DNA of 64,000 nucleotides from Octopus vulgaris (taxonomy: Eukaryota), in NCBI GenBank assembly GCA_951406725.2, contig OX597836.1:45446001-45510000 (forward strand). The letters run 5' to 3'. How positions within the stretch are numbered: position 1 is the first letter of the stretch; each line of letters opens with the position of its first letter. The translations under genes and the position numbers were made by a program. Positions 1-64,000 of the stretch are shown piece by piece. A model generated the notes under the pieces. The model ran no database searches. It saw nothing but the letters and a program-made list of their open reading frames with translations, and was not told where the DNA came from.

Positions 1-900
1 TATACATATATATATATACATAAGCTGAAGGTGCATAGCTACACTAACATGATCTTAAATTTTTTTCTTTCTTCTAATAAATTCGATATCAGTGACTGTA
101 TATTTGTATATGCATACATAACACACAAACTTACATGTGTGCACACAAACTTTTTACACCCGCTTGAGGGAATATATATACATATATATATATTTATATA
201 TATATATTGAAAACGGAATAAGATTAATTCCTCTTTTGCTCTTCCCATTTAATCTTCTTGTTAAACATTCATAACCGAGAAACTATTTTATTTCTTTTAT
301 TTTTATTGCAAAAATCAAAAAAAAAAAAAAATTAATATTCTAACATGATTAATTTGCATTTTATGGACTTAAAGCGTTCCATCTTCATAACCCGTCGACG
401 CATTTCGATTTTCGCAACTCTTTCTCCAGAACACTTGCGGGAATCATATATAAAGGAATAAAAAAACTATTTCTATATCAATACTGTGTTTAGCTGCCAA
501 AAAAAAAAAAAAAAAATGGAAGAAAAAACAAAGAAAAAAAGCAAGCAATATGGAAGATTAGGAAGAAACTTAAGTTTTCTGTTGCTTGAAGTATATGAAT
601 CGTATAATCAAGATGACGGGAAAAACAGTTTCACCTTTGATCTGAATCAGGTTTTTCTTTTACTTTTGAAATGTTTATTGGTTTGTTAAGCACGAGGGAT
701 TTGCCGTTGGATGACGACGGGGCTAATGCATGCACGACAGACAAATGTTCCCACATGGGTTGAATAGTAAAAAAAAAAGCAACACGAAGATTTTCCATTG
801 AGGGGAAAAGAAACTTCGTTTGATATATATATATATATACATTATTTTGTCTGTAGTTTCAGCTCAGAGCTGCGGCCATGCTGATGCACCGCCGTTTAAT

Positions 901-981
<81 letters not shown>

Positions 982-985
<4 letters not shown>

Positions 986-1410
986 CAAATAAGAAAATGG
1001 AGAAACAAATTTAGTTTGTTCAACTTAACTTTCACATATTATAATGTTGGATTATTTATTCATTTAACAAAATGAGAACATCAATAGCATACATATGACC
1101 TCGTGTGTACCGTTGGCGATTTTTTTCCTCCGTCTTCCCTTCTCTAGATATTTCCTTTTCCTTGTTTCTGACGAAGAGCTCCGCTCGAAACGTTAAACCC
1201 TCCTTCTTCCCTTCCTTCCTGAGCGTCCAATAACACTATATTTGTTCCACGTCCTCGCGTTGTTGTGTTTTCTCTTTGTGTTTTCATGCTTGGATTAACT
1301 ATCTTATAATTCAATACATATAAGATAAGAATACAAATTATAAAAGTCATAATATAAATTATTGAAATCATTAAAATCACTTCTTACAGCTGTTTCAGCC
1401 CATGGCTAAA
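982..1410 (-). mobile_element. PLE-type 3' terminal fragment abutting (TA)n, interrupted by a second HHR cassette (about 1099-1300)
   Basis: Starts AATACAAATAAGAAAATGGAGAAACAAAT, as at 40577 and similar to 13769 and 29396. Carries only the 3' half of an HHR (reverse complement GAAACAGCTGTAAG) at 1383-1396. Confidence 0.6.
1164..1198 (+). ncRNA. Minimal type I hammerhead ribozyme motif
   Basis: GTTT-CTGACGA-A-GAGC-TCC-GCTC-GAAA-CGTT-AAAC. Helix I is GTTT/AAAC, helix II is GAGC/GCTC and helix III is the palindrome AACGTT. Confidence 0.8.
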
Positions 1411-1788
1411 AGTAGATAATTTTATTTTCATTGCCTATAAAATTATCTACACCTGTTGTAAATGTTATTTGTATTTGTAATTGTGTACAATTTCTCCGTT
1501 TTTTTCCCGTCCGTTTTTTCGTCCTTGTTTTCGTATACATTCGCTTGCTTTCTTCCAAGGAGTCTAGTGCTCATAGCTTTGATTTACTTTGGGCCGGCCA
1601 GATTGGAGCAGTCTCGAATGTAACCGGCTGAAACTGCTAAGATGATCTGGAACTCGACTGAGGATAAGAAGCTCCGAATGACCCGACATTGTTTTTCCTG
1701 TCTTTTTTTGTATCGTCTGTCCGGACGTTTTGTCGCCTGTTACGTTCTTGTTTCATATTTTGCTTTCTTTATACATACATACATAGAA

Positions 1789-1854
<66 letters not shown>

Positions 1855-2174
1855 GTTATATATATATATATACAGAGTAGAAACAATGGATACGGAAGAT
1901 TATATCGGAAACTTTATTAAATAAAAATTCCAGTATACTCTATCTTCTAAATCCATTGGTTCTACTATACTCAACGTGTACTGAGGAATTCCTAATGTAG
2001 ATCCAGCGACGACTGTGCAATTACTGTGGATGACGCCAAGTAGCCATAGGCAGTGAACGTGCTTTATCAGCATACCCCTAGGGACATACCCAACACGTAA
2101 ATTTAGAATTTTAAGTTTAAACTTAAATTACATACACACAGACACACACACACACACACACTCACACACACAAA

Positions 2175-2426
<252 letters not shown>

Positions 2427-2680
2427 ACACGTACGTTGCTTTATATCGAAAAAAGTGAGAAAAGAGCGCCCAATACATTTTGAAGAGGATGGATGAAAAC
2501 TGTATATATATAATTGTGCGTGTGTGCGTATATGTATATATAGACATATATATGTATGTATGTGTATATATATATAAACAACTGGCACCGGTTTAGAGTA
2601 TACCATTTATACACTTAAACATAAATGTTGAGTTGTTACAATAGAATCGATTACAAGAAAAAAGAAGGTGTGAAAATAAC

Positions 2681-2841
2681 CTCTTACACCTGTTTCAAGA
2701 ACAGATGTGCATATGATGCATTTCTGTGCAAACGAAGATAAACTATCCATATAGCTGCAGTCGATTCCATATTCGGAGAGAAAATAAGGTAGATCTTTAG
2801 TAGCAAACATTTTAGTAGTGATCAGTTCCATCGTCGGAGAG
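2681..2841 (-). ncRNA. HHR motif with U4C core and about 135-nt helix-II insert
   Basis: Reverse complement reads CTCT-CCGACGA-[about 135 nt]-GAAACAGGTGTA-AGAG, with helix I CTCT/AGAG. A diverged inverted copy lies at 2841-2975. Confidence 0.55.
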
Positions 2842-3297
2842 TACTAAAATTCTCTACATAGGATCTACCTAATTTTCTCTCCAAACATGAAATAGATTGC
2901 GACTATGTGGATCGCTTATCTCTGTTTGCGGGGAAACGTACCCTATAGGCATCTATTCTTGAAACAGCTGTAGGAGACTGTAGGAGACTGTCTGCAAACT
3001 TTGCTCCCTTTTCCTTGTGATCTAATCTGCTGTAACAACTCAGCAATTATGTTAAAGTATTTGAATGTCGTAATCTAAACCGATACCAGTCATTCGTACA
3101 CTTACTTTCATTCTGCTGTATACGTATCTGCTCAGTGATAGCTGCACATAGCGATTCATTGCTAAGCAGTTATAACAACATTGCTTTTTGTTTTAGTCGC
3201 TGTTCAAGTCGGAATTTTTGGTGGTAAATTAACGTGAGCTCTAATTGTACCTATTCTTGCTCTCACTCTGTCTCTCACTCCCTCTCTCTGTCATATA

Positions 3298-3876
3298 TAC
3301 TCTTTTTACTCTTTTTATAAGGTTGTCCCAAAAGTTCGTAGAAAGTCTTGAAAAATAATGGTCTTTATTTTGAGGAATAATTTTTGTTGTTTTTGTTAGT
3401 ACTTGGCGAGTAAAAATTCAATTTTCGCAAGTGTTTACGAACTTTTGGGACAACCTAATACTCGTTTCAGTCATCTGACTGCGGCCATGCTGGAGCACCG
3501 CCTTTAGTCGAGCAAATCGACCCCGGGACTTATTCTTTGTAAGCCCAGTACTTATTCTATCGGTCTCTTTTGCCGAACCGCTAAGTGACGGCGACATAAA
3601 CACACCACCATCGGTTGTCAAGCGATGTTGGGAATCGCTTGACAACCGATGGGGTTGTCAAGGGGACAAACACAGACACACATACACACACACACACATA
3701 TATATATACATATATACAACGGGCTTCTTTCAGTTTCCGTCTACCAAACCCACTCACAAGGCTTTGGTCGGCCCGAGGCTATAGCAGAAGACACTTGCCC
3801 AAGATGCTACGCAGTGGGACTGAACCCGGAACCATGTGGTTGGTAAGCAAGCTACTTACCACACAGCCACTCCTGC
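3298..3876 (-). mobile_element. SINE family A copy with a nested MITE and an internal fold-back
   Basis: Matches the family A consensus: head GGAGTGGCTGTGTGG...GGTTCAGTCC and tail GCATGGCCGCAGTCAAATGACTGAAAC. Confidence 0.9.
3318..3458. mobile_element. Mariner-type MITE
   Basis: Terminal inverted repeats AGGTTGTCCCAAAAGTTCGTA / TACGAACTTTTGGGACAACCT with TA on both flanks. Non-coding, inserted in a SINE tail. Confidence 0.85.
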
Positions 3877-3885
3877 ACCTTTGCT

Positions 3886-3923
<38 letters not shown>

Positions 3924-3928
<5 letters not shown>

Positions 3929-4503
3929 GCTTAGTAAAATAAATTACTTTGCCACATACTGAACTCATTAGAAATAGCAGCTAAAGAAATTTCTTCAGCT
4001 ATTTCTAATACTTAAAGAAGATCTCTCTCAGATAGTGTTTGCCTAAACCAACTCACAAAGGTATGGGGGAAAAAACATTAAAAAATCAAGTGCAAAGGTT
4101 ATTTGAGAACGTACGTTTCTAGATTAGTCAATTCGACATTTCTTTCGTCAGCTCAGAATTCCTTGAATCGGATTTGGGAACACTGAAAGTTGGGAGCATA
4201 CCCTTTCGGCTTCTTATCACCTCTAGAATTCTGCTCGAACTAAAAGTGCTATCAAATTCGAATATGCAAGCGAAGAATTTCTGCTCTCCCCTTTCCACCA
4301 GCGTGGGTTAAAATTGACAAACACCATGTATTAACGGTGAAAACCGCAACATTTAACAGAGAGAGATGAATTATAATTTCAACAATTGAGGGTAAAATTA
4401 ATTAATTATTAATCAATTTCACCAAGTATTCAGTATGTAAAGGGACCATTTTAGGCGAATTCAAAATATTACATTATATATAAGGGCTTAGTAAAATAAA
4501 TTA
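3924..4503 (-). mobile_element. PLE-like terminal cassette in (TA)n with a 23-bp terminal direct repeat
   Basis: TAAGGGCTTAGTAAAATAAATTA at about 3924 and 4481, internal HHR, (TA)n on both flanks. Confidence 0.6.
4104..4155 (-). ncRNA. Type I HHR motif
   Basis: Reverse complement reads TGAG-CTGACGA-AAGAAATGTCGAATTGACTAATCTA-GAAAC-GTAC-GTT-CTCA, with helix I TGAG/CTCA. Confidence 0.7.
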
Positions 4504-4548
4504 TATATGTATGTATATATATATATATATATATATATACATACATAT

Positions 4549-4714
4549 ATACGACGGGCTTCTTTCAGTTTCCGTCTACCAAACCGACTCACAAGGCTTT
4601 GGTCGGCCCGAGGCTATACTAGAAGACACTTGACCAAGATGCCACGCAGTGGGACTGAACCCGGAACCATGTGGTTGGTAAGCAAGCTACTTACCACACA
4701 GCCACTCCTGCGCC
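4549..4714 (-). mobile_element. SINE family A, 5' half
   Basis: Head region identical to other copies. Confidence 0.9.
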
Positions 4715-5124
4715 TATATATATATGCATTGACATTTAAATGATTCCATAGCTTCGAATTTGGTGAATATCATCAGCAGAAGCATAAAGCACTACAATGC
4801 CAGAGAAAACTGGTCATGAGTCCAGTATAGAATACTGCGATGTCAGAAAGTACACGTACGTCGTAAATATAAGAGTCACCGACTCCTGGAGCAACATCTA
4901 TACCAACATCAGCACCAATACCAATATCAGACACAACTCTAAACATCATTTGCTATGACTCAATGACAAAAGAAGATGAAGATAACCGATGGAAGCAGCT
5001 GCGGTTAGTTTTATATACGCGTTTCCACCTCCCAGTTTAATCAAAGCAAGATGAATTAAAGCTTTAAAATTCTATATAAAATGTAAGAAAAAGAAAAAAA
5101 TGAATATAAAAAAATAAATAAGTA

Positions 5125-5540
5125 GGCGCAGGAGTGGCTGTGTGGTAAGTAGCTTGCTTACCAACCACATGGGTCCGGGTTCAGTCCCACTGCATGGCAC
5201 CTTCGGCAAGTGTCTTCTACTATAGCCTCAGGCCAACCAAAGCCTTGTGAGTGGATTTAGTAGACGGAAACTGAAAGAAGCCTGTCGTATATATGTATAT
5301 ATATATATGTGTGTGTGTGTGCGTGTGTGTTTGTGTGTCTGTGTTTGTCCCCCTAGCATTGCTTGACAACCGATGCTGGTGTGTTTATGTCCCCGTCACT
5401 TAGCGGTTCGGCAAAAGAGACCGATAGAATAAGTACTGGGCTTACAAAGAATAAGTCCCGGGGTCGATTTGCTCGATTAAAGGCGGTGCTCCAGCATAGC
5501 CGCAGTCAAATGACTGAAACAAGTAAAAGAGTAAAAGAGT
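5125..5540 (+). mobile_element. SINE family A, full length (tRNA-derived head, internal (TA/TG)n, LINE-like tail)
   Basis: A-box-like TGGCTGTGTGG, B-box-like GGTTCAGTCC and a (GTAAAAGA)n tail. More than 20 copies occur in the window. Confidence 0.92.
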
Positions 5541-5925
5541 ATAAGAATTGCGAAAAACGGAAAATTTAGAATAAATGATAATTCATTTGGAATAAATTTA
5601 GCATAAATGACGAAATATATTTTATGTAATAAAGTAACAGATTTGATAAATTAATTAGACAATAAACATTTTGTGTAAATTAGAAAATTGCTTTAACACA
5701 TTTATCGTTACAACAGGTGTTGAAATTTGGTCGTCTTAACGAAATTTTTAATTGCCGATTATTACCATTCGTAAAAAATTCAGCAATTGGCAACGAGTAC
5801 TGAATCGATCTCCGATGTAGAACGTAGGTTAATACGTGCGAATGAATGTTTCAGCTGGTATTTGTGAATATGCCGTGGGTGAATTTCATTTGCAAGACAA
5901 AGTAGTTACTTCGATTTTATTACGT

Positions 5926-6782
5926 ATGTCAGTTGATACCATCTCTGGCAAGGGCTTTGAAATAAAACCTAGAAGAAGTTCCAGACACCCAGCTGAATAC
6001 TTAACAGACACTGACTTTGCTGACGACATCGCTCTTATCAGTGATTCTCTTTCCAATGCCCAGTCTCTTTTACAATCTCTTGACCAAGCCTCAAATTGTG
6101 TAGGTCTTTACCTCAATGAGGCCAAGACTGAATACATAAACAAGTGCCTATCCAACAGTGATTGCATCATCCATACTCTCAACAATGCGCCCTTAAATAT
6201 GATTTCTGATTACAAATATCTTGGGTCATACATATCATCATCCGAAAAAGATTTTCTAACTAGAAAGGGTATGGCCTGGTCAGCCTGTAATGATATGCAT
6301 AAGATCTGGTCATCAAATCTAAGTAGAGACTTCAAACTTAAAATCTTCAAAGCCATAGTCGAACCAATTCTATTATATGGCTCAGAAACGTGGACGTTAT
6401 CAAAGAAGCTTGAGAGGCGGTTGGATGGAACTTACACTCGCCTCCTTATGAGAGCTCAAAATCTCTCGTGGAAGCGTCATCCAACCAAAATGCAAATATA
6501 TGGAAAATTACTACCTGTGTCATCTCTTGTGAAAGGTAGGAGAGTCCAGTTTGCTGGACATTGTTGTAGAGCTGAAAACGAGGCAATTTCTACTCTTCTC
6601 CTCTGGAAGCCATCTACTCGCAATACCAGAGGGCGCACACTCTCCTACCCTGATGTAATCTCCAGGCATACAGGCATCCAGTAACAGGACCTCCGTAATG
6701 CTATGATGGGCTGTGAAGTCTGGCGTAGCATGGTAAATTCCATTGTCTCGACCACAGTCGAACAATGATGATGATGATGATG
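5926..6782 (+). mobile_element. 5'-truncated RTE-group LINE with open RT C-terminal ORF (to 6684)
   Basis: Motifs DFADDIAL, YKYLGS and PILLYGSETWTL; (ATG)n tail; 10-bp target-site duplication (TSD) TTTATTACGT at 5916-5925 and 6783-6792. Confidence 0.9.
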
Positions 6783-7296
6783 TTTATTACGTTACATTTT
6801 GTGCACGGGTGGCGTTCTGTTTCCACACAGAAGCCATTTTAATTTTCTCACACCGTATACATAAGTGAAGGTGTTTTGTGAAGCAATTTTAGATAAATAT
6901 ATGCTGGCTTTTATATAATGCAGCTTATTCTAGCTGCATTATATTAAAGCCAGCATATATTTGTGAGACAGGCTTTACATTATGCATGGACCAGTATTGC
7001 ATTTTAAGTTTATCATGTAAGCAGTCGTCGTGAATCCAGCAGCATTCCTTTATTTTCTCTTGTATCTCATATTACTTTTTCTTCTCTTTGATAAAGTTAT
7101 AACCCCAAACATTAATTTCTTCTCGGTTTCTTTCATTAGCATATTACTTTCCAGTGCACATATTCTTCCTGTTCTGTTGATCCGTTTCATATTTCTACGC
7201 ATTTTAGTTACATGTCTTCGTTTGCCTGAAGTCAAATATAATTTGTTTATTTATCTTTTCCCTCCCTCATAATTCCACTGGTTTTATTTGTTATTT

Positions 7297-7570
<274 letters not shown>

Positions 7571-7638
7571 GTTTCTTTATTTCTACTTTTCTTCCATTTT
7601 ATTATTTCTCTTTCTGTTTATATTAAGTGTTTATTTCT

Positions 7639-7696
<58 letters not shown>

Positions 7697-8409
7697 TATA
7701 TATATGTTATATATATATATGTGTGTGTGTATGTCATGACGAGATGATAAAGAAAGAGAGAAGCGCCTAAAGAAAAACGAAGGCAAAAGAAAGCTAAAAA
7801 ACTTCGTCAATATATATATATGTATATCAATGTCTTAAGGTATATTTTTCAAAGTTTATGAGTAAAAGGAATAGAAGTGGAACACACAATGGAAATACAT
7901 GTGTAAAGGGAGGGAGGGAAAGAATGCAACAGACACGCGGAAGAACATTCGTTATCATATTTGGGAAATATTAAAAAGGAGTAGAATTATTATTTACGTA
8001 ACTTTTGACAAGTATGAAATGGTGAACAGGAGTAGAAAGACCTTTAGGAAACCTCCTTCAGTGCGCAGGGAAGCAATGTAAAACTTTCATATCATTGTTA
8101 TTGATTCTAGAAGTTTTATTGTTAACGTTGGAGCGGAGCTATACAGATGAAAGCAACACAAGAGAATATGACAATCTACTCTGAATACAATAACCGTAAA
8201 GCAGGATATAAATAGAACAGAATAGAAATATTCTAAATAACAGTAAAACCAAATCAGCAAAGGGTAATATGAAAGGAAGTTCTTCCCTGCAAGTGAAGGC
8301 CTTATTGTAAGGGTTTTTACAGAGATTCATCAAAGACATTGTATGACAAATTAATATTTAATAATATCACCATAAATCTACACGTTCCAGAGCAGGTGTA
8401 TAGTCGTAC

Positions 8410-8780
8410 ATCATCAAACCCGGTACATGATTAGTTTTTATTTTAACCCCCCCCCCAGAAGGGTAAAAATCAAAGTAGATTTCGGAGGAATTTGAACTCA
8501 AAACTTAAATGAAAGTAACTAAGTACTGTATAACATTTCGTTCGGTGTTCCACCCTAAGTGATAACTAAATATTTTTTTCTAATACAGACACAAGGCTTC
8601 GTATTTCGGGAAGAAGTGTCTCGTCTCGATTTAATGAAACCCTTGTACATTACTGGTATTTGTTGAATCGATCTGCGATGTAGCAAAATTAAAACTGATT
8701 TCGGAGAAATTCGGACCAAGACTGTAAAGAGGTACCTAAGCACTCTATGATATTTGTTGGATGCTCTACCGATTCTTCCA
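8410..8780 (-). mobile_element. Two degenerate SINE family B copies
   Basis: Residual similarity, for example AAAGTAGATTTCGGAGGAATTTGAACTCA. Confidence 0.55.
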
Positions 8781-10128
8781 TATCATCATCCTCAACTGAT
8801 CACATGACAAGCAAATGAGATTCACCATAAACATTGACATATCCTTTAATTCCTTAGAACATTGGTCCTTTTAACTGCATTTAACCTCAACGAAGAGTTT
8901 AACTTCATCTGTCAGTTCAATTATGTGATTCAACCTTTGCTCTTTACTCAGTTACCGACCCCATAATGGTTCTCATTTCTCTTCCAGCTTCTTTTAGTTT
9001 TTCGATCCGTTCCTTTATTTCTATGACGGTAATTGCATTTTGCTTTTGATTTCATTACGTTCTTCTTTTCCCGGAGAAAGTTCACTCAAGTTTTATTGAT
9101 AAATTAGACCCCAACGCCTTATGTAAGCGTTAGAAACATTACTGATGTTTTTACACAAGTGCTAACATAGACGGTCAGCCGTCCTCAAATACGCGTCTTA
9201 TTTTTTCAAGAGTTAAATCAAAATTACCTTTTGTTGATTTAACCCAAGAAAGAAAAACAAAAGAAGCAAATTTATATCTATGAGTCCCATGTATTGACCT
9301 GAATGCAAATAAGAGATGTCCTATCGTAAAGTGTAGTGTAATTCCGAATCGAAATATTGATTGTTTCACTTGTCTATGTCCATCGATCGAGTCACAATTC
9401 TGTTGCTCTTTGTTTCAAAAATATTACTAACTCTTTCGTAACTGTTTTTTCTATTTGCAACTCCCGTCTTTTTGTTACTTTGATCAGCCGACTTGGTTAG
9501 ACAGTACAATATTGACGAGGCCTAACAGACCGAATCATGTCCATAATTGCCCTCCATACCTGAAAACAAAGCGTAGACTTTCATTCCGTTAAACATGTGA
9601 ATCAACTTCGAAAGATTAATTCTCAACATTTTAAAATTATCTCACCTTTTCTCTGAGTGTTGCCTAGAACCACCAGGTGTTTGGCTTCCTTCTCTAATTA
9701 AGTGTATAAGTGGGAATTAATTAAGAACGTTTTGCACAAGGCATTCAGTTCATCAGTTCTTAACTTATAGGTTATCGAGTACCGAGTCGTTTATACAGCC
9801 AGAAACTGTCTTCTATAAGAAATTAAAATTCACGAAACACCCGCCATCTACAGGTAAGGTTTCTGTCTTAGTGAAGAGTTCGTTCCCTTCTCAACTTACA
9901 TCATGGCGCAGTATTTTCATTAAGATGAGTGTTTAAAATTACATCACTGTTTGCCTAAATATTAAAATAATTCAAGCGTGTCTATTTTTGCCTCGAGTCT
10001 CTTCCCACTCGGCTAAAAGATAACAAAAACACAAAACAAAACCTGTTGAATCATCCTCAGTGTCTTCTATCTTCCTCGCATTTGATCAAATTGTTGCGTT
10101 ATAGATTCTACTTATACAATCCATAACC

Positions 10129-10360
10129 TATTTCTTTACTACCCACAAGGGGCTAAACACAGAGGGGACAAACAAGGACAGACAAACGGATCAAGTCGAT
10201 TATATCGACCCCAGTGCGTAACTGGTACTTATTTAATCGACCCCGAAAGGATGAAAGGCAAAGTCGACCTCGGCAGAATTTGAACTCAGAATGTAGCGGC
10301 AGACGAAATACCGCTAAGCATTTCGCCCGGCGTGCTAACGTTTCTGCCAGCTCGCCACCT
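10129..10360 (-). mobile_element. SINE family B, full length
   Basis: Head GGCGAGCTGGCAGAA...GAGTTCAAATTC; central GCCTTTCATCCTTTCGGGGTCGAT domain; 14-bp TSD TACAATCCATAACC at 10115 and 10361. Confidence 0.9.
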
Positions 10361-10558
10361 TACAATCCATAACCAAATCCTTATAAACGGCAGGCAGTGC
10401 TGTAGCATGGCCCCAGCCTTGGGGCCAGAGCACAAAAGAATAAAGGAATAAAATACGACAAAGATTTTTTCCCTTTAATTTAATGGTAAAATAATTCAGT
10501 TTACTTTTGTTATATTCAACAAATAACTCTGAATGAGAGTTTTCTTTTTATCGTATAA

Positions 10559-11020
10559 AGTGGAGAGCTGGCAGAATCGTTAGCACGCCGGGCAATATGG
10601 TTAGCAGTATTTCGTCTGTCGTTACGCTCTGAGTTCAAATTCCACCGAGTTTGACTTTGCCTTTAATCCTTTCGGAATCGATAAATTAAGTACCAGTCAA
10701 GTACTGGGGTCGATGTGACCGATTATCCCCCTCCTCTCAAATTCCAGGCTTTGTGACTATAGTAGAAAGGATTATTAGCCTTATCGTATAAGGCGGTGAG
10801 CTGGCAGAATCGTTAGCGCATGCTGGGTAAAATGCTCAGCGGAATTTCGTTCGTCTTTACGTTCTGAGTTCAAATTCCGCCGAGGTCGTCTTTGCATTTC
10901 ATCCTTTCGGGGTCGATAAAATGAGTACTAGATGAGTATTGGGGGTCGATGTAATCGATTAGCTCCTCCAAGCAAAATTTCAGACCTTGTGCCTATAATA
11001 GAAAGGATTATTAGCCTTAC
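10559..11020 (+). mobile_element. Two adjacent SINE family B variants with an alternative tail (GAAAGGATTATTAGCCTTA)
   Basis: Two heads at about 10560 and 10792. TTATCGTATAA is duplicated at 10548 and 10781. Confidence 0.85.
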
Positions 11021-11025
11021 TGTGA

Positions 11026-11331
11026 AGGCGCGTGGCTCAGTGGTTAGGTTATTCGGTTGTTAGTTCAATTCCAGGCGATGCGTTGACTCCTTGAGCAAGA
11101 CATTTTATTTCACGTTGCTCCAGTTCACTCAGCTGGCAAAAATAAGTCGTACCCGTATTTTAAAGGGGTCAACCATATCACATTCTGTGTCACGCTGAAT
11201 CTCCCTGAGAACTATGTTAAAGAGTACGCGTGCCTGTGGAGTGCTTAGCCACTTGCACGTTAATTTCACGAGCAGGCTGTTCCGTTGGTCGGATCAACTG
11301 GAAACCTCGTCGTCGTAACCGACGGAGTGCC
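11026..11331 (+). mobile_element. SINE family D
   Basis: tRNA-like head GGCGCGTGGCTCAGTGGTTAG, internal TCCTTGAGCAAGAC and tail CGTCGTCGTAACCGACGGAGTG. Homologous to copies at 35988 and 44196. Confidence 0.85.
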
Positions 11332-11500
11332 AATATTAGTCTTACCAACTTTCTAATAATTGATTTGCAATCTTTTATAAAAGTGGGCGGTTAAAGCGCT
11401 GTTGCAAGCAATGACATTTTAATTAGTAAGATGTGTATGCTTCGATACAAAATTAATGTAGCATCGTTATCAGCTAAAACCCTCGCGTGAGTGCATTTAT

Positions 11501-12186
<686 letters not shown>

Positions 12187-12315
12187 TAAAAGGAATTCCA
12201 ACCTTGTCTGATTTTCACGGATTATTTACAATCTTATAATGATATAATATAAGATAATATAATATAATAGAATAAAATAAAATAAAATAGTAGAATGTTA
12301 AATGTTCATTCTGAT

Positions 12316-12360
12316 TGAACTAGTACTTTCATGCATTAAATTATGCAATCTTCAGGTTCA
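12316..12360 (-). ncRNA. Type I HHR motif
   Basis: Reverse complement reads TGAAC-CTGAAGA-T-TGCAT-AATTTA-ATGCA-T-GAAA-GTAC-TA-GTTCA, with 5-bp helices I and II. Confidence 0.85.
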
Positions 12361-12653
12361 TGTAGTTGTGGTGACAGTCATGCTTCACAATTTTTGACTG
12401 TAGCGAGATGGTTAAATCTGTGCCTTAAATACACATGTGTGGGCTCCAGATTGCTAGGTTTTGCAAACTGTATTCTGACCAATCAGTGTGTAGCATCACT
12501 CAATTACTTAAGCTGATTGGTTTGTTTAGGCGTCACGCTTTGTTGATCATGTCAAGAGTCCTGTATCTTAACCCTGGCCGAGACAGCACTTGTTGGGCTA
12601 TTTTTAGAAATGTTGTAAATAGCCTATATATTCTTCTATACACAATCACTTAG

Positions 12654-12795
12654 CGTCACTTAGCGGTTCGGCAAAAGAGACCGATAGAATAAGTACTGGG
12701 CTTACAAAGAATAAGTCCCGGGGTCGAGTTGCTCGATTAAAGGCGGTGCTCCAGCATGGCCGCAGTCAAATGACTGAAACAAGTAAAGAGAGAGA
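12654..12795 (+). mobile_element. SINE family A, 3' half
   Basis: Matches the family A tail. Confidence 0.88.
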
Positions 12796-13332
12796 ATCAC
12801 ACATACCCGTATATATATATATATATAATATTAGGGAGTATGGCTCCAAACGTACAGGGAAAAATTAGATTTAGTATTAAATCAAATTTCACAGTATAAA
12901 TATATAAAATATGAATTAGAGATGAAACCACTATTAGGCAACTCAAACAGTTGCCTAATAGTGGTTTTATCTAATAATAGTTTAATTATAATAATAGTTT
13001 AATTATAGCCATGAAACGTACGTAGTGTTTTTACTTCTAATATTAAATTTATCCTTTTTATACTTTTTGGAAAAAAAATTATATATATATATGTATATGA
13101 ATAATATATGGCGTGTACTGGTACACCGGCGATTATAATTAATTTTATTGTATCGCATTTAACTTTGTTTACATATTCTCTCGATAAATTTCTGAGCGTT
13201 AGACGATATACCACAATCCCCTATTTTGTCGGGTATGTTCTGAGTCTGCGCAGTGTTTTGAATAGTTTAGAAAGAGCATTTCAATAGACGCACATGGGTC
13301 TATTAATATGGTCTTCCCATGATTAACAGGGA

Positions 13333-13405
13333 TCTTACTGAAGAGCCAGCCTGAGTAAATAAATATTATTTTTATTACTGAATTTGGCGAAACTGCAGTA
13401 TAAGA
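13333..13405 (+). ncRNA. Type I HHR motif with extended helix II
   Basis: TCTTA-CTGAAGA-GCCA-[36 nt]-TGGC-GAAA-CTGCAG-TA-TAAGA. It lies between about 80-bp direct repeats at 13095 and 13499. Confidence 0.85.
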
Positions 13406-13568
13406 AAAGCTAAGTTTGTAAAAGTTTTTAATTTTCATCTCACTAAATTTATCCAGCTTTTGTGTATCTAGTGCACACTTCGCCTTGAATGTAATTTATA
13501 TATGAATAATATATGGCGTGTACTGGTACACCGGCGATTATAATTAATTTTATTGTATCGCATTTAAC

Positions 13569-13630
<62 letters not shown>

Positions 13631-13727
13631 TAATCATATTTATATTTATATTATTTGTTATTTATATATTGGTTTATGTCTATCACTGTTTGAGTTGCAT
13701 AATAGTGGTTTTATCTCTAATTCATAT

Positions 13728-13769
<42 letters not shown>

Positions 13770-13973
13770 CAGCAATAAGAAAATAGAGGGGATCAAGAGG
13801 TAATATTCATCAACTTTTACATATTATATTATGTCTATTTATTTATTTTAAAAAACCCATTATAACAATATACATACATGTATAACATCTGATTTACATA
13901 TATAAAATATAAAATATAAAAATACCAGTAATTATAAAAATATATAACGTAGAACATAGGAAGTAGAATAGTA

Positions 13974-14096
13974 TCTTACAGCTGTTTCAGCCAAGAGGTT
14001 ATAGTACCTCATTTTACTTCCATCCCTTCAGTGAACTGAAGTATTTGGTAGATAAGATTAAGGTACGTGGATGTGCCTCTGGGCTTCGTCAGAGAG
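13974..14096 (-). ncRNA. Type I HHR motif with about 100-nt structured helix II
   Basis: Reverse complement reads TCT-CTGACGA-AGCCCAGAGG...CCTCTTGGCT-GAAAC-AGCT-GTA-AGA. Inner pairings are GTACCT/AGGTAC and CTTCAGT/ACTGAAG. Confidence 0.78.
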
Positions 14097-14174
14097 TTTA
14101 GAAAATTCATAAGGTTAAGTTATAAATATAAATATATGCATATATACACACTTTTACATTCTTTCCTTTCTTTT

Positions 14175-14576
14175 CTTTTCTTTTACTTGTTTCAGTCATT
14201 TGACTGTGGCCATGCTGGAGCACCGCCTTTAGTCGAGCAAATCGACCCCGGGACTTATACTTTGTAAGCCCAGTACTTATTCTATCGGTCTCTTTTGCCG
14301 AACCGCTAAGTGACGGGCACGTAAACACACCAGCATCGGTTGTCAAGCAATGCTAGGGGGACAAACACAGACACACAAACACACACATACATACATATAT
14401 ATATACGTATATACGACAGGCTTATTTCAGTTTCCGTCTACCAAATCCACTCACAAGGCATTGGTCGGCCCGACGCTATAGCAGAAGACACTTACCCAAG
14501 ATGTCACGCAGTGGGACTGAACCCGGAACCATGTGGTTGGTTAGCAAGCTACTTACCACACAGCCACTCCTGCGCC
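14175..14576 (-). mobile_element. SINE family A
   Basis: Full-length match to family A. Confidence 0.9.
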
Positions 14577-14587
14577 TATATATAACG

Positions 14588-14637
14588 TTCCCATGCCGGG
14601 AATCGAACCCGGGCCGCCTGGGTGAAAGCCAGGAATC
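14588..14637 (-). pseudogene. 5'-truncated tRNA-Glu(UUC) fragment
   Basis: Reverse complement GATTCCTGGCTTTCACCCAGGCGGCCCGGGTTCGATTCCCGGCATGGGAA gives anticodon stem CCTGG/CCAGG with TTC, the T arm and the 3' acceptor strand. The D arm is absent. Confidence 0.85.
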
Positions 14638-14769
14638 ATATACATATACATAAATATAGATAAATACATATCTATACATTTCTGTAACCCTATCGTGGTT
14701 ATTTTGTAATAGTTTTGCGTTTGTGTCGCAGTACCGCTTGACAATCGATGTTGAAGTGTTTACCTTACC

Positions 14770-15272
14770 TTCAATATATTGTATGTATAAACTTTCTAGG
14801 TCAGATTTTGGGTGGTGCATTATAAATCATGTCACTATTTTTCTTGTTTCCTGTCTATTTCGATTAATTCATTTATAGTTCAGTTAAGAATATTGTAGCT
14901 GTAACTTATAATTGGGACGGCTAAAGTGTTGATACCTATTATCTTGTTTTTCGCATTAAGCTCTGATTTCAGTATTAATATAAATCGTGTATAGTATTCC
15001 TTTCTTAGCTTCTCTTTCATTTGTGTGTTTTGTATCGTATCTAGTTCATCGATTCCTAAGTATTTATATGTCTGGCTTTGGTCTAATTCTCTTATTTCAT
15101 TTGCTTTATCTGGTGTGATGTCGCTACTCCTAACTAGTTTTCTTCTTTTCAAGGTTGCTTTGGCACATTTTTCTAAGCCAAATTTCATTTTTTATTTCTT
15201 TAATAAACCCATGTACTGTCTGTTGTAATGTTACCAGCTGTTTATCATTTGTAGCATAGTTTTAAATCATCC

Positions 15273-15275
<3 letters not shown>
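14770..15275 (-). mobile_element. R4/Dong-like LINE RT fragment (degenerate)
   Basis: Motifs KFGLEKCAK, YKYLG, LKSELNAKNKIIGINTLAVP and HHPKSD. Confidence 0.8.
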
Positions 15276-15334
<59 letters not shown>

Positions 15335-15338
<4 letters not shown>

Positions 15339-15915
15339 CTGCGTTTGTCTCGCAGTACCGCTGGACAATCGATGTTGATGTGTTTACCTTGTCGTAATTT
15401 AGCGTTTCGGCAAAAAGATCGATAGAATAAGTACCAGGCTTACAAAGAATAGGTACTTGAAGAAATATGGCCGCCGCTGTCTAAAGACTGAAACAAGCAA
15501 AAGACTATTACTCTTTTCTTTACTTGTTTCAGTCATTTGACTGCGGCCATGTTGGAGCACCGCCTTTTAGTCGAGCAAATCGACCCCGGGACATATTCTT
15601 TTGTAAGCCCAGTACTTATTCTATCGGTCTCTTTTGCCGAACCGCTAAGTTACGGGGACGTAAACACACCAGCATCGGTTGTCAAGCAATGTTGTGGGGA
15701 CAAACACAGACACACAAACACATACACACACATACATATATGTACATATATACGACAGGCTTCTTTCAGTTTCCGTCTACCAAATCCACTCACAAGGCTT
15801 TGGTCGGCCCGAGGCTATAGTAGAAGACACTTGCCCAAGATTCCACGCAGTGGGACTGAACCCGGAACCATGTGGTTGGTTAGCAAGCTACTTACCACAC
15901 AGTCACTCCTGCGCC
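15335..15915. mobile_element. Degenerate SINE A 3' half (+) followed by a full SINE A (-, 15510-15915)
   Basis: Matches family A. Confidence 0.85.
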
Positions 15916-15950
15916 TATGTACGATTTCTAAAACAATCTTGGTTTAGTTT

Positions 15951-16011
<61 letters not shown>

Positions 16012-16267
16012 TTTGGCATAAAGCTCCATAATTTGGAATGATCTGCAAATGGTTTAGCTGTTGGATTGCCATCTTTTCTTTACTGACGAAGGTGCATTTA
16101 CTTGGAGACTTGATCTGCTAAAATTAGCAACCTATGTTCCCCAAATCACATGCCGGCATGTTGTATTATGTAGCCTTGTCTACACCACGTCTTACCAAAA
16201 TATACATTACTCATGGCTGGAACGCCTTTGATCGTGGGTCTGTTCAATCAGAGCTAACTCAGGGCTA

Positions 16268-16390
16268 AACAACAGCAACAACAGCAGTAACAACAACAAT
16301 AGCAACAACAGCAGCAGCAGCAACAACAACACTATCAACAACATTAATAGCAACAACAATAGCACCACCACCACCACCACCACCACCACC

Positions 16391-16421
<31 letters not shown>

Positions 16422-16514
16422 GCATCAGCAGCAACAACATTTGCTATTTGCTTTTGAGCCAAATTAACTAACTAACTAACTAACAACAATAATAGCAACA
16501 ACAACAACAATAGC

Positions 16515-16554
<40 letters not shown>

Positions 16555-16565
16555 GCAGCAATAGC

Positions 16566-16602
<37 letters not shown>

Positions 16603-16670
16603 GCAGCAACAATAATAGCAACAAGAACAATAGCAACAACAACAACAACAGCAACAACAACAACAATAGC

Positions 16671-16704
<34 letters not shown>

Positions 16705-16766
16705 GCAATAGCAACAACAACAACAGTAGCAGCAGCAGCAACAACAATAATAGCAACAAGAACAAT

Positions 16767-16799
<33 letters not shown>

Positions 16800-16885
16800 A
16801 CCAACAACAGCAACAACAACAACAACAACAACAACAACAGCAATAGCAACAACAACAACAGCAGCAATAGCAACAACAATTTAGC

Positions 16886-16916
<31 letters not shown>

Positions 16917-16945
16917 GCAACAATAGCAACAACAACCACAACAAC
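16268..16945. repeat. (CAA/CAG/CAC)n trinucleotide arrays
   Basis: Direct reading. Confidence 0.95.
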
Positions 16946-17446
16946 ATACCATTGACGATGTGATTTCTGATATTGTTTTCTTATCGATCTGCCATCAAAA
17001 GACATTCGTGCATTTTATCGAATATTTCATTGTATATAACCCTCTCTTTGAATATTTAATCATTGTATTCGGTGTCTTAGAAGAAATCGAATTTCTTCAT
17101 CGATTACGATCGATCCATTATCCCAAGGAATCATATTCAACAAGTCTTGAACATGCTCGACGCTTCTTGATTGCAAATGAGCCGAACAGAATAGGAAATG
17201 CGAAAAGAAATTCCTCGATAAGAGCCAGCTTAAGATAAGGGACTTTGTTCTCTATCTCTTAAAATAAGGGTGAACAGCCTATATATCTCAAGATAAGGGG
17301 TTATGGTCTATATATTTTAAGATAATGGGTATGGGAGCTCTTGGGAGATAATCTGTTCTGAAGAAACATTCAAAAATGTTCTTTCATTCGGAGAAAATGC
17401 GAAAGAAATATTGAGCCCCCTCCTGCAAATATACAGGTAATGAGCA

Positions 17447-17527
<81 letters not shown>

Positions 17528-17740
17528 CACATAAACAAATATATCTTTTAGACCGCGGCCATGCTGGGGCACTGTCGTGAAGAACTTTTTAGTGGAATGA
17601 ATCGACCCAAGTACTTATCTTGTACTTATTTTATCGAATTCTTTTGTCGAGCCACTAGGTTACGGCGACGTAAACACACCAACACCAGTTGTCAAGCTGT
17701 GGTGGGGACAAACACAGATACAAAGACACACACACACATG

Positions 17741-17767
<27 letters not shown>

Positions 17768-17771
<4 letters not shown>

Positions 17772-18709
17772 ACGAGGGGACCTCCGTCGAATGAAAGCTG
17801 TTACGGAATCCCTCACACAGGCCCGTTCGATGCAGCGAATGTTTTCGCCACGGAAACTCGGAGAGGAGAGAAAGATACAACAACAGAGGCAATCGAGAGA
17901 GACACAAAGAGGCAATTGGCCACGTTTAACATTTAGTTTATATAACTATTACAATTGTTACAACATCAATTACAGTTCAGATACATTTAAAAGATGACAT
18001 GCAAGTAACAACTCAATACATCATACAGGTATACCACAGATCAAAGCATTTAAACTGTCCGGAGACAACAGTTCTGTTTCAAAACACATTAAAGGCATAT
18101 ACAATGTTCGTAGACAAATAAGTTCACGTTACAAATCAATGTTCAATTCACAACAGTTCACATTGTTCATTAAATTCCTTTTTAACAACTCTGTACACAA
18201 TGTCTTTACACATTTCAATACATCGCTCTTTTCACTGTCTCATTTCTTTTCAACAGTCTCTTTGCATCGATTCTTTTTCCTTCTTTTTCTTCACATATCA
18301 ATACACAATTCACGTACCTTACATTAGCCAACGCCTCATATTGTAGTTCCTCTCTATCAGCCGCTTATTCCTCTGTATATCTCTCTCTCTGTCCCAATAC
18401 TCCAAACCGCCGACTGCTTTCCCTGAATTCCAAATACTGACCGCTAAATCCAACTTGCCAACCGCCTGCCCTGAACTCCAAATACCGACTGCCTCTCAAT
18501 CTCTCCGGCCGGAACTGATCTACTTAGATTCACAGCTCCTTTTTATAAGGTAGTTTCTTTGACCCTTCCTTGACCGGCAAAAGGGGGTAGGGGTCCCTCC
18601 AAAGGCCATCACTCTTCCGTAAACAAAGGACTATAATTTTTTATTCCAGACTTCCAGACTCCTCCCTAAGAAAAGTAGGTCATAGAAGTGTCCCTGACCA
18701 TTCACAACA
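17768..18709 (-). mobile_element. Probable solo LTR inserted in (TA)n
   Basis: Ends TGTTACGA...TCACAACA (TG..CA, imperfect inverted ends), ATAT flanks, TATAAAA on the minus strand at about 18541-18547, non-coding. Confidence 0.6.
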
Positions 18710-19018
18710 ATATATATAAATTCCAGTTTTAGGGAACTTTGGCATTGCAAAAATATATGCCGCCCGCCCGCGTTTATTCGCTAAATCTTCCAGTTTAGCT
18801 ATATTCCTCTGTTTTACCAATCCCTCATTTTAGCTCTGTCCCTCACTTTAACTATATCCCCCCCCCACCGAATATAAGTCTCATGAAGCTCCATTTCCCC
18901 ATCTTCTACACACTTGCCAACACGAAGCTTATCTTTGGACACTAAAATGAAAAAAAAAAACACATCGTCATACAATATTTATACTTAAACAGATGTAGCT
19001 ACGACCAATCAACATACC

Positions 19019-19618
19019 TATTTCTTTGCTACCCACAAGGGGCTAAACACAGAGAGGACAAACAAGGACAGACAAACCGATTAAGTCGATTATATCGACC
19101 CCAGTGCGTAACTGGCACTTATTTAATCGACCCAGAAAGGATGAAAGGTAAAGTTGACCTCGGCGGCATTTGAACTCAGAACGTAGCAGCAGACGAAATA
19201 CCTATTTCTTTACTACCCACAAGGGGCTAAGCACAGAGAGGACAAACAAGGACAGACAAAGGGATTAAGTCGATTATATCGACCCCAGTGCGTAACTGGT
19301 ACTTAATTCATCGACCCCGAAAGGATGAAAGGTAAAGTTGACCTCGGCGGCATTTGAACTCAGAACGTAGTGGCAGACGAAATGCCTATTTCTTTACTAA
19401 ACACAAGGGGCTAAACACAGAGGGGACAAACAAGGACAGACAAGCGGTTAAGTCGATTATATCGACCCCAGTGCGTAACTGATACTTATTTAATCGACCC
19501 CGAGAGGATGAAAAGTAAAGTCGACCTTGGCGGAATTTGAACTCAGAACGTAACAGCAGACGAAATACCGCTAAACATTTCGCCCGGCGTGCTAACGTTT
19601 CTGCCAGCTCACCGCTTC
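19019..19618 (-). mobile_element. SINE family B tandem trimer (one head, three bodies)
   Basis: Three units of about 183 bp inside a single 10-bp TSD, TCAACATACC at 19009 and 19619. Confidence 0.9.
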
Positions 19619-20196
19619 TCAACATACCGAGTGAGGTATCTGCATTTCTTAGGCATTTGTTTCTCTGTTTCAATATCTATTGTCCAGTGTCAAGAGTTTT
19701 ATAAAAGCAGCAGTCAACTGCGCTCACTATTGCTGATTGATGCTTCAAATCCCTTCCTTTCTACGCTGTGCAAAAATCGTCATCTCCTTTGCTTCATCGT
19801 TTTCTTGGATTTGTGTCAGCCCCATTTTAAAATGAGTCAACAAAGCAAGAAGAAGACTCGTCAATATTCGGTGGGGTTTTTGAAGTTTGAGTTTATTCCC
19901 GATGAGCGAGATGAGCGTAAAGCGTTCTGCTTATCGTGACATCAGGAAATGAGCAATGAGTCAAAGAAGGCAGGATAAAAGCGTTCTTGAGGATAAGACA
20001 TCCTAACAGTTCTAATTCAGATTTGGAGTACTTCAAATCACTGAAAGAAAAATTTGAAAACCAAACAAAACTCACATCATTATTTGCTGCACAACGTGTC
20101 CCACGTTCGCACCCTCGAAGACAGCTACGAAATCTCTCTGCTTATAGCAAAACATGGAAAGAATCACACTACAGGAGAGCAACTGATTAAACCAGC

Positions 20197-20714
20197 TTTT
20201 TACTCTTTACTCTTTTGTTTCAGTCATTTGACTGTGGCCAAGCTGGGGCACCTCCTTTAGTCGAGCAGATCGACCCCAGGACTTATTCTTTGTAAGCCTA
20301 GTACTTATTCTATCGGTCTCTTTTACTTATTTCAGTCATTTGACTGTGGCCATGCTGGATCACCGCCTTTAGTCGATCGAGCAAATCGACCCCAGGACTT
20401 ATTCTTTGTAAGCCTAGTACTTATTATATCGGTGTCTTTTGCTGAACCGCTAAGTTACGGACACGTAAACACACCAGCATCGGTTGTCAAGCGATGCTGG
20501 GGGGACAAACACAGACACACAAACATATACACACACTCAAATATATACATATATATGACGGGCTTCTTTCAGTTTCCGTCTACCAAACCGACTCACAAGG
20601 CTTTGGTCGGCCCGAGGCTATAGTAGAAGACACTTACCCAAGGTGCCACGCAGTGGGACTGAACCCGGAACCATGTGGTTGGTAAGCAAGATACTTACCA
20701 CACAGCCACTCCTA
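20197..20714 (-). mobile_element. SINE family A with a duplicated 3' segment
   Basis: The tail is present twice (about 20197-20320 and 20321-20440). Confidence 0.9.
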
Positions 20715-21731
20715 CATTCTTAAAAACTGTACAACAAAAAGATGGTAGAGATGTCAGGGCCATACCACTCAGTAATTGGGACAAGATGTTGAAAACCAGC
20801 TTATTGCGACATTAAAATCATGAAAATTCTCATTACAAATGGATGAACCCACATTTAGGGACAATGGGGCCCTGTTATTGACTTATGGGAGATGTATTAA
20901 GCATGAGGCTTTTCCGGAAGAGATGTTTTGTGAATCATTGGAAACAGCCACAACTGCAAAGGATATCCAAAGCAAAACTTTAACATTATTTGGATGCAAA
21001 TAAAATACCAGAAGAAAACTTAGTGTCTTATGCAGTAGATGGTGCACCTGCTGTAATGTATAAGAAAATGGGATGCTTAAAAATGATGAAGGATGAAAAT
21101 CCGAACATGGTGATTGTCCATTGCGTCATAGACCGAGAAAACTTAGTTGCCAAGAAACTGTCCCCTGCTCTTAACGGGATTCTACGAGCTGTGATCATGT
21201 GTGTCAGTGTGTCACGAGCATTAAAGCAAATTCCAAAATCGAATGTCTTTTTAAGCAGTTATGTGTAAATCAAATTGCCGAACATTTTCGATTATTGCCT
21301 CATACAGAAGTAAGGTGGCCATCAAGTGGAAATAGCTTAAAAAGGTTCATGGAATTATTTGATCAGCTTAATGACTTTCATAGTGACAAATGTGAAATGA
21401 AAATACTGTCAACAATCGATGGGAAAGCGTTTGTCAGTTATCTGACAGACATCTTTGAGAAACTTGGAAACTTGAATAAACAACTCCAAGGTGCAAACAT
21501 GATGCTTGCTGATGCGAAAGTAAAAAAAATTGGATTCATTATAGCTCTCGAAATATGCTAAAAAACGAAATTTCAGTCAGTTTTACTGGTTGAGTAAATG
21601 TGATATAACGAATAATGCTGCCATCGTAATTATTGGCCATTTGAATATCTTAATAAAGGACTTCAAAAGCAGATTTTGTGGTTTGAAGTTCAATGAATTT
21701 TTCCCTCTTGGTTAACTCAACCACTGCTGAT

Positions 21732-22130
21732 TGTCGTTTCTGATCTTGCAGTTGCTGTTGAGCGAACGGTCTTCGTCCCAGAGCTCGCAAGATGGGAGAA
21801 GTCCGAAACGTGGTCCTTTGCTATCCGTAAGACCCACAGAAAAGAAAACAGGTGAACCCCCCGACACCGAGAGCATCAACGGATGGATGAATGCGCATCC
21901 AGGCTCAGCGGTTGCGTAGGAAGTCGGGGACAAGAAACAGGAAGAAAGAGTGAGAGAAAGTTGGAGCGAAAGAGTACAACAGGGGTTGCCACCATTCCCT
22001 GCCGGGAGCCGCGTGGAGCTTTAGGTGTTTTCGCTCAATAAACACACACAACGCCCGGTCTGGGAATCGAAACGGCGATCCTCCGACCGCGAGTCCGCTG
22101 CCCTAGCCACTGGGCCATTGCGCCTCCACT
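21732..22130 (-). mobile_element. SINE family C
   Basis: Reverse-complement head GTGGAGGCGCAATGGCCCAGTGG...GTTTCGATTCCC. Homologous to copies at 25456, 36517 and 60055. Confidence 0.85.
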
Positions 22131-22486
22131 GATGTTGCAGTTCAATACCAAGAAGAGTTATCAGAATTGCAACATGATGAATCAGTGAAGAATTTGTTTA
22201 AATTGAAAGGAACGAATATGTGGATATGTGACCAAGTTGAAAGAAAATACCCCAACATCTCTTCATCAACAAGAGAACTACTGATTCATTTTCCTTCGTC
22301 TTATTTGGTCGAATGTGGATTCAGTGCAGTTGACAATTTGCTGGAAGCCAAGAGAAACTGGCCTGAAATTACAAAACGACGATTTACAGCTGAAGTTAAT
22401 GAACGTGTCTCCTCAAATCAAAGATCTGTGCCTTATGCACCAGGCACGGGGTTCTCACTAAATGAGTCACGGTATCCATCAGCCAG

Positions 22487-22920
22487 CTGGCAGAAACGTT
22501 AGCGGCAAGCTGGCAGAACCGTTAGCACACCGGGCGAAATGCTTAGCGGTATTTCGTCTGTCGTTACGTTGTGAGTTCAAATTCCGCCGAGGTCAACTTT
22601 GCCTTTCATCCTTTCGGGGTCGATAAATTAAGTACCAGTTACGCTCTGGGGTCGATATAATCGACTTAATACCTATGTCTGTCCTTGTTTGTCCCCTCTA
22701 TGTGGGTAATAAAGAACTTGTGGGTAATAAAGAAATAGGTATTTCGTCTGCGTTACGTTGTGAGTTCAAATTCCGCCGAGGTCGACTTTGCCTGTCATCC
22801 TTTCGGGGTCGATAAATTAAGTACCAGTTACGCACTGGGGTCGATGTAATCGACTTAATACCTATGTCTGTCCTTGTTTGTCCCCTCTGTGTTTAGCCCC
22901 TTGTGGATAATAAAGAAATA
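22487..22920 (+). mobile_element. SINE family B dimer
   Basis: 16-bp TSD GGTATCCATCAGCCAG at 22471 and 22921. Confidence 0.9.
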
Positions 22921-23150
22921 GGTATCCATCAGCCAGGTAATTGAATTAAAAATTGTTTCTATATTTAAAAAAAAAATGTTGGTGGGTACCAGATTGTTTG
23001 TTATAAAAAAGTGGGGAGTCGGAAAATTTGTTATTAAAAAGTGGGAGACTGGAAATTTCCTATTAAAAAGTGGGGTACCAGAACAAAAGGTTGGGAAACA
23101 CTGTTCTAGATGAAGAGAACACAGTTGTATAAAAGTTATATTCAGTTGTA

Positions 23151-23317
23151 GGCGTAGGAGTGGCTGTGTGGTAAGTAGCTTGCTTACCAACCACATGGTT
23201 CCGGATTCAGTCCCACTGCGTGGCACCTTGGGCAAGTGTCTTCTACTATAGCCTCGGGCTGACCAAAGCCTTGTGAGTGGATTTGGTAGCCGGAAACTAA
23301 AAGAAGCCCGTGGTATA

Positions 23318-23386
<69 letters not shown>

Positions 23387-23609
23387 GTATGTGTGTTTGT
23401 TTGTCCCCCTCAACATCGCTTGACAACCGATGCTGGTATGTTTATATTCCCGTAACTTAGCGGTTCGGCAATAGAGACCGATAGAATAAGTACTAGGCTT
23501 ACAAAGAATAAGTCTCGGGGTCGATTTGCTCGACTAAAGGCGGTGCTCCAGCATGACCGCAGTCAAAATGACTGAAACAAGTAAAAGAGAGTAAAAGAGA
23601 GTAAAAGAG
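23151..23609 (+). mobile_element. SINE family A
   Basis: Full-length match to family A. Confidence 0.9.
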
Positions 23610-24014
23610 TTATATCCAGGGCTACCGTTCGTACCGTTTGCAATAGGTGGAGAATGACTTTTGACGATTGGTCTGCTGACTGGAAGAAAACCGATTAGCA
23701 CACCACCGCCACCACCACCACTACCGCCACCACCACCACTACCGCCACCACCACCACTACCGCCACCACCGAACTGACAACCACCACAGAACTGAAACGT
23801 AGGCACACAGCTGTGTCTATCAATGGATTAATCGGGTAACACGTTATTAATTAACGCCAGTTAATTAACTTATAAGACTTCATTATTTGACAGTTCTATG
23901 GTGTACGAGACTAAACACTCATAAACGAGTCGTTTGATTACACATAGGTTATCTCTCTTCTGGGAAAATTCCCTGTCGCTGATCGTTAATGTGTGTATCT
24001 TCATCTGGTTTCTG

Positions 24015-24203
24015 TTACTTGTTTCGGTCATTAGACTGTGGCCATGCTGGGGCACCACCTTGAAGAAAGTTTAGTCAAATGAATTGACCCCACTACTTGT
24101 TTTTTTTAAGCCTGGTACTTTGTGCTGAACAGCTAGGTTACAGGAATATAAATACACCAATACCGATTGTCAAGCAGTGACAGGGGACAAACGTAGACAT
24201 AGA

Positions 24204-24256
<53 letters not shown>

Positions 24257-24702
24257 CCAAACACACACACACACACACATACACACACACACACACACAC
24301 ACATATCTACGACGGGCTTCTTTCAGTTTCCGTCTACCAAATCCACTCACAAGGCTTATGTCGACTCGGGACTATAGTAGAAGACACTTGTCCAAGGTGC
24401 CACGTAGTGGGACAGAACCCGGAATCATGTAGTTGGGAATCAAGCTTCTTTATTTCATTTAACCGGCCACAAGGGCCTTACACAGAAAGGAAGCTGCGGG
24501 CTGGACACACACACACACATAAAGATATGAATGACAAATGAAATGGTGAAAAATGAGGGCAAAAGCAACGCCCGCCGATTGCTGTCTACCCGAGCACATT
24601 GTTCTTTTATAAAACCTTTTGAGGCAATAAACCTCTTACAAAAAAAAATAATAATAAATAAATAAAAATCAAGCTTCTTACCACACAGCCACACACGCGC
24701 CT
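24015..24702 (-). mobile_element. Older SINE A copy with a 216-bp retro-insertion (24451-24666)
   Basis: 13-bp TSD AATCAAGCTTCTT at 24438 and 24667. Confidence 0.8.
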
Positions 24703-25100
24703 GCTGGCAGAAACGTTAGCGCGCCAGGCGAAATGCTTAGCGGTATTTCGTCGTTACGTTCTGAGTTCAAATTCCGCCGAGGTCGACTTTGCCTTTCATC
24801 CTCTCGGGGTCGATTAAATAAAGTACCAGTTTCGCACTGGGGTCGATGTAATCGACTTAATACCTACGTCTGTCCTTGTTTGTCCCCTCTGTGTTTAGCC
24901 CCTTGTGGGTAATAAAGAAATAGGTATTTCGTCGTTACGTTCTGAGTTCAAATTCCGCCGAGGTCGACTTTGCCTTTCATCCTCTCGGGGTCGATTAAAT
25001 AAAGTACCAGTTTCGAACTGGGTCGATGTAATCGACTTAATCCCTTTGTCTGTCCTTGTTTGTCCCCTTTATGTTTAGTCCCTTGTGGGTAGTAAAGATA
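24703..25100 (+). mobile_element. SINE family B dimer
   Basis: Two bodies joined at AAATAGG|TATTTCGTC. Confidence 0.88.
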
Positions 25101-25287
25101 TAAATATATTCATGTTTTTTTTGTTATTTTTGTCTATACTGGGTGGTGGGCGGGGAGGCTAAATGTGTCGCACCCGATTTGTTTATTGAAATCGAGGAAT
25201 GGGGTGTGTGGTACTCCGAATTTTTACTACAGTTATGCTAGATTGTTAATTTAACAACGGCAATATTTTCGAGATATTTATATTTAT

Positions 25288-25663
25288 TATTTCTTTACTA
25301 CCCACAAGGGGCTAAACACAGAGGGGACAAACGGATTAAGTCGATTACATCGATCCCAGTGCGTAACTGGTACTTATTTAATCGACCCCGAAAGGATGAA
25401 AGGCAAAGTCGACCTCGGCGGAATTTGAACTTAGAACGTAGCGGCACACGAAATGCAGGTGAGCTGCAAGATGCAAGAGGAAAGAGTGAGAGAAAGTTGT
25501 AAGGAAAGAATCAGCAGCAGAAGTTCGCCATTACCTTTGCCGGTGCCGAGTGGAGCTTGGCTGTTTCGCTCATAAACACACATATCACCCGGTCTGAGAT
25601 TCGAACCCGCGATCCCTCGACTGCAAGTCCGCCACTCTAACCACTAGGCCACGTGTCTCCACA
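25288..25663 (-). mobile_element. SINE C head joined to a SINE B body and tail
   Basis: C-type sequence at 25456-25663 and B-type sequence at 25288-25455. Confidence 0.75.
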
Positions 25664-25827
25664 CAACCGTCTATGTAAATATATGCAAGTCAGTCCCCGT
25701 TGCATTCGCTGAAATGTAACGATGTGTTGCAGCTAAAGACCTGTAATTAATTGCGCTCTTAATTACCGTAGATTTATTCTTTCATTGCAGCGTGGAAGGT
25801 GTTTGTAAGCCATTTAAGAAACACACT

Positions 25828-25872
25828 GGCAGTGAACAGGTAGCGGTATCAAAGCGACGAAAATGTTTTGAC
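25828..25872 (+). ncRNA. HHR-like motif with G3-C8 core variant
   Basis: GGCA-GTGAACA-G-GTAGC-GGTATCAAA-GCGAC-GAAA-ATG-TTT-TGAC, with one mismatch each in helices I and II. It lies inside the inverted repeat 25785-25826 / 25911-25953. Confidence 0.5.
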
Positions 25873-26099
25873 AAATTAAACTTAAATGTTGAAGTGAATC
25901 GAACGGCTTTTATGTGTTTCTTAAATGGCTTATAAACACCTTCCACGCTGCAATTGTTTTTGTTCCAGCACACGATCTCAGATCAAATCACTTGCTATGC
26001 GAGTACATCTCTGTTATTCTTTCATGTTACATCAAAATTCTCATTCTCTCTCTCCCTTTCTCTTAATATATATCCATATATGTATATATTCTTTAATTC

Positions 26100-26415
26100 T
26101 TTTACGTGTTTCAGTCATTTGAATGCGACCATGCTGGAGCACCGCCTTTAGTCGAACAAATCGACCCCAGGACTTATTCTTTGTAAGCCTAGTACTTATT
26201 CTATCGGTGACTTTTGCCGAACCGCTAAGTTACGGGGACATAAACACACCAACATCGGTTGTCGAGTGATGGTGGAAGGACAAACACAGATACACAGATA
26301 CATACACACATATACAACAGGCTTCTTTCAGTTTTCGTCTGCCAAATCCACTCACAAGGCTTTGGTCGGCCTGAGGCTATAGTAGAAGATACTTGCCCAA
26401 GGTACCACGCAGTGG
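26100..26415 (-). mobile_element. SINE family A (head truncated)
   Basis: Matches family A. Confidence 0.85.
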
Positions 26416-26469
26416 ATATATATTTATATATATAAGCACATACAATGTGGTACACACACACATATATAT

Positions 26470-26510
26470 CCGACGATGGCTAAGCTAGCCGAAGCTTCGA
26501 AGTTACAGTC
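26470..26510 (+). ncRNA. Degenerate HHR motif
   Basis: CCGACGA-T-GGCTA-AGC-TAGCC-GAAG-CTTCGAAG-TT. GAAA is changed to GAAG and the 5' strand of helix I is replaced by (TA)n. Confidence 0.5.
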
Positions 26511-26603
26511 AACAACAGTCTTGTATAAGAATAATAAATGACGTGTAGACCAACCCATCAGATTTAAGTAAAATTGTTTTTATAATTGAACATAAAAACA
26601 ACC

Positions 26604-26744
<141 letters not shown>

Positions 26745-26751
26745 CTTATAT

Positions 26752-27153
26752 TACTCTTGTACTCTTTTACTTGTTTCAGTCATTTGACTGCGGCCATGCT
26801 GGAGCACCGCCTTTAATCGAGCAACTCGACCCCGGGACTTATTCTTTTGTAAGTTCAGTATTCATTCTATCGGTCTCTTTTGCCGTACCGCTAAGTAACG
26901 GGGACATAAACACACCAGCATCGGTTGTCAAGCAATGCTAGGGGAACAAACACAGACACACAAACACACACATATATACATACATATATACGACGGGCTT
27001 CTTTCAGTTTCCGTCTACCAAATCCACCCACAAGGCTTTGGTTGGCCCGAGGCTATAGTAGAAGACACTTGTCCAAGGTGCTATGCAGTGGGACTGAACC
27101 CGGAACCTTGTGGTTGGTAAACAAGCTACTTACCACACAGCCACTCCTGCGCC
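26752..27153 (-). mobile_element. SINE family A
   Basis: Full-length match, preceded by (TCTA)n at 26604-26743. Confidence 0.9.
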
Positions 27154-27379
27154 TATGTATGTATATATATATATATATTGATATGCATATATATATAGAT
27201 ATATACATATATATACATTCATATATACATATATATATATATGTATGTATATATTTATAAATATATATATATATATACATACATATATACATATATATGT
27301 ATATATACATATACATATGTATATAGACATACATATATATATATATGTATATATACATATACATATGTATATATACATA

Positions 27380-27451
<72 letters not shown>

Positions 27452-28300
27452 CCATTATCCACACACGCATACGCACACACACACTCAAAAGCTTGCTCGC
27501 TAAATCTTAGTTACAGAAACAAAGAATCATTTAAAAAGACTAAATAATTTTTCCCAAGACGCCATTTTCCGTTTACATAATTCTTCAATTGAAAATGGAA
27601 TCCTGTAAACTTCGAAGAGAATTGTTTTAACGAAGAAAAAAAGAAAAGTGATTATTCACACAAAGTGGTATCGCTGATGAGAATAAATATAAGAAAAATT
27701 AGAAATTGTATGCGTAAACTGTACAAATACAAAGTGAAAAAAAAAAATACAAAAAACAAAACAAAACATAATAGCTTTTTTTGTGTTACTGTAGTTTTTA
27801 TATATTTGTTTTTATGTTTGTTATTTTGTAGCTGTTGATACAAAATTAGGATTGATTCTCAGTTAATGTATATCTTTCCATCTAAATATACTTGAATATC
27901 TGCAAGCTATTTGTTTATAATTATATGACCACATAGTTAACCATCCGCAAATATATGAAGGTTATTGACTCAGAGATTAGGGCATTGTGCTCAGGATTAG
28001 GAGGCAGTGAGTTCAATTCTTGGTTTGAAAAAGCATTTCTTGTTTCTGTGTAAGACAGTTAACTTCCCGCTGTTGCACTTTACTGGAACGAAATTGATTT
28101 TCTGCCGGTTTTGGTGCAGGGTACCTTCCCTCCTGCTATAATGTCCTCGATGTTCGGGTAAGTCAAAGGTAGAAGGCTGTCTGCTCGGGAATACATTTGG
28201 TACAAGGTTACCAAGTCGTACTCGTCTAGAAGTGAGGCCTATGACTAATATGCTTTATATACTTGCGAGCGCGCATGCTAATTTTTGTTTTTATTTTAAG

Positions 28301-28334
<34 letters not shown>

Positions 28335-28343
<9 letters not shown>

Positions 28344-28620
28344 CAACAATATTAAGGAATGGCCCTGATAGGCCATGCGACTCACCAGAAAGAGCAGCCA
28401 AACTCAAACCGCCAGATAGTAGTAATTCAGAAATCAAAGGAAAATTAAAAACATTTACCCTAATAATCCTTGGACAATGCATTGTTTCGACGTACTTTTT
28501 GCCAAAAAGTACGTCGAAACAATGCATTGTCCAAGGATTATTAGGGTTTGAGTTTGGCTGCTCTTTCTGGTGAGTCGAATGGCCTATCAGGGCCATTCCT
28601 TAATATTGTTGAAATTATAT
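28335..28620. mobile_element. Fold-back cassette in (TA)n with the HHR 3' half in both arms
   Basis: Arms 28335-28500 and 28504-28620 are near-perfect apart from a deletion of about 48 bp. GAAAC-AATGCATT-GTC lies next to the centre. Confidence 0.75.
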
Positions 28621-28731
28621 ATATATATAGTCTGTGACTATTTTCTCTTTCTCACTAGACCGCTGATGGCGAAAAAAATTTCTATTGAATGTTTTGCTAC
28701 CCTTATATTGATTAATATATATATATATATA

Positions 28732-28810
<79 letters not shown>

Positions 28811-28939
28811 ATCTCTTCCTGTCAGGTGTCCCAGATGAACCAATCACGGCAGGATATATAGCTGCATCAATCTCTCATATATATATGTAGCAACACCAAA
28901 TGCGTGCCCCAGCATATATATATGAATCAATCAATCAAT

Positions 28940-29031
<92 letters not shown>

Positions 29032-29115
29032 GTATATATATATGTATATATATGTATATATATATATGTATATGTATATATATATATGTATATGTATATA
29101 TATATATATGTATAT

Positions 29116-29225
<110 letters not shown>

Positions 29226-29395
29226 CCAAAAGAGTTAGAGTTTCTTAATCCAACCAACTAAGGAATAATATCTATCCAATATATTGCAGGTAGGAAACCC
29301 AATTATTAATACACAAGTGTTTTCTTTTGCATGGCAATTACAGTAGTGAATGTTATAAATGGGTGAGAGTAAAAAAGTTTTTTACCCTTAATTCA

Positions 29396-30740
<1,345 letters not shown>

Positions 30741-30744
30741 ATAA

Positions 30745-31100
30745 ATTAATAAATAAATAAAGCATATGCATATATACATACATATATGTACGTACCTACC
30801 TCTACATGTATATATACATGCATATATGGGTACAGGACACCAAAAACACGTCGAACACAAAGAGAAACGAAAACATAAACACAAAACCAAGGAAATGGAC
30901 TTTTTTCTTAAACAACGAAAAAATAGAGTACAGGACATACAAAACAAGGAAAATTCCCCTTCTTCAGTCTGTCTTCGTTTCTCTTTGTGTTCAACGTCCT
31001 TTTGGTGTCCTGTACCCATATATGCATGTATATATACATGTAGAGGTAGGTACGTACATATATGTATGCATATATGCATATGCTTTATTTATTTATTATT

Positions 31101-31105
<5 letters not shown>
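30745..31105. mobile_element. Fold-back cassette in (TA)n
   Basis: Arms at about 30745-30872 and 30975-31105 are near-perfect reverse complements. Confidence 0.75.
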
Positions 31106-31140
<35 letters not shown>

Positions 31141-31145
<5 letters not shown>

Positions 31146-31285
31146 CCTAGAGGTGCAAATGAGGGTAGCTACATCAAAATCCATTCTTCACCAAGTGCGA
31201 CATATTAGAGGAGGCTCTCAGTAATAACAGTGTAGCAAAACGGCGGGGCATCAGCATGGCCACAGCTCTGAGCTGAAACCAGAGA
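31141..31285 (+). mobile_element. CR1/L2-like LINE 3' end
   Basis: Homologous to 38915-39175; ends GCATCAGCATGGCCACAGCTCTGAGCTGAAAC. Confidence 0.75.
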
Positions 31286-31303
31286 GAATATATATATATC
31301 TAT

Positions 31304-31707
31304 GGAGTGGCTGTGTGGTAAGTAGCTTGTTTACCAACCACATGGTTCCGGGTTCAGTCCCATTGCGTGGCACCTTGGGCAAGTGTCTTCTACTATAGCC
31401 TCGGGCCGACCAAAGCCTTGTGAGTGGATTTGATAGACGGAAACTGAAAGAAGCCCGTCGCATATATGTATATATATGCGTGTGTGTGTGTTTGTGTGTC
31501 TGTGTTTGTCCCCCTAGCATTGCTTGACAACCGATGCTGGTGTGTTTATGTCCCCGTTACTTAGCGGTTCGGCAAAAGAGACCGATAGAATGAATACTGA
31601 ACTTACAAAAGAATAAGTCCCGGTGTCGATTTGCTCGATTAAAGGCGGTGCTACAGCATGGCCGCAGTCAAATGACTGAAACAAGTAAAAGAGAGTAAAA
31701 AAAAAGA
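31304..31707 (+). mobile_element. SINE family A
   Basis: Matches family A. Confidence 0.9.
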
Positions 31708-31836
31708 TATATATTTATATTTATATATATATATATATATGTATTGTTTAGTCGTCACTTTAAGTGACGACTATAGTTGTTGCCTTTTGGTTATAAACTG
31801 CGAATAGCCACCTTACTAATTTATATATATAAGAAA

Positions 31837-32672
31837 CTAGCAGTATAGCCTGGCGTTGCTCGGGTTTGTTTTTTAGTTGCGCTTAAAACGGCAGACTTTG
31901 ATGTCGCGTTAACAAAGTTTTGACATAGTTTCAATCTATGAATAAAGGTATAGGGTAGTGATGCTCGAGTTTGCTCTGAATGTGCTGCAAATGTGTAATG
32001 CCGACTTCAGTTGTTGGTATTGTTGATTAATATTCCTTCTAATTAACTTTATGGAGAAAAAAAATTACCCGTAGATTTAAAGCAAGATGAAGCTCAAGTT
32101 TCGAACAGCACTGAAAATCTATTAAGAAGTTAAGACTGCAACAGTCTTCATTAAGAAAAAGTACAGGAAAATCCAAAACGTTATTAAGAACAGTTTGTGG
32201 TTACAAAAACCCCCCAAAATGTTATTTTGAAGCCAAACGGGTGGGCAACATGAATCGTGTTTGTATCTGTAAAATGAATAAAATCAACTATTTTACATCA
32301 CGTATAACTAAAAAAATCTGTAAAATCAAAACATACCCATTGAAGGTTTGGCTTGAACATCGTAGATAGTAAGAGCATGCAGATCGCACTTTTTCTGGTT
32401 GAAATACACCGAAAAATGGCGACATGGCAGTCAAAAAATTGTAAAAAAATAGGGATTTTCATAGAAAGAAAAAGCACCTTTTTGATGTAAATAATCTTAA
32501 CATGGTCAGATTTGAATTTTTTCTATGGAATGAAGAGCAAGCCTTCTTCTAGCATACTCTCTCAGTTTTGGTCAACTTGCGCCGCAGGGTCTCGGAGGAG
32601 ATAGTGTTAGATGAAGGCTACCAAGCCTGCCACACACACACACAGACAACTTCAGCTTTATATATATATATA
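31837..32672 (-). mobile_element. Non-autonomous Helitron-like element
   Basis: Reverse-complement 3' end CCCGAGCAACGCCAGG...CTGCTAG|T. Both termini are shared with 49684-50065. Confidence 0.7.
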
Positions 32673-32854
32673 TAATATATATATATATATATGTCATAGT
32701 CACAATGAGGATATTTAAACCCCCTATAGGGATATTCATCTAAGATACAGTGGTTTAATATATTATATTTGAAGAAAGATTTTCTTCAATGAATATATTA
32801 TATAAATTCGTGTCTTTACGTTCTAAGTTCAAATTCCACCGAAGTCGACGTTTC

Positions 32855-32896
<42 letters not shown>

Positions 32897-32989
32897 CTTA
32901 CTTGGAAATGGATGCGTGGCGTTCAATCAAATAATGATATAAATAATATATATATATCACGTGTATATATATGTATATATATATATATA

Positions 32990-33714
32990 TATAAACATAC
33001 ATGCATATATGGGTACAGTACGTCACAAACTGTAAACAACATGAAATGCGAAAACAAAACAGTTGAATACGCAAAGAATGAGAGAAGCAAATGGGAAACA
33101 GGGCAAGTAACATAAAGAACGACCCTTCATCAGTTGTCGACTGTCCATCTACTCCTTATTTCCAGCATTGAACGGTAATATAAGTCTTTCAACGCAGTTG
33201 CTCCTGCAAATCAAAACAGAATTTGGGATTTGCAGAGGGTCAAAGCTGGTAACAAAAACAGGAATAGTGGAGACATACAAGGAAACTGAACGAAAACAAA
33301 CATGGAGGCTCGTCGGTCGAGACGAAAATAAAATAGCGAACGGTGGAGAAATATTTTCTTTGACAAGAGAAAAGATAGAAGAGAGAGAGAGACTCAGCCC
33401 CGAAGGAAAAGAAAGATGATCACGTGAGGTTCGGTTTCCTTGCACGTCTCCACTGTCCTGTTTTTGTTACCAACTTTGACCCGCTGCAAATCCCAAATTT
33501 TATTTTGATTTGCGGGAGCAACTGCCATCAAAGACTCATATTGTCGCTCAATGTTCGAAATGAGGAGTAGATGGACAACTGACAACTGATGAAGGGTCGT
33601 TCTTTATGTTACTTGTCCTATGTTCCATTTGTTTCTCACGTTGTTTGCGTATTCAACTCTTGTTTTCGTATTTCATGTTGTTAACGGTTTGTAGCGTCCT
33701 GTACCTATATATGC

Positions 33715-33715
<1 letters not shown>
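32990..33715. mobile_element. Large fold-back cassette in (TA)n
   Basis: Arms at about 32990-33300 and 33430-33715 are diverged reverse complements, each carrying ACAACTGATGAAGGG. Confidence 0.75.
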
Positions 33716-33795
<80 letters not shown>

Positions 33796-33842
33796 CATAT
33801 ATATATATATGTATATATATATATATTCATATATATATATAT

Positions 33843-34253
33843 ACTCTTTACTCTTTTACTTGTTTCAGTCATTTGACTGTGGCCATGCTGGAGCACCACC
33901 TTTTAGTCGAGCAAATTGACCCTAGGACTTATTCTTTGTAAGCCTAGTACTTATTCTATCGGTCTCTTTTGCTGAACCGCTAAGTTACGGGGACGTAAAC
34001 ACACCAGCATCGGTTGTCAAGCGATGTTGGGGGGGGGACAAACACGGGCACACAAACACGCACACACATATATATACATATATACATATATACGACGGGA
34101 TTCTTTCAGTTTCCGTCTACCAAATCCACTCACAAGGCTTTGGTCGGCCCGAGGCTATAGTAGAAGACACTTGCCCAAGGTGCCACGCAGTGGGACTGAA
34201 CCCGGAACCATGTGGTTGGTAAGCAAGCTACTTACCACACAGCCACTCCTACG

Positions 34254-34255
<2 letters not shown>
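33843..34255 (-). mobile_element. SINE family A
   Basis: Matches family A. Confidence 0.9.
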
Positions 34256-34347
<92 letters not shown>

Positions 34348-34353
34348 TGTATG

Positions 34354-34385
<32 letters not shown>

Positions 34386-34990
34386 GAATTTAACATGAAA
34401 CTGATGGATTATTTAATACTCTTTATCAGAGTTGAGTTTATTAAACATTTACAAGGAAAATTTTGACAGTAACTTTGATATTTCAACTTCTCCGCTGTAA
34501 CAACATTTGCTGAATAAATTTCGAAAATCATTCTCCAAATAGCGTGTGCACTTATCTTTTATCTTTTACTTGTTTCAGTCATTTGGCCGCGGCCATGCTG
34601 GAGCACCGTAATATTTAATTATATATATATTTAAGCTTTTTTGCTTTTTTAAGTTGGTGTTTTTGATCTAGAACTTTTAAAAAGATTTCTCTCTCATTAT
34701 TTTTTAAATTGTATTTTCTTAACAAAACTCATTATCCAAAACTTTGTATCCACAGATATTGTATCATGAAATTAAACTCATGTAAAATATATGTAATTCA
34801 AAGATAAGAGAAGAAAATAGTAACGTTTTTGATGCAACAAAAGAATTAATTTCATTTGCATTATGAGATAACAAAGTATTTTCTACTTACAGTTAGAAGA
34901 ATATTAAAAAAATATGAAATCTAATGAACAAATTGAGTGCAAAATGTAGGCATAACTGAAGCTTCTTTTGAAAAATACATTACCTATATA

Positions 34991-35399
34991 GGCGCAGGAG
35001 TGGCTGTGTGGTAAGTAGCTTGCTTACCAACCACATGGTTCCGGGTTCAGTCCCACTGCGTGGCACCTTGGGCAAGTGTCTTCTACTATAGCCTCGGGCC
35101 GACCAAGGCCTTGTGAGTGGATTTGGTAGACGGAAACTGAAAGAAGCCCGTCGTATATATGTATATATATATATGTGTGCGTGTATGTTTGTGTGTCTGT
35201 GTTTGTCACCCTAGCATTGCTTGACAACCGATGCTGGTGTGTTTATGTCCCCGTTACTTAGCGGTTCGGCAAAAGAGACCGACAGAATAAGTACTGGGCT
35301 TACAAAGAATAAGTCCCGGGGTCGAGTTACTCGATTAAAGGCGGTGCTCCAGCATGGCCGCAGTCAAGTGTCTGAAACAAGTAAAAGAGTAAAGAGAGT
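34991..35399 (+). mobile_element. SINE family A
   Basis: Matches family A. Confidence 0.9.
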
Positions 35400-35441
35400 A
35401 ATTTGGGTAAATTGCTATTACGTGAATTCTTAGATATATCT

Positions 35442-35619
35442 TACTTGTTTCAGTCATTTGACTGCAGCCATGCTGTAGCACTGCCTTTAGTCGAGCAAAT
35501 CGACCCCAGGACTTAGTCTTTGTAAGCCTAGTACTTATTCTATCAGTCTCTTTTTCCGAACCGCTAATTTACGGTGACGTAAACACACCAGCATCGGTTG
35601 TCAAGCGATGTTGGAGCGA

Positions 35620-35675
<56 letters not shown>

Positions 35676-36304
35676 CATATATACGACAGGTGGTTGGTAA
35701 GCAAGCTACTTACCACACAACCAATCCTGCGCCTCGCCTATATCTCATAATATATCTTTTAATCATTTTCCTTAAGTCATTAGACTGCAGCCATACAGGG
35801 ACACCGCTTTGAAGAATTCTAGTCGAATGAATCCGCATCCAGTACATTTTCTAAGCCTTGTATTTATTCTATCGGTCGCTTTTGCTGAACCGATAAGTTA
35901 CGGGGAATTAAATACCCCAACACCAGTTGTCAAGTGGTGGACAAAGAAAAAAAAAGAAGAAAAAAAACACACACACACATATAGAATTGGCACTCCGTCA
36001 GTTACGACTCCAAGAGTTCTAGTTGATCCGATCAACGGAACAGCCTGCTTGGGAAATTTAGTGAAAGTTGCTGGGCAGTCTACAGATACGCGCACCCTTA
36101 ATGTAGTTCTTAGGGAGATTTGACGTGACAAAGTTGGCTCTGAAATACAGGCACAATTCATTTTTGCCAGCTGAGTGGACTGAAGCACCGTGAAATAAAG
36201 TGTTACAAATCGTGACGCTGGAAATCGAACTCATGATTGTGAGCCGAATACTTTAACCACTAAGTCACGCGCCTTCACCCCCCCCCCACACATGTGTGTG
36301 CATA

Positions 36305-36367
<63 letters not shown>

Positions 36368-36466
36368 CGGGCTACCAAATCCGTTCACAAGGGTTTTGGT
36401 CGTCATGAAGGGTTTGGTCGTCGTAGAAGACGGCCAAGGTGCTATGCAGTGAAACTGAACCCAGAA

Positions 36467-36470
<4 letters not shown>
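35442..36470 (-). mobile_element. Deleted SINE A plus a degenerate SINE A carrying a nested SINE D (35988-36275)
   Basis: Matches families A and D. Confidence 0.75.
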
Positions 36471-36516
<46 letters not shown>

Positions 36517-36519
<3 letters not shown>

Positions 36520-36823
36520 CGTGATCACCGCGACCGACCAGGTTATCAGATATTGCTACACATCGCTGGTCACAATGCGTTTCGTATTGTTTTAGCCTTC
36601 AAAGGATGACACCCCGCTGGCTAAGCGAGCAGGCCAACAAAAGAAAGAGTGAGAGAAAGTTGTGGCAAAGAGTACAGCAGGGATCGCCGCCACCCCCTGC
36701 TGGAGCCTCGTGGAGCTGTAGGTGTTTTCGCTCAATAAACACTCTCAACGGCCGGTCTGGGAATCGAAACCGCGATTCTACAACCGCGTGTCCGCTGCCC
36801 TAACCACTGGGCCATTGCGCCTC

Positions 36824-36826
<3 letters not shown>
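36517..36826 (-). mobile_element. SINE family C with a different tail
   Basis: Head as at 22130 and 60055. Confidence 0.82.
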
Positions 36827-36854
<28 letters not shown>

Positions 36855-37238
36855 AATTAAGATTCAGTTGAATTAGGTACTTAAGTCGAGGCATCAAGTC
36901 AATTCAGTATTTTCCGCACAGCTCGAAGTTAGGTGAATAAAAAGCAAATAAGTTACAAGGAATTCTAAGGGGATGTAGAATACTCGCTGCATTGGATCTT
37001 TTGATTGTGATAAGGATAAAGATGAATGTAGCTATATCACCACTGCTCTTTCTTGACCCCTATTGTAATATTCTGCCATTTTGAATTACGGTAGGCTTTA
37101 AGTATTTTCTCCCTTAGTTCATTCTGCTACAATAACAACAGTAAGCATTGTAATTCTTTTATTCTCTAGTTCTGATGAAAAATTTGCTAAAACATTATAA
37201 TGGGGTATCCTGTGTGTTGAAAATCTATATGGTCTTAC

Positions 37239-37323
37239 GCATCTGAAGATAGCAGTGTATTTCAAATTGATGTAATGCTTGCATTGATCGATTAAATGGA
37301 GCCGCTTGAAACTACCGTAATGC
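37239..37323 (+). ncRNA. Type I HHR motif with extended helix II
   Basis: GCAT-CTGAAGA-TAGC-[about 50 nt]-GCTT-GAAAC-TACC-GTA-ATGC, about 40 bp upstream of (TA)n. Confidence 0.7.
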
Positions 37324-37358
37324 TCTGATACCTGGACATCCTTGTTACTTATTCGCTT

Positions 37359-37422
<64 letters not shown>

Positions 37423-37615
37423 ATATATAAGAAAAAATACAGGTAGGAAAATTATAGGAATTTTTCTACCAGTGGCCTAGCATGTATAAAATAGTCAATA
37501 TTTTCCATATAAATTCAGAATTCCTTTAAACACAAAGAAGGTGACCCTAAGAGGACACCTTACATGCTAGGAAGAACGGTCAAAATCCAAACAACGGTTA
37601 AGAGCAAACTGTACA

Positions 37616-37704
<89 letters not shown>

Positions 37705-37719
37705 TTTTATTGTTTTATT

Positions 37720-38215
<496 letters not shown>

Positions 38216-38914
38216 TCACAGATACATACATTCACACACACACACATATAAATCATTAAATTTTTATTAAATTTTTAATCTGTAAACTAAAATTGAAAAT
38301 AAACAGCCTCTTGAGAAGTTGAAATTGAACTTCTATGTAGAAAATACAAAATACAAAAGGGTATTTATTACTATTTTAGCTTTTAAATTCTTACTTCAGC
38401 AACGATATTTGAAGTCTTTTCCTCCTCGTCCAGTACTTTTCCAGGCTTAATTACTGCTTGTCTTATACTTTTCCAGGTTCAGCACTTGAATATTCTAACA
38501 CTCACCGCTCACATTTTCCATTCTAGTCCATACTTCCCCTCAGGCAACGCTTCCATTGTTACAATTAATTATATTTACATTTCTATTTTTCATTCTAGTA
38601 ACATTAATACTAAGCTAGAAATGTTTTAGCTTAATACACAAAAATTTTCCAATAAAAAATATTAACTTATTTAATAAAAAAAAAAATTGCAATAAAAAGC
38701 CCAAAAAACGTGCACACGCTATTTGATGAACCAAACACCTGCAGCTTCACTTTTATCAATTTTTGCTTGGTAGCTAGTCACATATCTGGAATGCATCACA
38801 CTGTTTCTTTTTTTTCAATATGCTGTTGCTCCAGCATGACCACAGTCTGACTGAAAATAAATAAAGGTAAGATTGGAATACTGCCAGTCAACATTTTTTT
38901 TCGCTTTTTCGTTT

Positions 38915-39175
38915 TTCTTGTTTCAGCTCAGAGCTGCGGCCATGCTGATGCACCGCCGTTTTGTGCTACACTGTTATTACGAAGAGCCTCCTCTAATACG
39001 TGGCACTTGGTGAAGAATGGAGTTTGATATAGCTACCCTCATTTGCACCTCTTGCCGTGAGGTAGGTTCATCTGGGACTCTCGACAGGAAGATGTTCAGC
39101 TTTGATTTAAAAACCGTTACATCTACTTTGTGCAAGATCCTCAGACTCTTTGGGAGAATATTAAACATTTGCCTG
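38915..39175 (-). mobile_element. CR1/L2-like LINE 3' end (ORF2 C-terminus plus UTR)
   Basis: FNILPKSLR...FKSKLNIFLSRVPDEP followed by a stem-loop tail. Confidence 0.78.
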
Positions 39176-39365
39176 CCATATTAAAAGCAGTAAAGTATTG
39201 TAATCATTCATAAATTTCTCAGATCACTTTCTTTGGAGTTGATGAAACCCTTCAACACCTCCATTTCTTCTTAATTTGACACTTTCAGCAACAGCGAAGA
39301 AATTAAATCTTTATTCAACCTTAAAAAAGTCAAATGTAATTCTTTAAGTCTCTCTATGCTTTCAT

Positions 39366-39962
39366 GCCAAAGAATGGAGCAGTCATCTAGATGTTTCTTC
39401 CAGTTATTTTCTTAATTTCTATGTAAAGGGAGGATGGGCTTCGGTAGTTCTCTAGTACCTTACTATAAAGAGTGATTTCTAGGTACTCCATTCTTAGGTC
39501 AGCAAAGGAAGGGGCCATTATCGTACCCATTGCAGTCCCGAAATTGTCGATAGATGTTGTCACTGAATACGAAGAAGTTATTCTCCAAGATGAATTTTAG
39601 CCCTTTTATTACGAATTCTTTTTTGATGCGGTGTGGGAGTTCATTGGAGTAATTCTTTAGACAGAATTGGATTGCCTCTATTCCTAGGTTGTGGGGGATA
39701 TTAGATTACAGGTTGACTATATCGAAGGATACTAGTAAGGTATTTTTTTATTAATTGTTTCAGGGAGGTAGTTGAGCATATCTAGGTGGTCTCTTATGTA
39801 GCTTTTGATATTCTTGGGGAATGGTTTTAAGAGGGTGTCTAAAAAGTTGCTGAGGCGGTGAGTTTCGCATGCGGAGCCTGCTATTATAGGTCTTAATTTT
39901 GAAGTCAGTAGGTGGCGGTACCTTGACTATTATGTCTGTGGCCCCCTTGCATGCGTTACTTA
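39366..39962 (-). mobile_element. Penelope-like element reverse transcriptase remnant
   Basis: Manual translation across stops and frameshifts gives RPIIAG..CETHRLSNFLD, LLVSFDIVNL*SNIPH, GTAMGTIMAPSFADL and WKKHLDDC. Confidence 0.85.
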
Positions 39963-39964
39963 TA

Positions 39965-40405
39965 TATAAGGGGCCACACACAGACAGAGGGGACAATCAA
40001 GGACAGACAAACGAATTGAGTGGATTACATCGACCCTAGTGCGTAACAGGCGGTGAGCTGGCAGAATCGTTAGCACCTCGGGCAAAATGCTTACCGGTAT
40101 TTTGTCTGCCGCTTCGTTCTGAGTTCAAATTCCGCCGAGGTCGACTTTGCCTTTCATCCTTTCGGGGTCGATTAAATAAGTACCAGTTATGCACTGGAGT
40201 CGATGTAATCGACTTAATTCCTTTGTCTGTCCTTGTTTGTCCCCTCTGTGTTTAGCCCCTTGTGGGTAGTAAAGAAATAGGTACTTAATTTATCGACCCC
40301 GAAAGGATGAAAGGCAAAGTCGACCTCGGTGGAATTTGAACTCAGAACGTAACGGCAGACGAAATACGGCTACGCATTTCGCCCGGTGTGCTAACGTTTC
40401 TGCCA
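39965..40405. mobile_element. SINE B (+, 40029-40282) nested in SINE B (-)
   Basis: The minus copy is split at GTAAC..GGTACTT. Confidence 0.85.
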
Positions 40406-40504
40406 ATTATATCGTAAACCATATAGCCTAAACCATGAAAGTGCTCTGATCGGCATTCTGCTACACATATGCCCAAAATCCAAATAATTACTTATTTAAA
40501 TATT

Positions 40505-40576
<72 letters not shown>

Positions 40577-40579
<3 letters not shown>

Positions 40580-40920
40580 CAAATAAGAAAATGGAGAAAC
40601 AAATTATCTCGTTCATCAACTTACGGATATTACAATTTAACATTATTTATTAATTATACAAATGAGAACATCAAAAGCAAACAAGAGATTATATAAATCA
40701 ATAGGTAATATAATAATAAGAATAATACAAATACATATTTTAAAAGTCATATTATAATATGTATTTGCATTATTTTAATGATTATATTACCTAATCATTT
40801 ATATAATCTCTTGTTTGCTTTTGATGTTCTCATTTGTATAATTGATAAATAATGTTAAATTGTAATATCCGTAAGTTGATGAACGAATTGAATTTGTTTC
40901 TTCATTTTCTTATTTGTATT
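40577..40920. mobile_element. Fold-back PLE-type termini
   Basis: Arms 40577-40700 and 40797-40920. Same family as 982. Confidence 0.75.
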
Positions 40921-41109
40921 ATAAATTTACGGTAAAAATATTTTTTACCTTCACCTATTTAATACAATAAATGAATTAATTGCATTGCAATTAAAGACAT
41001 TTATGTATTAAGAATTTGGGTACTTTACCAACAGTATATTGGATAACTGATGTCCCATAGTGGGTTACATTCATAACCCCTATCTTACTTTGCGCTATAT
41101 ATATATATA

Positions 41110-41599
<490 letters not shown>

Positions 41600-41631
41600 A
41601 TTTGAATATATATATATCTATGATATATATA

Positions 41632-42796
41632 TGTTGTTATGGCAGAATCCTGAACACCACCACGTGACTGCAGGTGAACTAACCGATTACAATAAAGAAC
41701 TGAGTGAACTGTGAGCAGGGTAGTTGACGGTGTTATTTCGACCGTGCTGGTTAACCGCATTAATTCGACGTGTATTGGTTTAACAATCGGTAGTTGAACA
41801 GTGAATACCGAGTATCGTACCTATATTCAAGTAGTGCGGAGTGCGTTCTGTGTCAAAAGATATTTCTGCGATAGGTTTTTTGATAACCACAACCGACTAT
41901 CGATTTGTGTAATACCATTTTAGTTTTCGTGCAAGGTTTAAAGGAAAAGGAAGATGCGGAAATTCGTAACCGAATTCTAAATTAGAGCAGAATCAGAAGC
42001 TAACGCTACAAGAAATATCTGACGAATGCCAGAGAATAATAACCTAAGGCACGATACGGAACAAACTGAAATGAGAACCTGTTCTCATATACAGTCGGTG
42101 CAACCAAAAGTAAGAAACGAAAAGCATAAAATTAACCCATGTTTGAATGTGGAGAATTATACTACAGATTCGATTGTCCTTATAAAAATCGAATATGTTT
42201 CAAGTGTGGTAAGATAGGTCATAAAATAACCACATTGCAATAAAAACTTAGAAAACGGTTCAGCAGGAAAAATCATGTAAACAGTTTTTTGACAAGCAAT
42301 ACAAATGAGGTTCAAAGGAAATTTGTGTATGTAAAAATTAATACAAATGTAAAATTACATTACTTTAATTAATTAAAACACATAGAAACAATGGGGAAAC
42401 CTACACTACAGAAAACCTCGAAGATTCACGTGGAGTCTCAGTGATTAAACTACTTTTTAAAGGCGAAGTTATCTGTAACGTTACATTTCACATTTCGCGG
42501 TAAGAATATATAAGCGAAAGCTTATGTATTTAAAAATACAAGGAGCCTTTTTGGCACTGACTGGATAGAACCGTTCGAATTGTGGGATTTACTCTCTTTA
42601 CTCTTTTACATGTTTCAGTCATTTGATTGCGGCCATGCTGGAGCACCGCCTTTAGTCGAGCAAATCGACCCCGGGACTTATTCTTTGTAAGCCCAGTGCT
42701 TATTCTATCGGTCTCTTTTGCCGAACCGCTAAGTGACGGGGACGTAAACACACCAGCATCGGTTGTCAAGCAATGCTAGGGGGACATACACAGGCA

Positions 42797-42844
<48 letters not shown>

Positions 42845-44050
42845 CATATATACGACGGGCTTCTTTCAGTTTCCGTCTACCAAATCCACTCACAAGGCAT
42901 TGGTCGGCCCAGGGCTGTAGCAGAAGACACTTGCCCAAGATGCCACGCAGTGGGACTGAACCCGGAACCATGTGGCTGGTTAGCAAGCTACTTACCACAC
43001 AGCCACTCCTACTCATTAATAATTTTTGTAAAATTTGATGGGGTCGTGAGCCGGTTCAAATAGAGTCAGAAAATTAAAAAGAACAAGTGAAAAGGTTGTT
43101 CCCTGATGTTTTTTCGGATGAGCTGTGTCGATGCAATAGATTTAAAGCCAAATTTCAGGTAAAAGAAAATTAATTACCAGTTTTCGAACCCCAAACGTAA
43201 TGTACCGTTTGCAGCACTGGAACAAATGAATAAGGAATTAGACAGTCTGGAAAAAAGGGAGTGACTGAAAAGATCGATTACTGAGATTGGGCGTCTTACT
43301 CTTTTACTCTTTTACTTGTTTCAGTCATTTGACTGCGGCCATGCTGGAGCACCGCCTTTAGTCGAGCAAATCGACCCCGGGACTTATTCTTTGTAAGCCC
43401 AGTACTTATTCTATCGGTCTCTTTTGCCGAACCGCTAAGTGACGGGGACGTAAACACACCAGCATCGGTTGTCAAGCAATGCTAGGTGGACAAACACAGA
43501 CACACAAACACACACACACACATATATATATATACATATATACGACAGGCTTCTTTCAGTTTCCGTCTACCAAATCCACTCACAAGGCATTGGTCGGCCC
43601 GGGGCTATAGCATAAGACACTTGCCCAAGATGCCCGGAATCATGTGGTTGTTTAGCAAGCTACTTACCACACAGCCACTCCTACAACAGTGTATTTTAAA
43701 AAAGAACAATAGATTTCGTGTATGTGCAGATTTCTCGGCGGGAAAAAACGAACTACCCATTACCTAGCCCAGAGGAAATTTCGAAATTAAACGGTGGAAA
43801 ATTGTTCTCGAGATCAGATCTTTCTGCTGCTTACTTACAAATACAATTGGAAGACGAATGCACTAAGCTGCTAACAATTAGTATCCGTAAAGGTCTAAAC
43901 AAATTTAAACGACTCCCGTTTGGCATGAAAGTTGATCCGGCCATATTCTAACACGTGATAGATACGATGCTTGCAGAGCGTGACTTCGCGATGGCCTACA
44001 AGGGTGATGTATTAATTAAGAGTGAATTCCGTGTTCAGCATGTCGAGCAT
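41632..44050 (+). mobile_element. Ty3/Gypsy LTR retrotransposon remnant (gag Zn-knuckle, protease region, RT) with two nested SINE A copies (42588-43012 and 43296-43683)
   Basis: CFKCGKIGH at about 42195; PKRNVPFA, RVCADFS, YPLP, DLSAAYLQI and RLPFGMK, with frameshifts. The 5' boundary is uncertain. Confidence 0.85.
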
Positions 44051-44195
44051 ACACACACATACACACACACATTAATTAAAGGTCACGGTACATGCATTAA
44101 AGCGCTACTAAAAGTTTCATATGTTGAGAAAAGCTCAAACATATTCTTCAGGCGTAAACCACATATCATAACGAACTAAAGAATTTGAATAATAG

Positions 44196-44530
44196 GGGGG
44201 GGGAAACACTCCGTCGGTTGCGACGACGAGGGTCCCAGCTGATACGATCAACGGAACAGTTTGCTCGTGAAATTAACGTGCAAGTGGCTGAGCACTCCAC
44301 AGACACGTGTACCTTTAACGCAGTTCGCAAAGAGATTCAGCGTGACACAGAGTGTGACAAGGCTGGCCCATTTTTGAAATACAGGTACTACTCATTTTTG
44401 CCAGCTGAGTGGACTGGAGCAACGTGAAATAAAATGTCTTGCTCAAGGACACAACGCGTCGCCGGGAATCGAACTCACAACCTTACGATCATGAGCCGAA
44501 TGCCTTAACCACTAAGCCACACGCTCTCAC
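44196..44530 (-). mobile_element. SINE family D
   Basis: 13-bp TSD ATTTGAATAATAG at 44183 and 44531. Confidence 0.9.
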
Positions 44531-44640
44531 ATTTGAATAATAGAAGAAGCGCGAAAAAACTGAGAAGGTAGCATATAGTAAACTTAGACTGTAAACAACG
44601 AAAAACGGAAAGTTTACCTATGTTCACTTGAGATCCAAAA

Positions 44641-44935
44641 ATGAACAACATTCTGAAAACACATAAGTTCATCAAATGCAAAAAGCAACACAAATCGCTG
44701 AAAAGACTTCTGAAAAATGCGAAGCTTTACACAAAAACCACGAAACTAACGGCTAAAAAATGTGGATGTCCAAACCGTGGAACATGTCCCAACCTGCAAG
44801 AAGGCTCAGAATTCCTATTCAAACAAGGAAAGAGGTTCACAATTAAAACCAACTTCCCTTGTACTTCCGAGAATCGAATTTATGTTATAACTTGTTCAGG
44901 TTGTGGACATAACTATATAGGACAGACAAGTATGG
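44641..44935 (+). mobile_element. Penelope-like (Neptune-type) linker plus GIY-YIG endonuclease remnant
   Basis: Cys-rich linker KCGCPNRGTCP, then CTSENRIYVITCSGCGHNYIGQT. Confidence 0.85.
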
Positions 44936-45199
44936 TTCTCAACATTTTCCCGGCCATCGCCCCACCTAAAAGCTATTTTTGACGTAAGCTAATTGAAAAT
45001 CGCCCACCAGAAAATAACAAATGCTAAATATAATGTTATTACGATTAATCAACACTGAAAAAAATTTGTACATGTAAATGCAAACGAAAAATGAATTAAA
45101 ATAAAATTTTATTCTTAATTTAAATGTAGAAAAGGACGAACTAGTGTGAGCCCAAAGATTGGTGATGTTCCGCTGAAAATTCAATATGAGGCTTAAATG

Positions 45200-46030
45200 C
45201 TACTCAAACAGATACAAATATCTCCACGTGAAATAATGTCAAATCTGTTTCTTTCCTTCCGCAAAATGTGATAGATAGTACTAAATCCAGTTTCGTCAAG
45301 ATATGATGTTGGGAAACACAAAAGGATTTTCGATAATTGGGACCACAAATTTGGATATAGTGATTTACAGTGTCTGATTGCCAGAATTCAAACAATCTTT
45401 CTTTTTTTAACTTAATTTGAAATTCATTACATTTCATCTCGATTGCTTCCTCTTGGATATTTTCGTGTGCACTGGGAATAGTGAAATTAAATAAATCAGC
45501 AAATCTGGTTTCTAAATCATTTTCCAAGGCAGACAGATGGTCGCAATAAATACCAATATCATTTTCACAAAAATCGATTTCCGCCAGTTTGAGCATATTA
45601 TGAAACTTAATTTTAAATTAACTCGAGAAAGATTGATTTTTTCAACAAAAGCTCTCATCACCCGTTTACAGTCTATCAGCATTATCATTTTCTCCTGCAG
45701 TAGAAGACGGACCTCGTTCAGCTTACGGAAAATCCAACTAAGACAGTATATATATTCTTTTGAGTTTGAATTTCGGTGGCTGAGTGTCCTTCTGTTCATT
45801 AGAATACAACTATTATATTAAATAAGTTTACAACTCTTGCCAAGAAGTTGCCTTTCGATAGCCAAGGAACATCGGTATGCAAAAGTTCGTCAGCATCGAC
45901 ACAAAATTTTCAGAAAAGAGGGTCACATTTACTGTTAGATTGGTTTTGCGCCGGCTATTGCATTTGACAATATTGGCGACCCTTTAGACATGCTGCCTAG
46001 AAGCATATAACTTATTTTGTACTGATGGCA
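45200..46030 (-). mobile_element. hAT (Buster-like) transposase remnant
   Basis: Motifs LHTDVPWLSKG, RFADL and FPTSYLDETGFS. Confidence 0.8.
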
Positions 46031-46036
46031 TATATA

Positions 46037-46270
46037 AGGCGGCGAGCTGGCAGAAACGTTAGCACGCCGGGCGAAATGCTTAGCAGTATTTCGTCTGCCG
46101 CTACGTTCCGAGTTCAGATTCCGCCGAGGTCGACTTTGCCTTTCATCCTTTCGGGGTCGATTAAATAAGTACGAGTTATGCACTGGGGTCGATATAATCG
46201 ACTTAATCCGTTCGTCTGTCCCTGTTTGTCCTCTCTGTGTTTATCCCCTTGTGGGTGGTAAAGAAATAGG
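46037..46270 (+). mobile_element. SINE family B
   Basis: Full-length match to family B. Confidence 0.9.
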
Positions 46271-46689
46271 TATATATATATATATATATATTGATCCTGG
46301 TCGACTTGGCGTTGGTAAAAAGAATGCGAATCAAACATTGTGAAGAATTATTGCATGTTTCGGGATGGAGGGAAGAGTTACTGCCAATGGACTGATGTTA
46401 TACGGGGTGGAAATGGGTCATTTTTGTGTGTGTACGTGAATGTAGCGCCTGTCTCCAAAAATAGAGAGGACCAAATTACCAAACCATATTTCAACTCTTG
46501 GAGACAACATCCGAGTATTTTTGATTTTTTATTCAAAAAAGCAACCGGACCATGCAGATGTTTTTAGAATGATTCTCGTTTTCACGAAGCAGAGTTTTCC
46601 AACATCTGCTTCCATTTATATATGGCCTATGCCCGCCAAGAAATTTAAAAGAAGCTTTACTTCTTTTAATCATCATCGAAACTTGGCAT

Positions 46690-48212
46690 AATTATTAGTC
46701 CTTCTCTACCTATCCACCACCAATGGTGACACACTTCTTCCATCGCTGTATGGAGTTGTGAAGACCTCGTCTGTAGAAGTCGGTAGGTTGCATCTGGAGC
46801 CAAGACTTTACCTCGGAAATAAGTTCATCATCATCCGAAAAGTGCTTCCCTTTCAAATAAGACTTCATTGTCGGAAAGAGATGGAAGTTAGATGGTGTGA
46901 GGTTCGGAAGGTAAGGTGGATGAAGAAGGATTTCATAGCCACAGGAGTGTGCTTTCATCTGGGCAACATGCGCATTGTGAACTGGGGCGTTGTCTCGGAG
47001 GGGGCGGACTCTTTTGATCAGCATGCCACGCCTCTCTACTTTGATGACGTTCTGTAATTTCTGTAGCAGAGAAGCATAATATGCCCCATTAATTGTGGTT
47101 CCCTTTAGCCAGAAAATCCATCATCACTATTCTACGCTGGTCCCAAAAGACTGAGCATCACCTTGCCTGTTGAGAGTTGGATGCGAGCCTTCTTTGGAGG
47201 TGGTGTGTTATCATGCTTCCATTGCTTCGACTGGACTTTAATCTCAGGTCATAGTGATGGACCCATGTTTCTTCCTGTATAAGTCTGCCGAAAAAGTCCT
47301 TCTTGTTTTCTTGGCGCATTGTCAAAAGAGCTTGGGAGGAATTGATTCGTGCAGACAACTTCCGCATGTGCAAATGGTCGTGAATGAGTTTTTCCACGGA
47401 CCCTAGACTTATCTTCATTTCTTGGGCTTCCATTTTATAGATGGTGTCGTCTTCAATGGTGGAATGTGGTTGTCCAGGCATAGGAGCAGTTTCCACCGAT
47501 ACTGAACAGGCGATGTCAGTGCTTGACTACATCGTATGATGGTGCATCGTCACCATTAACTTTCATCTTGTTGAAAGTATCTTTTGGTGTACAACCTTTC
47601 AAGTATAATAACCTGATCACTGGTCTACATTCAACTACTTCCTTTATAACACCTGAGTCCACTTCAGCAGCCGTAAAAGACAAGCGAACACTTGTGGCAA
47701 GCTGCAATTTACAATGTGACATGTAGAAGACATACATATAGGAGTGGCTGTGTGGTAAGTAGCTTGCTTACCAACCACATGGTTCCGGGTTCAGTCCCAC
47801 TGCGTGGCACCTTGGGCAAGTGTCTTCTACTATAGCCTCGGGTCGACCAAAGACTTGTGAGTGGATTTGGTAGACGGAAACTGAAAGAAGCCCGTCGTAT
47901 ATATGTATATATATGCGTGTGTTTGTGTGTCTGTGTTTGTCCCCCTAGCATTGCTTGACAACTGGTGTGTTTATGTCCCCGTTACTTAGTGGTTCGGCAA
48001 AAGAGAACTATAGAATAAGTACTGGGCTTACAAAAGAATAAGTCCCGGGGTCGATTTGCTCGATTAAAGGCGGTGCTCCAGCATGGCAGCAGTCAAATGA
48101 CTGAAACAAGTAAAAGAGAAAAAAAGAGATATATGATTATACCTGTATAAGTTCCGATTCCTGCAATAACCGGAAGAGGGTTAGGGGAAAGTTTTGATGA
48201 ACACCCCTCGTA
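46690..48212 (-). mobile_element. Mariner transposon fossil with a nested SINE A (+, 47740-48128)
   Basis: ETWVHHYD, DNAPVH and HPPYLPNLTPSNFHLF (YSPDLAPSD-like). The terminal repeat reads TACGAGGGGTGTTCATCAAAAC on the minus strand at 48191-48212. Confidence 0.88.
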
Positions 48213-48694
48213 TGTGTGTGTACTGTCCCCATGACCATATAATTATAAACAAATAGTTTGCAGATATCCAGGTCTATTTAGAATGAAAGATATACATTAA
48301 ACTGAAAATTTGAAATCAATCCTTATTTTGTATCAACAATAACTACTAAATAACGAACATAAAAACATATATAAAACACTATTGTTTTGTTTTTAGTTTT
48401 TTATTTGTACAATTTAAACGCACAATTTTAATTTTTCTTGTAGTTATTCTCATCAGCAATACCACTTTGTGTGAATAATCATTTTTTTCTCTTCGTTAAA
48501 CAATTCTGTTCGAAGTTTACGGGATTCCATTTTCAGTGGAAGAATTAAATAAATAAAAAAAGAAACGGAGCTTTGGAAAAAACAAAAATTGCTGGGCTTT
48601 CAAATAATTCTTTATTTTCGTTACCAATTTTTAGAGATTAATCTTGCATGTGTGTGTGAGGGAGAGAAAGAGATGATATATACATATACGTTTA

Positions 48695-48808
<114 letters not shown>

Positions 48809-48885
48809 TAAACGTATATATATATATATACACATATATAAACGTATACATGTATATATATATATATACACACATATATAAACGT

Positions 48886-48925
<40 letters not shown>

Positions 48926-48932
48926 GTATACT

Positions 48933-48983
<51 letters not shown>

Positions 48984-49683
48984 ACGTTTATACAAAGCGT
49001 TTATATATATAAGTCTGCACTTATATATATATATATATATAAGTATACATGTACCCACACATATACACATACACACACATATGTGTAGTTGCTGTCAAAA
49101 ATTATTTACGTAATTAAAATTATTTAAAAGCCCCAATTTTCTTTCAAAACTCCATTTTGTATTTAAATAAAACTTGCGACATTTGTTATTTGAAATTTTG
49201 ATATATATTTTTGAATCTACGTCTGTTCAATTATATACATATGTACATCAGTTTGAAGCATTGATTTCGATCTATTGATTTCTGCTAATGGTCTTATTTT
49301 TTTCTATTAGTTGAGTATGTCAAAGCAAGGAAGTGGCTTTTATTGTGGGATTTAAAAATGGAACGGAAACCAGCGTCCAATGTTTGCGATATCAAAGCAT
49401 GCTCGAGGTGAAGCATTAAAACGATTTTCCAAATCGAAGAGGAATAAAAAAAAACCTATGGTCACGGTTCGTTGATTGGCAAGCAGAATCATTCACGATT
49501 ATTTCTTGAATGTTTCATCAAAGAGCTATTACCAGAAAATCAACAAAGTACATTAAAAACAATGCAACATTTACGTCCAGTATTTGTCAATCACAAAGGA
49601 ACAGTTCTTCTCTATGGAATCGCTCAGTCATAAATACTGTAAATGTTTTTTTGCTGAAATTTATTGAACTAGGTTATTTCAGA

Positions 49684-50065
49684 CTAGCAGTATCGCCCGG
49701 CGTTGCTCGGGTTTGTAAGGGAAATAACTATATAAGCATTTTTAGAGAGTTATAGCCAAAAAATAGCAAAAAATGCATTAAAAATGGAAAACAAATTATG
49801 GTAAATTTTCTTAAAAATCGTTGACTCATCGTAGACATTTTTAGAGAGTTACTTCCCTTATATAATAGCGAAAAAATGCATTAAAATGGAAAAAATGATG
49901 GTAAATTTTTTTTTAAATCGTAGACTCATCGTAGACGCGCGCTAATACCCAGAAGGGCTCGATATGAATCACGACTATAAGATACCCGGTTTTGGTTAAA
50001 TGTGGGAGTAGTTAGGAATCTAAATCGTAGGAGACAGCACACAACTTCACTTTTATATATAAAGA
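49684..50065 (-). mobile_element. Non-autonomous Helitron
   Basis: Reverse complement reads A|TCTTTATATATAAAA ... hairpin CCCGAGCAACGCCGGG ... CTAG|T, with no TSD. Confidence 0.85.
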
Positions 50066-50460
50066 TTTACTCTCCACATTCATTTCGGTCACCAAGTGTT
50101 TAAAGAATTTCAATAACAGTGACTTCGCAGAATTCTTTGGTCCCCAAATTTTATGCTACTAGAATAAACTTGTTCCTTATTGGTATAAATGGGTCAAAAT
50201 TTTAATGTTTATTTATTACCAATTAAATGAATAAAATATAGAAACACATATTTTTCTTTGAGTTTAATTTAAGTTCTAGAGAGATTTCAAGCCTGTCGCT
50301 AACAAAGCGACAAGATTTTTTCAGTTAAGAGAGTTCTCAGTGTTTGTAAATATGTGGTTGTGTTGGTGCTGTTGGTTGAATATTGATGCGTAGACGTAAG
50401 TGTGTGCATCATTTCACATAAGAATCTCCGAGAATCTGCAGAATGTCTTACAAATCTTTA

Positions 50461-50858
50461 CTGTGTGGTAAGTAGCTTGCTTACCAACCACATGATTCCG
50501 GGTTCAGTCCCACTGTGTGGCACCTTGGGCAAGTGTCTTCTACTATAGCCTCGGGCCGACCAAAGCCTTGTGAGTGGATTTGGTAGACGGAAACTGAAAG
50601 AAGCCCGTCGTATATATGTATATATATATATATATGTATGTGTGTGTACATGTTTGTGTGTCTTTGTCCCCCAACATCGCTTGACAACCGATGGTGGTGT
50701 GTTTACGTCACCGTAACTTAGCGGTTCGGCAAAAGAGGAAGATAGAATAAATACTAGGTTTCCAAAGAATAAGTCCTGGGGTCGATTTGCTAAACTAAAG
50801 ACGGTGCTCTAGCATGGCCGCAGTCAAATGACTGAAACAAGTAAAAGTGTAAAAGAGT
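50461..50858 (+). mobile_element. SINE family A
   Basis: Matches family A. Confidence 0.88.
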
Positions 50859-52137
50859 ACCACTGCGTATGTGTCTTTGTTCAGTTTTATTTCAAGATTT
50901 TCTTGCAAATCGGAAAAGAGTCTGTTTCTAACCTAGACCCAAGAGTTCTTCACTGGTGTTTTAACATCAACAGGGTATGTATGTATGCATGTATGTATGT
51001 ATATGTGTGTGTATGTATGTATGTATGTGTGTGTGTATGTATGAATTATGTATGTATGTATGTATGTATGTATGTATGTATGTGTGTGTGTATGTATGTA
51101 TGTGTGTGTATGTATGTATGTATGTATGTATGTATGTATGTATGTATGTGTGTGTGTGTATGTATGTATGTATGTATGCATGCATGTATGTATGTATGTA
51201 TGTATGTATGTATGTATGTATGTATGTATGTATGTATGTATGTATGTATGTATGTATGTATGTATGTATGTATGTATGTATGTATGTATGTATGTATGTA
51301 TGTGTGTGTGTATGTATGTATGTATGCATGCATGTATGTATGTATGTATGTATGTATGTATGTATGTATGTATGTATGTATGCATGCATGTATGTATGTA
51401 TGTATGTATGTATGTATGTATGTATGTATGTATGTATGTATGTATGTATGTATGTATGTGTGTGTGTATGTATGTATGCATGTATGTATGTATGTATGTA
51501 TGTATGTATGTATGTATGTATGTATGTGTGTGTGTATGTATGTATGTATGTATGTATGTATGTATGTATGTATGTATGTATGTATGTATGTATGTATGTA
51601 TGCATGCATGTATGTATGTATGTATGTTTGTATGTATGTATGTATGTATGTACGTACGTACGTACGTACGTATGTATGCATGTATGTATGAATTATGTAT
51701 GTATGTATGTATGTATGTATGTGTGTGTGTATGTATGTATGTATGTATGTATGTATGTATGTATGTATGTATGTATATGTGTGTGTATGTATGTATGCAT
51801 GTGTGCGTGTATGTATGTATGTATTATGTATGTATGTATGTATGTTTGTATGTATGTTTGTATGTATGCATGCATGTATGTGTGTATGTATGTATATATG
51901 AATGTATGTATGAATTATGTATGTATGTACGTGTGTGTATGAATGTATGTATGTATGCATGTATGTGTGTGTGTATGTATGTATTATGTATGTATGTATG
52001 CATGCATGTTTGTGTGTGTGTATGTATGTATGTATGTATGTATGTATTATGTATGTATGTATGTATGCATGTATGTATGTTTGTATGTATGAATGTATGT
52101 ATGTATGTATGTATGTATGCATGTATGTATGTGTGTG

Positions 52138-52169
<32 letters not shown>

Positions 52170-52974
52170 TGTATGTATGTATGTATGTATGTGTTTATGC
52201 GTGTATGTATGTATGTATGTATGTATGTATGTATGCATGTATGTATGTGTGTGTATATGTATGTATTATGTATGTATGTATGTATGTATGTATGTATGTA
52301 TGTATGTATGTATGTGTGTATGCGTGTATGTATGTATGTATGTATGTGTGTATGTATGTATGTATGTATGTATGCATGTATGTATGTGTGTGTATATATA
52401 TGTATTATGTAAGTATGTATGTATGTATGTATGTATGTGTGTATGCGTGTATGTATGTATGTATGTATGTATGTATGTATGTATGTATGTGTTTATGCGT
52501 GTATGTATGTATGTATGTATGTATGTATGTATGCATGTATGTATGTGTGTGTATATGTATGTATTATGTATGTATGTATGTATGTATGTATGTATGTATG
52601 TGTGTATGCGTGTATGTATGTATGTATGTATGTATGTGTGTATGTATGTATGTATGTATGTATGCATGTATGTATGTGTGTGTATATGTATGTATTATGT
52701 AAGTATGTATGTATGTATGTATGTATGTATGTGTGTATGCGTGTATGTATGTATGTATGTATGTATGTATGTATGCATGCATGTATGTGTGTATGTATGT
52801 ATATATATGAATGTATGTATGAATTATGTATGTATGTACGTGTGTGTATGTATGTATGTATGTATGTATGCATGTATGCATGTATGTGTGTGTATGTATG
52901 TATGCATGCATGTATGTGTGTATGTATGTATGTATGTATGGATGGGTGGATGGATGGATGGATGTATGTATATG

Positions 52975-53355
52975 TGCAGATTTCTATGATTTGTTTTATG
53001 TATGTATTCTCATGCATATAGTTGCATATCTAGATATGCTCATATATACTTAACTGATAAACTTCTGGAAAGTTTTACAGATTTTTACAGTTCCAGTGGT
53101 GGATTGGATCTGTAATCTTCCAATTAGCTTTCTCCTTTCTGGTTTTGAAAACCCTAAGCCTTGGGATGTGTGACATACTGACTACATACCAAAGGCCCCG
53201 ATAATTACAGGTGTAAACCTGAACATATAATCTAGAAAGAATAACAGCGGATTTCTCAACAGTTAATCATAGGTGTTCTCTTTTCACTGTACCTCAGCTT
53301 TATGCTAACAACTGCAGGGCAGCTAATTTCCGCAACTGTACACGGTTTCTCTTCT
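52975..53355 (-). mobile_element. 3' end of a restriction-like endonuclease (RLE) LINE, copy 1
   Basis: Reverse-complement translation CTVAEISCP...EKENTY...PVIIGAFG...KICKTF, running into (CATA)n. Confidence 0.72.
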
Positions 53356-53582
53356 GTATGTATGTATGTATGTATGTATGTATGTATGTATGTATGTATG
53401 TATGTATGTATGTATGTATGTATGTATGTATGTATGTATGTATATTTGTATGTATGTATGTATGTATGTATGTTTGTATGTATGTATGTATGTATGTATG
53501 TATGTTTGTATGTATGTATGTTTGTGTGTATATATATATGTATGCATGTATGTATGTATGTTTGTGTGTATATATATATATG

Positions 53583-53613
<31 letters not shown>

Positions 53614-54566
53614 ATATGTATGTACGTATGTGTGTATGTATGTATGTATATATGTATGTACGTATGTGTGTATGTATGTATATATGTATGTTTGCACGTA
53701 CGTACGTACGTATGTATGTATGTTATGTATGTAAGTACGTACGTACGTACGTATGTATGTATGTATGTATGTATGTATGTATATATGTGTGTGTATGTAT
53801 GTATGTATGTATGTATGTATATATGTGTGTGTATGTATGTATGTATGTATGTTATGTATGTAAGTATGTATGTATGTATGTATGTATGTATGTATGTGTG
53901 TGTATGTATGTATGTGTGTGTATGTATGTATGTTTGTATGTATGTGTGTGTATGTATGTATGTATGTATGTTATGTATGTAAGTACGTACGTACGTATGT
54001 ATGTATGTATGTATGTATGTATGTATGTATGTATGTATGTATGTATGTATGTGTGTGTATGTATGTATGTTTGTATGTATGTATGTATGTATGTATGTAT
54101 GTGTTTATGCGTGTATGTATGTATGTATGTATGTATGTATGCATGTATGTATGTGTGTGTATATGTATGTATTATGTATGTATGTATGTATGTATGTATG
54201 TGTGTATGCGTGTATGTATGTATGTATGTATGTATGTGTGTATGTATGTATGTATGTATGTATGCATGTATGTATGTGTGTGTATATGTATGTATTATGT
54301 ATGTATGTATGTATGTATGTATGTATGTGTGTATGCGTGTATGTATGTATGTATGTATGTATGTATGTATGCATGCATGTATGTGTGTATGTATATATAT
54401 GAATGTATGTATGAATTATGTATGTATGTACGTGTGTGTATGTATGTATGTATGTATGTATGCATGTATGCATGTATGTGTGTGTATGTATGTATGCATG
54501 CATGTATGTGTGTATGTATGTATGTATGTATGGATGGGTGGATGGATGGATGGATGTATGTATATG

Positions 54567-54948
54567 TGCAGATTTCTATGATTTGTTTTATGTATGTATT
54601 CTCATGCATATAGTTGCATATCTAGATATGCTCATATATACTTAACTGATAAACTTCTGGAAAGTTTTACAGATTTTTACAGTTCCAGTGGTGGATTGGA
54701 TCTGTAATCTTCCAATTAGCTTTCTCCTTTCTGGTTTTGAAAACCCTAAGCCTTGGGATGTGTGACATACTGACTACATACCAAAGGCCCCGATAATTAC
54801 AGGTGTAAACCTGAACATATAATCTAGAAAGAATAACAGCGGATTTCTCAACAGTTAATCATAGGTGTTCTCTTTTTCACTGTACCTCAGCTTTATGCTA
54901 ACAACTGCAGGGCAGCTAATTTCCGCAACTGTACACGGTTTCTCTTCT
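54567..54948 (-). mobile_element. 3' end of an RLE LINE, copy 2
   Basis: Essentially identical to copy 1, offset 1592 bp. Confidence 0.72.
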
Positions 54949-55149
54949 GTATGTATGTATGTATGTATGTATGTATGTATGTATGTATGTATGTATGTAT
55001 GTATGTATGTATGTATATTTGTATGTATGCATGTATGTATGTATGTATGTATGTATGTATGTATGTATGTTTGTATGTATGTATGTATGTTTGTGTGTAT
55101 ATATATATGTATGCATGTATGTATGTATGTTTGTGTGTATATATATATG

Positions 55150-55180
<31 letters not shown>

Positions 55181-55756
55181 ATATGTATGTACGTATGTGT
55201 GTATGTATGTATGTATATATGTATGTACGTATGTGTGTATGTATGTATATATGTATGTTTGCACGTACGTACGTACGTATGTATGTATGTTATGTATGTA
55301 AGTACGTACGTACGTACGTATGTATGTATGTATGTATGTATGTATGTATGTATGTATGTATATATGTGTGTGTATGTATGTATGTATGTATGTATGTATA
55401 TATGTGTGTGTATGTATGTATGTATGTATGTTATGTATGTAAGTATGTATGTATGTATGTATGTATGTATGTATGTGTGTGTATGTATGTATGTGTGTGT
55501 ATGTATGTATGTTTGTATGTATGTGTGTGTATGTATGTATGTATGTATGTTATGTATGTAAGTACGTACGTACGTATGTATGTATGTATGTATGTATGTA
55601 TGTATATGTGTGTATGTATGTATGTTTGTATGTATGTATGTATGTATATATGTATGTTTGTATGTATGCACGCATGCATGCACGCATGCATGCATCTATG
55701 TATGTATGTTTGTATGTATGTATGTATGTATGTGTGTGTGTGTGCCTGTGCTTGTG

Positions 55757-55792
<36 letters not shown>

Positions 55793-56065
55793 ATTCAAGA
55801 CATTGAACTACAATCATTTCCACATTTTTCTTTCATACACACATAATAATACATAACAGTTTGCCATTATATAATTTTTTGTAATTTTTCGGCTTGTTTC
55901 CGTATTTCTTGGCAGGAAGTCTTTCACTTTTCCCTTCCATTGTTTCTTTTATTTAACCTGTATTTTCAAACTCAGAATTTTTGCAATCACCGGTTTTACG
56001 TTTTATTTCTTAAATTTTATATTGACTATTTTAAACACTTTGTCGCTTAGAAAGAAATGGCATCA

Positions 56066-56071
56066 ATAATA

Positions 56072-56121
<50 letters not shown>

Positions 56122-56263
56122 AATGATAATAATAATAATAATAATAATGATAATAATAATGATAATAATAATAATAATAATAATGATAATAATAATAATA
56201 ATGATAATAATAATAATAATGATAATGATAATAATAATAATAATGATAATAATAATAATAATG

Positions 56264-56312
<49 letters not shown>

Positions 56313-56569
56313 TGATAATAATAATAATAATAATAATAATGATAATAATAATAATAATGATAATAATAATGATGATGATGATGATAATAATAATAATAAT
56401 AAAAATAATGATGATGATGATGATGATGATGATGATAATAATAATAGTAATAATGATGATGATGATAATGATAACGATAATGATAATGATAATAACAATA
56501 ATAACAATAATGATAATAATAATGATGATGATGATAATAATAATAATAATAATAATGATGATGATGATG

Positions 56570-56637
<68 letters not shown>

Positions 56638-56640
56638 AAT

Positions 56641-56675
<35 letters not shown>

Positions 56676-56704
56676 TAATAATAATAATAATAATGATGAT
56701 GATG

Positions 56705-56741
<37 letters not shown>
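56066..56741. repeat. (TAA/TGA)n array
   Basis: Direct reading. Confidence 0.95.
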
Positions 56742-56743
<2 letters not shown>

Positions 56744-57690
56744 GTTATAGGGCAAACAATGATGGCGGTTGAAAAAGTATAAGTACTTGGGGATACTGGA
56801 AGCAGACGAGATAAAAAGTGAAGAAATGAAACAAATTACATGTAGGGAGTACACAAAGGGAGTCAGAAAATTATTGCAGTCAAAATTGAATTCCAAAAAT
56901 TCAAGAGTAGTACCCTTAATCAGATCCGGAGTTGGAATTATAGACTGGACCAAAAAGGATATAAAGAAGCTTCACAGAAAAAAGTAGGAAGTTGTTCACG
57001 ATGTATGGAGCCCACCATCCGAAAGCTGATATCAACCGGCTGTTTTTGAGGTGAGATCAGGGTGGAAGAGGCTCAATAGCAGTAGAAGAATGTGTACAGA
57101 TGGAAAGAAAACGTCTAGTAGAGTGTTTAGAGAGTAGCACAGAAAAACTACTGAAGACAGTTAATAAAGAATAGGTGATGAAGGGCGTAATAGGAGAGAA
57201 GGACAAGAATGAAATACTAAGAGAGCACATCAGATAAATCGAAGAGAAACCTGTGCATGGCCAATTTTGGAGAGCCACAGAAGGCGTATGAGGAATAAAA
57301 TCCTGGGCTTGGTTAAAAAAGGGGATATTAAAAAAAAATAAAAAAGAAACAGAGAGCCTAATTGTAAACAGTCCAAGATCAAGCGGCAAAAACAAACAAC
57401 TTGAGAAAAATAAATATGGAGAAAATGAGTCGGAAAAATGTAGAACCTGTGGAACTTGGAATGAGACAGTGACATCCATTGTGACAGAATGCTGTAAGTT
57501 GACATAGGAAGAATATAAAAAGGTCATGTACTGTTTATCTTCATATGCGATCACCACGTCGCGCACATACGGTTGTGCTGCATGTACTTGGTGTGCACAT
57601 GACGGGTAGTCCTGATGGGTATGTTGGGCTTCGTATAATTGTACCCCAGTGTCACTTTGATGGCATGCACAGCTCTCTCACTAAATAATA
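56742..57690 (+). mobile_element. R4/Dong-like LINE remnant between TAA repeats
   Basis: YKYLGILEAD, HHPKADINRL, GGRG, HGQF, SWAWLKKG and CRTCG..ETVT.I..EC (CCHC-like); ends in (TAA)n. Confidence 0.82.
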
Positions 57691-59343
57691 ATAATAGTAA
57701 TTATTATTGTTATCGTTGTTGTTGCTGTTGTTATTTTGCTTCGGCCCCTGAATCGTGAAAAGAACTGATGTTTATAGAACATTTGTGTTGTGTATTTTAA
57801 TGCTGAAGTAACTTTGAGCCGAAGAGAGTTGGAAGGTCACATCCTTGTCCCTTTCACTGCAAGGGGTCAATCTCATTAACGCCCTCCCCTGCCAAACTGA
57901 CGTTTGCAATTAATTTAGAAGAAAACTACAAATAACGCCGAGTATTGAGCTGTACGGAGTCGAGGTGGGTGAAAGAATATGGAAAAGGGAATTAGGAGGA
58001 TGGAATGGTGAAATAATTTTATTCTGCTTTTAGCAAAGAGAATCTTTTTCCTCTCGATAAAAAAAAAACTATTTCGAAATTATTAATGTCAATAACCACA
58101 GAATCCCACCACCGCCATCAGCCTTAACCATGGTAAAACAACATTAATGTGTCCAGAGACAACAGTACCGGCAACAAAAACAACAGCAACAACAACAGCA
58201 CAAAGAACTGTTAGAACATCAACGATGCCAGTTTCTTTTTTATCCAGAGCTTTTGATCCATTTAGTCTTTACTCTGGTAAAATCCCAACTGCCAACTCTT
58301 TTAAGATGCTGGCCGTGGAGTGGGTTTTTTTGTTGTTTAGCAAATTTTCGAATTTCACTTCGATTTTGATTTCCCTTTCTTTTAATCTTTTCAGTCGTCT
58401 TCATCATCATCAAATATCTTCTACTCTCAATATTTTCAGTACCATCGATCGTCTGCCCTGTCATTTTACTCTGTCCTTATTCTATTCTATTCACTGAATT
58501 TTAAGTTGGTCCAATTCTTGATGTCGTCCATTCACACATTTCTTGGTTTTCCTTTTTCTCTTTTTCCTTTTGTTATACCTTCTATTAATAGTCTCACTGT
58601 AAACCATTTTCCCTCCAATTTAGTGATGAAAATATTTTAGTTTTCTCTCTTTGATGGTGTCCAAGAAAATATTCTTAGTTTTTACCATTTTCAATAATCA
58701 TTGATTAAAAATATCCATGGTATTCTCTGCCCAAGACGATATTCTCAAAAGCCTTCTATATTTCTAACTTCTCAGACGCTGTCATCTATTTCATGATACT
58801 TTTGTTAATGACCATCTTTCAACTTTCTCTATGGTAGAATGGACTATACATAACATTTTAATCATCTTTTTTTGGCTTCGATATTAATGACTTTCTTGCT
58901 ATCTCAATCCTTTTGATTTCTCTTTCATATTTCCTATTTTTATCTTTGCTATATTATCTTTGGTCTCTCTTTCATTCATTTGTCCCCCAATTGTACTATT
59001 TATTTTCAACGACTGTTGTTTCTTGTTAATTACCAATTATTTTATTTTCATTACAATCATTTCCATTCCACAGGACGTTACACTGTCGTTCACTCGACAT
59101 TACATGCTTCTATAGATTGTCTTTAGATATTGTCTACACATCTTAAGTTGTTGGTGTTCCTATTAATACTAGCGGCATGTCTTCTATTTGTCTGAATATC
59201 TCTGCGTATAGCAGGGGTTCTCAATCATGGTTCACATAATCCTTGGATGTCCATGTAAAACTTTGTTTTTAAAATTTATTTTCAATAAATTACTTATACT
59301 TCTATAATACAGAAAATATTTTAACAATTTTTTCTCTACGATT

Positions 59344-59624
59344 GGCGTAGGAGTGGCTGTGTGGTAAGTAGCTTGTTTACGAACCACATTGTTTCGGATT
59401 CAGTCCCACTGCGTGGCAGCTTGTGCAAGTATCTTCTGCTATAGTCTCGGGCCGACCAAAGCCTTATGAGTGGATTTGGTAGACGGAAACTGAAAGAAGC
59501 CCGTTGTATATGTGTATATACAGGTATGTATGTATGTGTGTGTTTGTGTCTGTGTTTGTCCCCTCAACATCGCTTGACAACCGATGCTGGTGTGTTTACG
59601 TACCCGTCACTTAGCGGTTCGGCA
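59344..59624 (+). mobile_element. SINE family A (3' truncated)
   Basis: Matches family A. Confidence 0.85.
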
Positions 59625-60054
59625 ATGTATATAAGGACACAAGAAAAATGTGTCGAAGCTAGCAGGAAGCGTCGATGCTTCCTAGGGTTAAACAGCGGTG
59701 GTGTAGCCCCCTACTGTCACGTTCACGTTAAATTGACAGTATGCAACCATTCTATCGCCCCACCACCGTACATATCTCTATGAGAGATTTAGAAATTTAA
59801 TATTTCTGATATTTCCCTACAGGAGTCGTTAGTTACGTATTCACCCAGGAGTCTCCATTCGTAGGTTAAAGTCACTTTATAGCTAGCTTTTCCTTTTATT
59901 ATTCGATATTTTTTCGATATTTTAGTCACATGACTCATTACGATTTTGGTCTCAGTGTTCGGGCTCTGGTTTCTTTGACAATGGCACAAAGATAGATTGC
60001 TTTTATCTCAGCCGTGTCCATTCTGTTATTAGATCTACAATGTAATTATCAAAT

Positions 60055-60433
60055 GTGGAGGCGCAATGGCCCAGTGGTTAGGGCAGCGGACTCGCGGTCG
60101 TAGGATCGCGGTTTCGATTCCCAGACCGGCCGTTGTGAGTGTTTATTGAGCGAAAACACCTAAAAGCTCCACGAGGCTCCGGCAGGGGATGGTGGTGATC
60201 CCTGCTGTACTCTTTCAAAACAACTTTCTCTCACTCTTACTTCCTGTTTCTGTTGTACCTGTATTTCAAGGGGCCGGCCTTGTCACTCTCTGTGTCACGC
60301 TGAATATCCCCGAGAACTACGTTAAGGGAACACGTGTCTGTGGAGTGCTCAGCCACTTGCACGTTAATTTCACGAGCTGGCTGTCCCGTTGATCGGATCA
60401 ACCGGAACCCTCGTCGTCGTAACCGACGGAGTG
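60055..60433 (+). mobile_element. Chimeric SINE with family C head and family D tail
   Basis: Switch at about 60255 (CCTGTATTTCAA). Confidence 0.85.
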
Positions 60434-60930
60434 CTTCCATATCCAGTTATCAAATGCTTTTAATGCATCTGCTCCAGTTGCCTTTCTGTCTTCCGTTGAC
60501 TTTATTGCCTTTTCTACTTCTTCTAAGAGTTTACTTCCATTAGCAGCTTCGACGTTAGGCATAAGCGATCTGTTCTTATCATCGTTATGCATTCAACCTA
60601 TTATCACTCTGTTTACTCATACACTTGTCGTTGTGTACTCATTTATTTCATTAGATACTTTTTCCGAATTATGTTGGTTATTAAGATTTTCAGTTTCTAG
60701 GCATCCATCATCCAAACCTTTAGTTTTTTGTTTTGTTACAGTCAGAACCAATCTCTTCATTTAAGGTTTTCTATCTCTTACAATCTTTATTCTTGTATTT
60801 TTTTCTTTCCATTTTTCATAGAATTTCCTCAGTCATCTGTTTTTCCTCTTTAACCATTTCAATGTTTACAGTAGAAATGTTTACAACAAAGCTTTGTCTT
60901 CCATTTTCTTCTGGTTGGTCTTCATTAAAT

Positions 60931-61630
60931 GGTTGTTGTTGTTGTTGTTGTTCTTCTTCTTCTTCTTCTTCTTCTTCTTCTTCTTCTTCTTCTTCTTCTT
61001 CTTCTCCTACTCTTCTTCTTCATCTTCTTCTTCTCCCCATCTTCTCCCCCCCTCCCTCCCTCCCTTCTTCTTCTCCTCCTCCTCTTCCTCCTCTTCTTCC
61101 TCCTCCTCCTCCTCCTCCTTCTTCTTCTTCTTCTTCTTCTTCTTCTTCTTCTTCTCCTCCTCTTTCTCCTTCTTCTTTATCTTTTTCTCCTCTTCTTTCT
61201 CCTTCTTCTTCATCTTCTTCTTCTCCCCATCTTCTCCCCTCCTCCCCCTCCTCCCCCTCCACCTCCCCCTCCCTCCTCCCCTCCTCCTCCCTCCTTCTTC
61301 TTCTCCCCATCTCCTCCTCCTCTTCCTCCTCCTTCTTCTTCTTCTTCTCCTCTTCCTCCTCCATCTTCTTCTTCTTCTTCTTCTTCTTCTTCATCTTTTT
61401 CTTCTTCTTCTTCATCTTTTTCTTCTTCTTCTTCTTCTTCTTCTTCTTCATCTTTTTCTTCATCCTTTTTTCATCATCTTTTTCATCTTCTTCTTCATCT
61501 TTTTCTTCTTCTTCTTCTTCTTCTTCTTCTTCTTCTTTTTCTTCTTCTTCTTCTTCTTCTTCTTCTTCTTCTTCTTCTTCTTCTTCTTCTCCTCCTCCTC
61601 CTCCCTCTCCTTCACCTCCGTTTTCTTCTT
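60931..61630. repeat. (TTC/TCC)n polypyrimidine array
   Basis: Direct reading. Confidence 0.95.
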
Positions 61631-62056
61631 CATTGTGTAAATATTCAAATTTGTATCACATTCCCAAATAACACTTCTGTTTGTATATCGTCTGTTTTAA
61701 CAACTTCAATTGTTCTCTTCTTTTTGGTATTTTCATTTTCTTAAGCTTGCTTTGTGATTTAATTATCTCTGAATTATATCTGAATTGATATCTGTTCCAG
61801 AGGACCAGACTATGTTTTTGTAAATTTGTAAATAGTTGGTGTATATATAGTATAATATAGTACACCTAATTTGGTTTATATTTAATATAATATAGTCACT
61901 TCATATATAGTATAACATAGTGTACTTCATTTGGTTTATATATGATGTATAGTATATGTATAGGGAGAGTTTACGAAAAAAAAAATCAAAAGACGAAGAC
62001 AGGTGGTGTACAAAACAAACAGATGTATTAGTATAACGCTCAGGAATAGAAAAAGT

Positions 62057-62092
62057 CTTTTACATTTCGAGCCTACGCTCTTCTACAGAAAG
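62057..62092 (-). ncRNA. HHR-like motif with CUGUAGA core
   Basis: Reverse complement reads CTTT-CTGTAGA-A-GAGC-GTAG-GCTC-GAAA-TGTA-AAAG. It has the same helix II as the 1164 motif. Confidence 0.6.
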
Positions 62093-62699
62093 GGACACAG
62101 AAAAAACAAGGAGAGAAAAAAATGTGTGTAGTGGCTAACGATCTATCATGGCGACTGATAGTATATATAGTATTTATAGTTGGTTAATAAATAATATAAT
62201 ATTGTCGGTATATATTTATAAAACATTTTCTACTTTATCTTTTTATGTTACTCCTCCTATGATTTTTCGATTTGATTTTTCCAGTTTCAGCTAATGAGCT
62301 GTGGCCATGCTGTGAATTTTCTTGGTGGTTGTTGGACTCGAGTGTTAATGACTACTAAAGTATGTCTGACAAAACGGCATCATTTGTTAATGCATTCATT
62401 TCTTTCACTTGATCTATATTAACTTTATTGTATTGTCAGTATTTTTTCGGCTGACTTTTTTTCCATTATAACTGTTGTAGTTTCTTTATATTTGGGGGCT
62501 TTTATTGCATCTTAAATTTGTTTGTAAAATTCTTCCGTCGCTTCGTCGCTATGGAGTATCAACCTGTATGAAATACTACCTATGTATTATAAAAATTTCA
62601 TTTGTCGCACAGCAATTGCTGCTGGTGATCTAATACGGGTGCCAACTGTACACAACCAGTGAACTGCGGTGGTACATTTAATTGTCAAGTGCTTTTCTA

Positions 62700-63700
62700 A
62701 GTAGTTTAACTGTTTCAAGGGCTGTTAGTTTCCGTAAGTGATCCACCCTGATGTTGCTCCCAATTTAAAAAAAATAGTTTTCAATCCTGCTGCTCACAGT
62801 ACCAAGTAACCCGACCACAGCTTTTTTCATTGCTCACAAATGTTTATTTTCCATGTTAGTAGTTCATGTCTCCCAATCTTCTTCAATTCGTCGTCCCAAA
62901 ACTTATTGTTAGCTGGAGAAGCCACATCTATAATCAAACATTGTTTACTAGCTTTGTTAATCACCATAATACCTGGTTTTCGACGTTCAGTTTCATGGAA
63001 ATATTGCACCTTAAATCACATAAAATCTTGGTTTTCTCATATTCTACAAAGCCTCCTGGCTTGTGCTCGTTCAACTATCTTTTACTCTTTTACTTGTTTC
63101 AGTCATTTGAATGCGGCCATGCTGGAGCACCGCTTTTAGTCGAGCAAATTGACCCGGGACTTATTCTTTGTAAGCCCAGTACTTATTCTATCGGTCTCTT
63201 TTGCCGAACTGCTAAGTGACGGCGACGTAAATACACCAGCATCGGTTGTCAAGCAATGCTAGGGGGAAAAACACAGACACACAAACATACACACACATAC
63301 ATATACATATACATATATACGACAGGCTTCTTTCAGTTTCTGTCTACCAAATCCACTCACAAGGCTTTGGTCGGCCCGAGGCTATAGTAGAAGACACTTG
63401 CCCAAGGTGCCACACAGTGGGACTGAACCCGGAACTATGTGGTTGGTAAGCAAGCTACTTACCACTCAGCCACTCCTGCGCCTGGTCATATTTTCCACAT
63501 AACTCCCGATCAACGATTTTCGTCTCGTTATCATAGTATCCCTTGTATACTTTCTGTCAGCTTCGTGCGTTGATTGGTGATATGCTACACAGTTTCTTCC
63601 TTCTCTTGGCACATCCTACTCTTTTCTGTTGCACCTGAGTTTTCAAACTTGTACTTAATATAATGTGTCATCAGGGTTTGCTCTTGTGCTTCACAGATTA
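62700..63700 (-). mobile_element. R4/Dong-like LINE C-terminal (RLE) remnant with a nested SINE A (63078-63482)
   Basis: AQEQTL, RMCQEKEETV and RKPGIMVINK..QCLIIDVASP (degenerate PD..D motif). Confidence 0.75.
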
Positions 63701-64000
63701 AAGATTCTGTTTCCTCTCCAAATCAGTTTCAGTTGTCTGTACATTATTTTTCTTTCCGTCTTTTGGTTTCAGTTTGCTTCTCCTTGGAATCAGGTTTTTC
63801 CCTGCAATCTCCAAATCGACGTTGTTTGAACAGGTGCACAGTGTATCGCACGTCGGACGTCGAAGTAATCGTGGAGCAGCGTGAGATGAAGTTTTTTTGC
63901 TCAAGAACACAATGCAAGGCTCGGTCTAAGAATTGAAATCATGATTTCATGATCATGAGTGCAACACCCGAAACGCTAAGCCACGCGCCCTCACTATTGG

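Follow-up and report, generated by a model that had tools for sequence, protein, structure and literature searches.

The window, the whole 64-kb stretch of Octopus vulgaris DNA analysed here, carries on its minus strand a hammerhead motif (13974..14096) within the 3′-end fragment of a Penelope-like element (PLE). The features of this locus, and of an insertion of the same family elsewhere in the window, are:

13767..14159, minus strand: 5′-truncated 3′-end fragment of a Hydra-clade PLE (family A), 86% match to longer copies, 396 nt
13767..13800, minus strand: conserved CUCC(A)UUUUCUUAUU motif before the first fixed 3′ end, likely the first start site of reverse transcriptase (RT)
13974..13976, minus strand: helix I, 3′ strand (AGA), predicted 5′ end of the cleaved RNA
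13977..13988, minus strand: core 3′ half GAAA, helix III/palindromic loop (ACAGCUGU) and cleavage triplet GUA
13989..14085, minus strand: helix II, 97 nt, an unbranched interrupted rod as predicted from fold z, subfamily folds and pair counts
14085-14082 with 13992-13989, minus strand: arm helix AGCC/GGCU, predicted fold
14080-14076 with 13998-13994, minus strand: arm helix AGAGG/CCUCU followed by an internal loop, predicted fold
14066-14061 with 14009-14004, minus strand: arm helix GUACCU/AGGUAC followed by an irregular stem, predicted fold
14026..14041, minus strand: arm terminal hairpin CUUCAG-UUCA-CUGAAG, loop sequence variable between subfamilies
14086..14092, minus strand: catalytic core 5′ half CUGACGA, assigned by sequence and retained in the majority of 32 family copies
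14093..14095, minus strand: helix I, 5′ strand (UCU), outer pair swapped in some subfamilies
29211..29669, long-end arm on the minus strand and short-end arm on the plus strand: palindromic two-armed insertion of the family 3′ tail without the ribozyme, both arms into TA repeats

On the minus strand, CUGACGA (14092-14086) is followed by a 97-nt insert (14085-13989) and by GAAA-C-AGCU-G-UA, which bears out the initial annotation that had placed the two core halves about 100 nt apart. The motif has the type I hammerhead core, with CUGANGA, GAAA and UH in order, and its predicted cut falls between 13977 and 13976. Around the core, helix I is open and has 3 bp (UCU/AGA), helix II is closed by 4 bp and helix III has 2 bp; an active hammerhead fold was possible under constraint, ∼5 kcal/mol above the minimum. 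The palindromic helix III/loop 3 of minimal PLE hammerheads is present as ACAGCUGU, which self-pairs as an 8-bp duplex (-11.1 kcal/mol) and forms no hairpin in the monomer fold. A palindromic helix III with weak stems is the build of hammerheads proposed to act as dimers (PMC4209133), and the palindromic 2-bp helix III suggests that cutting would require a dimer or protein help. The pair that closes helix II directly after the core was G-U in 51, A-U in 16 and G-C in 4 of 71 aligned rows, and the combination of a G10.1-C11.1 pair and an additional base following A9, typical of the minimal PLE hammerhead, was not found. In some subfamilies the outer pair of helix I shows a compensatory swap from U-A to C-G.

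The core is intact in the majority of the BLAST-chosen family-A copies (n=32), and at 5 of 130 columns, all outside the core, the window copy departs from the majority sequence of the 32 aligned copies. An Rfam scan of the 64-kb window returned no hammerhead and no riboswitch family among the best 150 of 326 matches. Two patterns that require only the core halves at a spacing of 80-111 nt, and that largely exclude family A, gave 54 and 818 matches in the genome, and the reversed patterns gave 0, so that the motif is not a product of chance. As judged from its sequence, the window motif is a type I hammerhead whose helix II measures 97 nt, and it is likely self-cleaving.

The insert folded with -31.8 kcal/mol (z -3.78), and none of 200 shuffles was equally stable. 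The pairings AGCC/GGCU, AGAGG/CCUCU and GUACCU/AGGUAC proposed earlier are all present in the predicted fold. The terminal hairpin, proposed as CUUCAGU/ACUGAAG, was recovered as a hairpin, but with 6 predicted bp around a UUCA loop instead of 7 bp. The description of helix II as a branched domain has to be given up, because all arm helices are nested and end in one terminal loop; a single unbranched hairpin was predicted for the window arm and for the majority rows of 11 of 13 subfamilies. The window hammerhead lacks a short loop II. Two further readings of the arm were rejected, namely an intron (no conserved splice ends occur in the 71-row insert alignment) and a kissing-loop dimer (the arm terminal loops are neither palindromic nor self-complementary).

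The window stretch had 961 first-look candidates in the genome, and the 40 that were scored were 90-95% identical. Among 60 loci returned, 50 carried an insert homologous to that of the window as judged by eye, and clustering of the inserts placed 108 of 113 as homologous. Arm length across this long-arm family is 95-110 nt, a range bounded by the spacing allowed in the search patterns, so that shorter or longer homologues would have been missed. We aligned 71 inserts, omitting most near-identical family-A copies, near-duplicates and copies with deletions. At least 13 subfamilies, 42-91% identical, account for 68 of the 71 rows and have hundreds of copies in the genome. The family also occurs in contigs of three other organisms, whose sequences were unusable for covariation.

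The arm had z ≤ -2.4 in the majority rows of 11 of the 13 subfamilies, which are not independent of each other; the long-range fold is kept by paralogues, as the initial annotation had required. Only 2-17% of randomly drifted controls, in which the closing 4 bp were kept, fell below z -2. When the closing helices were removed, the distal arm reached z ≤ -2 in 9 of 13 subfamilies vs. 7-10% of controls, and the distal rod was not significant in the other 4. In a sliding-window control on one decayed copy, none of 27 windows reached z ≤ -2.4, but all of these windows were out of register with the arm, so that the control is uninformative. The structure drawn on the 71-row alignment collected 161 double-change cells vs. 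41-84 when it was slid, a comparison biased by construction, as the structure was drawn after viewing the alignment. Clean double swaps were seen at seven pairs, one of them in helix I, and of the 36 distinct changes found in the middle two helices, only 12 preserve pairing. The inner helices slide or erode between subfamilies, and the middle helix is eroded in the G and H groups.

The proposed check for covariation across genomic copies came out negative: a tree-aware test on 71 rows and 7875 pairs gave no significant pair, and the best E value (0.25) belonged to non-pairing columns. RNAalifold found no arm consensus in the 71-row sequence alignment, and no covariation within family A was informative (32 young copies, star-like). 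In ten comparisons with family A, the insert was 52-74% identical and the 3′ tail 67-81%, over a shuffled baseline of 48%; among four segments, the insert came last for sequence conservation in 8 of these 10 and ranked under the 3′ tail in every one. The insert has seventeen invariant columns, which belong chiefly to the closing stems. At the edge of an internal loop, A37-A38 and U40 are the same in all 13 majority rows, with the AA unpaired in several of them; this invariant AA is a candidate for a loop I/loop II tertiary contact.

These data suggest that (i) the rod is retained far above the random-drift expectation, and the arm is predicted to be selected for structure; and (ii) with folds retained, middle-helix changes mostly unpaired and arm letters diverged, shape is kept while exact pairs and letters are not. 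An arm that is less conserved than the tail between the two element ends argues against a ligand pocket or an RT signal. The arm itself has the look of an expansion that is tolerated and selected for its structure, a less surprising outcome than a sensor would be.

The assignment to a PLE made at the outset was borne out by co-oriented RT and GIY-YIG remnants upstream. In longer copies the ribozyme is preceded by ∼2.5 kb of AU-rich sequence and then by co-oriented decayed coding sequence, with decayed RT and GIY-YIG reading 1.5-2.5 kb upstream of the hammerhead. The family-A copies L284, L285, L255/L256 and L341 have an upstream RT (FDITMGSPDSAE), a CxCX5C linker, GIY-YIG (PF01541, E 1e-5) and CxxC/CxH; the linker and endonuclease motifs read CDCRISGNC, CMLC and CLH. 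The only protein match to the coding remnant was 81% identical and octopus-named. Copy L018, the only one that reaches the N-terminus, has the DKT motif as SDKTRNIY, and the single copy reaching the expected RWK position has RIRWR there. An endonuclease 55-66% identical was found upstream in 4 of 18 long flanks of other subfamilies (L323, L327, L328 and L339), the flanks being partly selected for long shared upstream sequence. The locus G000:C17 11.811-11.818 Mb is a two-armed insertion with an inverted ribozyme arm, RT, endonuclease, 3′ region and ribozyme. An RT followed by a C-terminal GIY-YIG and co-oriented with the hammerhead downstream, the CxCX5C linker, CxxC/CxH around the endonuclease E/N, and insertion into (TA)n are Hydra-clade features, and they establish the element's identity: by these sequence marks, the host is a Hydra-clade PLE with the hammerhead near its 3′ end. 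The general size below 3 kb, a tendency rather than a diagnostic feature, is exceeded, as the family-A 3′ non-coding part is ∼3 kb. No intact ORF of the long-arm lineage was found, the available copies holding frameshifted pieces.

Two other hosts were considered. A short non-coding element or retrozyme was dropped, given the coding remnants upstream and one hammerhead per arm; short tandem units that each hold a hammerhead, the mark of retrozymes, were not seen. An abundant intact element with 776-876-aa frames, which we take from its motifs to be Neptune-like, was rejected as a partner since no long-arm hammerhead adjoins it in 20 regions and the two relatives that adjoin such an RT are antisense. 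That family (L227-L233, L237, L240; e.g., G000:C14:38229000-38238900) is young, with many intact frames and a 5.8-kb tandem unit; scans of it revealed no canonical hammerhead and a 3′ half-core-like GAAACCGGUUA in the spacer. At L108/L247 (G000:C5:3497500-3507300) a ribozyme arm of the superfamily adjoins, in antisense, the 5′ part of a different PLE; the junction has a 37-nt duplication and possibly reflects a template switch between elements.

The fragment at 13767..14159 terminates at the “short” fixed 3′ end, within a TA microsatellite. Among 64 ribozyme copies with the downstream motif, 36 stop ∼200 nt past the cut, 20 continue to a second conserved block and mostly end at ∼385, and 8 do neither. 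The fixed 3′ ends lie ∼180 nt apart, and the tail between them has conserved hairpins (25 predicted pairs, 1 double change). This 180-nt tail (L004:1800-2038 and A3) is conserved subfamily-wide, with GGU...ACC and GGAUA...UAUCC hairpins, and is a candidate RT-binding signal. These ends point to likely fixed RT start points ∼200 and ∼385 nt downstream of the cut. They match the two internal RT starts described downstream of a protein-assisted hammerhead (PMC11167929), so that the tail, not the arm, is likely the RT signal. The initial proposal that the insert is a ligand-responsive or RT-recognition module is thus disfavoured by the fixed start points, by the rank of the insert under the tail and by the sliding and eroding inner helices. 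Fragments of the same superfamily occur elsewhere in the window, namely a ribozyme 3′ half at 1378-1445 (minus strand) and a tail piece at 40900-41107.

If the RNA is cut, copies might begin at the cut. Copies were chosen through a motif located 17 nt past the cut (n=67). Start points between -2 and about +10 relative to the cut occur in 15 of them (14 events), with 4 falling exactly on it; 5 copies begin between -22 and -3 and one at +17, and the remainder comprises 3 small deletions, 1 duplication and 42 read-through copies. Three exact-cut starts are palindromes, in which the copy reached the cut and then turned back on itself; a small duplication is common to three of the four exact starts, and those three are possibly not independent. 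Control windows had 3/24 and 3/21 breaks per 44 nt. The per-base excess of junctions, counting 14 in 11 nt, was about sixfold (odds ratio 6.4, p 9e-6), in a window picked post hoc and with junctions classified by eye; the whole-window comparison (20/67 vs. 6/45) was not significant (p 0.067). The junctions peak at 0 to +10 and not at the base of helix II, the strong stem (about -13). This excess suggests that the RNA is cut in the cell, hinting at cleavage of the long-arm hammerhead in vivo, and RT stalling at the 3′ edge of the ribozyme would likewise yield nearby junctions. In ∼6% of each of three RNA runs, with reads that were few, shallow, from both strands and mostly <95% alike, no pile-up of ends was detected at the cut, and a motif derived from read ends was absent from the genome.

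Long arms are not confined to this family. The initial annotation listed three related inserts in the window, at 13333 (44 nt), 37239 (about 58 nt) and 2681 (about 135 nt). The 44-nt insert was confirmed, within a complete hammerhead at 13338-13400 (plus strand), and another complete hammerhead, with a 26-nt arm, lies at 44106-44151 (minus strand). A 58-nt-arm family is real (window 37243-37319, plus strand; L081-L095), with 2077 first-look candidates, a rod of z -2.8 and several inverted pairs, but its window copy has a broken helix III. At 2681 the copy does have a spacing of 134 nt, whereas the working core of its family is the inner one, with a 73-nt arm. In this 73-nt family (window 2685-2837, minus strand; L061-L080) a duplicated and mostly decayed 5′ half-core lies 59-61 nt upstream of the working one: the inner half-core is intact in 10 of 17 scoreable copies and the outer in 3 of 17 (3 of 20 were unscoreable), and the window copy has lost the inner and kept the outer, upstream duplicate. 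A duplicated 5′ strand of this kind is one conceivable route to long arms. The supposed kinship of the four inserts failed on model scores, which place them in separate families. The 97-nt family model gave 68-118 bits for its 17 listed members, ≤30 bits for the 58- and 73-nt families and, within the window, 22 bits for 2681, with 13338 and 37243 not listed; these low scores indicate that the three inserts are not homologous to the 97-nt insert. Long arms thus occur in several unrelated window families, and 21- and 26-nt arms are also present. Hammerheads with 88-98-nt arms at L186-L194, L099, L125 and L257 score ≤36 bits and by sequence are probably further long-arm families. Among other remnants in the window are decayed PLE pieces from RT and endonuclease, a fragment of a LINE RT (RVT_1, DUF6451) and one of a DDE transposase (39292-39963, minus strand; 44611-44940, plus strand; 5833-6684, plus strand; 46713-47120, minus strand).

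We consider it probable that the motif is a self-cleaving type I hammerhead of a Hydra-clade PLE, whose expanded helix II is a self-contained rod that holds the core closed and is not a sensor. Helix II would have grown to 95-110 nt, and reverse transcription by the element protein would begin at two points, ∼200 and 385 nt past the cut. With uncut or re-ligated RNA as template, RT would traverse the ribozyme, as in about two thirds of copies; with cut RNA, RT would run off at the cut and could snap back, giving copies and two-armed palindromes that start there. The arm would be selected to remain paired within a very AU-rich, slippage-prone 3′ region, and selection for pairing alone in such a region would leave sequence and register free to drift.

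A regulatory or protein-docking role of the arm is possible, and a sensor role is unlikely. The arm might be a dedicated docking or allosteric domain through which the element protein, a host dsRNA-binding protein or a second ribozyme switches cleavage on. Retention of the rod despite endonuclease divergence to 55-66% identity, the invariant A37-A38 and U40, the long arms (44, 58 and 73 nt) of unrelated window families, with the 58-nt rod at z -2.8, and the requirement of a Penelope hammerhead for its protein in vitro (PMC11167929) are consistent with this. Loop and inner-helix sequences, however, vary between subfamilies, the terminal loops are not palindromic and the insert is less conserved than the tail; 26 of 26 published Hydra rows have arms ≤26 nt (PMC8557442), and in the one Penelope element tested the minimal RT template starts at +20 of an ORF whose own start is at stem II (PMC11167929). 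We regard such a domain as unlikely. A specific form of it is rather doubtful, in which the ∼100-nt rod is an evolved control arm that licenses cleavage via the element protein or a second ribozyme, with cut RNA as the template for about a fifth of copies and uncut or circular RNA for the others; if true, this would amount to a protein-switched hammerhead occurring in nature and would directly show that Penelope hammerheads cut during transposition. A riboswitch-like, ligand-sensing module that controls cleavage is highly improbable. Engineered aptamer switches are usually placed in helix II, but the arm has no multiway junction and few invariant unpaired bases, a pocket of conserved junction or loop nucleotides was not found, and the Rfam matches cited above include no riboswitch family.

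It is also conceivable, though we consider it quite improbable, that the RNA is not cut in vivo and that the fold is selected for RNA stability, RT pausing or template switching, the junctions arising from stalling plus microhomology. The 3-bp helix I and 2-bp helix III, the ∼5 kcal/mol cost of the active fold, the lack of RNA read ends at the site in shallow reads and the short repeats directly after the cut, which could favour snap-back, would fit this reading. So would the finding that insertion in vitro is unaffected by hammerhead mutants (PMC11167929), and one study in which 8 of 9 retrozyme dimers showed no cleavage. Against it stand a junction peak away from the helix II foot with four exact starts, the compensatory swap in helix I and the core retained in the majority of BLAST-chosen copies. 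We retain the self-cleaving hammerhead with a structural rod as the preferred reading.

Hydra-clade PLEs (PMC8557442, Craig et al., 2021), which include the named octopus member Hydra-1_Obim, share with the present element the C-terminal GIY-YIG, the CxCX5C linker, DKT, CxxC/CxH, TA targeting, a type I hammerhead near the 3′ end and inverted 5′ arms. In contrast, their hammerheads (26 of 26, File S2) have a stem II of 3-7 bp, a loop of 3-10 nt and an arm ≤26 nt, compared with 95-110 nt here; the elements are generally <3 kb, whereas the 3′ non-coding part of family A alone is ∼3 kb; and two fixed ends ∼180 nt apart are a feature of the present family. The minimal metazoan PLE hammerheads (Cervera and De la Pena, 2014; PMC4209133) are likewise type I, with a short helix I, a palindromic helix III and many truncated single and inverted copies. 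They differ in having a 6-8-bp helix II, a G10.1-C11.1 pair and an additional base following A9, where A-U or G-U closes directly here. In the published descriptor (PMC4209133) the core halves stand ≤24 nt apart, not counting optional single bases. The 97-nt arm is four times that limit and lies outside the published stem II of 3-7 bp and loop 2 of 3-10 nt (PMC4209133 Fig. S7), so the initial expectation that descriptors limiting helix II would miss the motif holds.

Selaginella PLE-X1 hammerheads also have an enlarged helix II (about 50 nt in two elements, at most ∼53 nt, flagged as deviating; PMC8557442 File S2); these elements are from a plant, are endonuclease-less and have half the arm length seen here. 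In Poseidon PAc (Frangieh et al., 2024; PMC11167929) two internal RT starts past the hammerhead also define two genomic 3′ ends, but its tail is 30-40 bp vs. about 180 here, and no sign of cleavage in vivo is reported for it, whereas copies cluster at the predicted cut in the present family. Animal non-LTR retrozymes (PMC7229834, bioRxiv 10.64898/2026.07.22.740005) share the type I fold, the weak palindromic helix III and PLE relationship; they are short non-coding tandem repeats, whereas the motif here lies in the 3′ region of a coding element.

A literature search that covered part of the supplements did not find a 100-nt helix II in PLEs. What appears to be new is the ∼100-nt helix II; the ribozyme type and the retrotransposon clade are already known. 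With hundreds of hammerheads (872 pattern matches besides family A) beyond the published limits, such elements are likely undercounted, both in hammerhead tallies and through “no hammerhead” calls. In the single reconstituted PLE system, cleavage was dispensable and cut ends were unseen in vivo (PMC11167929). The pile-up of copies at the predicted cut offers a readout, testable genome-wide, of what the hammerhead does in PLEs.
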